DNA of 64,000 bases from a virus (taxonomy: Duplodnaviria > Caudoviricetes), in IMG/VR virus record IMGVR_UViG_3300008259_002957. One strand, given 5' to 3'. The position numbers and the translations under genes are program-made. Of this stretch, positions 1-64,000 are shown in pieces; position 1 is the first letter of the stretch; each line of letters opens with the position of its first letter. Below the pieces are notes generated by a model that saw only the letters and a list, made by a program, of their open reading frames with translations, was not told where the DNA came from and did not search any database.

Positions 1-68
1 GGTTGTCATCTTTTATTTCTTTTATATTGGAAGTGGCTTTTAGGCTACCGCAGTTGCTACAATAACAA

Positions 69-96
69 ATTGTAATACAGTATTTGTAATTGTCAA
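69..96 (-). promoter_or_regulatory. sigma70-like (early) promoter for a gene starting at nt 9 and running off the left edge
   Basis: Minus strand reads TTGACA-N16-TACAAT; an ATG lies at 9..7 on the minus strand. Confidence 0.55.
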
Positions 97-134
97 CAGC
101 AAGTGTTTGATTATGTTTCTAGGACAGCAACCCA

Positions 135-1637
135 TCAAAACACACGTACTCCGTAGTGTTGTGCAAAATCTCTAGCCTCTCTCCAGGTATTGACCATCGG
201 CCGACCTTTGATGTTGAGACTTGTGTTCAACAGCATAGGGCAACCGGTCTCTGCATACCACTGTTCCAGTAAACGTCTAAAACCCGGGTTGTCTGCTTTG
301 CCCACTGTTTGCACTCTGCTGGTACCGTCGTGGTGTACAATTGCTGGAAATTCTTCCGGGTATCTGCAATGTGCAGTGTATTGCATGTAAGGGCCCACGG
401 GTCCGTCGAAATATTCTTCTGCGTGTTCTTCAAGTATAGCAGGTGCAAATGGTCTAAACTGTTGACGCTGCTTGATGTCATTGACCCTGGACTTGATATC
501 TGCGCCACGTGGGTCAGCCAGTAGACTGCGATTGCCCAAGGCTCTAGGTCCAAACTCAGCAGCACCATTGGCCACACCTGCAATGCCCACAGTTTTGAGT
601 TCTTGGATCAATTCTTTTACAGGGTAGGGTCGGTTGATTGTGAACCCTAGATATGGACCCTGCCACTCAATTGGCTGTTGATACTTGGCCAACACTGCAC
701 CCACACTGGACCCAGAGTCGCCTGGATTGGGCATGATCCATACCCTGTTCCAATCTTTATAGATAGTGCTGTTAGCAGCACAGTTTAGGGCACAGCCGCC
801 CATTAAAACTAGATTACCCGAAGTAGATTTCCACCTAGCCCAGTTACTGATTATTTTAAGAAAGTACTGATAAACTGCCTGGGTAGCGGCAGCAATGTCA
901 AAGAGGTCTTGTTCTGTGTTGAGATCCAGTCGCCAACCTCTGCACCCCCGATGAAGATTGTTTTTAAAAACAATCCTAGGACTGTTATCCGGATCAATAT
1001 GTTGAACAAAGTCTTGCATGATGTCGTTGAACAGTCTGTGGGGGTTGCCGTATGCTGCCATACCCATAAGGATATATTCATCCTCGTTGGCTTTGAGTCC
1101 TATACGGTCAGTCATAGCACTGTACCACAGACCAAGACTGTGTGGATAACGTTGTGTATAAATTCGTTTTAGATCCGTGCCCTTGCCTTCCCAAATGCTG
1201 AGAGTTTCGAATTCACCAATACTGTCTAGAACAACGACAGTGGCAGAATCAAAACCACTTGTAAAATATCCAGCACTAGCATGGCTACAATGATGGTCAA
1301 CAAATGATACAGGAGCGTGGATGCCATAGTCAAGCAGATAATTGCGAATATTGTTTTCTTTAGCCTGCCACCCTTGCCCTGCCAGAAGTTGTCGAATTGT
1401 TTTTTTGTATGGTTTTTCATACCAGACAACTTCGTCAGGTTTGCCAAAATTATTGACGGCATATTCAATCAATCCATCTCGAAATATCGAATGACTACAA
1501 TGCAGATTAGGGTCGTTTTTTATACCACTAAATCTTTCACTGTGACTTGCAAATTCTAATTTTAATTTGTTTGCATCTTTATCAAACACTGCTAGTGCAG
1601 CATCGTGACTGTTAGCACTAATTCCCCAAATTTTCAT
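135..1637 (-). CDS. O-carbamoyltransferase (NodU/CmcH/TobZ family)
   Basis: Motifs HDAALA, ERFSGIKND, HHCSHA, DSIGE, EYILMGMAAYG, GGCALNC, EFGPRALGNRSLLADPR, FRPFAP, DGTSRVQTV, LNTSLN. Confidence 0.95.
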   Translation of the reverse strand: MKIWGISANSHDAALAVFDKDANKLKLEFASHSERFSGIKNDPNLHCSHSIFRDGLIEYAVNNFGKPDEVVWYEKPYKKTIRQLLAGQGWQAKENNIRNYLLDYGIHAPVSFVDHHCSHASAGYFTSGFDSATVVVLDSIGEFETLSIWEGKGTDLKRIYTQRYPHSLGLWYSAMTDRIGLKANEDEYILMGMAAYGNPHRLFNDIMQDFVQHIDPDNSPRIVFKNNLHRGCRGWRLDLNTEQDLFDIAAATQAVYQYFLKIISNWARWKSTSGNLVLMGGCALNCAANSTIYKDWNRVWIMPNPGDSGSSVGAVLAKYQQPIEWQGPYLGFTINRPYPVKELIQELKTVGIAGVANGAAEFGPRALGNRSLLADPRGADIKSRVNDIKQRQQFRPFAPAILEEHAEEYFDGPVGPYMQYTAHCRYPEEFPAIVHHDGTSRVQTVGKADNPGFRRLLEQWYAETGCPMLLNTSLNIKGRPMVNTWREARDFAQHYGVRVF

Positions 1638-1750
1638 TTGTAAATAAACGGATCTTTCTTACGTAGTTCTTTTAGTTTTTTGCGAAAACGAATTTCATCT
1701 ACAGTCCACGTAATGGGCCATAGTATAATGTTGATTATTTTGCGTACCAT
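1634..1750 (-). CDS. 38-aa small protein MVRKIINIILWPITWTVDEIRFRKKLKELRKKDPFIYK (missed by the ORF track)
   Basis: Translated by hand. ATG at 1750 overlaps the primase 3' end; its TGA overlaps the carbamoyltransferase ATG (ATGA), and it fills the gap exactly. Confidence 0.75.
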   Translation of the reverse strand: MVRKIINIILWPITWTVDEIRFRKKLKELRKKDPFIYK

Positions 1751-2718
1751 TTTTTTGCTCTCAATCTAATTTTAAGTGGCGACGACTCTGCTGCCGCTAC
1801 AATACTGTACAGTGTATATAGTCTTCCGTATTTTATCACGGCGTCATTTACGTCTTTGATCTCCGGTGACCATTCAGGCATACTAACACTCCACCCTCTG
1901 GCAATAGCCTGTTCAACCATTCCAGCACCGGTTTCGTCTCTGTCGGGTAAAACTATTGTGTCTTTGTTCAAACGATCAATCAGCATTGCCTGTTGATCAT
2001 TTATCTCTGCTCGCATAACAGCAACTCCGTCAATGTGCAGTGCATCAATAGGACCTTCCACAACAATACAGAATATTTTTTGTGGGCGTTGTTCATCTAG
2101 ATTAAACACAAACCCCGGCTGTGATTCTGTAATGTATTTGGGTTTCTTATCAGGGGTAATAGTTCTAGCAGTCCATCCTACGGTTTTACCTTCATAGTAA
2201 AAAGGAATTACAAATCTATCTCTGTATCCAAGTTCTGAACTCCAATAAAAATTGTAATCAGCATCCAAATGCAATTGACGTTTTGCTAGATATTCTTTTA
2301 TAGGTTCAAGTTTTTGATTGTCAGTGATATCTGTGATCTTGATGCTGTTTGGTGGAAGTTGAACTTCTTCAAAGACAGGCAAGTCTACAAAGCGTTGTTG
2401 TACTTCAATGCCTTCGTTGAGTTTTAACACTTCCAGCGATAACCGGTTAATAACATCGTCAGGAACGTTTAACCAACTCATCAATTGTTTAAACTTATAA
2501 GAAACATTTCTTCCAGGTTGCCAACTGGCCTTGAATCCGCAGTTGAAACAATGATAGGAAAACGTGTCGCCTTCTTCTCTAACACCACCACGCATACGTG
2601 TATCAGCAGACGTACCATTGTGTACACAGCACGGAGCATTGATCGATGTCCATCCGCTGGGCGTGGTTTTACGCTTTGCAGGCATGAAGGTCATTAGTGT
2701 TTCGGACACGATGCTCAT
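1735..2718 (-). CDS. gp61: DNA primase (T4 gp61/DnaG-like; Zn-binding + TOPRIM)
   Basis: N-terminal C-x2-H...C-x2-C (CCVH...CFNC), FVIPFY, TOPRIM VVEGPIDA and DRD motifs, KDVNDAV. Confidence 0.9.
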   Translation of the reverse strand: MSIVSETLMTFMPAKRKTTPSGWTSINAPCCVHNGTSADTRMRGGVREEGDTFSYHCFNCGFKASWQPGRNVSYKFKQLMSWLNVPDDVINRLSLEVLKLNEGIEVQQRFVDLPVFEEVQLPPNSIKITDITDNQKLEPIKEYLAKRQLHLDADYNFYWSSELGYRDRFVIPFYYEGKTVGWTARTITPDKKPKYITESQPGFVFNLDEQRPQKIFCIVVEGPIDALHIDGVAVMRAEINDQQAMLIDRLNKDTIVLPDRDETGAGMVEQAIARGWSVSMPEWSPEIKDVNDAVIKYGRLYTLYSIVAAAESSPLKIRLRAKKWYAK

Positions 2719-2724
2719 GCTACA

Positions 2725-2752
2725 ATAATAACACGACCTATCTAAAAGTCAA
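2725..2752 (-). promoter_or_regulatory. sigma70-like promoter of primase (probably leaderless)
   Basis: Minus strand reads TTGACT-N16-TATTAT, then 6 nt, then the ATG at 2718. Confidence 0.55.
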
Positions 2753-3538
2753 TCAGTTTCTTAGCAGTATCTTGTCTACAGTTGCAGTTGGGTCTGCATT
2801 AAACTTAAATCTAACATACGAGTAAATGCCGTTGAAATTTACCGGCACAGGTTCTGTTTCGCTGCCAACGAATGTTAGTGTATCAACATCCGACCAGTTG
2901 TTGGCGTTTGACAGTTGATTGTCCAATGTTGCTTGTACAATGACAGTACCAGTATAACCGTTTGAGTATACAGCCGCAGTATGTAGTGTTGAATATTCTG
3001 ATAATGCAATAGCATCTTCGTTGTCACTGCTGCCTACCCAATAGGTGCTTTCTGCAAAAAAGTTTGTAACTTCTGTTGTAGCACGAGGTCCGGGATACGC
3101 ACCTGCATTGATATACATGATACCCGAAGTTTCAAAATTTCTGTTTGAATATGTTAAACTGGTGTTGTTGTTTAAATCTTTGAGATATACGTTGTAGTGT
3201 AGGTATTGTTGTTTAACATCTCGCAACTCGTTGTCTGTGAGGGTAACTTGGAATGTGCCTTTTAGTGGAGATGCAGTTGAGTAGTCGTCAGTTACTGTGC
3301 ATTCTTTTTCCAGTACCATGCTTTGATTTTCGTCAAACAATACTATCCATACACTGTAGCCTGCAAGTGATACACTTTTTTGATCAGCATTTAACAGTTT
3401 AAATTGTATGGTATTATCAATATTTCTATATACTTTTAAGTTTCTAGTATACACAGGTCTATACTCCACTACGAATCCGGCTTCATTAGATACTAGAATT
3501 ATTCTATCGTTAAATAAATATCTAGGGATTAACTGCAT
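2753..3538 (-). CDS. hypothetical protein, beta-rich, probable virion/baseplate-associated
   Basis: 261-aa ORF preceded by ATAAATA (3560-3566); DNTIQFKLLNADQKSV segment resembles BppU-type N-terminal domains (weak). Confidence 0.6.
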   Translation of the reverse strand: MQLIPRYLFNDRIILVSNEAGFVVEYRPVYTRNLKVYRNIDNTIQFKLLNADQKSVSLAGYSVWIVLFDENQSMVLEKECTVTDDYSTASPLKGTFQVTLTDNELRDVKQQYLHYNVYLKDLNNNTSLTYSNRNFETSGIMYINAGAYPGPRATTEVTNFFAESTYWVGSSDNEDAIALSEYSTLHTAAVYSNGYTGTVIVQATLDNQLSNANNWSDVDTLTFVGSETEPVPVNFNGIYSYVRFKFNADPTATVDKILLRN

Positions 3539-3572
3539 ACCGATTCCTCATTACAGATATATTTATGGTAAA

Positions 3573-3941
3573 ATGTTATTAAAAGAAATAGAAGAACAAT
3601 TTCCTTACGTTAGTGTTGTTGCTTATGGCGGCGGCGAATATGTTGGAATCATATCAAATCAAGATCAGTACGTTACAACAATGTTTGTTTATACAAATTT
3701 GAAATCAGATGATCACAAAAAGTTGCTGTTGGATCTAGGCGAAGTATGGTGGTGGGAGTCAAATAGATTGATTCCTATTAACACATTTCTCAGAAGAGAA
3801 ATTGAACCTTTGCGTTATTGTATGATGACCATGAACAGCAAAGATGTTAAGTTAGTCATAGGGCATTGCGTTAATCTTAACAATCTAGCACTGAAACGAG
3901 TAAAACGTAAAAGTGTTCAATTAATTAAAAAACTTAGATAA
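3573..3941 (+). CDS. hypothetical protein (122 aa; start reassigned to ATG 3573)
   Basis: The ORF track starts at 3408, but that part is antisense to the neighbouring gene; MLLKEIEEQFPYVSVV begins right after the divergent intergenic gap. Confidence 0.7.
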   Translation: MLLKEIEEQFPYVSVVAYGGGEYVGIISNQDQYVTTMFVYTNLKSDDHKKLLLDLGEVWWWESNRLIPINTFLRREIEPLRYCMMTMNSKDVKLVIGHCVNLNNLALKRVKRKSVQLIKKLR

Positions 3942-4488
3942 TATTTTCGCATAATAAATTTAAATGTACTACAACTGCTGCCGCGTAAGACACAGCATGG
4001 GCCTTTTTAAAGTAGTACTGATCATTCGCTGGCTTTGTCCAAACTTCGCTTTTGATCTTTGCCCAACTTTCATTTAGCAAATATCTTTTAGCCGGTCTAA
4101 TAATAGCCAACGCACATGCCAATTCTTCAATGTTAGTGGGCTTTAACGTTCGTAGAATATCACCATGACCAGATACATGAAACAGTTGATCTACCATTTC
4201 ATTGTGTTGTAACAATTCCCAAAGTGGTTCACGGTTCAGCAATTCAGTTAGGTGTTCTTCGTCTTTAACATCCTTGTAGATATTAACGTTTAGAAAGTCT
4301 AGTTTAAAGTACCCACGTTGATCAGCAGTTTTATAATCAATAGTTGCAACGTTATCCAATGGATTGTGTGGCACCGGAGTAACATAGATTCCGGTGTTGT
4401 GTTTTTTACCAGTTTCTAGTGCAGCCACGTGATGTGTGAGTTTTGACAAAATTATATCGCGGTTTGGAAAGTCAATATCGATATCCAT
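3934..4488 (-). CDS. dnaE: minimal DnaE-like (family C DNA polymerase core) protein
   Basis: MDIDIDFP (cf. PDFDVDF), HNTG, FKLDFLN (cf. KFDFLG), LKPTNIEELACALAIIRP, YFKKAHAVSYA (cf. FNKSHAAAY); only 184 aa. Confidence 0.75.
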   Translation of the reverse strand: MDIDIDFPNRDIILSKLTHHVAALETGKKHNTGIYVTPVPHNPLDNVATIDYKTADQRGYFKLDFLNVNIYKDVKDEEHLTELLNREPLWELLQHNEMVDQLFHVSGHGDILRTLKPTNIEELACALAIIRPAKRYLLNESWAKIKSEVWTKPANDQYYFKKAHAVSYAAAVVVHLNLLCENII

Positions 4489-5234
4489 TATAGTTTTGCT
4501 TCTCCTGCAATCTGCTTGACCAGTTCAACATCTTTGGGTTGTCGTTTAAAACGCAAAGACCAGTGTTCTGGATTCATAATATAGTATACCATGGTTAGTT
4601 GTTCGTCGTTAAATTTTGCAAGCATTTCTTTTCCTGACTTGCAGTTTAATATCAGCCACGGCGATATCTTACCGTCTTTGATATCGTATGTTGCTCTGTT
4701 TAACGAAACGTTGTTGAAATAATTATTCCAAGAGTTGTTGTGTGTTTCTGCCCAATCAACCATGGTATTAACGCTACGCTCAAGTGCAGTTTCAACACCT
4801 TCTTTCATGATTAGTTCAACAGCGTATTTTTCATACATTTCTTCTCTGCACCAATGGTCGAGTTTAACGCCACTGGTTACAACATGGTCTATGTACTTTT
4901 CGGGGTATAATGGTCTAACATTGGATAAGAAACTACCAAACTTTACAAACGCATTGTAGAAAGAACTTTTACAAAATTCTTCGTAGGTTTTGATGCCTTT
5001 GTAGCCTGCACTCAGTTGATAGAATCTTACAAATGTTTGATAGCCCAGTTGAACACGCTTTTCGTCTTTTTGTAAATGTCTACGCTTTTGTTCACACATA
5101 TGTACAAGGAGAGTTTGCTCCTTGCTGTAGCCTGTGCCGCAGTATTCGCATACATAGGGCTTAGATGTCAATTTTTTCGTAGCCGTGTTCTTTGGCAAGT
5201 TGTTTGATTTCTTCTTTTGTAGATATTCTAGCAA
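4488..5234 (-). CDS. C2H2 zinc-finger protein; C-terminus weakly reminiscent of T4 gp59 helicase loader
   Basis: YVCEYCGTGYSKEQTLLVHMC zinc finger; DIKDGKISPWLILN. True start may be the TTG at 5171. Confidence 0.55.
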   Translation of the reverse strand: MLEYLQKKKSNNLPKNTATKKLTSKPYVCEYCGTGYSKEQTLLVHMCEQKRRHLQKDEKRVQLGYQTFVRFYQLSAGYKGIKTYEEFCKSSFYNAFVKFGSFLSNVRPLYPEKYIDHVVTSGVKLDHWCREEMYEKYAVELIMKEGVETALERSVNTMVDWAETHNNSWNNYFNNVSLNRATYDIKDGKISPWLILNCKSGKEMLAKFNDEQLTMVYYIMNPEHWSLRFKRQPKDVELVKQIAGEAKL

Positions 5235-5631
5235 TTAGTTCAACCTCGTCTAGTTTTTTGTCAGGGTAAAGTTTCATTAAAAATTGTACAGTCTTCGAAC
5301 TGGAATCTGCTTTTCTATCTAGTTTAATCCATGGATGAAATTCTTTTTTTCCTGTATTGCCCGAAATGCATAGTAATTGCCATTGCAGTTTTGGATGATT
5401 TGCTCCCAGCACTGCCCAGTTCTTATTGTAATATTCATTAACTTTAAAGACTGCTAGTTCTTGTTTGTCTCTACTACCTTTAACACTACTAACATATCTA
5501 TTGAGATTCCAAAGGTCGCCTTTGATATCTTTTTGTCCGTTTTCGTCAGAGGCATCCCACAACTCTTTGATGCCCAAGTCAATTGCTGGCATCATGTCGT
5601 CGAAGAGATCTATGTATTTGTTTTTTCCCAT
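5161..5631 (-). CDS. possible clamp-loader small subunit (T4 gp62-like)
   Basis: WNLNRYVS...VNEY...HPKLQWQLL...HPWIK spacing resembles gp62; GGAGG RBS; size 156 aa. Confidence 0.45.
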   Translation of the reverse strand: MGKNKYIDLFDDMMPAIDLGIKELWDASDENGQKDIKGDLWNLNRYVSSVKGSRDKQELAVFKVNEYYNKNWAVLGANHPKLQWQLLCISGNTGKKEFHPWIKLDRKADSSSKTVQFLMKLYPDKKLDEVELIARISTKEEIKQLAKEHGYEKIDI

Positions 5632-6284
5632 AATTTCAAGTCCTCCGGTGTGTTAATCTCAATTCCATCAAATTCAACTTCAACAACACCAATTTTGATA
5701 CCGTTTTGAATCCAGCGCAATTGCTCAAGTTTCTCAGTGTCTTCTTCTACAAACTTTTTACTTACATTATAGTATGACTTAGCAATTCTATTATAACCGT
5801 AAATTCCTAAATGTCTATCACCATATGACAACGGTGCTCTTAAAAACCAATGGGCTCTGCTTCTGTTGTGAATCATTTTAACAACGTTTGGATTTTGACG
5901 ATCGTTAACATCCATAGTAGAATATGCTGTTGCAACATCCGAAAATGTTTTTAGTTCTATGTCAATTTTCATTAACATTTCAGCAGTAACATCGGGCATG
6001 TCGCCCTGTACGTTAATGTATCGATCATATTGCAATACTTCGTCAATAACTTCCATACAACGACTAGTACCGTTTTCGTGATCAGTACTGGTCATTATTA
6101 CTCGCTTTTTTGGAAGAATGTCGGCAATTTCTTGGCTATCAGTAAGCACGTAGGTTTCATATCCAAAGTTCCAACATTTATTAAACACGTGATGAATCAA
6201 TGGTTGGCCATTAAGATTGGCCAACATTTTTTTTGGAAACCTAGTACTGGCTAATCTAGCCGGAATTAAAACTGCTGTGGTCAT
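5610..6284 (-). CDS. kdsB: 3-deoxy-manno-octulosonate cytidylyltransferase (CMP-Kdo synthetase)
   Basis: IPARLASTRFPKKML, HENGTSR, INVQGDMP, HLGIYGY, EKLEQLR. Confidence 0.92.
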   Translation of the reverse strand: MTTAVLIPARLASTRFPKKMLANLNGQPLIHHVFNKCWNFGYETYVLTDSQEIADILPKKRVIMTSTDHENGTSRCMEVIDEVLQYDRYINVQGDMPDVTAEMLMKIDIELKTFSDVATAYSTMDVNDRQNPNVVKMIHNRSRAHWFLRAPLSYGDRHLGIYGYNRIAKSYYNVSKKFVEEDTEKLEQLRWIQNGIKIGVVEVEFDGIEINTPEDLKLWEKTNT

Positions 6285-6847
6285 TTATATAACACAAATA
6301 CGCCACGGCGATTCTGTGACCATGCAACTTCATTTGAACCTAGTACCGCCGGCCGTTCTTTTCCAAAACTAACTGTTTGGATCCTATTAGCATCAATACC
6401 TTTAGCAACAAGACTATCTTTGAGTGCCGATGCACGTTTTTCTCCTAGGTACAAGTTATATTCTCTTGTTCCGCGCTCATCTGCATGACCTTCGATAGTC
6501 ACAGTATATGCAGGGTAATCCTTCATAAACTTTGCTACTTCGTCAATAAGTGTATTACTTTCAGTAGTAGCAATATATCCATCATAATTGAAGAATGCAC
6601 GAGAATGCCCAATGTCATCTCTGCGTGTCATTTCATCAATAACCGACTGTAGTTCAACCATTTGTTTTTCTAAAACTTCAATCTGTGTTTGAAGTTCTGA
6701 CTTGTGGCCAGTAATGGAATTGTTTAGTTGTGTTACAGCATCGGTGATTTGATCGTTAACATAAGTCTTAATATCTTCTGGTGGTGCAGTTTGTGCAATT
6801 GCTGCGGTGCCTACAAGCATAGCAGCGACAAGTGTAAGTTTTTTCAT
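6281..6847 (-). CDS. pal: OmpA-C/Pal-type peptidoglycan-binding protein with Sec signal peptide and coiled coil
   Basis: IEGHADERGTREYNLYLGEKRA, VSFGKERP, WSQNRR; N-terminus MKKLTLVAAMLVGTAAIA-Q; no Cys (no lipobox). Confidence 0.85.
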   Translation of the reverse strand: MKKLTLVAAMLVGTAAIAQTAPPEDIKTYVNDQITDAVTQLNNSITGHKSELQTQIEVLEKQMVELQSVIDEMTRRDDIGHSRAFFNYDGYIATTESNTLIDEVAKFMKDYPAYTVTIEGHADERGTREYNLYLGEKRASALKDSLVAKGIDANRIQTVSFGKERPAVLGSNEVAWSQNRRGVFVLYK

Positions 6848-7629
6848 TGTGTTCTCCTGTTGTAATTAAAGTCGTAAATTTCTTTTACTATTTTATCAAA
6901 GTCGTTTAGTTTTATCATGTTTGGACCATCGCTGGGTGCATTGTCAGGATCAGGGTGTACTTCTAAGAAGAAGTTACTAACACCCATAGCACTGGCTGCA
7001 CGACACAGAGGCTGTACATAAGCACGATTCCCACCACTGGAGTTTCCTTGGCCGCCGGGTTTTTGAACAGCGTGTGTCGCATCGAATATCAACGGTACGT
7101 TATAATTATCAAGTATATACTGCATCCCAGTAAAGTCAACCACTAAAGTATTATATCCGAAGCTAGTTCCTCGTTCTGTTATCCAAACTTCTTTTGCAGG
7201 TTCAGTCTTACTTAAAATTCCTGCCACATCCCAAGGTGCAAGAAACTGTCCTTTTTTAATATTAACAATTTTTTTACTCTTACATGCTGCATGAATTAAA
7301 TCAGTTTGTCTACATAAAAAAGCAGGTATTTGTAGTACGTCAACTGCATCGTCATACCCCTCGGTGATCATCATAATATTAGCAGGTGAATGAACATCTG
7401 TCAATGTTTTCAAGTTGGATATGCGAGATTTTAATTCTTCAAAATCTCGCATAGTGGAATGTAAACCTTGTCCACGAATTCCGTTGATGTGTGTTCTATT
7501 TGCTTTATCAAAACTGGCTTTGAAAATATATTCAATACCGTAGTCATCGCAAACTGCTTTACAATGTTGTGCAATTTCTAAACTTTGAGCGTATGATTCG
7601 TGTTGGCATGGGCCGGCAATTATTTTCAT
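6844..7629 (-). CDS. kdsA: Kdo-8-phosphate synthase
   Basis: IAGPC, KASFDKANRT, QIPAFLCRQTDL, NIKKGQF, ERGTSFGY, DATHAVQKPG, EVHPDP...SDG. Confidence 0.95.
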   Translation of the reverse strand: MKIIAGPCQHESYAQSLEIAQHCKAVCDDYGIEYIFKASFDKANRTHINGIRGQGLHSTMRDFEELKSRISNLKTLTDVHSPANIMMITEGYDDAVDVLQIPAFLCRQTDLIHAACKSKKIVNIKKGQFLAPWDVAGILSKTEPAKEVWITERGTSFGYNTLVVDFTGMQYILDNYNVPLIFDATHAVQKPGGQGNSSGGNRAYVQPLCRAASAMGVSNFFLEVHPDPDNAPSDGPNMIKLNDFDKIVKEIYDFNYNRRTQ

Positions 7630-7630
7630 A

Positions 7631-7888
7631 TTATTTACTTTCTCTACAAATGTAGTAAATCATTTTTAATTTGTCAAGTTCGTTTTTAAGTGTCTGATGT
7701 TTTTTTGCTAGTTGTATCATCTCTTGCCATTCAGAAAATGAAAATATATTTTCCATTGCAAGCGAGTCTGCTGTACCACCTATTACCCATCTTGGTATTG
7801 TATTGTGCGGCGGATCTCTGTATCTAGCATATACTGTACCGTTTACTCGTTCGTAAATAAGTGCTGCACCCGGAATTAATTTTGTCAT
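7631..7888 (-). CDS. hypothetical protein
   Basis: 85-aa ORF tightly packed in the operon (4-nt overlap upstream). Confidence 0.7.
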   Translation of the reverse strand: MTKLIPGAALIYERVNGTVYARYRDPPHNTIPRWVIGGTADSLAMENIFSFSEWQEMIQLAKKHQTLKNELDKLKMIYYICRESK

Positions 7889-8679
7889 TTTCGCATACCA
7901 TTAAACACAGTTGTTTTAACTTTTTCGTTATCTTGGTCGATACTGTTAATCAAGTTAAAATTTAAATTATGATCGTTGAGTATTGATATTAATGCTTTGA
8001 CGTCTTTTGGCAAACACATTCCACCGTAACCTCTAAGATTATTATTTACATCTAGATATAAGTCGTTTGATTTTCCAGTAAGTATATAGGAATTTTTAAC
8101 CAAACTATAATCGCAATTAAATTTTTCACAAACTTCGTACATGATATTTGCAAATGTAATTCTAAGTGCTGCATATACATTGTTAAAGTATTTTAAAATC
8201 TCTGCTTCTGTTGGTGTTAGTTGTTTAGAATTTTTTGGTAAATGTCCGTGAGCAGAAATAATCTTTTGATAAACATAAACGTCATTTGTTCCAACAGCCA
8301 ACAGTTGATGATTATTAATAAAGTCGTCTGCTGCACAACGTTCTCTTAAAAATTCTGGAACAAAGCAAATTATTAAATTTGGATATTTTTCAATTACTTT
8401 TTCAGTAAATCCAGGAGTTACAGTACTTCTTATTGCAATAATACCGCTGTATTCTTTTTTATTCAATTCGAAAATAACTTCTTCAACAATCGATGTATTG
8501 CATTTGTTAGAATCGTCTGTGGGAGTTGGAACACATAAAAATATAATCTCAGTATCTAGTACGTTATTGAGAGTTGTATCAAATTTAATGTCATGGCTCT
8601 TAACCTGATGACCCAATAGTGTAAATCCTGCGGCATTTGCACTGCCTACAATACCCATACCAACTATTCCAATTTTCAT
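7885..8679 (-). CDS. ugd: UDP-glucose/GDP-mannose dehydrogenase family protein (short; C-terminal domain absent)
   Basis: GIVGMGIVG, FLCVPTP, STVTPG, PEFLRE, KYFNN, GYGGMCLPKD. Confidence 0.88.
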   Translation of the reverse strand: MKIGIVGMGIVGSANAAGFTLLGHQVKSHDIKFDTTLNNVLDTEIIFLCVPTPTDDSNKCNTSIVEEVIFELNKKEYSGIIAIRSTVTPGFTEKVIEKYPNLIICFVPEFLRERCAADDFINNHQLLAVGTNDVYVYQKIISAHGHLPKNSKQLTPTEAEILKYFNNVYAALRITFANIMYEVCEKFNCDYSLVKNSYILTGKSNDLYLDVNNNLRGYGGMCLPKDVKALISILNDHNLNFNLINSIDQDNEKVKTTVFNGMRK

Positions 8680-9527
8680 AATAAACTTTCTATTGTTTTT
8701 TTTAACCCATTATACAGTGTTGTATACTTTGTAAATCCTGTTAACTTTTGAACCAGTGCAGTGTCCGGACAACGTCTTGTTACACTGCCTTTTGGCGAAG
8801 GATGCACAGTTAACAAATTAGGATCAACACCCATGATTTCCATGATAATTTTTGCAACAGTACTTATTTCAATTTCATCCTGGTGTCCTACGTTGACAAT
8901 ACGATTGCTATGATTTAAAATCAATTGATGAGTCATTTCAATTGCGTCGTCGATATAGCAAAAACTTCTAGTATCATTACCGTTGATATAATACTCTTGT
9001 TTTTTTACACGCTGGACAAATTCTGATACAAAATGATCTTTTTGACCAGGTCCGTAGATATTGAAGTAACGAATAACCAACCAAGGCATGCCGGAGTTAA
9101 TAACAAGATTTTCTCCTAGTGCTTTTGGGATACTGTAACTCCATCTTGGATTTTCGATGTCCTGAAATAATATAGGAACACGCTCGTCAGTGGGTACAGG
9201 ATAAATCCCCGTGTCTACTGCACCATTAAAAATTTCGCAGGTGCTGGCAAACACAAATTTAGTGTTGGTATTCCTGTACCGGTCAACAAGATTAAATGTT
9301 GGCAATGTATTATTAAATGCAACTTCTACGGGCTGTTCATAAAACAGTTTGGTTCCGTTAGTTGCTGCCAGATGTACAACTACGTCAACATCTGGCAAAG
9401 TCTGCACAAAGTTGCAATCTTTTAAATCTTGATGACTTTGAAGATCGCAGCCTATTGCATCAGGGTATACTCTATTATAATAATAACTTCCGATGAAACC
9501 TTGGTGACCGGTAACAAGATATTTCAT
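8676..9527 (-). CDS. NAD-dependent nucleotide-sugar epimerase/dehydratase (extended SDR)
   Basis: LVTGHQGFIG, HLAA, YSIPK (YxxxK), RYFNIYGP, TRSFCYIDD. Confidence 0.9.
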   Translation of the reverse strand: MKYLVTGHQGFIGSYYYNRVYPDAIGCDLQSHQDLKDCNFVQTLPDVDVVVHLAATNGTKLFYEQPVEVAFNNTLPTFNLVDRYRNTNTKFVFASTCEIFNGAVDTGIYPVPTDERVPILFQDIENPRWSYSIPKALGENLVINSGMPWLVIRYFNIYGPGQKDHFVSEFVQRVKKQEYYINGNDTRSFCYIDDAIEMTHQLILNHSNRIVNVGHQDEIEISTVAKIIMEIMGVDPNLLTVHPSPKGSVTRRCPDTALVQKLTGFTKYTTLYNGLKKTIESLL

Positions 9528-9528
9528 G

Positions 9529-10152
9529 TTAACCTATAGTGGTTACGTTTAGTTTTTTCTTTAGGTAGTTTAAGAAGAGACCATACAACGGTAGGAACAC
9601 TAAGAATCCAATTGCAATTTTAATACCCACTTGTGAGTGTGCAACTGAAACCCAGTTTTCAGACATAAATGCATCTGCTGAACCATGGAAGGCTACTGAG
9701 AAGAATGTGTATGTATCAATGATGGTTGCTGCAACAGTTGATATTGCAGGAGCAGCCCACCAATTGTCAGTCCAACGTTCTCTAATGTGTTGGAACACAT
9801 AAACGTCAAGTAGTGTACCAACTGCATAAGCAGTAGCACTGGCAAAGCCGATACGTAGTGCAACACTTTCAGGAGCACCACTTGCTAACACAACTGCGAT
9901 AGAAGCGATAATCGCAAATGGGTAAGCAAACGCAATAGTTGCTCTTGCTGTTTCTTTTCCTAGTAGTCTAACAGTCAAGTCTGTTGCAAGAACTACTAGA
10001 GGGAATGTAAGTGCCGACCAACTAATAACAAAGCCTGCTAGTGTAAATGTGCTACTAACAATTGCGTTCGAAATTGTAATAATAGCAACATGTAATAGTA
10101 CTAATTTAATTAACATTGACCTATCAATGTTTTGTAATAATCCAAACATCAT
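9529..10152 (-). CDS. yhhQ: queuosine-precursor (preQ0/preQ1) transporter, YhhQ/VUT family
   Basis: Polytopic membrane protein with TFPLVVLATDLTVRLLG, RIGFASATAY...LDVYVF, WWAAPAISTV...IDTYTFF. Confidence 0.85.
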   Translation of the reverse strand: MMFGLLQNIDRSMLIKLVLLHVAIITISNAIVSSTFTLAGFVISWSALTFPLVVLATDLTVRLLGKETARATIAFAYPFAIIASIAVVLASGAPESVALRIGFASATAYAVGTLLDVYVFQHIRERWTDNWWAAPAISTVAATIIDTYTFFSVAFHGSADAFMSENWVSVAHSQVGIKIAIGFLVFLPLYGLFLNYLKKKLNVTTIG

Positions 10153-10159
10153 GTTTCCT

Positions 10160-10516
10160 TTATATTTTGGTGCCTATTGTACGACGAACAATGTCATCGT
10201 GGTTAAACTCGGCCCAATATAGTTCAAAGGCGACACCGTCTTCTAAACCTTCAAACTGATGTATCTTGCCGGGCTTGACTTGCGTAAAGTCTCCGGCGCC
10301 GAGTATAGTCTCATCAACTAGACCTTGCTGGTCTGCGTCTTGCCAAACACGGATTAGCATTTTGCCTGATTCAACAAAGAATCCGTTCCATTTAAATCTG
10401 TGTTCGTGTTCGCTGCATTTGTATCCTGCTCGAAATTCTATACGGTGAAATTCCAGTACACCGTTGGCGTGGATAAGTTCGGTATTACCCCAAATCTTTC
10501 CTGCTTTAATTCCCAT
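10160..10516 (-). CDS. cupin (RmlC-like) protein
   Basis: GKIWG, CSEHEHRFKWNGFFVESG, VKPGKIHQF. Confidence 0.75.
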   Translation of the reverse strand: MGIKAGKIWGNTELIHANGVLEFHRIEFRAGYKCSEHEHRFKWNGFFVESGKMLIRVWQDADQQGLVDETILGAGDFTQVKPGKIHQFEGLEDGVAFELYWAEFNHDDIVRRTIGTKI

Positions 10517-11022
10517 TATAGTAATCTCCCAAAATCAATAATTTCGCTCTGTCTGTTGATGTCTTTTACAAAAAATGCACACAACGGATTGTCACCGTTG
10601 GTAATAGGTATACTTAACAGTTGTCCGTTACGCATTTTTGGAAAATACCATTTTACATCATTGTAAAAATTAAGTATTTCTATTCTACCAAACTGTGGAT
10701 AACTTCCGGTTAGTGGGTTAAAAAGAAATGCTTCAAACCCTCTATCATTTAAACTCGTTAAGGGTAATACTTCTAAATCTGATCCTGCGTCACTGCATCC
10801 TACAGCAATACACCAGTCTAGAGGCATGGTAATTTCGTGACCGTTAATTTCTAATACTATTGCAGGACTGTTAAAACTTTCTAGAAAAATTAGTGGGTTA
10901 AAAAAGAAATCCGGATCCAAAGGATTACTGTTATCTAATACTGCAAATCTTACTGTTTCTTCTACGGATTCGGGTAAACGATTTAGTGAAAATGTTTTGT
11001 TCTCAAGTGTTAAAATTCTCAT
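10516..11022 (-). CDS. hypothetical beta-rich protein (possible degenerate Hint fold)
   Basis: 168-aa ORF coupled to neighbours; see findings. Confidence 0.65.
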   Translation of the reverse strand: MRILTLENKTFSLNRLPESVEETVRFAVLDNSNPLDPDFFFNPLIFLESFNSPAIVLEINGHEITMPLDWCIAVGCSDAGSDLEVLPLTSLNDRGFEAFLFNPLTGSYPQFGRIEILNFYNDVKWYFPKMRNGQLLSIPITNGDNPLCAFFVKDINRQSEIIDFGRLL

Positions 11023-11031
11023 TTTTAGTTA

Positions 11032-12489
11032 TTAATTCCAATCAATCTTTTCGAGAGTAAACGGGTATTGAGCTTCTGCGTAATACTTTTTACGTTGAGC
11101 CAGATGCCGCTTCGCAAACTTACAAGTACTTGTAAGATCCCATATCTGTACGAAGTCTTTATCTTTTGCCTTTCTAACGCCTCTGCCTATTGATTGAATA
11201 ACACGTACAAAACTTTTGCCCGGCTCAAACAGTACAAGATTAAATATGCGTGGTATGTTAATACCAACTGCTGCCACGCCATAGGTAGCAATAATAACCA
11301 TGTTGGTAGCGTCTTGTACTTCGTTGTATGTTTCTTTACGGTCTTTGGTTTTTACTGCACCGTTGATAAACACAGAGCCAGGAATAAGTTTTTGTAACTC
11401 TACGCCTGCTGTAATTCTGTCTACTAAAATAAGTGTGTTGCCTGAATCTTTAATTTTTAATAAAAGTTTGCTGATGTAATCTAAACGTTTTTCGTCTGTT
11501 ACAAGATACTTTAATTCTGCCTGATAATCTCTAAATTCTTTGGTGTCAATCAACTGACATATGTTAACATGACATGCAGACAAGATACCCTTGTCTTGTA
11601 ATTCTTTTGCAGTCACAGATCCTATTACTGGACCAAGACTTGCTAGTATACTTTGGAATTCATAATCCTCTTTTGGAATAGTTCCAGTCACTCCCCAACG
11701 TATCGGGCAGTTGTTCAAGTTCTGTGTTAGTATTGCTTTTAATACTTCTGCTTTTGCTTGGTGTACTTCGTCAACAATAACTGCACTTACACCATCTAAA
11801 AACTCGTCCAATCCAAATGTGCTTTCGCCATTCTTATGACGTTTTTCGAGAATGTTAAGACTTTGCCATGTGCATATAGTGTGTGTCTTGCCAAAGTCTT
11901 TTCTGTCACCGTAATATACACCAACATCTAGTCTACAATTTTTGTAGTCATCTTCGGTTTGTTCTACTAGACTTTTGTTAGGAACAATTATCAGTGTACG
12001 TCCGTATGGTTCACAAACTTTTGATAATGTTGCTGTGGTAATTGTTTTACCAGCACCAGTTGACACTTCTTGTAAACTTTGTGGATTCTCCAAGAACCGA
12101 TTGATAACTTCTACTTGGTCATCTCTTAGCCTAACAGGTTCGCCTTCAAATCTGTGTCCTTTTGGCCAACATACGTCTCCCCAAAATTCTTCAGTCACTG
12201 GTGTAAAATTTATATTGATTGGATTTCGACGATCTTCAATTTCAGAAATTGAAATACCATTTTGTTCAAGTATTGGCAGCAACACATCTAAATGATTTAG
12301 ATAGCCCGATCCTCCAATACCAAAAAAGCCAACCTTACCGTCCCATCTGCCTAGTTTAAACTGAGGCATATGGCGTGCATACGGGACATCAAATTTTAAT
12401 GTGTTAGAAAGTTTGCGTCGAACATCAACGTCGAGTCCTTCAAACTTAATATTAACTTCGTCTTCAATAATTAACTTAGTAGTGCCCAT
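11032..12489 (-). CDS. uvsW: SF2 DNA helicase, UvsW-like
   Basis: LRDDQ, STGAGKT, DEVH, GVTGT, ATYGVAAVGINI, QSIGRGVR. Confidence 0.9.
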   Translation of the reverse strand: MGTTKLIIEDEVNIKFEGLDVDVRRKLSNTLKFDVPYARHMPQFKLGRWDGKVGFFGIGGSGYLNHLDVLLPILEQNGISISEIEDRRNPININFTPVTEEFWGDVCWPKGHRFEGEPVRLRDDQVEVINRFLENPQSLQEVSTGAGKTITTATLSKVCEPYGRTLIIVPNKSLVEQTEDDYKNCRLDVGVYYGDRKDFGKTHTICTWQSLNILEKRHKNGESTFGLDEFLDGVSAVIVDEVHQAKAEVLKAILTQNLNNCPIRWGVTGTIPKEDYEFQSILASLGPVIGSVTAKELQDKGILSACHVNICQLIDTKEFRDYQAELKYLVTDEKRLDYISKLLLKIKDSGNTLILVDRITAGVELQKLIPGSVFINGAVKTKDRKETYNEVQDATNMVIIATYGVAAVGINIPRIFNLVLFEPGKSFVRVIQSIGRGVRKAKDKDFVQIWDLTSTCKFAKRHLAQRKKYYAEAQYPFTLEKIDWN

Positions 12490-13657
12490 TTGTTCTTGTT
12501 TTTCTAATTAGGCTGAGATCCTCGTCGTAAAACACAACTAAATCAGTTGCATCAAGAGTATAAGTTTGTACAGAATTGTTTGATCTCAAACTAGATAACC
12601 CTAAAACAGCCATTGGCTGCCAATCGCTACGCAGTAGCAGTTTTGGCAGTTTATTCTTACTAATATACACAACTTTAGTACTTTTGTCAAGCCAATTGTT
12701 TAAGTTATTGTCTTTAATGAAATTATTTAGATTGTACTCTGTCTTTTTGTCATTTTCAATTCTAAACAACACAGTCTGCTCTGCGCTGGAATAAACATTG
12801 GACACAGCGTTATATATTGCAGAAACTTGGGTCAATGAGTTTTCCTCGTCCACCAGCACCAGCAAAGGAAAGCGTTGCAGTTGATACAATACTTCAACCA
12901 CTTCGTGTAGTTTGTATTTTGTTGGGCTAACAGCAATCTGTCCATCTTGTCTATACAACATTTCGCCAAGCAGTCCGTTGGGTTGATCAAACTCAAAACG
13001 AGCAATACCGTAACGTTCTCTACGGTCAAAATACATCATAAGATTGCTGCTGTTTAACGGGCCCAGTTCTGATTCCATTAACTCGATTGCAGATGATCTA
13101 AAGTTACGCAGTTCGTTGTTGTATACACCCGGAATAAGATTTGCACTCTCTGCACGAACTTCTTTGATTTTTTCGTAGTGTTCGAGTAAATCGGGCTCAA
13201 TGTAAAAACTTTTTTCTTTAAATTTTTCTACTACTGCTTCCGCAGTTAGTTCGTTGAATTTAAAATAATGCTCGTGAGAACCTTTTTCGTGTTTGTAAAA
13301 ACGTCGTAACTTTGATGCAAGTTCTTCAATCAACACAATAGTTTTTTTGTTAAACGGAAACCGAACAGATATCATTCCGTTGCTGTTAACAGTGACAGTT
13401 TTTGTTCTGTCAACTGAACGTAGAGGCTGACGCAGTGTGTCGAGTGCTGATTCAAAATCGGCAGGTGTTTCAAACTCCAACACTATCTGTTCTTGATATG
13501 CACGTATCTTATTTTTTGCAAGTTCGAACTGAAGATCAGTTAATGCAGTATTACGAGCAATTTGTCGTGCAATACTATAAAGAATACCTTTATCAGAGAC
13601 AGAGGCAATGTCAGATAGTTTTATAAACTCAATGATGTCTTCGATGTTTTTTAGCAT
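12476..13657 (-). CDS. hypothetical protein
   Basis: 393-aa ORF overlapping the uvsW start; no recognised motif. Confidence 0.75.
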   Translation of the reverse strand: MLKNIEDIIEFIKLSDIASVSDKGILYSIARQIARNTALTDLQFELAKNKIRAYQEQIVLEFETPADFESALDTLRQPLRSVDRTKTVTVNSNGMISVRFPFNKKTIVLIEELASKLRRFYKHEKGSHEHYFKFNELTAEAVVEKFKEKSFYIEPDLLEHYEKIKEVRAESANLIPGVYNNELRNFRSSAIELMESELGPLNSSNLMMYFDRRERYGIARFEFDQPNGLLGEMLYRQDGQIAVSPTKYKLHEVVEVLYQLQRFPLLVLVDEENSLTQVSAIYNAVSNVYSSAEQTVLFRIENDKKTEYNLNNFIKDNNLNNWLDKSTKVVYISKNKLPKLLLRSDWQPMAVLGLSSLRSNNSVQTYTLDATDLVVFYDEDLSLIRKTRTNGHY

Positions 13658-13659
13658 AC

Positions 13660-14520
13660 CTAAATTGTAACATTTTCAAGTTTGGGTGTCAATCTCTTTA
13701 ACGGCAATCCTTGACGTATTTCATCTACTGTCCATTCAGTGTATGCGTAATCGTTGAGCCATTGTGCTCTGTCTGGCTTTGCAGGGTTTTCAATATCAGC
13801 AAAATCTTGCGTTGCAACATCCCATGCTAGACTACCGGGTCCTACGATTGCAGGTATTCCTGCAATAACGCTTTGTGGGCCAGGATTTGAACTCCAACTA
13901 ACTGTTGTCCAAACTCTCGAGAATGCCAAATCAAAATTATCATAAGATCCAGAAATCTGTACAGGATCTTGTCTATACACATTTTTTAATCCGCGTTCGA
14001 TATGCGGCAATGGACAACGAGGATGTGGTCTAAAAATTATTGGACGTTCGGTATATTGTCTAATAGTGTCGATGGTTTCAATTACCCAGTTGCTTATAAT
14101 AGGCATATCTTGCCATTGTAAACTTTTGTTATGTTGTCCGCAAAGTAATACAAATTCGCCGTTGTCTTTCCAATTAGACAATTTTAAACCCAAGCGAGTA
14201 GCACGATTTTCGTTGTTGTTAGTGGGCCCAAAATAAGCATTACGATTGATTCCGTTGATGCCTACTTTCCAAGTTGTTCCTCTATGTATACCACCTATTT
14301 CTAATACTACTACGTTTCTTCCTGTTTTACGATAATAATCCCACACAGGTTTATTTCCCGACATACGCCCATTCCAAAGAACACTCCATATAACAGCAAC
14401 ATCGCAGTGCATGTCGCTTTCACAAACTGTATGCCCTGCTGCTACTAAACTTTGTTCAAATGCTTCAAATACAGGTTTACTGTTTAGTGCGCCATATTCT
14501 TTGAATAGACTAAATTTCAT
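13660..14520 (-). CDS. KpsS/KpsC-like (Capsule_synth) GT-B glycosyltransferase candidate 1
   Basis: LLCGQH, IIFRPHPR, VSWSSNPGPQSVIAGIP, PDRAQWLNDYAYTEW. Confidence 0.6.
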   Translation of the reverse strand: MKFSLFKEYGALNSKPVFEAFEQSLVAAGHTVCESDMHCDVAVIWSVLWNGRMSGNKPVWDYYRKTGRNVVVLEIGGIHRGTTWKVGINGINRNAYFGPTNNNENRATRLGLKLSNWKDNGEFVLLCGQHNKSLQWQDMPIISNWVIETIDTIRQYTERPIIFRPHPRCPLPHIERGLKNVYRQDPVQISGSYDNFDLAFSRVWTTVSWSSNPGPQSVIAGIPAIVGPGSLAWDVATQDFADIENPAKPDRAQWLNDYAYTEWTVDEIRQGLPLKRLTPKLENVTI

Positions 14521-14523
14521 TGG

Positions 14524-14546
14524 TTAAATACTCCAGTATTATTTAA
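14524..14546. promoter_or_regulatory. divergent late-promoter-like motifs (TTAAATA on both strands)
   Basis: TTAAATA at 14524-14530 (+) and 14546-14540 (-) within the 38-nt gap between divergent genes. Confidence 0.55.
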
Positions 14547-14558
14547 CAAGGATTTAAT

Positions 14559-15395
14559 ATGACAAATATCACTGTGGTTACAACATTTCACCAAGCCGGC
14601 TTGGAGTTATACGGTCAACGATTCTTAGATAGTTTTGCCAAGCGAGTTGACAAACGTATCAAGTTATTGGTTTACACTGAAAATTGTAACCCAGTTAATC
14701 CCGATCCCGATCAAGTTATTATTTTAAATGCTGCTGACTCGTTGACTAAATTAAATGCGTTTAAATCACGTTGGAGAGATGTGCCCAAAGCAAATGGAAA
14801 ATGTCCGTGGCCGGAGCGTAGACCAAGAGATTGGAATAAAGAGTTTAAGTGGAATGCTGTAAGATTTGCCAACAAAGTTTATGCAGTATTTGATGCATGT
14901 AACCGAAGCAGCGATTGGTGTGTATGGATGGATGCTGATACATTTGTACATTCAGATTGGAGTTATGAAGAATTTAAGAGTCTTCTTCCAGACACAAGTT
15001 GGATTACATATGTAGGGCGTGGAAAGGGTTCGCAAACTTGGCCAGAGTGTGGATTTTATGGGTTAAATTTAAAAAATGGTGTATGTCAAGAATTTCTTGT
15101 TGAATTCGAACGTTCTTACGAAGATGCTGACAACGGAATATTTTTATTAGATGAATGGCATGATAGTTTTGTGTTTGGAACAATTTTAAATCAGATGAAA
15201 AATCGTCATCCTAATGTACTTGATTACAGTGCTGAAATGTATCTAACACAAGCAAAAACAGGCGGTGGTGGTCATCCGTTGATTAATACCAAATTAGGTC
15301 AATGGATAGATCACATGAAGGGCGATCGAAAAACATTAGGAAAAAGCAAATCTTCAGATATTATGGTTAAAAGAAAAGAAGGTTACTGGCAATAA
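14559..15395 (+). CDS. GT-A glycosyltransferase (nucleotide-diphospho-sugar transferase-like)
   Basis: RFANKVYAV, WCVWMDADTFVH (DxD), WHDSFVF, DHMKG. Confidence 0.75.
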   Translation: MTNITVVTTFHQAGLELYGQRFLDSFAKRVDKRIKLLVYTENCNPVNPDPDQVIILNAADSLTKLNAFKSRWRDVPKANGKCPWPERRPRDWNKEFKWNAVRFANKVYAVFDACNRSSDWCVWMDADTFVHSDWSYEEFKSLLPDTSWITYVGRGKGSQTWPECGFYGLNLKNGVCQEFLVEFERSYEDADNGIFLLDEWHDSFVFGTILNQMKNRHPNVLDYSAEMYLTQAKTGGGGHPLINTKLGQWIDHMKGDRKTLGKSKSSDIMVKRKEGYWQ

Positions 15396-16312
15396 TTTCT
15401 CATATGACGCCAGGCTGAGCCGTCCTCGAGTTCACTAAACTTCCAATGAAACATCGATATTCTTTCTAGCCATTGTTGTCTATCAAAATCTTCTGGATTT
15501 TCTATTTTACTAAAGTCTGTATTAGCAACATCTTTACACTGACTGTTCTCTGGGTCGGTTATAAATCCACGATATCCCTTGATAATAGGTCCTACAATTG
15601 CACTGCTATTATGATTAACCACTGCCCAGGCATTTGATAAATCGGTTTCTAAAGAATTGTTAAAATTACTGATTGATACATTCGGCAAGTTTTTTATTAA
15701 AGTTTTTTTAGGATCTAAATAAGTTTTAGACTGCTTATCTCCGGGATGAGATCTTATTAAAATTGGTCTGTTTGAATATTGTCTAATTTTTTTAATTGTG
15801 TTTAGAGCCCATTGTTGTGTGTCTATACCACTCATGCTCCACCCGCCGTTTCTTTGTAACATCAGCAGTATATGTTTGCCTTGTGTTTTTACGTTTTCTA
15901 TGTTGATGTTACAATCTTTAGATATTTGTTGCCATCTAGCAGGATTTACTTTATCGTCGCAATAGATTCCTGTATTAGGAAAAACTCCGTTGAAACTATA
16001 TCGTAGATATCCGTGAGGATTGATTTTGTTTGAATACAAAAACAAATTTGCATCAGCAACCACCACATACTTTTTGTTTTTTATCTGAGTATCGATTATT
16101 TGTTTTCTTAACTTTAAATGCGGCGAGGAAATATCGTCATAGACCCACCCTTGTATTACACCTACATCTGCAGGTAATACTTCGCCGTTATTTTCTATTA
16201 TTCCTTCGTCGCTGTTTTTTACAACACCGGTAATAAATTTTAATAAAAGTTCTGTTTTTTGTTGATTGGTATTTTTTGCTGGAACAGTTTTAAGATAACT
16301 AACTATCTTCAT
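15383..16312 (-). CDS. KpsS/KpsC-like GT-B glycosyltransferase candidate 2
   Basis: LLMLQRNGG, ILIRSHPGD, VVNHNSSAIVGPIIKG, DRQQWLERISMFHW. Confidence 0.6.
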   Translation of the reverse strand: MKIVSYLKTVPAKNTNQQKTELLLKFITGVVKNSDEGIIENNGEVLPADVGVIQGWVYDDISSPHLKLRKQIIDTQIKNKKYVVVADANLFLYSNKINPHGYLRYSFNGVFPNTGIYCDDKVNPARWQQISKDCNINIENVKTQGKHILLMLQRNGGWSMSGIDTQQWALNTIKKIRQYSNRPILIRSHPGDKQSKTYLDPKKTLIKNLPNVSISNFNNSLETDLSNAWAVVNHNSSAIVGPIIKGYRGFITDPENSQCKDVANTDFSKIENPEDFDRQQWLERISMFHWKFSELEDGSAWRHMRNYCQ

Positions 16313-17174
16313 TTAATATGCTCCATGCAAATCCATTCTGCATTTCAGTAGAATTAAACTGGCAATAAGACAAGTGTGCTGCAAATCGAACAGTTTCTTC
16401 TTTAGTAGGCAAATATAAACTGTTAATATCTTTGAGTGCAGTATTACATAATACAGAAGCAGCGTTTGGTGCTAATGCAATAGCCGGTACACTGTAAAGT
16501 AATGCTTCTGTTGCTGCAATGCTGTTAAATGTAACCAAGCAGTATGCATCATCTAATGCATCCCAAATTGTATTAGTCGTAACTCTTTCAGAACGATCAG
16601 GTTTAATTCTAACTTCAATTGGACGATCGGTATATGTCTTGATCTCATCAATTGTTTCCTTTAACCAATCGTCAAGATCTTTTTTGTAGTATTTCATTAC
16701 TTTGTCAGATGGCGGACATATTAAAATTTTATTGCCAGTCTGACTGTTTCTGTTTTTGTATTTCCAGTTTAACTTTCTTAGTCTGTCGAGATCTCTGTCT
16801 TTTATAGGTCCTAAGTTTTGTAATGCATTTTTAGTAATACGATGATAGTCTTTTTTTGTACTAGGTTGAATATAGCCAGAATCAACAGCATAAAAATCTA
16901 TTTTATTTTCTAAACAATATTTTATAGCTTTCTGGCCACTGCCGCCTAGTCCACGAATTACCAGGGTGTTGCCGGTGCCTTTTTTTAATTCAAAATTACA
17001 TATACGTCCACCCGACCCCATTATAAATGATTGAAGATAAGGGTCATATTGTAATCCCTTGGCTTCGTAGTTAAATCCATCGGATGCAATTGCTGCAACT
17101 TTTATTCCCATAAACGCATCAACCTCCTTCTTAAAATCTGTGTCATCATAAATCTCATGTTCAGGATCGACCAA
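16299..17174 (-). CDS. KpsS/KpsC-like GT-B glycosyltransferase candidate 3 (possibly the C-terminal part of a fusion with the upstream GT8-like gene)
   Basis: ILICPPS, IEVRIKP, VTFNSIAATEALLYSVPAI, LSYCQF. The TTG start lacks an RBS and the frame stays open upstream through the A10 run. Confidence 0.65.
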   Translation of the reverse strand: MVDPEHEIYDDTDFKKEVDAFMGIKVAAIASDGFNYEAKGLQYDPYLQSFIMGSGGRICNFELKKGTGNTLVIRGLGGSGQKAIKYCLENKIDFYAVDSGYIQPSTKKDYHRITKNALQNLGPIKDRDLDRLRKLNWKYKNRNSQTGNKILICPPSDKVMKYYKKDLDDWLKETIDEIKTYTDRPIEVRIKPDRSERVTTNTIWDALDDAYCLVTFNSIAATEALLYSVPAIALAPNAASVLCNTALKDINSLYLPTKEETVRFAAHLSYCQFNSTEMQNGFAWSILNEDS

Positions 17175-17248
17175 CGTATTTAAATATGACTTTAAAATAG
17201 ATTTAACAGTTTTTGTAAATGTTAAATCGTCAATTGTCTTAGGTCTCT

Positions 17249-18004
17249 CTAACTCTTTTGTAAATTTTTTTTTTGAACTTCTAATTCGTTTCTTAAGTAT
17301 AGTCTTTCAACACGATACCATTCGTTAGCATATTCGCAGTTTTCGTATTGTTTAAACCATGGGCCACCTTCTGTATAATGTAATGCTTTAGGTGATCCGT
17401 CTTTGGGTTCTTTATACCATCCTACAAGCCAATTGTATTCGTGACTTAGTTTTCCAATTTCTTCATTGTCGAGCCAACTAAATCTATGCAAGAAGGCACC
17501 GGTTTTATGAGGATCATTTACAAAATCCTTTGTAACCTGTTTATTACTAGGATGTCCGCAGTTTATAAGCATCATGCTTGACCAATTTTTTCTTGGATAT
17601 TGAGTTTGTTTCTGTCCATCCATCTTAACACCTTCTTCGGGTGTATAATCGTGCTGGGCACACATGATGGCGTATTTGTCGTCAGCTTGATCGAATATAT
17701 TTTTTACATCGTCAAGAAATACAAAATCACAATCGATAAACAATGCCCATCCGTCAAAGTTGTTTAGTTCTGGAATTAAAAATCTAGTAAAGGTAAATTC
17801 GGTTGCAGCAAGAGCATCTACATCTCTCCAATACAATCCGTCTTTTCTAAGTATCTTTTGCTTTAATGGAATAACTTCAACTGGAACACTTGCAAGATTT
17901 TCTATACTTAACTTAGCAACTTGATATGCAATATCTTCTCTGCTGTCCCAACCTATGTAAACTCTTAACGGATTAACTTCTACGTTCAATATCACTCTCC
18001 ACAC
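17249..18004 (-). CDS. GT8-like glycosyltransferase (GT-A)
   Basis: RVYIGWDSRE, TEFTFTRF, FIDCDF (DxD), YPRKNWSS, WNWLVG-like YNWLVG, HYTEGGPWF. Likely start is the TTG at 17989 after GGAG. Confidence 0.85.
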   Translation of the reverse strand: MWRVILNVEVNPLRVYIGWDSREDIAYQVAKLSIENLASVPVEVIPLKQKILRKDGLYWRDVDALAATEFTFTRFLIPELNNFDGWALFIDCDFVFLDDVKNIFDQADDKYAIMCAQHDYTPEEGVKMDGQKQTQYPRKNWSSMMLINCGHPSNKQVTKDFVNDPHKTGAFLHRFSWLDNEEIGKLSHEYNWLVGWYKEPKDGSPKALHYTEGGPWFKQYENCEYANEWYRVERLYLRNELEVQKKNLQKS

Positions 18005-18746
18005 ACTCTTCGCCGTATTGCACTTCTAAAATGTGGCATAATTCATCTGTACAATTATAGGCCTTGTGCCATACTTTATTTTCTATTATGTAGCCCGAAC
18101 TTAATTCTGACAATGTAATTTTTTGACTGATATTATTGTATTCTGTTTCTAAAATACATTTGCCTTTGAGAACATACCAATGTTCAGATCTTAAAAAATG
18201 TCTTTGCATTGAAAGACTCTTTCCAGGTTCGATAACTAGTTCTTTTACTTTATAGCCAGGCTTGTCGTCAAGCACTCTATACCAACCCCAATTACGCACT
18301 GTCTTTGGATTTTTCCATTCTTCTAGAATCCAACTGCTGCTATTCTTTTTGTCGTCGCCGCCCACGCTCCATGCAAATTCTACCCTTGGATGATTTCCGT
18401 ATTTGATTACTTCAGGTATATTTCCTGGATTTCTGTCGCCGCCATTGGCTACAATTATCTTTGTGTCCATTCCTGTCAAGTCAAGAATTTTTTCTATACA
18501 ATGATTACTGCTGCCAATTTCATCATCTTCAAAACCTAAAACTTGATCAACCATTCTAAGATTTCGAATAATGTTTGTTCTTTCTGCAAAAGGCATAAAT
18601 GGTCTGCCTTTTTTTCTAACTAACCATGCGTCAGAATTTACACCAACCCATAATTCGTCACCTAATTTTTTAGCTTCTTCAAAATAAGAAACATGTCCGC
18701 TGTGTAAAGGGTCAAAGCCGCCTGAAACTAATACTATTGTTTTCAT
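17973..18746 (-). CDS. bifunctional cytidylyltransferase-like (HIGH) / mannose-6-phosphate-isomerase-type cupin
   Basis: SGGFDPLHSGH, VNSDAWLVRKKG, ANGGDR, KKNSSS; then RNWGWYRVL, SLSMQRH..RSEHWYV. Confidence 0.85.
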   Translation of the reverse strand: MKTIVLVSGGFDPLHSGHVSYFEEAKKLGDELWVGVNSDAWLVRKKGRPFMPFAERTNIIRNLRMVDQVLGFEDDEIGSSNHCIEKILDLTGMDTKIIVANGGDRNPGNIPEVIKYGNHPRVEFAWSVGGDDKKNSSSWILEEWKNPKTVRNWGWYRVLDDKPGYKVKELVIEPGKSLSMQRHFLRSEHWYVLKGKCILETEYNNISQKITLSELSSGYIIENKVWHKAYNCTDELCHILEVQYGEECVESDIERRS

Positions 18747-18758
18747 AAAAATATTTAA

Positions 18759-19382
18759 TCAACTCCACCCGAATATGTAGTCTTTTCTGATATTGGTGAT
18801 TTCTTTTGCGCCATGGTTTTTTAAATAAGTACCTGCACAATACTCTGTATCAGGATGCTGCTCAACAACAATGATGGGTTTGTATTTTAGAATGGTTTCA
18901 ATACCACCTTTTAATACTTCTAATTCGTATCGTTCACAATCGATTTTAAGAAGGCCGAACTTGGGTAAATTTAAGTCATCTAAACGTTTAATATCAATAG
19001 AACCCTGGCCTGTTTCGCTAACATAACTACTACCAGTGTTTTCTGCATCGTAAATCATTTCTACTTTATTGGTTACGTTGCCCAATGCATATTTGTGTAT
19101 TTCAATGTTTAGTCCTGCTACGTTACGATCCAAACAACTATATACTTGTTCTAATGGCTCAAATGCAACTACGTGATTGAACACTTTTGTTAAAGGTTTT
19201 GACCATAATCCAACATTGGCTCCTACATCAACTGCTATGTTAAAATCAGTTACATACTTATATGCTTCATCTCTAACGTCATCTTGATACTCGGGTGGCC
19301 CGCCATTTTTAATACGTTTAGCGATTAGTCTTTCAAAATGATTGTCGCTGTCTGGCATCCAATAATCATAAACTTTTTTCAT
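18759..19382 (-). CDS. FkbM-family SAM-dependent methyltransferase
   Basis: AVDVGANVG, AFEP, LKIDCERYE. Confidence 0.88.
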   Translation of the reverse strand: MKKVYDYWMPDSDNHFERLIAKRIKNGGPPEYQDDVRDEAYKYVTDFNIAVDVGANVGLWSKPLTKVFNHVVAFEPLEQVYSCLDRNVAGLNIEIHKYALGNVTNKVEMIYDAENTGSSYVSETGQGSIDIKRLDDLNLPKFGLLKIDCERYELEVLKGGIETILKYKPIIVVEQHPDTEYCAGTYLKNHGAKEITNIRKDYIFGWS

Positions 19383-20041
19383 ACTACACCTATTAATGCA
19401 TTTTTACTGCCTACATTTTCTAATTCTCGATACCCATAGTTTTTTAATATATCAAAAACAGAATTTTTTTCTTGATTATATCTCAGTGAATGACCTTTTC
19501 TTTCGTACAAAATAACAGGTTTATATTTTTTGATAGTATCAATAGCACCTTGTATAATAAATGTTTCGTATCCTTCAACATCTATTTTTATAAAATCTAC
19601 ATTTTTAAACTCAAAGGAGTCTAGTGTCTTTACTTTAATATTTCCATGCGATGTAGGATCAACATGTGTACTAAATGTTTTATTAGAATCAAAGTTAAGA
19701 GCAACAGTTTCTTCTTTATTTCCTAATCCACAATCATAGATACTGACATTATTTAATTTGAACTTTTTTGCATTTAACTTAAAACATTCATTAACTTCAG
19801 GTACAATTTCAAAACTCGAAACATGATCGAAATATTTTGACATATTATAGGTCATTAAACCGTAATTTGCTCCAATATCAATTGCATGACGAGTTTTTCC
19901 TTTTCCGCAATACTTAAATGCAGTTTCTAGATGATCTTTTTGGTATTCTAAAACATCTTTTAATCCGACTCTGTCAATGGCTCTTGATAAAGTGTTATCT
20001 CCTTTTAAAACACTCCATTCTTGAAAAATATCAATTTCCAA
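19379..20041 (-). CDS. FkbM-family SAM-dependent methyltransferase
   Basis: AIDIGANYG, SFEI, IKIDVEGYE. Confidence 0.88.
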   Translation of the reverse strand: MEIDIFQEWSVLKGDNTLSRAIDRVGLKDVLEYQKDHLETAFKYCGKGKTRHAIDIGANYGLMTYNMSKYFDHVSSFEIVPEVNECFKLNAKKFKLNNVSIYDCGLGNKEETVALNFDSNKTFSTHVDPTSHGNIKVKTLDSFEFKNVDFIKIDVEGYETFIIQGAIDTIKKYKPVILYERKGHSLRYNQEKNSVFDILKNYGYRELENVGSKNALIGVV

Positions 20042-20052
20042 TGTTGTTTCCT

Positions 20053-20325
20053 TTATTTTTTATTTCTTTCATTTCGAAGCATGTGTTTCTCTTGACGTAT
20101 TTCTTTGCTTTCTTTTTCCCACCACCCGTCGTCGTAGTTGTGTTTATACTGGCGGAGTTTTGCATTCATTTTTTTTGCCATTAAAAATGCTTCTTCAAGT
20201 TTGTTTTCTATGTCTTGTTTAACTTGAGTATCTGGCAAATTATCGTATATTAAATCATAAAGTTCTCTATGCACTTCGCATATAGTTCTAAACTTTTGCG
20301 TTTTATCAGTTTTAAATCCTGCCAT
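20053..20325 (-). CDS. hypothetical protein
   Basis: 90-aa ORF with GGGG/AAGG-type RBS, colinear with neighbours. Confidence 0.7.
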   Translation of the reverse strand: MAGFKTDKTQKFRTICEVHRELYDLIYDNLPDTQVKQDIENKLEEAFLMAKKMNAKLRQYKHNYDDGWWEKESKEIRQEKHMLRNERNKK

Positions 20326-20334
20326 AATAACCCC

Positions 20335-20790
20335 TTATAAGGTAGCATCTTCCATGCCGGCTACTCTTAACTTTACTACATTAGTTATCTGCCACTGTTT
20401 TTGGTCTAACGCTTTTAAAACACCTAACCATTTGTTTCTAATAAGTGCAAATTCGTTAATAACTTTTTCGTAATCAACTACGTCTGCTTCGCCGTCGACA
20501 TACTTTTCTACGTCTCGACTGCTTAATGCACGTTGATAGTTTTCAAGATATTTTTTAAAGAAACTACTACGAAGACGTCTTAGTTCAATATTAAGATATT
20601 CTAGTATTGCTTCAATTTCTTGTAGTTGATTAAATCTGTGTTCGACAATACCAGGCATTTCTGCGGCTGCTCGTTCTATATTGCCTTTTAGTTTAACTTC
20701 GAGACGAGCTGTTGCCAACTCGTCTTCGAAATATATGATAGCATTCGGTATCTCTCCGATGTCTCGAGATACTTTGCTGTACCAGCCCAT
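20335..20790 (-). CDS. uvsY: UvsY-like recombination mediator
   Basis: Helical 151-aa protein (YLENYQRALSSRDVEKYVDGE...LKALDQKQWQITN) two genes downstream of uvsX. Confidence 0.65.
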   Translation of the reverse strand: MGWYSKVSRDIGEIPNAIIYFEDELATARLEVKLKGNIERAAAEMPGIVEHRFNQLQEIEAILEYLNIELRRLRSSFFKKYLENYQRALSSRDVEKYVDGEADVVDYEKVINEFALIRNKWLGVLKALDQKQWQITNVVKLRVAGMEDATL

Positions 20791-21008
20791 TATTCATCCT
20801 CTTCGTCGTCGTCTGCGTCAAGATCTAAATAATAGTTTATAGCATAATCTAGATATTTGTCATTACCTAAAAGTTCTTTAAAAGTAATGTCATCAATACC
20901 ATAATCAGCAAGCAAGTCTACAAACTTTTCTGCTGCTATATCTATTTGTTTTTTATCAAGATATTCTTTAAATAAACTCCAAATATCAGCAATTTGGGCT
21001 TCGTTCAT
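20790..21008 (-). CDS. hypothetical small acidic protein
   Basis: 72 aa, TAATG overlap with the next gene. Confidence 0.7.
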   Translation of the reverse strand: MNEAQIADIWSLFKEYLDKKQIDIAAEKFVDLLADYGIDDITFKELLGNDKYLDYAINYYLDLDADDDEEDE

Positions 21009-21014
21009 AGTTAA

Positions 21015-22088
21015 TTACTCCTCGTTATCAACAACTGCTTCTTTGTCAGCATCTTCGATATTTACCGAAATTGCTTTTTTATTAGGCATATCGTCCATAA
21101 CGCGGTCTAGTAAATCACCTGACCAATTTTTGCGATATTCAAGAAACACTTCGCCGTCACTGGTAACATACTGATAACGGTTTCCAATTTTCTCCAGCAA
21201 ACCTTTTGTTTCAAACATGTCAAACAATCCGCTGTAAGGGTCCATTCCTGTTTCGTATGGAATTTTAACCTGTACACTTTCAAACGGTTTAGCATATCTT
21301 GTTTTCATAATCTTACAGGCTGCTCTAATACCGTTGACTGTTGATGTTTTGTTGCCATCTTCGTCTTCTTTGAGTTTGAGTTTTTTCATTGCTACAACAA
21401 TACTACTTGCATAGATAAAACCTGCACCGCCGGAAATCTTGTCATCCGGATCAAACATGTCTTGACTTGCATAAGTGTGATTGGTAACAACCATGCCTAC
21501 GTTATAACTGCCAAACATGTTAACACAGTTTGTAACCAATGCTTTAAGTGCTTTGGCCTTACGACCCATGTCACCTTTCATGTCACCTGCTTCGAACTGG
21601 TTAAGTTCTGTAGGCGACATAAGCATACCCAAACTGTCGATTACAAACAATACTTTTGGACGATCTTTTTCGTCCATTGTTTTGTAATCTTTCATAAACA
21701 GCGAAATAGTTTTAGCAACATCGTCAATCATTGCCATGTTAAGTTTTAGCAATTTATCTTCGCTGGTATCTACACCTAGAGCGTGTAGCCATGTTTCGTC
21801 GAGTGCGTTTTCGCTGTCAATTAGAACAACAAAGATACCTTGCTCTTGTGCATTTTTTACAATGTTACCAGAACAGAAATAACTCTTGCCCGAGCCTGAT
21901 TCACCTGCAAACACACTAACCTTTCCTAGTGGAATACCTTTTTTAAAGTCTCCACTGATCAAGTAGTTAAGTGCATAACTGCCTGTTGAAATCCAGTCTG
22001 TAGGATCGTGAAATCCTGCACTCATTCCGTCAATAGACTTTGTTAGACTATTGCGAAATTTTGTTGGGTCAAATGTTTTGGTTGCCAT
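21015..22088 (-). CDS. uvsX: RecA-like recombinase UvsX
   Basis: ISTGSYALN, FAGESGSGKS (Walker A), IDSENA, VIDSLG, NHTY, SGGAGFIYASS. Confidence 0.93.
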   Translation of the reverse strand: MATKTFDPTKFRNSLTKSIDGMSAGFHDPTDWISTGSYALNYLISGDFKKGIPLGKVSVFAGESGSGKSYFCSGNIVKNAQEQGIFVVLIDSENALDETWLHALGVDTSEDKLLKLNMAMIDDVAKTISLFMKDYKTMDEKDRPKVLFVIDSLGMLMSPTELNQFEAGDMKGDMGRKAKALKALVTNCVNMFGSYNVGMVVTNHTYASQDMFDPDDKISGGAGFIYASSIVVAMKKLKLKEDEDGNKTSTVNGIRAACKIMKTRYAKPFESVQVKIPYETGMDPYSGLFDMFETKGLLEKIGNRYQYVTSDGEVFLEYRKNWSGDLLDRVMDDMPNKKAISVNIEDADKEAVVDNEE

Positions 22089-22291
22089 TAACTATCTCTC
22101 TTGATGGTTAACGTATCGCGAATTAAGTCAACAAGGTCGTCTTCGGTTGAACAAAGAATTTTTGCTGTAGACCACTCGTCTTCGCTGTCTCTACCTGTTG
22201 CTTCAATCATGAAGCCGTTGTCGTACATACTTATAATAAACGTTTCGCCTATTTTATTGAGTTTGTCACTGATTTTTGTAATTTTAGCCAT
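22088..22291 (-). CDS. hypothetical protein
   Basis: 67 aa with GGAG RBS. Confidence 0.7.
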   Translation of the reverse strand: MAKITKISDKLNKIGETFIISMYDNGFMIEATGRDSEDEWSTAKILCSTEDDLVDLIRDTLTIKRDS

Positions 22292-22305
22292 AATTATCTC
22301 CTATG

Positions 22306-22334
22306 AAAAAGTAGTAGGGGATTTCTCCCCTACT
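22306..22334 (-). terminator. intrinsic terminator after gp32
   Basis: 9-bp stem AGTAGGGGA/TCCCCTACT, 4-nt loop, followed by ACTTTTT on the minus strand. Confidence 0.75.
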
Positions 22335-22336
22335 GA

Positions 22337-23323
22337 TTAACCTTGATTTTGACGTGCTCTAATCTTTGCAAGAATGTCTTGTGCGCCGCTAGCGGATGGC
22401 ATTGCTGCTTCTGGCTTAGGTGCTTCCATTTTTACTGGAGCCGGAGCAGGCTCATCTTCAAAAGGGATATCGTCGTCACGTGATGCTTTGCTTGCACTGC
22501 TTGCACTGCTGTTCATAGGATCGCCAGTCTTTGCTGCAAGACCTGCTGGACGGAAATATTGGCTCCAACGATCTGGATCGTAAGGTTCTCCATCTACGCT
22601 AGCCTCAAACATTTCAGTAAGAACTTTTAGTTCTACTTCGGTTGGCTTCTTAGGAAGGAAATCAGAAAGATTAAATAGACCGTTGTTATTAATTGCTTTC
22701 ATCTCTGCATCAGTTAGCGGACGAGTACGACGTGCCCAATTACTTGCACCGTAGTCTGCATAGCCACCTTTGCTTCCTTTGCTTAGACGGAAATCAACAC
22801 CACCGGTATAGTCTGTTGGAAGATCTTCCAAATCAGGATCCATCAATGCTGCTTTGATTAGTTGGAAAATTTGTGGGCCGATAATAAAGCGACGAATCGG
22901 ATTTTCCGCAACCGAATCTTCTTTTAGCGGATTGTCTGTAACAAAACCTTGGAAGATATAACTACGCTTTTTCCAGTACTTGCGTCCTAGTTCTTCAAGT
23001 GCCGTATCTTTGAACCAACCGCGAACGTCTGCCAGAATAGGGCAGTTTTCGCCATACATTTCCATGCAAGGAACCTGTACTTGTACCGGACGCGAATCCG
23101 TTTCTCCTTTAACTCCAGCAAATGGGAGTTTAATCATAAGGCGTTCTGCCCAGAAGAATGTGTTGTTGGTATTACCGTCTGGAAGGAAACGCAATGTTGC
23201 TGTTTGACCTTCTTGCATATTCCAAAACGGGTAAATTGCGTTATCGCCACCTGTATTAGAATTGCCTGCCGAACGTGTTTCTTGTTCTTTAAGTTTTGCG
23301 CGAATTTCTGCTAATGATGCCAT
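22337..23323 (-). CDS. gp32: single-stranded DNA-binding protein (T4 gp32-like)
   Basis: LRFLPDG, CPIL, YWKK, IIGPQIF, DYTGGVDF, YADY; basic N-arm and acidic/proline-rich tail. Confidence 0.85.
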   Translation of the reverse strand: MASLAEIRAKLKEQETRSAGNSNTGGDNAIYPFWNMQEGQTATLRFLPDGNTNNTFFWAERLMIKLPFAGVKGETDSRPVQVQVPCMEMYGENCPILADVRGWFKDTALEELGRKYWKKRSYIFQGFVTDNPLKEDSVAENPIRRFIIGPQIFQLIKAALMDPDLEDLPTDYTGGVDFRLSKGSKGGYADYGASNWARRTRPLTDAEMKAINNNGLFNLSDFLPKKPTEVELKVLTEMFEASVDGEPYDPDRWSQYFRPAGLAAKTGDPMNSSASSASKASRDDDIPFEDEPAPAPVKMEAPKPEAAMPSASGAQDILAKIRARQNQG

Positions 23324-23400
23324 AGTTTTTGCCTCCTATAAATGTTGCCTATGTGCTTAGTGCCTATAATGTGTAGCACATTGTTAATACTACACAGTTT

Positions 23401-23428
23401 TATTTATCTTGTCTACTGAAAAATGTCA
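23401..23428 (-). promoter_or_regulatory. composite promoter upstream of gp32 (TTGACA-N17-TAAATA; also ATAAATA late motif)
   Basis: Minus strand reads TTGACA tttttcagtagacaaga TAAATA. Confidence 0.55.
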
Positions 23429-23450
23429 AAAAAATGAATAAGTTAGCAGA

Positions 23451-25793
23451 TTAATAACCTGCTAACTTTTTAATGATTTCCATTTGTGGATATGGTGAAT
23501 TTTGAAGTTCTTCGGCCTGTTTAGCCATTACAGTGCTTTCAATTTTTTTCATGAATTGTGCGGCGGGTTTCACAAATTGGTCGCCGTAATCTTTTTGCAC
23601 CGCGGTCAATACCGCTGTTTCGCCTTTGGGGAATTTACCTGATTCTCTATCAAAATAACTTAGAATAAATTCACTTAGTGGTATTTCGGGTTTTTTTGGA
23701 GTCATGCTCATTGGCGACATAGTTGAGTCTGTGGGTGGTGAGTATTCTGTTTCTGCTTCGTCTCTTATTGAGTCAAGATACTGCATCACCGGATACAATG
23801 TGTTTACAATTTGATTTGCAAATTGTGCGTTGCTACTTGAACCTGGCTCACGTTCCATGCCTTTGGCAACTTTACGCAATTCCATCATTGCCTTAATAGC
23901 GTCCTTTGCATTGTTGTCGATGTTTTGAAATCCTTTGGTCTTGGCTTCAATGAAGTTGTATACTTCCCATACATCATTAGCATATTCACCGGCTAAATTG
24001 CCTTCATAACTGCTTTGGCCTAATTCAATTGACTTACTGATTTTACGCAAGTTGCCTAAAACTGATATAGCATCTTTGTTTGTGTTGATGTATGCTTCAC
24101 CAAAAGTTCTACGATATGAATTACTAGCCATCGAACCTTTTGAGCCTATAACTGCATTACCGTCGCCTGACAGCATAAGATCGTACATCAGTTTGATTAC
24201 ATCCATAGGAGTTCTTTTGCTTGCTATTGTTCTTTTAAACCATGCTACTTTTTCTGGTTTCATTGGTCTACGAGATTTAGTAGTGATAAGTTCTATTGCT
24301 CTACGCTTAACATCATCTACGTTATTCATCTTTTGTAGTTGTCTTAGATCGTCGGCTGTAAAGTTATCATCTTCTGCTTCGCTAACTTTTACGCAGTTGT
24401 CTACACGTTTGCCACCTTTCATTTTGGTGCCCATACGCTTGTAGCCTTTCCAGCATACTTTGCCGTCTACGCCTTTTTGCTTTTCTTCGCTGAGTGTACG
24501 CCAACTCGGATTGCCACAATCTTCGCACACGTGATCACTAAACTGACCCATTGTATCTTCAAACGCTTGCTCTAGTTCAAACTCTTCTCTAGTAGTGTGA
24601 GGTCTTGGCACCCTACCACTCATAGGACTGTATCCTTTGTCTTTCTTAGGAGATGGCTTAAATACGTCTGCTTCGGGTTCTTTGTTATCGGCAGAAGTTC
24701 TACGGTCAGACCTGCGATCCAACCTACGAGCAGCACTTAATGCCACAGCCGCACGGGCAGCACCTGATATTTCATCGAGATCATCTACTTCTTCTGCTAC
24801 TAGATCTTCTGGGCCAAGTTCTTTGGCCTTTGTTGCTTCGCCTACTAATTTGTAAATGTACGGAAATACGTCTTTGAGTTCTTCGTTAAACTGCTTGATA
24901 GTAAGTTGATCTATCCAATTCTCAGAAACGTCATTGGGTACTTCTTCTACAACCTGTACTGTAAAGTTTGCGGCTGCTTCTCGATAATATGCTTCTTTTT
25001 GTAGGTGATGAATTTCTTTTTTAACAGCCTGGATGCGTTCATTAACTGTGTCCATATAACCTGCAAGTGTTTCAGCCATCACTGTGCTTCTACCCATGTA
25101 TGTTTTGAACTTTTGTAATTTTACTGCTTCTTCACTGAGGCCTGCAACGTACTTGCCGAAATCGTCATAAGCATTACCGCCTTCACTAACGTGACGAGCC
25201 ATTGCTCTAGCACCTGCTAGGTGACGGAATGGATATTTAAAACGTTCACCTTCTGGAGATTCAATATAAATTGCACCGATTTTTTGTGAACGGCTACCTA
25301 CTGATTCAACGTTGATTGGTTGAGTATGCTTAATTGCTAGGCGTGCGTTTCCGATACGCTGATAACTTGTTTTGTTTGTGCCATACATTCTTGACTCGGC
25401 CATTGGTTCTTCTCCGGGGCGATTTGTTGCTAAAAATTGATAGTCTCTTCTGTTTAGATTTGACTTATTAATATCTCGTACATCAAATGGCATCATTCTT
25501 TTCTTAGCAAAGATTCTCAACTCTTTAAGAAAATTATACCAGTTGCCTTGTACTACTTCGTCCTTACCTTGTACTAGATCTTTTCCTACTACTACAACAA
25601 CACCGTTTTTTTCATCTAAACTAACATTTACTTTACCAAGTTCATTGCCGGAATCGGTAAATGCAAAATCAAAGAAACGTGCATCAGATGGAACATTTGT
25701 AATATTTCCATCTCGGTCGCCGATAGTTACGCTAGGAAATCTTCCGCGAATCTTTTGAAATAGATCATTTGCTACACTACTAAGGTTCTTCAT
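23451..25793 (-). CDS. large hypothetical, probable internal head/virion protein with modular segments
   Basis: 780 aa; late motif ATAAATA 7 nt before the ATG; includes the CWKGYKRMGTKMKGGKRVDNCV module and several x-x-E junctions. Confidence 0.7.
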   Translation of the reverse strand: MKNLSSVANDLFQKIRGRFPSVTIGDRDGNITNVPSDARFFDFAFTDSGNELGKVNVSLDEKNGVVVVVGKDLVQGKDEVVQGNWYNFLKELRIFAKKRMMPFDVRDINKSNLNRRDYQFLATNRPGEEPMAESRMYGTNKTSYQRIGNARLAIKHTQPINVESVGSRSQKIGAIYIESPEGERFKYPFRHLAGARAMARHVSEGGNAYDDFGKYVAGLSEEAVKLQKFKTYMGRSTVMAETLAGYMDTVNERIQAVKKEIHHLQKEAYYREAAANFTVQVVEEVPNDVSENWIDQLTIKQFNEELKDVFPYIYKLVGEATKAKELGPEDLVAEEVDDLDEISGAARAAVALSAARRLDRRSDRRTSADNKEPEADVFKPSPKKDKGYSPMSGRVPRPHTTREEFELEQAFEDTMGQFSDHVCEDCGNPSWRTLSEEKQKGVDGKVCWKGYKRMGTKMKGGKRVDNCVKVSEAEDDNFTADDLRQLQKMNNVDDVKRRAIELITTKSRRPMKPEKVAWFKRTIASKRTPMDVIKLMYDLMLSGDGNAVIGSKGSMASNSYRRTFGEAYINTNKDAISVLGNLRKISKSIELGQSSYEGNLAGEYANDVWEVYNFIEAKTKGFQNIDNNAKDAIKAMMELRKVAKGMEREPGSSSNAQFANQIVNTLYPVMQYLDSIRDEAETEYSPPTDSTMSPMSMTPKKPEIPLSEFILSYFDRESGKFPKGETAVLTAVQKDYGDQFVKPAAQFMKKIESTVMAKQAEELQNSPYPQMEIIKKLAGY

Positions 25794-25806
25794 TATATGT
25801 TATTTA

Positions 25807-27390
25807 TCAAAAACTACTGCTTATAAAGATCGGCATTGGCATTTCATAGTCGTCTTCGGTTTCGATTTGGACAAATGTATTATATATTGTTGGGTCCCAA
25901 TCTTTGATAATTGTAATCATTCTTAAAGACAACATCATTGCACTTACAAGATCGTCTGTTTGTCCTTGCTTGGCTTGAAAACTACTGCCTGTGGCAATAA
26001 AGTTTTTAAGTTCGGAGATAAGAGGTTTACTTCTAACCAACAGTTGATCGTTTTCAATCATTGTTTTTAATCTAGCACATACAGTTACTTTTGAACTATG
26101 TGTTGTGTTAAAGCCTTTTCTAAACTTTCTAACATGACCTTTTCTTATTGGCTCGCTAATAAAAAGCCCAGGAATATTTTCTTCACCAAAGTCGTTGATA
26201 ACAATTAGCGCGGCTTCTCCTAGTCCGTTGTTTTCTACACTCCAGTATATGTTAGAACCTCCGGATTTTGTTTCGTCAGCAATATATTGACAAATATCTT
26301 TTAGCACTCTAATTTGGCCAGGAATTGCAGTGGTGTTATGTTGCCATTCTGCAACTTGTTCGTAGGTCGGTAATTCGATAACCTGTATTGCTGCGTAGTT
26401 TCCGCCGGTACCCATAGCAGGGTCTAATGCTACAACATAACTGTATTTTGGATTAGGTTTTTTATACCAACGAGTTTGCCCCATGTTTATTATAGGACTA
26501 ACGCCCTCCATTTCAGCAAGTTTAATACTGTTAACTAGTGTTTCGTCATAGATTAAGAATTCACAGCCATATTCACGACGAAACTTTTCTTCACCGATAC
26601 GACCAAGTTCGGCTTTTTTCCATTCTTCGTCGCGGTCTGGATGTTCGTCCCAGTATGCTCTAAATGCATGAAATCCGTTTACACCTACTTCACTTTCGTT
26701 GCCATATTCGTCAAATTTTAGTTCTGCTTGTTTCCAAATTGTAGCAAATGTATCTTCGTCGCTGTTTGGTGTACTAGTGATAATTGCTCGGCCACCTGTT
26801 GCAAGTGTAGGCGAAATTGAGGTCCAAAACTCTTCTGCAATGTTGGGCTGCACGAACGCAAATTCGTCACAGTATAGCAATGAAATACTCATACCACGTC
26901 CTGTGTTACCAGTAGTTGTTTGGCTTACAATACGTGACCCGTTTTCAAATTCAATAAAGCCTTTGGCATAACCAGTTGCACCTGCACGAATGTGATCCGG
27001 ACAAGTTTCGTAAACATAACGAACACGTTGCATGATTTCTTGTGCGCCGGTATATTTGTGTGCTGCAATAAGAATGGTTTGATCTGGGTGAAACATTGCA
27101 TACCAGCAAAGATAAATTGCAGCACAAGTTGTTTTTCCTGTTTGTCGAGGCATCATGTTAATGTTAAAACGAAAACTATGATAACTGTGCAATAATCTTA
27201 ACTGATATTCATAAGGTTCAAACAGCAACTTACCTTTAACAGGATGCTGAATGTAAGCAAAGTGTTTTGCAAAGTGCAAATAACCTTCTTCAGGATCCAT
27301 ACATTTGAGTAAATCCTCAATTTGATTTTCTGTATATGTTTCTTTTTGGTTGGCCTTCTTAACTAAGACCCCGTCTAAACTTTTTCCCAT
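25807..27390 (-). CDS. gp17: terminase large subunit (T4 gp17-like)
   Basis: YEYQ, PRQTGKTT (Walker A), LYCDEFAF (Walker B), ITSTPN, LDPAMG, DDLVSA. Confidence 0.95.
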   Translation of the reverse strand: MGKSLDGVLVKKANQKETYTENQIEDLLKCMDPEEGYLHFAKHFAYIQHPVKGKLLFEPYEYQLRLLHSYHSFRFNINMMPRQTGKTTCAAIYLCWYAMFHPDQTILIAAHKYTGAQEIMQRVRYVYETCPDHIRAGATGYAKGFIEFENGSRIVSQTTTGNTGRGMSISLLYCDEFAFVQPNIAEEFWTSISPTLATGGRAIITSTPNSDEDTFATIWKQAELKFDEYGNESEVGVNGFHAFRAYWDEHPDRDEEWKKAELGRIGEEKFRREYGCEFLIYDETLVNSIKLAEMEGVSPIINMGQTRWYKKPNPKYSYVVALDPAMGTGGNYAAIQVIELPTYEQVAEWQHNTTAIPGQIRVLKDICQYIADETKSGGSNIYWSVENNGLGEAALIVINDFGEENIPGLFISEPIRKGHVRKFRKGFNTTHSSKVTVCARLKTMIENDQLLVRSKPLISELKNFIATGSSFQAKQGQTDDLVSAMMLSLRMITIIKDWDPTIYNTFVQIETEDDYEMPMPIFISSSF

Positions 27391-27405
27391 AAAATATTTA
27401 GCAAT

Positions 27406-27431
27406 AAAAAAAGCGCCTCTTGGCGCTTTTT
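27406..27431. terminator. intrinsic terminator (bidirectional form)
   Basis: AAAAAAAGCGCC-TCTT-GGCGCTTTTT between genes. Confidence 0.8.
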
Positions 27432-27432
27432 G

Positions 27433-28239
27433 TTACTTTTTAAATGGTGCTTTTTTCTTATCAGCAACAGCCTTTTTCATCGGCTCTTTTTTGTTGCCAT
27501 CTTTGTCCATATCAAGGAAGTCTGGTTTTGCTGCTTCGTTGGCTTTGGAACGTGCTTCACTGTCTTTCTTCATATCGCGTATTTTTTTATCATAGGCTAG
27601 ATCGAGACCGCTATCTCTCTTTTTTACAGTTTTTTTGTCTCCACTGTCTAGGGCTTTATCAAGGCTGGCATTTGCTGCCTTAGTATACGATTGTCTAGTT
27701 TTACTTGATACTTCTTTAACAGGTGCTTTCTTCTTGTCAGCAACTGCTTTTTTCATTGGCTCTTTTTTGTTGCCATCTTTGTCCATGTCTAAGAAATCTG
27801 GCTTTGCGTTCTTTTCGTTCAATGCACGATACAAACGATCTTTGATCGATTCAACAGACATTGGGTTATCACCTTTTGCTGCTGGTTTATACATATTCTT
27901 TTCACGATTAATACCGCCGCTCAAATCTTTGGTCATAAACTTATGGTCAGCATATTCTTCGTCTGGCTCGTTGATAAATTCTTCATCAGTTTCGTATTCT
28001 GCTTCCATTGCATCCGCAGCCATTGCCATTGGCATTGCTGCCATTGCAGGTCTTGCTTCACCGGATTCGATGTTTGCCAATGCACGAAGCATCTGTGCCA
28101 TGTCGTGTGCTGTTGGTGCAGATAAGTTTACGCTAACTGGAGTAGACGGTGCAGACGACGGCATAGGACCACACTCAGTTACTTTAGATTTATTCTCGAC
28201 AGCGTCAAGTTTTTTCAAAATGTCTAACATATTGCTCAT
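27433..28239 (-). CDS. hypothetical, probable internal virion protein with duplicated 29-aa DxDxDG module
   Basis: 268 aa; AKPDFLDMDKDGNKKEPMKKAVADKKKAP occurs twice. Confidence 0.75.
   Translation of the reverse strand: MSNMLDILKKLDAVENKSKVTECGPMPSSAPSTPVSVNLSAPTAHDMAQMLRALANIESGEARPAMAAMPMAMAADAMEAEYETDEEFINEPDEEYADHKFMTKDLSGGINREKNMYKPAAKGDNPMSVESIKDRLYRALNEKNAKPDFLDMDKDGNKKEPMKKAVADKKKAPVKEVSSKTRQSYTKAANASLDKALDSGDKKTVKKRDSGLDLAYDKKIRDMKKDSEARSKANEAAKPDFLDMDKDGNKKEPMKKAVADKKKAPFKK
27445..27807 (-). repeat. intragenic direct repeat, 87 nt x2 (27445-27531 and 27721-27807)
   Basis: Identical 29-aa translation with several synonymous nucleotide differences. Confidence 0.9.
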
Positions 28240-28784
28240 TTTTTGTTTCCTAATACACTTTTGGAGTTTTGTGGATCATTGTTAGATTCTACTTTGAAGC
28301 CACTTTTTTCACTGCTTTCCTTACGAGCAGTTTCTAATTCTTTTAATAGATCCATTACACGAGTAGTACCTACACTGCCTTGTGCCGAAACACCGCCCAT
28401 ATCCTCTTTGGTTAAAAGAGTTTCATATTCGGTATTTTCTTCTACACTTTGATGTCTTTCTACCGGACTGTCTGGATTTCTAACTATAACATGACTACGT
28501 GGCACGCTGCAAGAATGACCGATGTATTCTTGTAGTATTGCTTCTGTCGTTGGATACACAAGATCTACATCAAAGTATGTAACTTCTGTATTTTCTAAGT
28601 TTGGAAAATCTAGCGGACGTTCTTGTATTGGTGTTTTTTTGCCTGCTGAAAATGTTTCTACACCGAACTTTTCTAACATTGTCTTTAAACGATCATTGAT
28701 GCCTTCTGGAAGTTCTCCAGCAAGCCCTATTTTAAAACTATATGTTTTTTTAGATTCGACTAAAAAATCTTGAAATTTTTTCAT
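28236..28784 (-). CDS. hypothetical protein (late gene)
   Basis: 182 aa, AGGA RBS, ATAAATA at 28806-28812. Confidence 0.75.
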   Translation of the reverse strand: MKKFQDFLVESKKTYSFKIGLAGELPEGINDRLKTMLEKFGVETFSAGKKTPIQERPLDFPNLENTEVTYFDVDLVYPTTEAILQEYIGHSCSVPRSHVIVRNPDSPVERHQSVEENTEYETLLTKEDMGGVSAQGSVGTTRVMDLLKELETARKESSEKSGFKVESNNDPQNSKSVLGNKK

Positions 28785-28804
28785 TGTTAGGATCCTATTA
28801 TAAC

Positions 28805-29302
28805 TTATTTATCTTTGTTTATTCCTTTAAGGCGTTCTAGCAAACTGTTTCTGTCAGAAACAACATAGCCTTCACCTTCTGTAAAATTGCCATCATTGAT
28901 TGAATCTTTGTCTTGCTTGTCTTTTTTAAGTTGTAATTCAACCATTTTAAGTTTTTTATCTAGTTTTGCAATCTTAGCATTTAAACTGGTTTGCAACATA
29001 GAGTTAGCAACTTCAAAAACTCTGCCGCTGTAACGTGCTTCCACATTCATACCTAGATCCATTAGGTCTTCATATGCTTGCATTGCTTTGTCAGACACCT
29101 CGTTTAGTTCAATATCGGCCATTTGTCCAAGGCCGTCAACTGCGGGAAGTGCAGCCGCAATCTTATCAAACTCAGCAATTTCCCTAAAGGCTTTGTCTTG
29201 TGCTCGTAGAGCGTCGGGGTCTGATTTCTTTTCTTTAACTTTTTCTTCTTTGATCAATTCTTTTGATTCAGGAAGGTTAAGTAAGTCTTCTAATTTTTTC
29301 AT
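28805..29302 (-). CDS. possible terminase small subunit (gp16-like)
   Basis: AYEDLMDLG...RVFEVANSML...DKKLK helical pattern resembles the gp16 core; located near gp17 and gp4. Confidence 0.45.
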   Translation of the reverse strand: MKKLEDLLNLPESKELIKEEKVKEKKSDPDALRAQDKAFREIAEFDKIAAALPAVDGLGQMADIELNEVSDKAMQAYEDLMDLGMNVEARYSGRVFEVANSMLQTSLNAKIAKLDKKLKMVELQLKKDKQDKDSINDGNFTEGEGYVVSDRNSLLERLKGINKDK

Positions 29303-29331
29303 AATAGTATCCCATTAAGTACTACTATTAT

Positions 29332-29769
29332 TTATCGTCTAGATCCGTTGTGGAATAGATCATTTTCATTTATAATTCTAAAGTTAATGCCATTTTGTCT
29401 GCACCAGGATCTTGCAGCATCCCATTTAATAGAATTGAGTATTGCGTGTGCTTGATTTGTTTTATTTTTTTTGGCTTCTGCTAAACTAGTTTGGTTCATC
29501 GGTTTGACTTCAATCAGTTCAGCCTGTTGTTTACCGTCAGCATCAGTATATGCAATAAAAAAGTCTGGAACATAAATTGTATTTTTTCCAGTAAAAGGAT
29601 TTTTGTAAGGAATCTTAATTGCTTCACTTGCCCATTTGTTAATGCTTGGATTGTTATCACAGAATTGCATAAACGCAAATTCCCAACTACTGCGATATGT
29701 TGGATTTCTTTTACCAACATATTTGTCAGGATTCTTAACAGTGTATTTTCCTTGCGCCCACTTAGCCAT
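29332..29769 (-). CDS. gp4: head completion nuclease (T4 gp4, TnsA-like PD-(D/E)xK)
   Basis: YRSSWE, KWASE, IPY, YVPDF, IEVKP, KWDAA, ENDLF. Confidence 0.88.
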   Translation of the reverse strand: MAKWAQGKYTVKNPDKYVGKRNPTYRSSWEFAFMQFCDNNPSINKWASEAIKIPYKNPFTGKNTIYVPDFFIAYTDADGKQQAELIEVKPMNQTSLAEAKKNKTNQAHAILNSIKWDAARSWCRQNGINFRIINENDLFHNGSRR

Positions 29770-30137
29770 TAGTATAGTATATTTCTTGCTTCTACTTTGT
29801 CGTAGTTAACTTCTGCTTTGTAACCAAGTTTGCTAAGTTTAGATCTGTTTGCATTTAAGATAGCAGTAACCAAAGTGCTTAGTTTAACTTTGTCAAACCC
29901 TTCTAGAGTATCTAATAAAGAATTAACATTAACTCCGTCAGCCTTTGCCTGTTGTAATAATATAGTAGATACACTAATTGCTGCTAATTCGTCGAATCCT
30001 CTTTTTCTAAAAAAGCCAATCACTGAATCAACTTGACTACTGGAATAAGCAATTTCGCTTGAGAAATATCTATTGAACAACAATCTTGTTGCTTTAGAAC
30101 TATCGTTGTTTTCTTGTATATTTGTAATACTTGACAT
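29769..30137 (-). CDS. hypothetical protein
   Basis: 122 aa, TAATG coupling to gp4. Confidence 0.7.
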   Translation of the reverse strand: MSSITNIQENNDSSKATRLLFNRYFSSEIAYSSSQVDSVIGFFRKRGFDELAAISVSTILLQQAKADGVNVNSLLDTLEGFDKVKLSTLVTAILNANRSKLSKLGYKAEVNYDKVEARNILY

Positions 30138-30146
30138 TGCTATCTC

Positions 30147-31223
30147 TTAAAATGATTTTCGTTTTGTTTCGGTAACTGCTGTTGACGCAGGTTTTTTAGG
30201 AAACAATAAATTACCTATTGAATTACTTAATACAGATTCAAGTATTCCGCTTGCTTCTTGCTTGACACCTGCTTTAGATAAATTTTGATAATTGTTGAGT
30301 GTGTTTGCACCGTTAATAATTCCAGCAAGTATGTTGCCTTGTGAAAAACTGTCTATGGTATTGTTTAATCCTGCAATAACACCGCCGCGACCAAATATAC
30401 TTGTGGTGCCGCCGCCTATTGTAGATAGAGGACTAGGTGTTTTATCGTAGTGTTCTTGAGCAAAATTTTGTGGAACATTTCCTACTTCAACATAACCTCT
30501 TGAGTATTGTACCGATTCGTATGAAACACTCAATCTATTAATACTAAATTCGGAATTTTCCTGACTTACTGCATCATGCTCAAAGTTGTCAATATACGGA
30601 TTAATCAGTGTAAAACAAGTATAGGATGCTCTTGCATTTCTTGGATGCAATTGATAAATTTGTATGCTATTAAAGAACGTATAACGTTTGTTTGGTTTGT
30701 CTAGGCCAAATCTATATCGCTGTGAATCTGTATTCCAATATATTGGATTTATACCATTAACACCCTTTAAGTATGCAGGAACAGTAGTTGACGGAGTTCC
30801 GTCGGTTTCTCTTCTAGTATAATTACTGTCATTGTAGTAATATCTAAAATAACTTTCCCAGAGTAAAGATGTTAATCCTGCGTTGTCGTCATGAAATTCT
30901 ATAGTTACTGGTTGATATTGCACACCGGTTTGAATAATCTTTTTTCTGTTGTATTGGTTAACTGTTTGTGTTTGCATACGATATTTTGGCAAGTCTGAAC
31001 TTCTTGCTAAAATGTTAATTTCACTTCGGTAAGGATATAACGTATCACTGATTGCATAAGGATTAATATTTAATACAACATGATAGAGATGTTTAAACTT
31101 TGGAGCAAGACGCATGTTGTTGTCAACATAAAGTCTTGCCGCATGTTGGTAGTCTCCTAAGTTGCCTTTAGGATTTTGTACAGAGTTAAAAAAGTTATCA
31201 AAAAAACCGTTGAATATCGACAT
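30147..31223 (-). CDS. tail-tube-fold baseplate protein (gp48/gp54-like tube initiator)
   Basis: RSSDLPKYRMQTQTVNQYNRK...YQPVTIEFHDD tube-like motif; adjacent to the tube gene. Confidence 0.65.
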   Translation of the reverse strand: MSIFNGFFDNFFNSVQNPKGNLGDYQHAARLYVDNNMRLAPKFKHLYHVVLNINPYAISDTLYPYRSEINILARSSDLPKYRMQTQTVNQYNRKKIIQTGVQYQPVTIEFHDDNAGLTSLLWESYFRYYYNDSNYTRRETDGTPSTTVPAYLKGVNGINPIYWNTDSQRYRFGLDKPNKRYTFFNSIQIYQLHPRNARASYTCFTLINPYIDNFEHDAVSQENSEFSINRLSVSYESVQYSRGYVEVGNVPQNFAQEHYDKTPSPLSTIGGGTTSIFGRGGVIAGLNNTIDSFSQGNILAGIINGANTLNNYQNLSKAGVKQEASGILESVLSNSIGNLLFPKKPASTAVTETKRKSF

Positions 31224-31260
31224 ACTGTATTTATCTATTCGATTAAGTGCATAGATAATA

Positions 31261-31288
31261 GAAAAGGAGGAATAATATCCTCCTTTTC
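31261..31288 (-). terminator. intrinsic terminator after tail tube gene
   Basis: 11-bp stem GAAAAGGAGGA/TCCTCCTTTTC, 6-nt loop. Confidence 0.75.
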
Positions 31289-31310
31289 ATGGCAATCATT
31301 TTATTTGTTA

Positions 31311-31937
31311 TTAGCGGCCAGCGCCAGTTGCGGCAGTGCTTACATTACGTCCGACTGTTGTGCCTAGGCCAGTGCCAGTTGGAGTTTGTACAGCGTTGTC
31401 GTATTGCATAGTTAATGCAATTGTTACTGGTTCGCTTGTTGCATAGTTTAGTGTATTATAGTTTGCTTCACTAATGTAGCAACCATAGCACTCCCAAGTT
31501 TCAAGAACAGTAGGTGTAAATGCACCGTTGCCGCCATCTAGAATTTCGATACGAGTTAAGAACTTGTAGTCAATACCTGATGCAGCACTTGCTTGTTCCA
31601 TGAAATCAAATTGCTTTTGTAGTTGTTCACCAACAAGTTTTTGAACGTTGTTGTTAACATCTTCACGTAAGTTAAGTGTTAGTGGGTTCCAAGTATGCTT
31701 ACCTGCTAGGTTTACTTTTGAGTTGTAAACATGAACTTCCATGTTTTCAAATGTTAAGTTTGGTCTTGTTACATCCATAACCTGCTTTGTAAGTTCAGTT
31801 GTTGGAGTACTGACACCAAAGTTTTCAAGCGTAACACGAAAGCGGTATTGAAGTTTTGGCATTAGCAAACCTTGACTGCTTGCGCTGTCGTTGGTTGCTA
31901 GTGGAACAGTTAGTTTTGTTAATGATGAGATTGCCAT
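31311..31937 (-). CDS. gp19: tail tube protein (gp19-like)
   Basis: YRFRV, VTRPNL, LAGKHTWNPLTL, WECYGC, LTMQYD; directly follows the sheath gene. Confidence 0.8.
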   Translation of the reverse strand: MAISSLTKLTVPLATNDSASSQGLLMPKLQYRFRVTLENFGVSTPTTELTKQVMDVTRPNLTFENMEVHVYNSKVNLAGKHTWNPLTLNLREDVNNNVQKLVGEQLQKQFDFMEQASAASGIDYKFLTRIEILDGGNGAFTPTVLETWECYGCYISEANYNTLNYATSEPVTIALTMQYDNAVQTPTGTGLGTTVGRNVSTAATGAGR

Positions 31938-31970
31938 ATATTATTAACTCCTTATTACAAGTATTTATCA

Positions 31971-32002
31971 ATTGTAGGGGGTATCTTTCAACCCCCTATA
32001 AT
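31971..32002. other. stem-loop between sheath and tube genes (terminator or mRNA stabiliser)
   Basis: TAGGGGGT/ACCCCCTA core stem; no U-tract; immediately followed on the minus strand by ATAAATA (31968-31962). Confidence 0.5.
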
Positions 32003-32003
32003 C

Positions 32004-35000
32004 TTAAAGACCTGCAATTTCTCCTGTGTTCTTAAGACGTAGCGGAATATAAATAAATTCAATTGCCTTAACTGGTTCAATTGCAATATCTACATACAGT
32101 TCGTTTCTATCAATTCTACTTGGTGTGTTGTTTGTTTCATCACACACAACTAGATAGTCGTAAAGTGCTCTTAAGCCTACAAGTTCAACCAATAGACTTT
32201 CTACCTGCTGTTTGATTTCATCGCGTGTAATTTTGTCGTTTGGTTCAAATATATAAGGCTTTGCAAGTGTTTTTAATTGGCTGCGTAGATAAATTACAAG
32301 ACGTGCTACGTTAACTCTATCTAGAGCACTTGCATTTCTTGCACGAGTCTTTTGACCATAAACTACAAGACCTGCACCGTTAAGGAACGTGATTGGGTTA
32401 ACGTTGTTTTGGTACAATGTGTCTCTTTGTCCAGTGTTAAGAGCAGTGCTTATAAATTCACCTTCACTGTTTAAGTAACCTGTTGCAGTTGCGTTAGTTA
32501 CACCACCGCGACGTGTACCAGCAGGAGCAAACCATGGATATGCAACTTGGTCATTGAGTGCAATAACACGCAATACCATGTGACTTGGCGGTACAACAAT
32601 GTTGTTGCCTGCATTATCGCTACTAAAGCCCCATGGATAGTAAACACCTAGATATTCGTCTCTGCTTACTAGTCCGGAGTCGTTATCCTCTACGGCGCTG
32701 TTAACGTTGGTTGCCCAGTTGCTAATTGCAGTTGTAGTCGGTTGCAATCTTGCAGGACTATCACCAACAACAAACGCTGTTAGGCCTCTGTCATTATTTA
32801 GACTAATCAATTCACCAATTAGTTCTGGATATCCAGGGCAAGCAATTAGGTTGAATATTCTTGATTCATCATCTCTAACATCCTGATTGCTGTTTACACT
32901 TGCTTGTAGAGAACGTACAACTACTTTGCGTTGTGCATTTAATCCAAACGATCCTGAACCGTCGTCATTGTTTTGTGATTCAGTAACCCAACGGTGTGGA
33001 TAGTAACCACTCATTGATTCGTCACCGACTCTAGTATTTTCACCATCAATATCGATGTAGTTACGCTCAAAACGCTTCACGTTAAATCCGCTGCGACGTA
33101 GGTTCCATAGCAACATACCGCGTGGGTATAGTGACGGATCTGGTGCATCAGGATCGAGATAATCACTCTCAAGTAGTTCTGTGATTTCGCCAGCAACATC
33201 GCTGTTTGCGCCAGCAGTGTTATAACGTGCATCAGCAAATAATACACCGTTTTCAGTTGTTTGATCAGTTTTATCAATTAGTACCCATTTGCTGGTTACA
33301 CTGCTATAACGATAAATTTGCGGATAGTTTTGTATGTCTGCGGTAGAGATCCATAGATCACCGTCAACTAAGTTGCTGAGATCTGAACGGTCGCCGTTTA
33401 TAGGTTCTGATGCGCCAACAATAGGTCCGGCTGGGTCAGTTAGAGGATAAACTTCTCTATATCCCTTCCAAATAGTGCCGTTGTGTACCATGATGTCAAC
33501 TTCGTCATTAACACTGCTATACCATAGAGCACCATCTGCAGGAATAGTAGTAGGTGCAGTATCTTGTGCGTCATAAACCAACGCCTTCCAAAGTGTTGCT
33601 ACAAACTGCTTTGGCGAAGTACTAACATCAGTGCCTGGTACAAAGTATAGATTTGTAGTTGTTGTTGAGATTGTTGCATCAAATGGTGTAAAGATATTAT
33701 CAAAACCGCCAGTAGTATCAACTATTCTAATTTCTCCGCCAGTTGCATGTGAAATTACAACTCTGTTTTGACTATCAACTGTTGCTGTAATATTTGTAAA
33801 TCCTGCACTGTTAATAGCATTTGCTAATGTATCTGCGTCTGTTCCTACGTTTCCTGAAGTAAACGAGATAGTTTTAGTAGTTAGCGTACTAACCCCTGTT
33901 GTACTTTCTGACATATCAAATGTGAAAGTACCAATTGGGAAAGAACCTACTGCAACTCTGCTACTAGTAATAGTAGTTGCACCTGAACCATTTTTTCTAA
34001 AGATTTTAAAATCTGCTAGAGTATTAGTAGCCTCTGAAGAATTATACTGTATGTATAGAGATCCTTCGGCAATGTTTGCGCCGCCACCAGTGCTGTCTAA
34101 TCCATAAATGGCTGAGTGATTAGTTGCGTAGATTGGAGAGTTAATTTTTGTCCACGAATCTGTATCGGAACTGTAACGCTTAACATCCCAATTTGCACCT
34201 AGATTTGGAGTTGTAATCTTAACCCAAATAGAACCTGTTGGACGTGGCGAAACGTCTGCTGTTTTAAACGCAGGAACTTGTGTGTGAGGTGATACTTGAA
34301 TTGATGGTGGATAATATAATCTAGGCTGTGTAATGCCCAGTGCAGAAAATGTTGCATCATCACCAAATAGTTCAATTACATCGCCATTTGAACCGTTATA
34401 GAAAAGATTTAGTCTACCGTTTGTAACACTAGCAGTAATACCATCTGCTACTAGTGCGCTGTTTGCATTTATGTCTGCTGCTAGTTGTGCTACAGTTGTA
34501 CCTGTTGTTATGATTTCATAAAGTGTTGCACCACTACTATCTGCTGTTAGACTGATTCCAAAAACTTTTCCAGTGGTTAGTGTTGGATTAGCAATAGACG
34601 CAGTTACAAATGGAAAACTTGCTTTCCACGCTGCGCTTCCAACTGCAACCCAAGTACCTGCAGAATTCTTATACCATAGTTTATTAGTATTTGTAACAGC
34701 AACAACAGCATAGTCACCAATTGCACCTACACTACCTTTTGGTGTATAATTTGCACCACTGAAGTTAACTACTTTGGTTGTGTCTGTGATAACCAACGGA
34801 ACTTTATTTACAAATGTTTGTCCACCAGTAACGTTTGCAGCATTGCCGTTCCACTCAAATACACCGTATAGCGAGTCATTGGTGTCAAACCAGTATGCAC
34901 CATTAGTTGGCTTGCCGGCAGTTTCTGTTGCACTAGCAGTAAGTGCAGAAAGGTCTAGATTTGCTCTTACAACATATGCTCTGTTTGAAACACCAAGGAA

Positions 35001-35297
35001 TGAGTACGCTGCTTGAAGACCATATTCGTTTTGTTCGCCGCCGTGTATTGGATTGTTATTAGCATCTGTATAAAACAGTGCATCGCCAAATGTTTCAGAA
35101 AGTTCTCTCTGTGATGAAACCAAGTAAACTTTACCAGCGTTTGATGCTAGTGTACCGGGTGCAATACCAGTGCCTCCTGGATTCGGTTTATTTGTTTGAG
35201 TTGCGATAAAAATAAGAGGTACAGTACCCGGTTCGGCCGGAGTATAAAAACTCTCGTCGATAACGCTAACCTGTACGCCTGGTGATACCAATGCCAT
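32004..35297 (-). CDS. gp18: tail sheath protein (gp18-like) with a large internal insertion
   Basis: MALVSPGVQV, ACPGYPE, YYPW, PWFAPAG.RRG, RDTLYQNNVNPI, YGQKT, DRVNVARL, FEPND, EFIYI. Confidence 0.93.
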   Translation of the reverse strand: MALVSPGVQVSVIDESFYTPAEPGTVPLIFIATQTNKPNPGGTGIAPGTLASNAGKVYLVSSQRELSETFGDALFYTDANNNPIHGGEQNEYGLQAAYSFLGVSNRAYVVRANLDLSALTASATETAGKPTNGAYWFDTNDSLYGVFEWNGNAANVTGGQTFVNKVPLVITDTTKVVNFSGANYTPKGSVGAIGDYAVVAVTNTNKLWYKNSAGTWVAVGSAAWKASFPFVTASIANPTLTTGKVFGISLTADSSGATLYEIITTGTTVAQLAADINANSALVADGITASVTNGRLNLFYNGSNGDVIELFGDDATFSALGITQPRLYYPPSIQVSPHTQVPAFKTADVSPRPTGSIWVKITTPNLGANWDVKRYSSDTDSWTKINSPIYATNHSAIYGLDSTGGGANIAEGSLYIQYNSSEATNTLADFKIFRKNGSGATTITSSRVAVGSFPIGTFTFDMSESTTGVSTLTTKTISFTSGNVGTDADTLANAINSAGFTNITATVDSQNRVVISHATGGEIRIVDTTGGFDNIFTPFDATISTTTTNLYFVPGTDVSTSPKQFVATLWKALVYDAQDTAPTTIPADGALWYSSVNDEVDIMVHNGTIWKGYREVYPLTDPAGPIVGASEPINGDRSDLSNLVDGDLWISTADIQNYPQIYRYSSVTSKWVLIDKTDQTTENGVLFADARYNTAGANSDVAGEITELLESDYLDPDAPDPSLYPRGMLLWNLRRSGFNVKRFERNYIDIDGENTRVGDESMSGYYPHRWVTESQNNDDGSGSFGLNAQRKVVVRSLQASVNSNQDVRDDESRIFNLIACPGYPELIGELISLNNDRGLTAFVVGDSPARLQPTTTAISNWATNVNSAVEDNDSGLVSRDEYLGVYYPWGFSSDNAGNNIVVPPSHMVLRVIALNDQVAYPWFAPAGTRRGGVTNATATGYLNSEGEFISTALNTGQRDTLYQNNVNPITFLNGAGLVVYGQKTRARNASALDRVNVARLVIYLRSQLKTLAKPYIFEPNDKITRDEIKQQVESLLVELVGLRALYDYLVVCDETNNTPSRIDRNELYVDIAIEPVKAIEFIYIPLRLKNTGEIAGL

Positions 35298-35384
35298 TGT
35301 CTATTCTCCTTGTGGATCTTTGCTTAATATTATTTAGCATATCCATCGAGAAAATACTCGTTACAACACCAAAAAAAGCGTAGT

Positions 35385-35882
35385 TTATAATATGTGATTA
35401 ACCAACTGATCTATATTACGTTCTAATTCTGCTAAAGAACCGTTGTTATCAATTACATAATTTGCCATCCAAATTTCAAGACTCATAGAAGTTGGAGGTT
35501 CTGGAGGCAAATAATCTGACCTATCAACCCAAATTGCATAATCAAATACGCCTGTGTTACGCATTGCATGAAATTCTGCTTTGTTACGTAATCCGCAATA
35601 GATATCATGTTCTTCGAATATTTCTCTACCCAGTCGTGCTGCGTCAGGACGACAATAATCACGAATCATTTCATACCATTCTTGGCGATGATTATGACGA
35701 TCTGCGTAGCATTCTTCTTCGTTATAATATCCATAAACGTTTTTTAGACGATCAAAGATAAATCGCTTACTACAAAAACGACTAGAAGATTCAAAGTTAA
35801 ATTTGTATTTTTCTTTTAAAATTTCGCAGACTGTGTCTTTACCATGTCTGCCGTGTCCGATTACTAGTAATTTTTTTCTCAT
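35385..35882 (-). CDS. deoxynucleoside monophosphate kinase-like P-loop protein
   Basis: IGHGRHGKDT, GLRNKAE, IDNNGSLAEL. Confidence 0.7.
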   Translation of the reverse strand: MRKKLLVIGHGRHGKDTVCEILKEKYKFNFESSSRFCSKRFIFDRLKNVYGYYNEEECYADRHNHRQEWYEMIRDYCRPDAARLGREIFEEHDIYCGLRNKAEFHAMRNTGVFDYAIWVDRSDYLPPEPPTSMSLEIWMANYVIDNNGSLAELERNIDQLVNHIL

Positions 35883-35901
35883 AATGTATATTAAAATAAT
35901 T

Positions 35902-36402
35902 TTAGATATTTGTCAACCAAACGTTATTAGGTCCTACATCATATTTTTTTATAACTTCATTTACAGCACGATTAACACCAGGAAAGTCGATATCATGTCC
36001 GGTTAACAGGCCGCCGTTTTTGAGTTTAGGTGCGTATGCTGCTATGTCTTTTTTAACCCATTCGTAACTGTGGTCAGCATCTATAAAAACTAAATCTAAA
36101 CTGTTATTGGACATACTGTTAGCACCCTCAACACTTAATGCTTCAACAGGTATTAATCTTCTACCGTACTTTTCTTTAATTTTGTTATTATAAAAACCTG
36201 CAATACTTTTGTCAACAGCATAGATTGTTAAATCAAGATTTTGGTCTAGCAGATGAAAGGTAGTGCGGCCGTCTCGAACACCCACTTCTGCCATTGTTTT
36301 AACATTGTGTTTTTTTATTAACCAATCAAGAAAATAACGTCTATTGCTTTTACCTGTCCAGGGTACAGTTATATCAACTGCTATACGAGGTCCTTTAGCC
36401 AA
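35902..36402 (-). CDS. class I SAM methyltransferase (Methyltransf_24-like)
   Basis: EVGVRDGRT, DLVFIDADHSYEWVKKD, GGLLTGHD. Confidence 0.85.
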   Translation of the reverse strand: MAKGPRIAVDITVPWTGKSNRRYFLDWLIKKHNVKTMAEVGVRDGRTTFHLLDQNLDLTIYAVDKSIAGFYNNKIKEKYGRRLIPVEALSVEGANSMSNNSLDLVFIDADHSYEWVKKDIAAYAPKLKNGGLLTGHDIDFPGVNRAVNEVIKKYDVGPNNVWLTNI

Positions 36403-37159
36403 TTAAAAATCCATATCCGTAGCCGCCAGCAAGGCCTAGTGCTACTTCGTTATCTAACTTTTCCATTTCTGCTTGTGCTTCTGCTTTAAGACTCGCACCA
36501 TTAAGCGAAGTACCACCTTGCGGGCCAGCAATAGTAGCAAACTTTTCACGTGCTTCCCCTAGCATATACTTACAACTTGCAAGTGTGTAATCTTTGATCC
36601 ACTGTTTTGATAGATAATCTACTAACAATTCACTGTCCGGTCTATGATTATAGCAGAACAATAGAATTTCTTCACCGGCTCTGGGACGTTGCAACAACGT
36701 CATTTTTCTAGTTGCTGGGTTCCAGGTAAATTCAATAAAACTTCCAAACATACGTCCTACCAATTCTTGTTGCTGTGCAAAAAGTTCGTAAGATAACAAG
36801 CCGCCCATTCCAGACCCTGCAAGCAAGTATGTATTTGTGTAAGCCAAGTTAAACGGTTCAAACAAACTACTGCCATCGCCGCCACCACTGCGTGATCCTA
36901 CACTACGTCTAAAGCATTGACGAACTTCTACAATTTCATGTGGTAAAATGTATTCGTTTTGATCTTCAACTAGTTTGAGCGTTATATAACTTTCTTCTAC
37001 TGAGTTTCCGCCACGCTGTCTATATCTAGTAAGTGCTTTTGTTAATGCAGTATTATAGTGTATTGGATCTAGTTCTACATCAACCATTCCGCCGCCAAGG
37101 AATGTATGAACATAATCAAATACTTCTTGCTTTAATGTTACTAAATTATTATCAGCCAT
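36395..37159 (-). CDS. gp13: neck protein / head-tail adaptor (gp13-like)
   Basis: VELD, WIKDY, KFATIAGPQGGTSLNG..L..EA..E. Confidence 0.8.
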   Translation of the reverse strand: MADNNLVTLKQEVFDYVHTFLGGGMVDVELDPIHYNTALTKALTRYRQRGGNSVEESYITLKLVEDQNEYILPHEIVEVRQCFRRSVGSRSGGGDGSSLFEPFNLAYTNTYLLAGSGMGGLLSYELFAQQQELVGRMFGSFIEFTWNPATRKMTLLQRPRAGEEILLFCYNHRPDSELLVDYLSKQWIKDYTLASCKYMLGEAREKFATIAGPQGGTSLNGASLKAEAQAEMEKLDNEVALGLAGGYGYGFLIG

Positions 37160-37175
37160 TGTGATTCTCCTAAAC

Positions 37176-37202
37176 TATTTATCGTTTATATTAGGCTAAA
37201 TA
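37176..37202. promoter_or_regulatory. back-to-back late promoter motifs
   Basis: ATAAATA (minus, 37182-37176) for gp13; CTAAATA (plus, 37196-37202) 4 nt before the gp14 ATG. Confidence 0.6.
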
Positions 37203-37206
37203 TTGT

Positions 37207-38364
37207 ATGCCAAGACTATCTCTTTATAGACCCGAAAAAAGCAATGATTATGAATTCTTAGATAAAGTTATCTTGGAACAATTTTCTATTGGCGGTACTG
37301 ACATTTACTTACACAAGTATTTAGGTCCAAAGAATCCTCAAACAGGCCAAGGTACTGCGGATCAACCAACCTACGATACACTGGATCCTCTTAATATACA
37401 AGACTTGTTATTTTTAGAAAATAGAGATAGAGAATATGACCAAGATATCTATAGAATAAGAGGCATTTATAATTTACAAGACAACGATTTTAATCTAAGT
37501 CAGTTTGGATTGTTTTTAAGTAACGATATTGTTTTTATGACTGTCCACATTAATTCAACTGTTAAGACACTGAGTAGAAAAATTATTTCAGGTGATGTTA
37601 TTGAACTACCACACTTGGCTGACGAATATGCTCTCAACGGGTACGACCTTGCACTTAAACGATTTTATGTTGTTGAAGAAGTCACCCGTGCGTCTGAAGG
37701 TTTTAGTCAAACTTGGTACCCACACTTGTATAGATTAAAGTTAAAACAACTTGTTCCAAGTCAAGAATACCAAGACATACTGGATAAGCCCGCTGGAGAA
37801 AATACAGGTACAACCATTGGTGACTTACTAAGCACCTATAATAAAGAGATTGAAATCAACGATGCTGTTATTGCTCAAGCAGAAGCAGATGCAGGATTGA
37901 GTGGTTACAACACTAGTCATTTCTATACATTACAAGTTGATGAAAACGGAAAAGCAGAATTAGTCACAGCCGATTTAACCAATCTAGATGCTAGTGCTTC
38001 CAGTGAGTTTGCAGATAGAATAAATCAAACTCCGGTAAGAGAAGGATATTCGGGATACTTACTAGGAGACGGTTTTGCTCCCAATGGTGAAGCGTTTGGA
38101 AGCGGCATTACATTTCCTCAGGCGGCAATCAAAGGAGATTACTTCTTAAGAACAGATTTTATGCCTAATAGACTATTTAGATTTGACGGGAGCAGATGGG
38201 TGAAGGTTGAAGACAATGTAAGACATACACTTACAAATAGTGCAATAAGAAGAACTCAAAAAGGTACATTTATTAATAATACAAACACAGATACAATCTG
38301 CGGCGATACCATAGACGAAAGACAAAGCCTAAGTAAGGCATTGAGACCTAGGGCAGATAACTAA
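37207..38364 (+). CDS. gp14: neck protein / head closure (gp14-like)
   Basis: SQFGLF, GDVIELPHL, FYVVEEV, YRLKL pattern; sits between the gp13- and gp15-like genes. Confidence 0.6.
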   Translation: MPRLSLYRPEKSNDYEFLDKVILEQFSIGGTDIYLHKYLGPKNPQTGQGTADQPTYDTLDPLNIQDLLFLENRDREYDQDIYRIRGIYNLQDNDFNLSQFGLFLSNDIVFMTVHINSTVKTLSRKIISGDVIELPHLADEYALNGYDLALKRFYVVEEVTRASEGFSQTWYPHLYRLKLKQLVPSQEYQDILDKPAGENTGTTIGDLLSTYNKEIEINDAVIAQAEADAGLSGYNTSHFYTLQVDENGKAELVTADLTNLDASASSEFADRINQTPVREGYSGYLLGDGFAPNGEAFGSGITFPQAAIKGDYFLRTDFMPNRLFRFDGSRWVKVEDNVRHTLTNSAIRRTQKGTFINNTNTDTICGDTIDERQSLSKALRPRADN

Positions 38365-39869
38365 TGAGTTTACATTTTTACGACGGCCAAATAAGAAGAT
38401 ATATAACACAAATTATTAGACTGTTAAGTAATTTCAGTTATCAACAAAGCGATGGCACACTAAAAAGAGTGCCAGTGTTGTATGGTGATATATCTAAACA
38501 AGTTGCTGCACTAATTCAAGAAAACAGTGAAAATAAAATGCCGTCAATTCCTCGTATGGCTGTATATGTTACCAATCTTGAAATGGACAGAAATAGAACC
38601 AGTGATTCAAGTTTTGTTTCTAAAGTACACATTAGAGAACGTGCATACGACGAAGCAGGAAACGAATATTTAAATACTCAAGGACGTAACTATACAGTTG
38701 AACGTTTAATGCCAACACCATATACGTTAACTGTACAAACAGATATTATTACAAGTAACTTTGACCAAAAACTACAGATTATGGAACAAATACTAATGCT
38801 GTTTAATCCTAGTCTTGAGATTCAAACAACAGATAACTTTGTTGACTGGACTAGTTTAACCACTGTTAATCTAGAAAATATAACATTTTCAAATAGAACT
38901 ATTCCAGTTGGTACTGAATCTACCTATGATGTATTTTCTTTAACTTTTGCAACTCCTATATATATTTCGCCGCCTGCAAAGGTTAAACGTTTGGGTGTTA
39001 TCACAAATATCATTACTAGTATTTTTACAGATTCAGATGGAAATATAGAACTAGGAATCAACGATGGGAATAATCTCGAAGTCGTTGAAACTAGAGAATT
39101 AACTGATGCTGACGGTAATACTGAGAGATTGGTTGACTATGGACAGTTTCCTAATGTTGGTACAGGCGAAATTGATATTAATGTTAAAAGAACTCTTAGA
39201 CCCATCCAAGCAGGTGCATCATCAAGTAATACAACATACCTTAGTTTAGGATTGTATGTTATTAATAATAAAGCATATATTATCGACAAAGGGTCCATCG
39301 GTACATTTAATTGGACTGCACTAGCAGAAGCATATCCGGGTTGTTACAAGCCTGGTATTAGTCAAATTAGATTATTAAAATCCGATGGAACATATATTGT
39401 AGGTTATATAACTGTTAATCCGTTAAATCAAACAGAACTCTTTGTAGACTGGGACGAAGACACCCTTCCGAGCAACACTGTTCTTACAGGCCCAGCAAGA
39501 AACCCAAATAGTTATACAAGTATTGATTATATTATTGATCCACTGCGCTGGAACCCAGAAACACGACTTGTATCAGGACTAAGACTTCTTACACTCGGAA
39601 AAATAGGCAACGATGCAAACGACGACGGTGCAGATGGGTGGAAAGATCAAACCAGTCCGTTTGGTGATTTAGTTGCAGGTGAAAATGACATCATAGAGTA
39701 CGACGGCGAAGAATGGCATATAATTTTTGATGCTAGTACAGCAACTGAAGAAATCTATATTATTAACTTAGCAACAAATTCTCAATACAGATGGACCGGT
39801 GAGTTTTGGACCAAGAGTTACGAGGGTGAGTGGTCACAAGGAGCATGGATGCTGTTCCCCGAAGGCTAA
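38364..39869 (+). CDS. gp15: tail sheath stabiliser/terminator (gp15-like) with C-terminal extension
   Basis: HFYDGQIRRY, KRVPVLYG, PRMAV, PTPY, QIMEQILMLFNP. Confidence 0.75.
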   Translation: MSLHFYDGQIRRYITQIIRLLSNFSYQQSDGTLKRVPVLYGDISKQVAALIQENSENKMPSIPRMAVYVTNLEMDRNRTSDSSFVSKVHIRERAYDEAGNEYLNTQGRNYTVERLMPTPYTLTVQTDIITSNFDQKLQIMEQILMLFNPSLEIQTTDNFVDWTSLTTVNLENITFSNRTIPVGTESTYDVFSLTFATPIYISPPAKVKRLGVITNIITSIFTDSDGNIELGINDGNNLEVVETRELTDADGNTERLVDYGQFPNVGTGEIDINVKRTLRPIQAGASSSNTTYLSLGLYVINNKAYIIDKGSIGTFNWTALAEAYPGCYKPGISQIRLLKSDGTYIVGYITVNPLNQTELFVDWDEDTLPSNTVLTGPARNPNSYTSIDYIIDPLRWNPETRLVSGLRLLTLGKIGNDANDDGADGWKDQTSPFGDLVAGENDIIEYDGEEWHIIFDASTATEEIYIINLATNSQYRWTGEFWTKSYEGEWSQGAWMLFPEG

Positions 39870-39877
39870 TTATTTGT

Positions 39878-40324
39878 ATGAAGAAAATAATTTGCTCCGG
39901 TGCTCTTTTCTATACGCTGACCACTAATCGTTTTTTATTGTTACACAGAACTCAAAGTAAACAAAACAACGTTTGGGGACTGGTTGGTGGCACCAACGAA
40001 ACTACCGAAACTCCTTGGGAAGGATTAAAACGTGAAATCCAAGAAGAAATTGGTATTATACCCGAAATAAAAAAAGCAATACCCTTAGAAACTTTTGTTA
40101 GTAACGATGAGCAATTTTTATTTCATACGTATTTGTGTGTAGTTGACAGTGAATTTATTCCACAATTAAACAGCGAGCATGATGGCTATGCTTGGGTTAG
40201 TTTTGGTAAATGGCCAAAACCTTTACACACAGGCTTGGCCAATACTTTAAGATCAAAAACCAATCAGCAAAAATTAGAAACAGTTTTTAAACTAATAGGC
40301 ATGTTTGATCAAACTGTTCTTTAA
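39878..40324 (+). CDS. Nudix hydrolase
   Basis: WGLVGGTNETTETPWEGLKREIQEEIG Nudix box; LNSEH; start reassigned to MKKII at 39878. Confidence 0.88.
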   Translation: MKKIICSGALFYTLTTNRFLLLHRTQSKQNNVWGLVGGTNETTETPWEGLKREIQEEIGIIPEIKKAIPLETFVSNDEQFLFHTYLCVVDSEFIPQLNSEHDGYAWVSFGKWPKPLHTGLANTLRSKTNQQKLETVFKLIGMFDQTVL

Positions 40325-43300
40325 GCCAGTCAAAGTTGTTGATCATTTTGAGTGCTTCAAGATTGCCTGTATTTGCCAATCCGTAAAGTTTTCCTGCATT
40401 TGCACCTGCAATGCAGTATTCACCAAACGGTTTATCTTGACCTCTGGTACACCAAACGTTTAATCTAAAATCAGTTTCTTCGTCGAGTTGTCCGTTGATA
40501 GACTTACTAGCAAGTTTAACTGTTTCTCTAAAAGCACTGCGCCAAGTGCTAAACGGGTCTGTGTTAAATTTAGTAATGTTGCTAATTCTATTAATACTTT
40601 TAAAGTAAGGTGAAATACTTGTAGTCATGTCCGGCTTTGAGGTATCCATATTTAGAGTTAGTTCTCTTGGTAGTAGTTTTACAGCACCGTAACCGTAAAC
40701 AAGACTGTTTATAGGATTTTGTGCTTTCCATACGTGTACAGTTTTGCGACTGTCTGGATCGTATGCAGGAACATAATAATCAAAATTAAACTTGGGAATA
40801 ATTTCTGCGTCAGCGTCAACGATCCAAATCATATCAGTAGAGCATAATTTTGCTGCCGCAATATGTGCGTTGTGTACACCTTTGACTCCATGCACACGCT
40901 TTGCTCTCGAAAAACGTTCCAACAACTTTGCATAATTTTCGTCTGCATCTTCTTCGTCGTTGCTAATAAACACAATGTCGTAAGGTGCAGGTTCGCTGGC
41001 AATAACATCGTATTGTTTTTTATTAGCAAAGAAACGCATCTTAATTTCTTTTTCTGTAACAAATGTCTTTTTAGAAATCAATGATACACCGTCATAGGCA
41101 GTTCCATTCATGTACACATGATTGATTTCTCTTTCAAATTTTTCATAATGTGGAAAATATAAATCAAAAGCAAAGTCCGATTTTACATTTACTTCTGGAG
41201 GAATCATCCAAAACATGTTTGTTTTAGATTTTTCAACTGCATCGATATAATCTTGATATGTATCAACACTAAACTTTTCATATTGGCGAGGCGTAGATGC
41301 AACAATATCCCAGTCTTTTTTATTAATGTAAAACCTGTTTTCAATTTCTCTTTCAGTTACTGGCGAGTGTTTACTGAACAACACAATTCCGTCACGATGT
41401 TCGCCGTTAAGCATAACATGATTTATTTTTCTATCATATTCATTATCGTGAGTAAAATATAAATCAAAATCAAATGTTAGTTCAACATCATTGGGTATTC
41501 CCCAAAACATTTCTGTAGAGGATTCTTCAAATGCTTTAAAATAATCAACGTAGTTGTTGATTACAAAACAATTGTATTGTTTTTTAGTGCTAGCAACAAT
41601 GTCCCATTCTTTTCTATTAACTATATGTCTATATTCAATTTCTCTTTCGGTAAGAGGAACATGTTTACTGCATAAGAACAGGCCATTGTAGTATTTTACA
41701 TCATCGACTAGATGAACAAACACATGATTTTGTTTACGGTCATATTCGTTATCATGTGTAAAGTAGATGTTGGGTACAGTAGCAGAGATATTTCTACTGC
41801 TCATCCAAAACATTTCTGTAGTAGAATTTTCAAGAGCAAAAAGATAGTCGTTATAAGAATCTATTTCAAATACATCATACTTTACAAGACTACTGCCTAC
41901 AATATTCCATTCTTTACGTTCGGCTGGGAATCTATGTTCTATTTCACGTTCTGTTAATATTTTTTTCTTGCTTAACAATAACAACCCATTATATAGGAGG
42001 TCAGCATCGACTTTATGTTCAAAAGCATGATTCTGGTTTCTATCAACAGTGTCGTGATGAGATATATAAAATGTTTTAATTAGTTCTTGATTAACAGATA
42101 TGTTTTTGCTGCCTGCCCAAAACAGATCTGTAGAGGATTTTTCTAATGCTATAAGATAATCGCTGTAGGATTCGATGTTAAAGTAATCAAAAGATTTAGG
42201 AGTACTAGCAACTATATTCCATTCTTTTTTAGTTATATAAAATCTATAATCGATTTCTTTTTCAGTTAATTCAACGTGTTTACTAAACAACACAATGCCA
42301 TCGTAGGTATCGTTATTTAAAAATACGTGTGTAATATTTCTATCATAAAAATTTTGATGTTCAAAATATAAATCAAAGTCGTAATTGATTTCTACGTCAG
42401 ATGGAATTCCCCAAAACATTTCGGTTGAACTATTTTGTTTTGCATTTAGATAGTCTTGATAATTGTTAATTATAAACTGATTGTATTTCTTTTTTTTACT
42501 GCCTACAATGTCCCATTCTTTGCGTTCAGCAGGAAATCTATGTTCTATTTCACGTTCAGATAATAATTTATTTTTACTTAATAAAAATAAACCATTATAC
42601 AATTTACTGTCAACAACATCATGAACAAACGCATGATTTTGATTTCTATCAACAGAATTGTGATGTGATATGTAAAACGCTTTGATTAATTTTTGATCAG
42701 TATCGATATTTTTACTGCTTGCCCAAAATAAATCTGTAGTAGATTTATTTACAGCATCTAAATATTCATCAAAAGAATCTATCTCAAAGTAGTCAAAAGA
42801 TTTAGGAATACTAGCAATCATATCCCATTCTTTTTTATTTGCATAAAATCTATGACTGAATTCTTTTTCTGTAATTGGAGAATTTTTACTAAACAGTGCA
42901 ATGCCATCGTAATCAGTTCCGTTTAACCAAACGTGATTTATATTTCTATCATACTGATTTTGATGACTAAAGTAAACGTCAAACTTAAAATCTTCACTTA
43001 CAACCACGTCGTCTGGAATAAACCAGAATAGGTCTGTTTTTGAAGTTTGTATTGCATCAAGGTAATCTTGATACGTTTTTAAATAAAATTGATCATACGG
43101 TGCAGGGTTGCTGGCAATAATGTTAAGTTCTTTTTTGTTAGCATAATACCTATACTGCTTTTCTTTTTCTGTAGGCTGATAACTTTTTGGAAAGAGTGCA
43201 ATACCATCTCTAGTTTCTTTGTTGCCATTGCCAAGTACATGAGTGAACTTATGACTCCAGTCGTCTGGAATATATGAAAATTTAAAAAAGTCAGAAACTA

Positions 43301-43826
43301 TAACATCATCAGGAACAATCCAGAACATGTCAGTTGAACTGAGTTTTTGTGCATCGTCTAAGCAATCAACCGCAATAGTATTTGGAAATCTACTTTTTAA
43401 TTTTTTCCATGCTTCGGTATCGGTGTTGCCGCCGAAGAATATATCAAAGTTATCTTTGCCTTGTAATACATCATAGATGCCACAGATAAAGTTTTTTGTA
43501 ATTTTATATTCTGTTTTAATTTTTGTCGGTACAAGTTTTACTTTGTTCCAACTTTTTACTCGCTTGCTAGATTTATATACATATGGAAATAGATAGATTG
43601 CGTCTTCAGTTGGCTTAAACCACCAAGGAAATTCTCTTAGTGTGTTAATGGTTTGATCAACTATCCACACATAATCATGTTCATGTTTGTATTGCTCAAC
43701 AACAGACAAGTCATTGGTATTATCGGTCAGATGTATAGGATATTTGTATAAAATATGATTTTTTAGTACATCTTGACTGTTATAAATTGTTTGGCCAAAA
43801 CGTTGAAATTTATCTATTGCTCTCAT
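40287..43826 (-). CDS. large glycosyltransferase: C-terminal GT-A domain preceded by eight ~100-aa degenerate repeats
   Basis: C-terminal YDIVFIS...AHIAAA...WIVDADA (DxD), GYGAVKLLP; repeats contain S-T-D/E-L/M-F-W. Confidence 0.8.
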   Translation of the reverse strand: MRAIDKFQRFGQTIYNSQDVLKNHILYKYPIHLTDNTNDLSVVEQYKHEHDYVWIVDQTINTLREFPWWFKPTEDAIYLFPYVYKSSKRVKSWNKVKLVPTKIKTEYKITKNFICGIYDVLQGKDNFDIFFGGNTDTEAWKKLKSRFPNTIAVDCLDDAQKLSSTDMFWIVPDDVIVSDFFKFSYIPDDWSHKFTHVLGNGNKETRDGIALFPKSYQPTEKEKQYRYYANKKELNIIASNPAPYDQFYLKTYQDYLDAIQTSKTDLFWFIPDDVVVSEDFKFDVYFSHQNQYDRNINHVWLNGTDYDGIALFSKNSPITEKEFSHRFYANKKEWDMIASIPKSFDYFEIDSFDEYLDAVNKSTTDLFWASSKNIDTDQKLIKAFYISHHNSVDRNQNHAFVHDVVDSKLYNGLFLLSKNKLLSEREIEHRFPAERKEWDIVGSKKKKYNQFIINNYQDYLNAKQNSSTEMFWGIPSDVEINYDFDLYFEHQNFYDRNITHVFLNNDTYDGIVLFSKHVELTEKEIDYRFYITKKEWNIVASTPKSFDYFNIESYSDYLIALEKSSTDLFWAGSKNISVNQELIKTFYISHHDTVDRNQNHAFEHKVDADLLYNGLLLLSKKKILTEREIEHRFPAERKEWNIVGSSLVKYDVFEIDSYNDYLFALENSTTEMFWMSSRNISATVPNIYFTHDNEYDRKQNHVFVHLVDDVKYYNGLFLCSKHVPLTEREIEYRHIVNRKEWDIVASTKKQYNCFVINNYVDYFKAFEESSTEMFWGIPNDVELTFDFDLYFTHDNEYDRKINHVMLNGEHRDGIVLFSKHSPVTEREIENRFYINKKDWDIVASTPRQYEKFSVDTYQDYIDAVEKSKTNMFWMIPPEVNVKSDFAFDLYFPHYEKFEREINHVYMNGTAYDGVSLISKKTFVTEKEIKMRFFANKKQYDVIASEPAPYDIVFISNDEEDADENYAKLLERFSRAKRVHGVKGVHNAHIAAAKLCSTDMIWIVDADAEIIPKFNFDYYVPAYDPDSRKTVHVWKAQNPINSLVYGYGAVKLLPRELTLNMDTSKPDMTTSISPYFKSINRISNITKFNTDPFSTWRSAFRETVKLASKSINGQLDEETDFRLNVWCTRGQDKPFGEYCIAGANAGKLYGLANTGNLEALKMINNFDWLKEQFDQTCLLV
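40990..43455 (-). repeat. eight tandem ~300-nt intragenic repeats (two subtypes); boundaries approximate
   Basis: Recurring STxxFW...YDR.xNH...YD/NG...E(K/R)EI..RF...KKEW.I..S motif counted eight times. Confidence 0.85.
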
Positions 43827-44424
43827 TTGTTTCTTCTATCAAATAGGCTTTGGTTCCGTAGTGTGCAACTTCATTGCTTAAATCTGCATCTACGTAAATT
43901 TCAAATCCAGTATTGTTTGCTTGGCTACAAAAGTAGATATCTTCGCCACTCAAGTCTTTGGTATCTTCGTTCCATATATATTGAAACCACGGCTTTGGTA
44001 GATTTTCAAATACAACTCGAGAGACTAACATACATCCCATTCCAACAGCAAATACTTGATGTAAACCTGTTTTTGCAGCAAGACGTTTATCTAGATTGTT
44101 GTTGTCTAAAAATGCAACACTGCGTTGCGGCTTTATTCTTGTGCTGTACGTTGCTGCACATATTTCTTGATTGTGTTTTTTTAAACGTTCAAAAACAGTT
44201 GCAGGAAAATGCATATCGCTATCTAGCCACAGTATATAGTCTGCTTTTTTTTCTAATGCTGTTTCTGTTAATGTGTTTCGTTGTTGAGGAATTACCGAAC
44301 CTAAATTAAAAATAAGTTCGTAATCTACATTATCTTTTGCTAAACGTGCAGTAAGATTTGCCAGACATTTAGCAAATCCTACCTGCACAGTATCTCTAGC
44401 AGGAACACATATTGCTAGTTTCAT
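43810..44424 (-). CDS. GT2-like glycosyltransferase
   Basis: IPQQRN, ILWLDSDMHFP (DxD), VGMGCMLV, GEDIYFC. Confidence 0.8.
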   Translation of the reverse strand: MKLAICVPARDTVQVGFAKCLANLTARLAKDNVDYELIFNLGSVIPQQRNTLTETALEKKADYILWLDSDMHFPATVFERLKKHNQEICAATYSTRIKPQRSVAFLDNNNLDKRLAAKTGLHQVFAVGMGCMLVSRVVFENLPKPWFQYIWNEDTKDLSGEDIYFCSQANNTGFEIYVDADLSNEVAHYGTKAYLIEETNESNR

Positions 44425-44822
44425 TAGATTAGTTCGTTAGCAACCATGTCCAAGTTTAATTCACGTTCTGCTTCGGCAGTAACGTCATTTAGTTTTCTTG
44501 CTGTGCCTGTGGCAATCTTTACTGCTTCTCTAAAATCATCAATTGGAAGTGCTGACATTTCAAGCATGTGTTCTGGTTGAACTTTGCCAAGAGTTAGCAA
44601 ATCTACTGCGGCTTTTTTACCAATAGCAGTAATCCAATGCAATCTATCATCTGCTTCTGCTCTTGCCATAACAGCACTTTTTTCTTCGCCATCAAGGACT
44701 TCTGTTTCATATAGTTTTAGATCTTCGTCTGCTAGTTCAAGCGAATTAAGTTTAGTAAGTTTTCTAGCCTTGCTGTATTCGTTTGCTAGAACGACATTGA
44801 AAATTTGATATTTTGTGTACAT
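44424..44822 (-). CDS. hypothetical protein (132 aa; start reassigned to MYTKY at 44822)
   Basis: AAGGAG RBS precedes the ATG at 44822; the track extension overlaps the small upstream gene. Confidence 0.75.
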   Translation of the reverse strand: MYTKYQIFNVVLANEYSKARKLTKLNSLELADEDLKLYETEVLDGEEKSAVMARAEADDRLHWITAIGKKAAVDLLTLGKVQPEHMLEMSALPIDDFREAVKIATGTARKLNDVTAEAERELNLDMVANELI

Positions 44823-44832
44823 TATGTGCTCC

Positions 44833-45000
44833 TTAAATTGTACCTTGACCGCCAAAGGTAGCACTCATTGCTATGGTAGTTCCGACACTGATTCCAAGGA
44901 ATGTTCCTAGATTACTCATTGTAATAGGTGTAGTGGATCCTCCGAAATAGTTTCGGATTTCTAACATAGTAATTGTACTGCCTGTTGGAGGTAACGCCAT
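44833..45000 (-). CDS. 55-aa protein MALPPTGSTITMLEIRNYFGG... (missed by the track; tail-fibre-associated type)
   Basis: Translated by hand, ATG 45000 to TAA 44833. The MALPxxG.I.+..I...FGG N-terminus is typical of small genes following S74-type fibres. Confidence 0.75.
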   Translation of the reverse strand: MALPPTGSTITMLEIRNYFGGSTTPITMSNLGTFLGISVGTTIAMSATFGGQGTI

Positions 45001-45014
45001 TTAACTTCTCTGCT

Positions 45015-45048
45015 TATTTAATATTAGCACATTATTTACTTTTGTCAA
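45015..45048 (-). promoter_or_regulatory. sigma70-like promoter (TTGACA-N16-TAATAT, extended TGn) overlapping late motif TTAAATA
   Basis: Minus strand: TTGACA 45048-45043, TAATAT 45026-45021, TTAAATA 45021-45015. Confidence 0.55.
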
Positions 45049-45051
45049 GTA

Positions 45052-45077
45052 GAGTAGCCGGTAAAAACCGGCTACTC
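45052..45077. terminator. strong stem-loop immediately after the tail fibre stop
   Basis: 11-bp stem GAGTAGCCGGT/ACCGGCTACTC, 4-nt loop; no clean U-tract. Confidence 0.6.
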
Positions 45078-45078
45078 A

Positions 45079-46812
45079 TTATTTATCGGCAAGTTTTTGA
45101 ACCATTGCACGTAGTTCATCAATTTGCTTTTGTTGCTCTTTAAACACTTCAATGAACAAGCCGGCCATTGCACCGTAGTTAACAGTCTTAGTGCCGTCTT
45201 CTAGTGTAGTAACAACTTCTGGAACGTATTGTTCTATTTCTTGTGCAACTACACCCATGTAGACTCTGTCTTTGTCTTCAAGGTCTGTTCTAGTATAGTT
45301 TACACCGCGTATGTTCAATACTTTTGTTAACGGATCTGCAATAACAGTAATGTTGTCTTTTATTCTAGCATCAGAATATGCAGTAACTTCGTTTGTTGCA
45401 GTAAACGCACCGGCACCGGTTAGTGTTGCTGCAAGGGTAGTACCACCGTACCATTTGAAGCCAGCACTTCCTGTATCTACAGAATACCACATATTAGATG
45501 CTTCGATACCTATTGCAAAATCTACTGATGCAGCACCCACGTTTGGATACAATACTAACTTAGTACCTGCACTTCGAGTTGTAAATGCAGGTGCAGCAAT
45601 GCCATTGACATTCCAATCAATTCTATTACCAGTTGCTCCGTTTAAGTATATTTGGCCGCCACCTGTTGCTGTGCTATTTGCAAGGGTTGAAATAAGTCGA
45701 CCGGTTAATGTGCCGCCTGCTAAAGGTAACTTTGTGCTATCGGTGCCAACTACGCCAGTCAGCCCACTACCGTCACCTGTGTATGATGTAGCTGCAATAG
45801 TGCCACTGATGTTAATGCTACCTGTGCCGCTTAGTGTGCCGCTAAATGTATCATTTGCATCACTGCGTAAGAAACTACCCGAATCAATTCCATCGACTGT
45901 GTCAGCATCTAGTCCGGAACCCGATCCGTCGTTTGCAGCGTGCCATACAGTGCTGGTGTTAGTACCGTCAAAGAATTGAAGACCGGTTGTGCCAGTTGAG
46001 AAGTCAATACCGCTTGCACTTCCTTCGTTTCTTATACGGAAAGTTCCGCCGTTTACATATTGTATGTAACCTCTACGTGTAGTAGTTTGATACAAGCTAA
46101 TAAACGGACTGCCAGTTGCACCGCTATCACCAAATCGCATTTGTTCGCCGCTTAGACTTGTAGTAATCAATCCAGTGACTGTATCGGTTGCGTCGCTTCT
46201 TACAAAACTTGCACTGTCGATACCGTCTAATGTTGCAGCATCTACGTTGGTTAATCCACTACCGTTACCAGTAAATATATCTGTACCAATATTAATACTA
46301 CCAAATCCGCTGGTAATTTGACCTGCGTCTAGAGCACCAGTTCCTGTGATGCCAGTATAACTACCAGTCATTCTAGCACTGGGTACAGTACCACTGGACA
46401 AGTTACTAGCATCAAGAGTAGTTAATCCACTGCCGTTACCGTTTAGTGTACCACCGACGTGTAGGTTACCGCCAACACCGACACCACCAGTGATAACAAC
46501 AGCACCACTAGTTGTATTAGTTGACACAGTGCTGTTTGTAAATGTTGATGGTCCATCAACATTTAAGTTACCATCAACATCAACATCGTCAGTAAATCTT
46601 ACTACTGAAGTTGCAGCACCAATTACCACACTAGATGCACCGCCTGCAAAGTTTACAGTTGTTGCGTTAGCATTTACTAAGTTAAATGTTGTAGCAGTTG
46701 TGGTTATATCACCACCGTTAACTGCTAAATCAAGTGTAGTGGTTAAGTTATTTCTAACAGTTGTGGTATGCTGTTGCTGCACCAAATGTGTTAACAGTTG
46801 TGGCTGTTGCAT
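45079..46812 (-). CDS. tail fibre C-terminal part with peptidase S74 intramolecular chaperone (probable continuation of the upstream ORF)
   Basis: YSDARIKDNI...GVVAQE...VNY..MAGLFIE..KEQQKQIDEL; LDGIDS/VDGIDS repeats; the first ~15 aa are out-of-character off-frame sequence. Confidence 0.85.
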   Translation of the reverse strand: MQQPQLLTHLVQQQHTTTVRNNLTTTLDLAVNGGDITTTATTFNLVNANATTVNFAGGASSVVIGAATSVVRFTDDVDVDGNLNVDGPSTFTNSTVSTNTTSGAVVITGGVGVGGNLHVGGTLNGNGSGLTTLDASNLSSGTVPSARMTGSYTGITGTGALDAGQITSGFGSINIGTDIFTGNGSGLTNVDAATLDGIDSASFVRSDATDTVTGLITTSLSGEQMRFGDSGATGSPFISLYQTTTRRGYIQYVNGGTFRIRNEGSASGIDFSTGTTGLQFFDGTNTSTVWHAANDGSGSGLDADTVDGIDSGSFLRSDANDTFSGTLSGTGSINISGTIAATSYTGDGSGLTGVVGTDSTKLPLAGGTLTGRLISTLANSTATGGGQIYLNGATGNRIDWNVNGIAAPAFTTRSAGTKLVLYPNVGAASVDFAIGIEASNMWYSVDTGSAGFKWYGGTTLAATLTGAGAFTATNEVTAYSDARIKDNITVIADPLTKVLNIRGVNYTRTDLEDKDRVYMGVVAQEIEQYVPEVVTTLEDGTKTVNYGAMAGLFIEVFKEQQKQIDELRAMVQKLADK

Positions 46813-49800
46813 TTAACAAGTTAAATGTTGTTTGGTTTGTGGTTAGGTCGCCGCCTTGTACTTCAAGGTCACCACTTAGTACAACACTGGCATTTCTAAT
46901 AGTTGCAGTACCAGTGGTTGCACCGATTGTAAGTGCTGTTGCTGCACCTGCAAAGTTTGCAGTTGTTGCAGTAGTGTTAACAACGTTTACTGTTGTTGCG
47001 CTAGTGCTTAGTGTGCCAGCAACACCCACTTCGCCAGTGAATGTTGATTTACCACTGGTGTCAATTGTTAGTCTAGTTGCAGAAGTATGCTTAAAATCAC
47101 TGCTTGTACTGCTAGTACCAGTCTTAACAACAAAGTCGCCGCCGACGGCATTACCAGTTCCTAGTCCAGGCTGAACAATAATGTCGCCGCCTGCAACGTT
47201 TGTTCCAATACCATCTTCTCCTCTTAGAGTTGCATCTACTGGGGCTGCACTGCCTTCGGCACTACCAAAGATCACTCTACGATTTCTAATAACCATGGTG
47301 TTGTCTTTGGTAATAGTACCCGACTTTGGAGTTGCTGGGTTAGCAGTTACGTTGGCATCAGTTTGAATTGTAAACGATGTTGCATTCGCAGTTGCACCGA
47401 TCACTGGCCAACTACCATCTAGGTTAGTTACAGTACTGCTAGCAATATTAACAGTGTCGCCTGCACGAATGCCCAATGCAAGAGGTGTATAAGTAAATGT
47501 TAGAGTTGTACCGCTGGTTATTGTACCGGTTGTAACATTACTAAAATAAATGTATTCATCAGTTACGCCACTAACAGTTGTGTTTACAGGAATAGAGCCG
47601 CTTCCAGTCACAATCATACCAGCAATTATGCCGCTGGTGTTGGCCATTGGTACTTCTTTGCCGCCAGTTAGTACTCCGCTGTTTGTTAGTTTAGTAAAGG
47701 ATTCTAGGTTAACTACTACGTTTTGACTGATTGTTGCATTGTAATTTGCAACAAAAGAAGTAATGCTTCTTGTGCTTGTACTCTTACCAATTTTTACATT
47801 TTCGGCATCACTGCCAAGTTCTAGTGTGGTAACATTAGCATTATAAATTTGCCCTGTGCCAGTACTCAGCGATGCTAGTGTTGCACTGCCTACATCAAGT
47901 CCTTCAGAGATATCAAGAGCATTAACCCACTCCGGTGCAGTACCGCTCGACCTTAGAATATTTTTGTTTCTACCGATGTTTAGTGTGTTCAGTGTACCAG
48001 ACGATGTTGCAAAAAGCATATCGCCAACTGCGTAAGTAGTTAAGTTTGTACCACCTCTTGAAACCGGTACAGCACTAGTTAAGTTTGCTGGGTTTAAGAA
48101 ATAAGAACTATCAAGACCATCTAGTGTTCCTGCATCAACAACTCCGTCTTTGATAAACACCTGTCCTGTGCCGCTGCTATCAACATCAAATTGTGTTTGT
48201 AAGAATCTTACAACACCTAGTGTAGAATAAGTTTGTCCTACATCTAAATTAACATTGGAGATTCCAATGTTTACTGGATCTCCGTAAAATTCTCCAGCAA
48301 CATTTGAACCGGTAAGTGTTATCGGATTGTCTGTGGTATTTGCTTTTTTAATAGATTGAACAACAGTTTGATAACTGCTATCGCCTCTTAGGAATGTGTC
48401 GGTGTTTGCAGTACCGCTCGACGCAAGTCTTGTTGGCGAAACTGTACCAGAAATGATATTGCTTGCGTCAATGTTTGTTACTGCAAGACTGTTCCAGTTT
48501 GTTTTTTCGCTTGAGCTTGTGTTTACTACACTGCTAACTCGAACATTGTTTGCAATAAAATCTGCAGAACCAGATCCTGTAGCAGTTATGTTTCTTGCAC
48601 TAGTAACAAGACCATTGATGCTGCTTAATGCATTCGAACGTAGGTCGTGCAGAGTGAACGAGTTAGTAGTTACAGATCCAACAAAGAATCTACTTCCACT
48701 TGTTACTACATCACTGTTGATTTCAAAGAGTGTGCTTCCTACAACTCTAACAGCATCTCCAGTGACTAGACCGTGTGCAGGCACAATTACACTGTTGTCA
48801 GTTATGTTAACTTGAAATCTTGTAAGATTGTGATTGTTGTTTGCTGGTGTACTTAGGAAAGATACCTTACTTAGTAAAGAATAGTCATTGTATAATTCAA
48901 TGATGTTATCGCTAATACGTTTAGCATAATAAACACTACCGTTTAGCAGGCCGCCGATTGCAACGTTGCTGAGTGTGTCGTATGTTACTGGATTGCCTGA
49001 AGTAAGTCCGTGTGCAGTGATTGTAATTCTGCTGGTAGCATAGTCAACGTTACCCCCAGAACCGATGTCACCTGCTAAGAAGTTATTGCTAATTGTATCG
49101 GTTAATGTTACAGTAATTTTACTTGTAATTGCAGTATTGTCTTCAACAAAGTCAACTGATGACGGAGATGCAACAAACAATTCGCCGCCAAGAATGTTAA
49201 CATATGCTCTATTTTCTATTGCACTTACATCAATAACAAAACTACTTCCAGTGCTAGTACCATCAGTAAGATCGGTACTGTCGATAGTTAACATGTCGCC
49301 AACAGAGTAACCAATACCGCCTCTGCGTATGTCAACGTCGGTAACTGCACCAGCGGTTACAGTAACATCTGCAATGGCACCCGATCCTGTACCAGTTAAA
49401 CTAATCAGTGGTATAAATTCATAAACCTGTGTTCCAAGTGCAGGAACATATCCGCTGCCTCCTGTGATGTTTGCATTGTCTACGTTGGTTAAAACACCAT
49501 AACGTGTTTCAGTAACAGCACCTTGTGCGTTTCCATCTGCACTTGTTACAATAGTTCTTACAGTACCAGTTACCGAAGTTGTAGTTACAGTTGAACCAGT
49601 GTTTGCAATTGTAAAACTAGTTCCGGTTGGAGCAGAAATTACAATTCCGTTTATGTTAAAGGTAGTATCGTCGTTGCAAAGAATTTGAACAGTATTACCG
49701 GCATTTAAGTTATGATTAGTTGTTGTAACAATAGTTGCAACGTTAGTACTTCTAGCAACAGTAGAAATACTTGCGGTTGTGAATGTATAAGTTTCGTCCG

Positions 49801-52800
49801 GATCAAGAATCAAGAACTGACTAGTATTACTACTTTTTAAGAAGAAGTTGTCAGTGATAGCACTGCTTGATCCTAGCACAGTTGGCGCTTGTCCTGTGCT
49901 TACTCCGTTAACACTAATAACATTTGTTGTGTCAAAATCAGTTCCAGTTGAGTCATCGCCTGCTTTAAATTCTCTATCAACACTTGCAACTAGTACGTTA
50001 AGACTTAAACTATAGGAACCTTTTGCATAACCTCTAGCACCAGTTACTGCTTGTTGGATTAAATCACCGTCGGCGGCAGTAACACCTGAAGCAAAGGTTA
50101 ATTCAATCTGTTCATATTCTTCAGTAGCAATGTCACCTGCTTTTAAATCGACTGCTGGTATTTCGTCAATTTGTCCAAGTCTTGACAGATAACCATCCGT
50201 TGTGGTGTTTGTAAACTGACGTGTTGCAGGAATTAATTCAGCGTTTAACTGCCCGTTTGTGTTAAGTTGAACAATTGCGCCTGGTACAGCCGCAGTACTA
50301 ACAGTTTTGTCAATAAACCCGCCTAGTCTGTTGCTTAGGAAACTTCTTATAGCAAGTTGTGTTGTTAATCTATTATTAGTTGGGCCACCGATTTCGTCGT
50401 CGCCTAGATTGACACTTTGAGAAATTTCTTCGATAACAATATCAGAAAATGCAAGACGTAGTACATCGAGTTCGTCTACTGTAACTTTGTTGCGGAATGT
50501 AATGTTACCAGTTCTGTTAAAGGCTGTAATAAAATTACCAACTTTAAAGTCACCAAGTTCGTTAGTACCCGATGAGTAAACTCTTCCAGGTAATTCCGAA
50601 AACTGTTCATATTCGACTCTTGTGTTACCACCGTTCTGCGGCAGTGCGTTATAGTCTGTACCAGAACCTGCGTATTCCCAAGTATGTCCAGAACTGTTAA
50701 CAATACTTGGTCTGTGGAACCAAACTTGCTTTTCAAGTAGGTTAACTAGATTTGTTAATGCAGCACCGTCAACTGTTCCTGTTATTGAAAATGTTGAAGT
50801 ACCGAGCCCAGTTCTCGCAGCAACTTCGTTAACAGTAATACTAGTATTTGGAACATCTGCGTGATCGCTTGTGATTATACTGGTATTGTTAAACTGTACT
50901 CTTTGTGTAGATGATCCTACTGCAACTAGTTCTACAGAAACAACCAGTCTTCTCTCAGTTGGCTCCCAACTATAAACAAATGCACTGTTGTTGTTTGCAC
51001 CAGTAGTACCAACAATAGCACGTCCTGGAACAAACTCATAACTTTCAGCACCTGATTCAAGTATCAGTGTTTGATAAGTTTGGTGACTGCTTATAATTTC
51101 ATTTACAAAAAATTCTTGTACGTTACTTAGAATTTTATGAGTGCCTGTACTAGTAGCAATAACATCTACGTTAAAGTCGAGACTTTCGTCAAAGGCTAAA
51201 GTAAATTCGTCGTTATTAACAATCTTAACATAATAAGTTTGTTCAGCATCTAGTCCTCGTATAGGTGAATTACCGTTGGGATCATAGATGACTTTTTGAG
51301 CATTACTAAAACCGTGCCCAAGTATTGTAAAGATATTAGTTGTTGCATTAACATCTGCCGCAGCATCAAATTCAGTAGCAGTAGGAGCAGGTTTGAAACT
51401 ATTTGTAACGTCGCCTTCGGAACTTACTTCGGTTGGGTTCGGAGCGTTGTCAGGATTGCCAATAATATCTTTTACAATATCAAACTTTTCGTCGACAAAC
51501 GATCTTACAGTACTATCAAGATCTGAAATATATGTAGCAGCATATACACTTGCCTGTTCAATTGCTGCAATAGTTTGATCTTCTTGGCCACTGATTAGGA
51601 TCGCCGAACTGTCTTGAAGATTTTTATTATAGTATGCAAGACCAACACTTCTTGTATATCTGTTACCAGTATCCCATGTGTCTTTAGCGACTGCTTCAAC
51701 AATTAATAGTGTATCTCTATAGCACTTTGACTCATTATATGTAAATCCATCCCACAAACTTCCAGGTGTTGCTCCTGCAATTTGAGCATTGATCCAGTCA
51801 ACTGTATCCTGAGCAATAGCTATTTTATTTTCGATTAGTCTATCATGAGCTAATCTATATTCAGGATCACGGAATTTAATAATATATTGTTCAACAGGGG
51901 ACTCTCTATTAATACCTACGATAGTTAATGTTTGTTGTCCTTCACTAACGCCAGTACCTACTACAAATGCACGATCGAACAAGAACGCTTTTGGAGAGAA
52001 ACCAGAAGCACGTAGAGCATAAAGACCAAAGTTAGTAGCACTGTTGGTGATAGAGCAATAACCCCCTGACTGACAATAAACACCGTTAAGCAAGAAGATT
52101 TGGAAGCAACTAACCAACTGAGCATAAGCATCATTTGTTAAACGCCAACCAGTACCACCAAAACTAATGTGAGTATATGCGTTGGCAACCATTGATTTAC
52201 CTTGTTCAGGTGTTGCACCGATTACAGGATTTTCTGCCTCGATTGAAATTACCGGAACGTTTGGTGAGTTAACTTTAGTACCATCAATTTTAGCGCCATT
52301 CATTCCCAAGAACGAAATAATAGAGCAGTTCTGAATGTATGGTGATGTTGTGATAGTTGGCTTTGTGGTTGGTAGATTAGTATATCCTACACGACTTGTA
52401 AAGATATCATCTGGGTCATCAAATGCTACAGCATAGTCGGCTGTTATTAGAGGAACAAAGTTTACATCAACGCCGTCGCGGAAAGTAAATTCACCAAAAT
52501 AACATGCGTTACGAACACGTAGAATATCTTGGTTAGCATTTGCAGGACGAATAATACATCCTCTTAAACCGTCACCTTTGATAACAACGTTATCAGGAAC
52601 GATAATAGGGTTTTGTTCGGTATAGTCGCCAACTGCAACTTTAACGTTAATTCTAGTGCCGTTTGGTGTACCATCTACATTGTAAACCAATGCAGAAGCA
52701 AGTTGGCAGGCACGCTTAACTGTTTTAACAGGAGCACTTTGTCCATTGTTTACGTCGTCTCCCTGCTCAGAACTAACATAAATTGTATTACCGCCAAATG

Positions 52801-53269
52801 TATCAGCATCGGAAAATTCTAACTGTCCTAAGCCGTTGGTTTTAATAACCTGACCAACAGTACCGTTGTTAAATGGAAGTTTTAATGTATAACTGTTTGG
52901 TAGGTTGTCTGGTGCTTTAAGTGTAATACCGTCGTCGCCTGAAGCAGTTAGTTCTCTAAATGTAATACCAGTTGCATTCTCCATGTCAACGTCTTCGTAA
53001 ACGTTGATAGTAGAATCAGTGATGATCATTTTGTCGGAGCCATCAACATTAGCAGTAATTGTACCTTGACTGTCGCCAGGATCGTTTACTTCAACTCTTG
53101 TATTGTTTTCAAAGATTTTTTGTGTAAGATCTTGTACTGTGTTGTCATCTTTTAGCAAAAACACTTTGCCGTCTGCTGTGTTAAGTGCTAATTCACCCGA
53201 CTCTATTTGAGAAACAATTGGCTTTTTGCCAGGAACAGAACTACGCTTATGTTTGATTTTAGTTGCCAT
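46754..53269 (-). CDS. giant tail fibre/virion protein, N-terminal part (Mtd-N-like start, pectin-lyase-like beta-helix, one phycobiliprotein-like domain, FCCH-like beta repeats)
   Basis: KIKHKRSS..GELALNTADGK; IYVSSEQGDD...GDYTE..PI..P.N..I.GD.LR; HG.....V.Y repeats; the end truncates mid-repeat. Confidence 0.85.
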   Translation of the reverse strand: MATKIKHKRSSVPGKKPIVSQIESGELALNTADGKVFLLKDDNTVQDLTQKIFENNTRVEVNDPGDSQGTITANVDGSDKMIITDSTINVYEDVDMENATGITFRELTASGDDGITLKAPDNLPNSYTLKLPFNNGTVGQVIKTNGLGQLEFSDADTFGGNTIYVSSEQGDDVNNGQSAPVKTVKRACQLASALVYNVDGTPNGTRINVKVAVGDYTEQNPIIVPDNVVIKGDGLRGCIIRPANANQDILRVRNACYFGEFTFRDGVDVNFVPLITADYAVAFDDPDDIFTSRVGYTNLPTTKPTITTSPYIQNCSIISFLGMNGAKIDGTKVNSPNVPVISIEAENPVIGATPEQGKSMVANAYTHISFGGTGWRLTNDAYAQLVSCFQIFLLNGVYCQSGGYCSITNSATNFGLYALRASGFSPKAFLFDRAFVVGTGVSEGQQTLTIVGINRESPVEQYIIKFRDPEYRLAHDRLIENKIAIAQDTVDWINAQIAGATPGSLWDGFTYNESKCYRDTLLIVEAVAKDTWDTGNRYTRSVGLAYYNKNLQDSSAILISGQEDQTIAAIEQASVYAATYISDLDSTVRSFVDEKFDIVKDIIGNPDNAPNPTEVSSEGDVTNSFKPAPTATEFDAAADVNATTNIFTILGHGFSNAQKVIYDPNGNSPIRGLDAEQTYYVKIVNNDEFTLAFDESLDFNVDVIATSTGTHKILSNVQEFFVNEIISSHQTYQTLILESGAESYEFVPGRAIVGTTGANNNSAFVYSWEPTERRLVVSVELVAVGSSTQRVQFNNTSIITSDHADVPNTSITVNEVAARTGLGTSTFSITGTVDGAALTNLVNLLEKQVWFHRPSIVNSSGHTWEYAGSGTDYNALPQNGGNTRVEYEQFSELPGRVYSSGTNELGDFKVGNFITAFNRTGNITFRNKVTVDELDVLRLAFSDIVIEEISQSVNLGDDEIGGPTNNRLTTQLAIRSFLSNRLGGFIDKTVSTAAVPGAIVQLNTNGQLNAELIPATRQFTNTTTDGYLSRLGQIDEIPAVDLKAGDIATEEYEQIELTFASGVTAADGDLIQQAVTGARGYAKGSYSLSLNVLVASVDREFKAGDDSTGTDFDTTNVISVNGVSTGQAPTVLGSSSAITDNFFLKSSNTSQFLILDPDETYTFTTASISTVARSTNVATIVTTTNHNLNAGNTVQILCNDDTTFNINGIVISAPTGTSFTIANTGSTVTTTSVTGTVRTIVTSADGNAQGAVTETRYGVLTNVDNANITGGSGYVPALGTQVYEFIPLISLTGTGSGAIADVTVTAGAVTDVDIRRGGIGYSVGDMLTIDSTDLTDGTSTGSSFVIDVSAIENRAYVNILGGELFVASPSSVDFVEDNTAITSKITVTLTDTISNNFLAGDIGSGGNVDYATSRITITAHGLTSGNPVTYDTLSNVAIGGLLNGSVYYAKRISDNIIELYNDYSLLSKVSFLSTPANNNHNLTRFQVNITDNSVIVPAHGLVTGDAVRVVGSTLFEINSDVVTSGSRFFVGSVTTNSFTLHDLRSNALSSINGLVTSARNITATGSGSADFIANNVRVSSVVNTSSSEKTNWNSLAVTNIDASNIISGTVSPTRLASSGTANTDTFLRGDSSYQTVVQSIKKANTTDNPITLTGSNVAGEFYGDPVNIGISNVNLDVGQTYSTLGVVRFLQTQFDVDSSGTGQVFIKDGVVDAGTLDGLDSSYFLNPANLTSAVPVSRGGTNLTTYAVGDMLFATSSGTLNTLNIGRNKNILRSSGTAPEWVNALDISEGLDVGSATLASLSTGTGQIYNANVTTLELGSDAENVKIGKSTSTRSITSFVANYNATISQNVVVNLESFTKLTNSGVLTGGKEVPMANTSGIIAGMIVTGSGSIPVNTTVSGVTDEYIYFSNVTTGTITSGTTLTFTYTPLALGIRAGDTVNIASSTVTNLDGSWPVIGATANATSFTIQTDANVTANPATPKSGTITKDNTMVIRNRRVIFGSAEGSAAPVDATLRGEDGIGTNVAGGDIIVQPGLGTGNAVGGDFVVKTGTSSTSSDFKHTSATRLTIDTSGKSTFTGEVGVAGTLSTSATTVNVVNTTATTANFAGAATALTIGATTGTATIRNASVVLSGDLEVQGGDLTTNQTTFNLLNATATTVNTFGAATAYHNC

Positions 53270-53377
53270 TACGGCTGTCTCCTATTTAGGTACGGGTCAG
53301 GACCGACGGTCGCCCAGAGTTAAATGATAGTAATCATTGTTAAATTTATTTATCAAAGAGAATACGGTGGCAGCGTT

Positions 53378-56300
53378 TTAGAAACTGCCACCGTCTATTG
53401 TATCTGTCCAAATTGGAGTTGCATCTACATCACTGGTTACAGTTAATATTTGATAAGAAGTTGTAGCATCACTGGTACCTGCTGCGTCAGTTACTTGTAA
53501 CGGATCTGTGCCGTCGCCATAAACGATACCGTTGATGGTAAATGTACTTGCACCAGTGCCACCGTATTGAACTTCTAGGTTAATGTTTGTTAGTATCAAC
53601 GATCCGTCTACTGTTACGTTACCGTTAACTGTTCCGCCGGTTATTTTATTAAGATATCTGTTTTCAACATAATTTACAACTGCATTTTGTGTTGGAACAG
53701 TATCACTTGCTGCAACACCTGTACTGGCTATAAGATCAGTACTGTCACTAACTTCATTTAGAGTAACTCCAACCGGAATACCGTCTCTTTGGAATGGTCC
53801 AAGACTAGAAATACCTGATAAGTTAAGTTGGTTAGCATTTAGTGTAATAGCGCCAGTAAGAGCGTTAACATTAAAGTAATTACCTACTTCAAAGTTACCA
53901 ATTTGGTCAGAACTTGTCCAGAAAACTTTACCTGTATTAGTTTCAACAACTTGGTTTGCTTGTATTGGTGTGCCACCAAAGAATGGTAAAGCGTTATAGG
54001 TAATACCCGCACCTACATATTCAAACGCATGTCCTGCTGTCGAAATAGTGCTTACATTTTGCAAACTAGCAAGAGTATTTTCGAGTACAAAAACTACACC
54101 CGGGAATAATGATAGAATAGAAACGCCGCCGTATTCTAAGTTAAGATCAAAAATTGCTTCATCTTCGATGTTGTCTAAGTCTGCAAGTATCGTTATTCGT
54201 CTGTTGTTTAGATCTCCAGAATTTAATGTTTCGTAAGAATGACCTATTTCAGTTGGTAATGCTGCACCACCTATAACATCTGCAATTTTATTAATTAATA
54301 TTGACAATGTGTTGGCTGCATTTGTGCTGCCGCCAGGAGTAATAAGTGTTTGTGTAAGTGTAACACCTTCGCTAGGTGTAATTGCAATGTTTCTAGAAAC
54401 ATTGCTCATTACACTTGCTAGATGTTTATATGAAAACTCAGTTATATCTTCTTGACCTACAATAACAGCATTGCTATAATATGCTTCCATTGCACGTCTA
54501 GTTTGTAGATTTCCGCCATACATCATGTCGTATACTGCGGCATCAATAATATAACCAGTGTCTCTTTCACACTTTTCGATGTTATACGAAAATCCAATAA
54601 TGTTATTTGTAATATAATCAATTACCGACTGTTGTATGGTTTCGCTGCCGGTAAGCATGTTCGATGCAATTATTGTAATAGCAGAAGTAATCCAACTATA
54701 GTCAGGATCATCGTTTTGTGGAGTTGTTACAAGTCCACCGGTGATAGCATTAATTACAATATTAAATAGATCTGCTGATTCAGCACTTTCAGTTGATGTA
54801 CCAAATCCTGGAGTTAAAATCTGACTTTCTGGGTTGCCCGGAGTTTTAATAACTGCGGCACCTTCTATAACATCTGTTGCTACATCTCTTAATCTTTCGA
54901 GTGCATCAACAGTTTCAGTTTCTTGTCCAAGAATAGTAGAAGCACCATCATCAAAATATGCTCTAGCAGAAATTAGTGTACTTCTGTTACCACCGTATAA
55001 TAAATCGTGTGTTACACCGTCAATTATATAACCAGCATCTCTTCGGCACTTATCTTCGTCATACGATAACGAAGGATAATTTACATTAGTAAATGCTATT
55101 GTTTCTTCAACCAAGAACGTTCTGTTGTCTTGTAGTTGTCTTGCAGCGTCAATTCTTGCTTGACTTGCTGTTCCTGGTGCAGGAAATGTCATTCCTTCGC
55201 TAGGTAATACATCGTATTCAACAATGTTAAGAAGTGCATCCATGCTATCTCTAACTCTTGTTAGTGCAGTTGTGTTTGTTGCTGCAAAAGTTTCAAGTTC
55301 TGATTTTAGGAATCTCAATGCTAGTATTGTTGCCGGTAATTGTTCTGCATCTACTACACTAGCAGTTGCTCTTCTATATGCATTACCTGCAACAATTCCG
55401 TTGTGATTCGTTCCAAGACGCATGTCTCTTGCAACTGCATCAACAATTAATCCAACGTCACGTTTGCATTTTTCTCTATCGTATGTAAAGGATGGGTAAT
55501 TTGTTAATATGTAGGCAGTGACGTTTGTAGCAAAAGTATTTCTTTGTGCAAATATTGCATTAGCAGCACTTTGTATTGTACTAGCAGCCCATACGTAACT
55601 GGGGTATTCGATTTCAACTAGATTTGCAGTTGACCCATCTTCTAATACTTCGATAATATATCCAATTAATGTTGTTGCAGTGTCACCTTCAACACTGGTA
55701 CCATTGCCGCTGGAAAAGTCCTGTGATTCTGTGTTACCTGTTGTAACACTTACTGCAATACCTTGCACAACACTCAATACTACGTTTTGTAGACGTTGAT
55801 AAGCAGAAACTGTTGCTGTAGTTTCGCCAGCGCCTAATTGATTAATTGTTCCTACAAAATATGCGTCTGCGCTGGTTCTTGTTCCACTGTTACCACCGTA
55901 CAATATGTCATATGATAATGCGTCTACTATGTAACCAACATCTCTTGCACAACGATCAATATCATATACTAGTGTCGGAAATTCTTCAGCAATATATGCA
56001 ATAATTTCTGCAATAATAAATGCTCTGTTGGCTCTTAATTGATCTTTTGCATTTGTTCTTGATACTAATCCGCCGGTAGGCGAAGCAAACACAAGATCGT
56101 CTGCACTAGTACTATCACCCTGTTCGATAATCTCAAGTATTTCGTCCATTGCAGCATTTGCTCGAGAAAGAGCAGTAGCAACAGTATTGACAGCACTTAG
56201 TCCTGCAATCTGACTCTTTAAGTAAGTGAAACTGTCTAATGTTTGTGTTTTTTGTTTTAATTCAACATTTGCAGCATTTGCACGTAGATAGGCTTTTCCA

Positions 56301-58174
56301 GCAGTTACAGCATTAAAGTTTGTTCCTAGTGCAACGTCATAAGTTACTGCGGCAGTGATTAGTCTAACATCTCTTTCACACTTATCTTGATTGTAAGACA
56401 GATCTGTAAATTGTTCTGCAATGTACTTTGTTAATTCTTCAATAATAAAGTCTCTGTTTGCAACAATATTATCTTTTGCTGCAATAACACCCGAATCAAT
56501 AGTTACTAAATCATTGTACACAATATCAGGTGCGCTGGTACTATCACCTTGTTGTATTATATTAGTAATAATTGCAAAGCGTTCGATAATTTCGTAACGA
56601 GCAGTTTCGTTTGAAGGATCGCTATCAGGAATTCTTTCAAGCATTGCATCTCTAGCGGCTTCAATACCGTAGATTGTTGGTTCTAGTTGCTCTAGTAAAA
56701 CTTTTTGCGATGTTGATCTTAGATAACTTCTACCAGCAGCAATTGCTTGATAGTTTGTACCCATTACCATATCGCCAACCACTGCATCAACTATTCTTCT
56801 TACATCTCTGCGACATACAGATTCGTCGTAGATAAACGGTTGAACACTTGTAATAGTTTCGGTAATATAATATTTTGTATCATCACCTTCGAATTGTATA
56901 ACACTACCAACCTGAGGAACATCTCGTAAACTGTTTACTGTTATACTTCTATTTGTAGATAAGTTAACAGTTGCTTCTGCTAGAACAGTAAAGCCGCCGC
57001 CAACAAACGCAATGTTTGGAACACTAGTATATCCGCTACCAGCATTTTGTACAGAAACTGATGTAACTTTTCCGGTTGCAAGATCAATACTTGCTGTAGC
57101 AGTTGCTTGAACACCACCTGGTGTTTCAGGAAGATCAATTATCACTGTTGGAGCATTTACATATGATGCTCCTTGATTTGTAACTGTAACGCTAGCAACT
57201 GTTGAGAAATAATCTTGTACTGGTCTAGCAGTAGTATAGACTTCTTCAAATAATCCGTCAGCAATAAGTCCAAATGTACCAAAGTCGCTAACTGAGTTTG
57301 AAATTGATAGATAGCCACCGTTGGTGGTTAAGAACCCCGTACGACAAAAAACTGTAAAGCAACTAACAATCTGTGTATAACCAAAGTTGGTAATATGAAA
57401 ACCAATACCGCCTTGTGCAATTTGTGTAAACGCATCACATACCATTGAGAACACCAGTGATCGTTGATCGTATTCATTACCGTCAACAAGCATACCATTG
57501 CCGCCACCGGTTTCGTTTACACGCTTTCCTAGCGGAACATCCGGATTATTGATAATTGGTCTTGCACCCGGAGTAACGCCTTCGATCTGAACAGTTTCAA
57601 AAGGAACAAACTCAGTACCGTCGTTTAGCCAAGGTCCGTTAAGGTTAGAACAGTTTTGCACATATGGCGAAGTAGTAACTAATGCTCCAGGCTTAATTCT
57701 TACACACCAACCCGGATCTCTCAATCCTCTGAATGTAACTTGAAAAATATAGCAAGCATTATCTACAAAGAAGATGTCATCTTGATTGTTAAGTGGCCAA
57801 ATTTGTGTATTACGTAAACTATCGCCTCTAACAGTTTGACGCTCTTTTAATGTTATAGGATTGTTTTCATAGTAATCGCCAGGTGCTAGTTGAATTGTAG
57901 CACCCACCGGTGCTGCTTCGACAGCAGATTTAATAGTTCTTTTTGCTCTATCAGAACTTGACCCAAGTCCGTCGTTTGCATCATTGCCTTCTAGCGATAC
58001 ATAATATGTTAAACTGTTTGCAGGACCAGTTGCATTTCCTGTTACACGCAGGTCACCGTTAATTAAAACAGTTCCGTTTGTTGGAGTAATTTCAATAGAG
58101 CCGTCGCCTTTGATAATCAGCGAACGATCTTTGACTTTTCTTTCGTGTAAGTTTTGTTCTTTAATATATTTCAT
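53378..58174 (-). CDS. giant virion protein: beta-helix scaffold with six phycobiliprotein-like helical domains
   Basis: [13 protein letters not shown]...[16 protein letters not shown]; six C-x-R-D repeats; shares the GHxxEYxGxG.YNALP motif with the neighbouring fibre. Confidence 0.85.
   Translation of the reverse strand: [1598 protein letters not shown]
54130..56835 (-). repeat. six tandem 140-160-aa repeats, consensus Y...KC.RD.G.I.DA...D...G(G/T)N; boundaries approximate
   Basis: Cys codons at 56815, 56380, 55951, 55468, 55048 and 54571 (aa 454, 599, 742, 903, 1043, 1202). Confidence 0.9.
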
Positions 58175-58503
58175 TATACTTCCAGGTAGCTAATTGTTGC
58201 ACTTAATTTGTCTGAGTCAGGGCTGATTAAGAGAACTCTGTCTCCGCCTTCTAGAATTAGTCTTTCAACACTAAATGTAAATGTTTCCTGTGCAGGCATT
58301 GATACATTGTTAAGAATTTTATTAGCATTGCTTTTAGTGCCGCTGCCAAGTATAACATGCATGTCAAACGAACTATCGTAGATAGAGTTTGTACTGGTTG
58401 AGTAGTTGCATACTAACAAAGTAGTTATAGCATATTTTTCGCCTGCTGGTACAGTTAGTATTATTGTATCTGTTTCTTGAATTAATGCACTTGTAATTGC
58501 CAT
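58174..58503 (-). CDS. small beta-rich virion protein
   Basis: 109 aa, AAGGA RBS, coupled to the next gene. Confidence 0.75.
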   Translation of the reverse strand: MAITSALIQETDTIILTVPAGEKYAITTLLVCNYSTSTNSIYDSSFDMHVILGSGTKSNANKILNNVSMPAQETFTFSVERLILEGGDRVLLISPDSDKLSATISYLEV

Positions 58504-58515
58504 CTTGTTATTTCC

Positions 58516-59568
58516 TTAAAATATAATACTATACAATAATGCTTTGTTTCTGCTTATGATTTCATCTCTAGTAGAATTTTCATTTACAAAATATAAGCCT
58601 GTTCCGCCATCTGCTTCAACTTTAGAATAAAGTTTAACACCGTCTGCAGGAGCAATTGGATCGGAACTTTTTGTAAAAAGCAATGTCTCAGGAATTTGCA
58701 CTGATCCTGTTCCATTACCAGACAATACTAGATCTTCGTTTGTTGATAGTACCGAAATTGTGTTGTCAGAAACTACAACATCTTCGATGTTTGTTTGATC
58801 TTCAAAAACTTCAACAACTGTGATATTGTTAATCTTAATAGCAGTCTTGCTAACTGGATCGCCGGCACTGGTATCAAACACTTCAACTTCTGTATCACCT
58901 TCGGATATTTTTTGTTGAAAGTTATAAAGATGATAAGTTCTTACATAGTCAACTAAAAGTTTTACGTTAGGAAGTGCATCATCATCAGAGGGTGTTGCTA
59001 ACTTATCAGGATTCGATCCATTAAATGTAATGTTGCTTCCTGTATAAGCATAAATGTTCTTTTCGTATTCATTGGTTCCAGTTACAGTAACAACGGCATT
59101 ATTTGTTCCGCCAACAGTTGGACCATATCCTAATAATATAAGATCATTGTTACCAGTTGTACCGACATAGTTTGTGTACAACCCAACTAGTGCATTTGTA
59201 TCTTTTTGTAAAACAAATGCACCGTCGGTATGTGTACCGGTTTGAGAATCTAAAAATCCTTTGGTTTCCTGAAAGAAGAATTCTCCATTGGGTAAAGTTC
59301 CTCTATCAAAAATTATACCGGCTTCTTTATCACTCGGAGTTACAGAGGCGGCGCCTATGCCGCCTCCGGTTTCGCCGTTGTTTACAGTGATGGTTTTGTC
59401 TGTTATTAATAAATCTTGAACTTCAAATGATGAAGTTTCGCCGCTTACATTTAGATTACCATTAATTAATACCGTACCGCTGCCGACGTCAAACTCAATT
59501 ACGCCGCCGCTGTTGATTGAATTTCTTAATAGATCTACACCGTAGTTATTAACTTTAGACTTGGCCAT
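58516..59568 (-). CDS. virion structural protein (fibre/baseplate-associated type)
   Basis: GNLNVSG...DKTITVN...AGIIFDRG pattern typical of phage fibre-like proteins; AGGAG RBS. Confidence 0.7.
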   Translation of the reverse strand: MAKSKVNNYGVDLLRNSINSGGVIEFDVGSGTVLINGNLNVSGETSSFEVQDLLITDKTITVNNGETGGGIGAASVTPSDKEAGIIFDRGTLPNGEFFFQETKGFLDSQTGTHTDGAFVLQKDTNALVGLYTNYVGTTGNNDLILLGYGPTVGGTNNAVVTVTGTNEYEKNIYAYTGSNITFNGSNPDKLATPSDDDALPNVKLLVDYVRTYHLYNFQQKISEGDTEVEVFDTSAGDPVSKTAIKINNITVVEVFEDQTNIEDVVVSDNTISVLSTNEDLVLSGNGTGSVQIPETLLFTKSSDPIAPADGVKLYSKVEADGGTGLYFVNENSTRDEIISRNKALLYSIIF

Positions 59569-59580
59569 CTTAAACTCCTA

Positions 59581-60054
59581 TTAGATAGCAGTCAACATGA
59601 TGATATTTGCAGTTGAATCGTTATCTACATACCATGAGTAAGCATTTCCACTAAAGTCGTATGCTCTTCTTTTAGTAATTCTTTGTAAATAAATTGGTGA
59701 ACCGTCGGCAGTAATAAAGCCTTGTAGTACCATTTCGCCTTCTGCTAATACCGAACTGTCGTCGTCGTTGACTAATTTACAAATGCCGTCGCCGTTGTCA
59801 GTTCTTACTTTAAATTTTCTAGAACCTTTTTGTGATAGAATGTACGGACCAGATCCTGTTCCCATACTGTCCATAGGTTGACCAGTAATACGTGCTTTGT
59901 AAACTGGAATGTTATAACCTTTGTTCCAGTTTTGTGCTTGTGATGTTAGTGTACGGCCCTGTGGGTCAGCACCATCTGCTGACCATGTATCTCCCGATGC
60001 TGGTGTTGTTGCATCTGTAGGACCGAATAATTTTCTTGGTAGTGGACGTCCCAT
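59581..60054 (-). CDS. hypothetical late protein (MGRPL...)
   Basis: 157 aa, AAGGAG RBS, late motif at 60136-60142. Confidence 0.75.
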   Translation of the reverse strand: MGRPLPRKLFGPTDATTPASGDTWSADGADPQGRTLTSQAQNWNKGYNIPVYKARITGQPMDSMGTGSGPYILSQKGSRKFKVRTDNGDGICKLVNDDDSSVLAEGEMVLQGFITADGSPIYLQRITKRRAYDFSGNAYSWYVDNDSTANIIMLTAI

Positions 60055-60172
60055 TGTTTTCTCCTTAATTGACGTTCTAGGTCTACGCGGCGGGTTTCCG
60101 CATAAAGTATGCTGTAAGGCACACTCTTGACATAGTATTTATCAAATAAGAAGAAATGGGTTATATACCCAT

Positions 60173-60196
60173 AAAAAAATCCGCACCAGGCGGATT
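60173..60196 (-). terminator. intrinsic terminator
   Basis: Minus strand AATCCGC-CTGGT-GCGGATT followed by TTTTT. Confidence 0.75.
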
Positions 60197-60467
60197 ATTT
60201 TGATAGTGTTGCTAAAAACTCTAATTTTGATATTTTTTTAAACATCTGCTCGGCCTCTTGCTTTATTTGTTCTGCTCGTGCAAGACTGCCAACAGATCGT
60301 TTTTGAAAATGTTGTTGCATATTCTTTTGATACTGAATATGCATAGTTTCAAAAGTTTTTTGAACTTTGTAAATTTGCGGAGCGTAACTACGATGTTTAC
60401 GACGCCATTGTTTTAGAGTATCAATGATATCATTCCAAAACGTATCTTGTTCCACGGTAGCCCTCAC
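60195..60467 (-). CDS. hypothetical protein (early-type promoter)
   Basis: 90 aa; preceded by TTGACA-N17-TATAAA. Confidence 0.7.
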   Translation of the reverse strand: MRATVEQDTFWNDIIDTLKQWRRKHRSYAPQIYKVQKTFETMHIQYQKNMQQHFQKRSVGSLARAEQIKQEAEQMFKKISKLEFLATLSK

Positions 60468-60490
60468 TCTACTGTTTGGTGCAGATACTG

Positions 60491-60519
60491 TTTATAATAC
60501 TCTTTTTTGTCTTTGTCAA
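60491..60519 (-). promoter_or_regulatory. sigma70-like promoter
   Basis: TTGACA (60519-60514), N17, TATAAA (60496-60491). Confidence 0.65.
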
Positions 60520-60526
60520 GTAATTT

Positions 60527-60715
60527 TTAAATTTTTTCTATATTGTATGCGTATTTTCTATTATTTTTTTCATACTGTTCGTAGGTTACACGATCAGATA
60601 AAAGAAAATCGTATTCTCGTTTATCAAAAAGTATGTCGCCTGCAAAACTTCCATATCGATCCGGTTTAATATACCCATGAGTTTTAGAAAATTTATAAAT
60701 TGTACCAGTGAACAT
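60527..60715 (-). CDS. cold-shock-domain-like (OB fold) small protein
   Basis: TGTIYKFSKTHGYIKPD...DILF...RVTYE...A.NI matches CspA spacing; AAGGAG RBS. Confidence 0.6.
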   Translation of the reverse strand: MFTGTIYKFSKTHGYIKPDRYGSFAGDILFDKREYDFLLSDRVTYEQYEKNNRKYAYNIEKI

Positions 60716-60741
60716 ACTTTTCTCCTTTAGAATATTTATCC

Positions 60742-60772
60742 AAAAAAATAGGCCCCGTAGGGCCTATTTTTT
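60742..60772. terminator. intrinsic terminator after major capsid gene
   Basis: AAAAAAATAGGCCC-CGTA-GGGCCTATTTTTT. Confidence 0.85.
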
Positions 60773-60787
60773 CTATTTCTTCAACTA

Positions 60788-61966
60788 TTAGCTGAATGAT
60801 AGGTTAGCAGTTGTTACACCAACAACACCTAGGTAGTCCGCTGCGTTACCAAGAGATGACGCTGCGTTAGTTAGTTCTACATAACCGTAACGAGTCATGA
60901 AGCTAACTACTGGTTCGAATGTTGACGGATCAAGAACAACACCACTGCTCATCAACGGAATGTATGGGCAATAGAAAGCGGCTGCGTCTGATTCTGAAGA
61001 ACCTTTGTAACCGATTAGAACGTTGTCGCTTGAAGCATATGTGTTAACATAAACCTTCATTGCGTTGTTTAGTGTACCAACTAGTTTAGTGTTAGTTGGG
61101 GCTTCGAAAGTACCTTCGGTAGTACGAGCGAAAGCACTAGTAGTTGCACTCTGTAGAAGAGTTAGAACAGTTGGTGAAACAACTGCCCAGTTACCAGCAC
61201 CACGACGTGTACGCTGAGCGATCAAGTTTGAAACACGGTTGATTTGAACTGCTAGAGCAGCATGTTCGTCACCAACGAATGTAGCAGTACCGCTAACAGC
61301 AGCCTGGTCGTATGTTTCAACGGCACTACCTGCAAGGGTAGTCAAGCTACGGATAACTTCTTGGTCGATTTCAGCAGTAATTTCTTGAGCAAGAGCAGCC
61401 ATGATTTCGGCTTCAACGTCGATGCCGTGCATTGCTTGTGCATCTTGTGCAGCCTCAAATGTCCAGCGAGCGCTTAGCTTTCTTGACTTTGCTTCTACAG
61501 TTTGCTTCAAGATTTGGATACTTAGTCTGTTTCCAGCAGTACCTTCAAGAACAGCAGTGTTAGCAGCTCTATCAGCACCGGAAACGTTACCTGAGTAACC
61601 TTCTGCGATCTTGAATGGGCTTAGTGCTTCTTCACCAGCAGTTACGTTACCACCTGCGCTACCAGTGAACGAATCACTGTAACGTACTCTTAGAGTGTGG
61701 ATTTGACCAACTGGACCAGTCATTGGCTGAACGCCGACCAGTTCGTTAGCGATAACAGTTGGCATAACACGACGGATAACCGGTAGAATGACTCTGTTTA
61801 GTGTTGCGATATTACCAGCAGAAGTAGCACCAGCAGTTGCACTTTCTGAGAGATACTTACGAGTATTCTCCAGAGTAGTAGCCATAACTGCTTTTTTGTT
61901 GCCTTGTAGGCCTTCAAGAAGGGCTGTTTTTGTCTCCTGCCAGCGACTTTCTAGTAGTTCTGACAT
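60788..61966 (-). CDS. gp23: major capsid protein (T4 gp23-like)
   Basis: VRRVMP-like IRRVMPTVIA, GVQPMTGPVG, VEAKSRKLSARWTFEAAQD, EITAEIDQE, FYCPYIPL, MTRYG. Confidence 0.97.
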   Translation of the reverse strand: MSELLESRWQETKTALLEGLQGNKKAVMATTLENTRKYLSESATAGATSAGNIATLNRVILPVIRRVMPTVIANELVGVQPMTGPVGQIHTLRVRYSDSFTGSAGGNVTAGEEALSPFKIAEGYSGNVSGADRAANTAVLEGTAGNRLSIQILKQTVEAKSRKLSARWTFEAAQDAQAMHGIDVEAEIMAALAQEITAEIDQEVIRSLTTLAGSAVETYDQAAVSGTATFVGDEHAALAVQINRVSNLIAQRTRRGAGNWAVVSPTVLTLLQSATTSAFARTTEGTFEAPTNTKLVGTLNNAMKVYVNTYASSDNVLIGYKGSSESDAAAFYCPYIPLMSSGVVLDPSTFEPVVSFMTRYGYVELTNAASSLGNAADYLGVVGVTTANLSFS

Positions 61967-61976
61967 AATTTTCTCC

Positions 61977-63065
61977 TTATTTCAATCCTGCTAAACGCTT
62001 AATGTCGAAGACATTACTGTCGCTAGCTTGTTTAATCGAACTATTTTCTCTATTGCCTGTGATTTCTTTGCCTTCTGATAATACTGCCTTCTGCTTTGCT
62101 GGAGACTTACCGTCAATAACTGCCGGTATATACTTTTCAAACGCAGAACGTAGTCTACTTGTTTGAACACTTTCCAGTAAATCTGTCATAATTGCACGTT
62201 GATCTTTGCTCAATGGAGCAACTAACTCGTTCATTACTTTTTCTCTTTCGCGTGACTCTGCAAGACGCTTTACTTCAGCACCTTTTGATTCAGCAATTTG
62301 TACTGCCTTGGCAGTAAGTTTTTTTGCTTCAGCAAGTTGCTTGTCTTTTGCTTCGAGAACTTTTAATAGCTTTTTAGATTCTGATTTTTCATTTAGGTGT
62401 GAATTCAAGTATTCAGAACTAAATGCTTCAAAAACCTTACGACCAAAGTCGTTCTTACGAGCTACTTCAATATCTTCCTTCAACTGATGAATTTCAGACT
62501 TGAGTCCTTTTTCAACAGTTTCAGCAACTAGTTTTGTGGTTCTTTCGATAAAGGTTTGTTTAACTTTAGCGAAGTGTGCTTTAGCCTCACGTACAAGACG
62601 TACTTTTGTTTCGGCTAAATCTTTTTTATCTTCTTGGAATTCTGCAAGTTCTTTTGCAAGTTGTTCAACAATAAATTCTTCGAGTACAGCAAATTTCTTT
62701 GCCATTTCTTTTTGATCTTCGTGTAACTCAGAAACTTCCTTAGCTAGAGATTCTGCTACAAACTTCTTTACTAGTTTTGTATTTTCTCTCATTGCTACAG
62801 CATAACGTGCTTTGGCTTCTGCTAGTTGCTTGCGATCTTCGTGGAACTCTGTCATCTCTTCAGACAACTTCTCTCCAATCAATGCGTCAATAGCCTCAAC
62901 CATAACACTCTTGTCGTGCTCGTATTTCTGTGCAAATTCTTCACGAAGTTCTGCGGTAACAGCAATTCGATTTTCGCGAATCTTTGTGTCCCAAGCCTCT
63001 TGAATTTCTGTTTTCATTTGCTCAGTAATTGCATCACTCTCTAAAAGGGCTCTTAATGTATCCAT
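61977..63065 (-). CDS. gp22: prohead core scaffolding protein (gp22-like)
   Basis: Coiled-coil 362-aa protein between the protease and capsid genes; FEAF motif. Confidence 0.8.
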   Translation of the reverse strand: MDTLRALLESDAITEQMKTEIQEAWDTKIRENRIAVTAELREEFAQKYEHDKSVMVEAIDALIGEKLSEEMTEFHEDRKQLAEAKARYAVAMRENTKLVKKFVAESLAKEVSELHEDQKEMAKKFAVLEEFIVEQLAKELAEFQEDKKDLAETKVRLVREAKAHFAKVKQTFIERTTKLVAETVEKGLKSEIHQLKEDIEVARKNDFGRKVFEAFSSEYLNSHLNEKSESKKLLKVLEAKDKQLAEAKKLTAKAVQIAESKGAEVKRLAESREREKVMNELVAPLSKDQRAIMTDLLESVQTSRLRSAFEKYIPAVIDGKSPAKQKAVLSEGKEITGNRENSSIKQASDSNVFDIKRLAGLK

Positions 63066-63076
63066 AATATTCTCCT

Positions 63077-63703
63077 TTATTGGAGCCTGCTTATTATATT
63101 TAATAAGCTCTCTGCAATGTATTTTTGTGCCTTTTTGTCGCCTTGAACTTCCTTACTAGTAAGGATTGCCTTGTATCCACCTCTTGTATTCATTAGGTGT
63201 TCGTAAATTGGTGTTGGATAAGCGCCTGGCGCACTAGGCTGTGCTACTACGTCAACAGTGATTATCTCAAATTCTGATACAGTATTGCTTTCATCTTCGG
63301 AAACATTACCGCTACCTCGCGATGAGACACCTAGTTTCACGCCGCTTTCCAGCATTGTTCTAACTAGTTGTCCCATCGGAGTTGGTAGTATTTTCAACTT
63401 TCCATAACCGTTTGGTCCATCCATCCACATTTCTGTAATCATATGGCTTACACGGTCGAGGTTGATGTTAAGTCCCTCCGGATGATCTACTTCTCCAAGA
63501 ACTGAATAACCACCAGCAATCTGATCGTTGAGAGTGTTGACAGCCCTGCCGATTTCGTTAACGGGATAGACACGCTGATTTGCGTTTCTTACTCCACCTT
63601 GAATGCAAATACCTTTCATGTAAAGATTTTTGCCTTCTTCAGCAGACTCCACGATCATCCTGGCTTGGTCGAAACTCAAACTCTCTCTTAAGTAGTTCAT
63701 CAT
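63077..63703 (-). CDS. gp21: prohead protease (gp21, peptidase S77/U9)
   Basis: NANQRVYP, GEVDHP, DRVSH, LGVSSRGSG, DVVAQPSAPGA. Confidence 0.93.
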   Translation of the reverse strand: MMNYLRESLSFDQARMIVESAEEGKNLYMKGICIQGGVRNANQRVYPVNEIGRAVNTLNDQIAGGYSVLGEVDHPEGLNINLDRVSHMITEMWMDGPNGYGKLKILPTPMGQLVRTMLESGVKLGVSSRGSGNVSEDESNTVSEFEIITVDVVAQPSAPGAYPTPIYEHLMNTRGGYKAILTSKEVQGDKKAQKYIAESLLNIISRLQ

Positions 63704-63722
63704 AGGTCCTTACTTTTTTGCC

Positions 63723-64000
63723 TTACTTGTTACGCACTACACCTTTGATGGTGCTTCCTGCGCCCTTGTCGGCAGTTTCTGGCTTACCTTTTTTTTCGGC
63801 GCCGTGACCTGGCTCTGACTTCTTGAAAGAAGTTTTACCAGCTTTACCGCCAGGAACATTTATGTTACCAGCGTTATCTTCCTTTGGAGTTCCTTTGAAA
63901 ACACTAGAACCCTTTAGGTGACCTTTGTTTGCTTCTACACCCGCTTCTGTAGTACTTTTAGCAATATTAGCAGTAGTACCGCCCATATCGTTCTTTGATG
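63723..64000 (-). CDS. partial gene (3' end of a probable prohead core protein); begins beyond the window
   Basis: The frame is open to the window edge; low-complexity G/K-rich C-terminus directly upstream of gp21. Confidence 0.6.
   Translation of the reverse strand, partial: SKNDMGGTTANIAKSTTEAGVEANKGHLKGSSVFKGTPKEDNAGNINVPGGKAGKTSFKKSEPGHGAEKKGKPETADKGAGSTIKGVVRNK

Follow-up and report, generated by a model that had tools for sequence, protein, structure and literature searches.

A phage-encoded Pal-like protein without a lipobox carries a peptide tag shared with R-body proteins

Results

A Cys-free Pal-like gene between kdsA and kdsB

We analysed a 64,000-nucleotide stretch of Caudoviricetes DNA (IMG/VR record IMGVR_UViG_3300008259_002957), hereafter the window, in which a gene for a Pal-like protein is packed between kdsA and kdsB on the minus strand (Table 1). 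The pal ATG shares an ATGA with the kdsA stop (6844–6847), and the pal stop shares another with the kdsB ATG (6281–6284), in agreement with the 4-nt overlaps on both sides described in a first-pass annotation made from the sequence alone. Profile scores show that the two neighbours named there are genuine: KdsA scored 330 bits against the NF003543 cut-off of 242, and the KdsB models gave 122–174 bits, scores that lie under the models' own cut-offs with family membership unambiguous. Elsewhere in the window, a UDP-glucose/GDP-mannose dehydrogenase-like gene (7885–8679, minus strand) encodes only 264 aa, with the Pfam NAD-binding and central domains and no C-terminal UDP-binding domain. It is followed by an 85-aa open reading frame (ORF) without assigned function (7631–7888).

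Table 1 Features of the pal locus and of related loci (positions are those of the window unless a locus is named)
Feature	Position	Strand	Basis and remarks
Pal-like gene	6281..6847	−	ORF list; 188 aa
AGGAG Shine–Dalgarno	6854..6858	−	Sequence; 7 nt 5' of the pal start, inside the kdsA 3' end
Signal peptide, residues 1–18	6794..6847	−	MKK / 15-residue hydrophobic core / A-I-A; predicted cut before Q19
Reb-signature tag V-N-D-QITDAVTQ, residues 30–40	6728..6760	−	N31 and Q33–Q40 invariant in alignment A1
Variable coiled-coil segment, residues 41–80	6608..6727	−	AlphaFold2 helix and heptad spacing
Pal-type OmpA_C peptidoglycan-binding domain, residues 84–186	6290..6598	−	Pfam, TIGR02802, E. coli Pal alignment, Foldseek
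kdsA (3-deoxy-8-phosphooctulonate synthase)	6844..7629	−	NF003543; 4-nt overlap with the pal start
kdsB (CMP-Kdo synthetase)	5610..6284	−	CTP_transf_3 (4e-29) and KdsB models; 4-nt overlap with the pal stop
SleB-type hydrolase (Hydrolase_2), own signal peptide	L002 6920–7381	+	Pfam; also L001 6913–7368 and L079 3442–3894
62-aa membrane ORF	L002 7344–7532	+	After the SleB-type hydrolase

The pal ORF opens at the earliest start codon past an in-frame stop, so a lipobox cannot be supplied by a 5' extension, and the protein has no Cys among its 188 residues. Its N-terminus reads MKK followed by LTLVAAMLVGTAAIA, with a mean Kyte–Doolittle value of 2.23 over 15 residues; Ala then occupies positions −3 and −1, followed by QT. 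This A-x-A|Q-T site is kept across the family (28-sequence alignment A1), which bears out the Cys-free signal peptide ending AIA-Q of the first-pass annotation. We infer that the protein is exported by Sec and cleaved by an SPase-I-type peptidase.

From the same 28-sequence alignment, AlphaFold2 predicted a single helix spanning residues 26–80 and then a compact domain (mean pLDDT 83). Reading the sequence by eye, we found hydrophobic residues spaced 3–4 apart at about residues 52–73 and four apart before that, matching the heptad-rich segment of ~55 aa noticed earlier. Within residues ~52–73, I/M occupy the a positions and L the d positions, a pattern from which standard coiled-coil rules would predict a dimer or trimer. 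The protein probably oligomerises through this helix and perhaps through the tag as well. Bacterial Pal is a monomer (PMC7391070), and the Pals of solved structure are monomeric.

A Pal-type domain that keeps the ligand residues of Pal

The conserved Pal domain seen in the first pass is confirmed. Pfam OmpA (PF00691) matched over profile positions 1–98 of 98 with E = 3e-19 (69.6 bits against a gathering threshold of 27.2), alignment with E. coli Pal gave 52% identity without gaps, and the top Foldseek matches were the Pal structures 1OAP and 2HQS (TM 0.91–0.93, rmsd 1.1–1.3 Å). Scores against the curated models were 124.3 bits for the TIGR02802 Pal equivalog, marginally under its cut-off of 125.35, and 116 bits for NF008067, whose cut-off is 261. 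Among viral families, phrog_7897 was the best match (2.2e-24, to the OmpA_C part). That family has no assigned function, and the match pairs only residues 82–182 with the C-terminal end of a profile of 327 positions, whose N-terminal architecture differs from that of the Pal-like protein.

Residues D123, E124, R125, G126, R138, G162, K163, E164, R165, N179, R180 and R181 are invariant in the 28 aligned members. D123 and R125 are equivalent to Asp71 and Arg73 of Haemophilus influenzae Pal, which bind meso-diaminopimelate (mDAP) (PMC7391070). TolB occupies the same face of Pal and prevents peptidoglycan binding, the two interactions being mutually exclusive (PMC7391070). In aggregate, the sequence supports an exported, non-lipidatable peptidoglycan-binding protein that possibly binds TolB as well.

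A phage family probably derived from proteobacterial Pal

A search of 5.8 billion proteins returned at least 48 full-length homologues that are 41–99% identical to the query. Such a number puts the observation far beyond chance. The A-x-A|QT signal is present in all 48 and a lipobox in none of them, and every homologue whose contig we inspected lies on a phage contig. The next-best matches are restricted to the C-terminal 55% of the query and are ordinary lipoprotein Pals, 61–66% identical, with Azospirillum, Oceanibaculum and Kiloniellales the named nearest bacterial sources. These alphaproteobacterial-type relatives agree with the Gram-negative host and the alphaproteobacterial leaning of the GKERP motif proposed in the first pass. 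Nearly all of 72 bacterial matches have a lipobox (LxAC), the exceptions being mostly short at the N-terminus. In an attempt at host inference, comparison with Reb-bearing genomes (see below) gave Pal identities of 42–57% and no lead to a host. The exact protein is recorded on 29 contigs, the longest of 297 kb, under the automatic annotation 'peptidoglycan-associated lipoprotein', of which the lipid part is wrong.

We built a maximum-likelihood tree of the domain by quick search (121 rows, 106 columns), in which one branch has 50 of 50 phage-type rows on the same side. These rows make up two sub-clades, whose SH-aLRT values are 97 and 98, and the branch joining the two has a value of 13. The best tree suggests a single origin of the phage genes, which this weak joining branch leaves short of proof.

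The N-terminal half appears to be particular to the family. N-terminal peptide patterns run against bacterial species representatives retrieved ordinary lipoprotein Pals and no relative; HMMER with residues 20–85 against 1.84 billion representatives returned family members and coiled-coil noise, with no outside relative; and an ESM Atlas search with the N-terminal part gave no usable match. Deposited phage genomes gave no match at the DNA level and none to the full-length protein, and the matches obtained were OmpA_C domains only, mostly in contaminated or bacterial-like records.

Several features place the gene in a phage genome. The window's TerL is 54% identical to that of the PA5oct group (Pseudomonas jumbo phage), and the window also encodes a 1,097-aa tail sheath, tail fibres, a primase and a helicase. 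A chimera or host fragment was ruled out by these hallmark genes together with synteny to a 330-kb phage relative (G004). The first-pass annotation had raised the concern that homologues might turn out to be normal host lipoproteins or the region a chimera; the family is instead free of lipoboxes and the region syntenic with phage G004, and its picture of a phage-encoded, non-lipidated protein composed of a helix and a Pal domain holds. The gene is best explained as a phage moron, that is, an accessory insert, derived from a proteobacterial pal.

The best-conserved element is a tag with a Reb signature

Mean pairwise identity within the family is 0.64 for the signal peptide, 0.54 for the linker, 0.93 for the tag (residues 31–40), 0.40 for the coil, which also has a 13-residue indel, and 0.60 for the Pal domain. 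The best-conserved element of the protein is thus the short tag ahead of the coil, which the first pass had overlooked. Comparison of the window (6608–6790, minus strand) with locus L005 (6055–6240) shows a divergence hot spot in the linker and coil, with a 13-residue indel, in which the embedded tag is invariant.

To take a census of the tag, we translated QITDAVTQ back into degenerate DNA and searched IMG/VR with the resulting pattern. The 8-mer occurs at no fewer than 120 loci, and an estimated ~240 contigs carry it (loci L020–L139 and L177–L214 among them), given that the V-N-P variant has 76 stretches in total and 38 among the 120 matches listed. The carriers, at least 120 of them, represent at least 29 unrelated phage protein classes. 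Those confirmed by Pfam are DUF3310, M15+GH19 and GH19+PG_binding_1 endolysins, a T7-type scaffold, Hc1, gp32, RecT, Hsp70, Hsp20, class II ribonucleotide reductase, tyrosinase and cupin; lipoproteins, multi-pass membrane proteins and small Lys-rich proteins were judged by eye. Within its carriers, the tag lies at a protein end, in a linker between domains or in a loop.

Two trivial origins of the pattern were rejected. A DNA element is ruled out by 86 different 24-mers among 135 sites, with all synonymous positions varying; such free synonymous variation indicates that the peptide, not the DNA, is under selection. Chance is ruled out by a control with the reversed peptide at the same degeneracy, which yielded 22 stretches in 2 protein families compared with at least 120 loci in at least 29 classes, and by flanking positions that the search pattern did not force and that are nonetheless kept across classes (V/I at −3 in 24 of 29, N at −2 in 22 of 29).

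Each of nine large phage records contains exactly one copy of the tag, as does the window. At locus L045 (6469–7581, plus strand), a multi-pass membrane protein bears two tandem tags (VNDQITDAVTAPVNPQITDAVTQ). Chaperones on viral contigs also carry it: an Hsp70/DnaK in the C-terminal lid region (L069 15–1910, plus strand) and an Hsp20 in the N-terminal arm (L118 2724–3167, plus strand). When cultured relatives of two carriers were sought, the tag-carrying scaffold class proved related to Pelagibacter and Methylophilales podophages, in alignments that begin past the tag. Among 2,233 neighbouring ORFs we found no 'reader' gene common to the neighbourhoods of different tag classes, and the string 'ITDAVTQ' had no match in the literature searched.

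The tag contains the signature of R-body proteins, in which a proline-flanked QITD or DQITD is diagnostic of Reb and has a presumed role in R-body assembly (PMC13430693, 2026). Pfam RebB (PF11747) matched residues 34–48 weakly, over profile positions 1–15 of 68 and with 13.6 bits against a threshold of 24. The tag pattern occurs in 4 of 401 Pseudomonadota genomes, where every match is a canonical Reb protein starting MAIPTPVNGQITDAVTQANVKVLG and the tag-bearing proteins usually form clusters of 4–5 paralogues. Full reb genes were absent from the related phage records searched, and we found no solved structure of any Reb protein.

The carrier protein seems irrelevant and the copy number is one per genome, which points to the tag as an autonomous module. 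We tentatively suggest that [VI]-N-[SPD]-QITDAVTQ is such a portable module, placed once per genome in any tolerant protein and serving a shared partner or self-association. Capping or joining of Reb-type polymers, binding of a host factor, or a homotypic 'sticker' that two proteins could not share are all possible roles. Some carriers are cytoplasmic and others exported, an argument against a partner found in a single compartment only.

Genomic context differs between related phages

The window's gene block is kept in G004 (330 kb, 93% complete), from a helicase through to cupin, kdsA, pal, kdsB and a 156-aa gene. The flanking genes of the two are 74–87% identical, whereas their Pals share only 58%, and divergence centres on the linker and coil, with 27–52% nucleotide identity and indels. 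The order kdsA–pal–kdsB was found in the window and G004 only. Pals of three other related records (G001–G003) are closer to that of the window (78–83% identical) and lie in a non-Kdo neighbourhood by ribonucleotide reductase. Because the alleles nearer to the window's sit in these non-syntenic contexts, cassette exchange of Pal alleles is suggested.

In G001–G003, a single small gene separates the Pal gene from a secreted SleB-type Hydrolase_2 and a small membrane ORF, both of which lie downstream. The hydrolase lies just 3' of the Pal gene in three related records (loci L001, L002 and L079), where it adjoins ribonucleotide reductase genes and not a late region. At locus L079 the Pal gene and a 238-aa gene stand in swapped order relative to L002, and at L115, from a divergent subgroup, the Pal gene is flanked by a T4-type DNA polymerase on one side and a clamp-like gene on the other. 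In G003, cupin–kdsA is ~49 kb from the Pal gene, with neither pal nor kdsB after that kdsA. A gene adjoining this cupin–kdsA pair (L007 2704–3306, minus strand) encodes a 200-aa protein that starts with a signal peptide, ends in ...LKLALQF and resembles a small outer-membrane beta-barrel.

With its context varying between phages, the Pal-like gene behaves as a mobile accessory insert. For the coupling between kdsA and kdsB described in the first pass, the ATGA overlaps stand, but no functional link is conserved with them, as the order is restricted to the window and G004; the coupling is a local insertion accident. A context that is not conserved offers no pointer to function. All contexts are of early or middle type, comprising replication, nucleotide and sugar metabolism. 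Since the replication and sugar-metabolism neighbours form one tightly packed co-directional block with pal, expression before the late structural genes is suggested.

Discussion

During cell division, Pal fastens the outer membrane to the wall. In the phage protein, the lipoprotein signal is replaced by an SPase-I-type signal and the disordered tether of Pal by a short T/P-rich linker, the invariant tag and a variable coiled coil, while the Pal domain is kept nearly intact, including the mDAP-binding Asp/Arg pair. With moderate confidence, we propose that the product is an oligomer in the periplasm that binds peptidoglycan, is unable to tether the outer membrane and so competes with host Pal, possibly with TolB too. 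It would be exported by Sec, cut after A18 and left soluble in the periplasm, where the oligomer would attach with high avidity to those stem peptides of the host sacculus that are not cross-linked. It would fill the sites of Pal, OmpA and Lpp on peptidoglycan without itself holding the outer membrane; it is the want of an outer-membrane anchor that would make it a competitor of the host's envelope ties. As Pal's TolB site overlaps its peptidoglycan site, the protein may bind TolB too. It could form part of a wider remodelling of the envelope by the phage, alongside the Kdo pathway, sugar enzymes and, in relatives, the SleB-type hydrolase. The roles put forward in the first pass, namely competition for peptidoglycan or TolB, an effect on lysis timing and the exclusion of other phages, stay plausible.

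The same domain could act chiefly on TolB. The TolB-site region, including S-Y/F-G-K-E, is invariant in the family, TolB and peptidoglycan compete for Pal (PMC7391070), and the phages appear to bring no tolB of their own, there being no TolB_N match in the related records G001–G004. A soluble Pal domain that mainly sequesters host TolB would shut Tol–Pal down: constriction of the outer membrane would be blocked, the envelope would leak or vesiculate, or Tol-dependent invaders would be excluded. However, TolB contacts Pal through residues that overlap with its peptidoglycan pocket; their conservation thus favours neither reading, and we regard TolB sequestration as a live rival that is nonetheless unlikely to be the main role.

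A soluble protein that binds peptidoglycan might equally well strengthen the wall instead of uncoupling it. A multivalent binder might cross-brace the sacculus non-covalently or shield stem peptides, keeping the infected cell whole until lysis despite the secreted SleB-type hydrolase; the Pal gene does lie 1–2 small genes from a signal-peptide Hydrolase_2 and a small transmembrane ORF in G001–G003 and L079. This role in lysis timing seems less likely still, as the hydrolase is ~16 kb off or outside the stretch in the window and G004, the neighbours at L115 are a DNA polymerase and a clamp-like gene, and the Pal–hydrolase pairing adjoins ribonucleotide reductase genes with no obvious late lysis cassette.

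Alternatively, the signal might stay uncleaved in the inner membrane and tie it to peptidoglycan, as in MotB, TolR and YiaD-type proteins. A hydrophobic N-terminus followed by a helix and OmpA_C does resemble MotB-type stators, and the domain has weak NCBIfam MotB/MotY matches, but the hydrophobic core is only 15 residues long and the A-x-A with its invariant Q-T is kept like a cleavage site, and these two features make an anchor improbable. Synteny largely refutes a partnership with the Kdo pathway, for example in scaffolding the export of a Kdo-containing glycan or its attachment: the ATGA overlaps on either side and the retention of kdsA–pal–kdsB in the 330-kb relative could make the insertion meaningful, but G003 has its pal far from cupin–kdsA, the closest alleles occupy non-Kdo contexts and the syntenic allele is the distant one, so we give this idea hardly any credence.

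Competition for envelope ties, the reading we favour, leaves the invariant tag unexplained, and the key activity of the protein may lie in the tag rather than in the Pal domain. The Reb-signature tag is the more unexpected result and the one most worth following, as a sharply defined motif that links many kinds of phage protein to the poorly understood polymers of R-bodies. For its part, an anchor-less and probably multivalent phage Pal would be a natural dominant-negative-style probe of Tol–Pal, and evidence for active remodelling of the host envelope by giant phages with Kdo synthesis, sugar enzymes and wall hydrolases.

Comparison with known systems

The C-terminal 103 residues are like Pal (TIGR02802; 1OAP, 2HQS) in fold, in the mDAP-binding Asp/Arg and in SYGKE(R/K)P. 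Pal has a lipobox Cys and a lipid anchor in the outer membrane, whereas the phage protein lacks both and has a predicted SPase-I signal instead; Pal has a disordered tether in place of tag and coiled coil; and Pal belongs to a tolB–pal–cpoB operon, whereas the present gene is phage-encoded between kdsA and kdsB. Lpp, which is lipidated and covalently linked to mDAP, is similar in joining a helical rod to a peptidoglycan attachment.

The likeness to other envelope proteins stops at their anchors. MotB and TolR are OmpA_C-type proteins with an inner-membrane anchor, whereas the Pal-like protein has neither an inner-membrane nor a lipid anchor. Spanins and lysis-cassette membrane proteins have a stable inner-membrane helix or a lipid anchor; the Pal-like protein has neither, its sole hydrophobic stretch being the 15-residue signal core before A-x-A. 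With RebA and RebB it shares V-N-x-QITDAVTQ, which in canonical Reb proteins stands at the extreme N-terminus, but it lacks the remainder of the Reb domain (NVKVLGxAPAxAMG...). The Pal-like protein adds a new architecture to a known family and is not a strict Pal, because the domain and ligand residues are those of Pal while the lipid anchor and operon context are not and the score lies under the curated cut-off.
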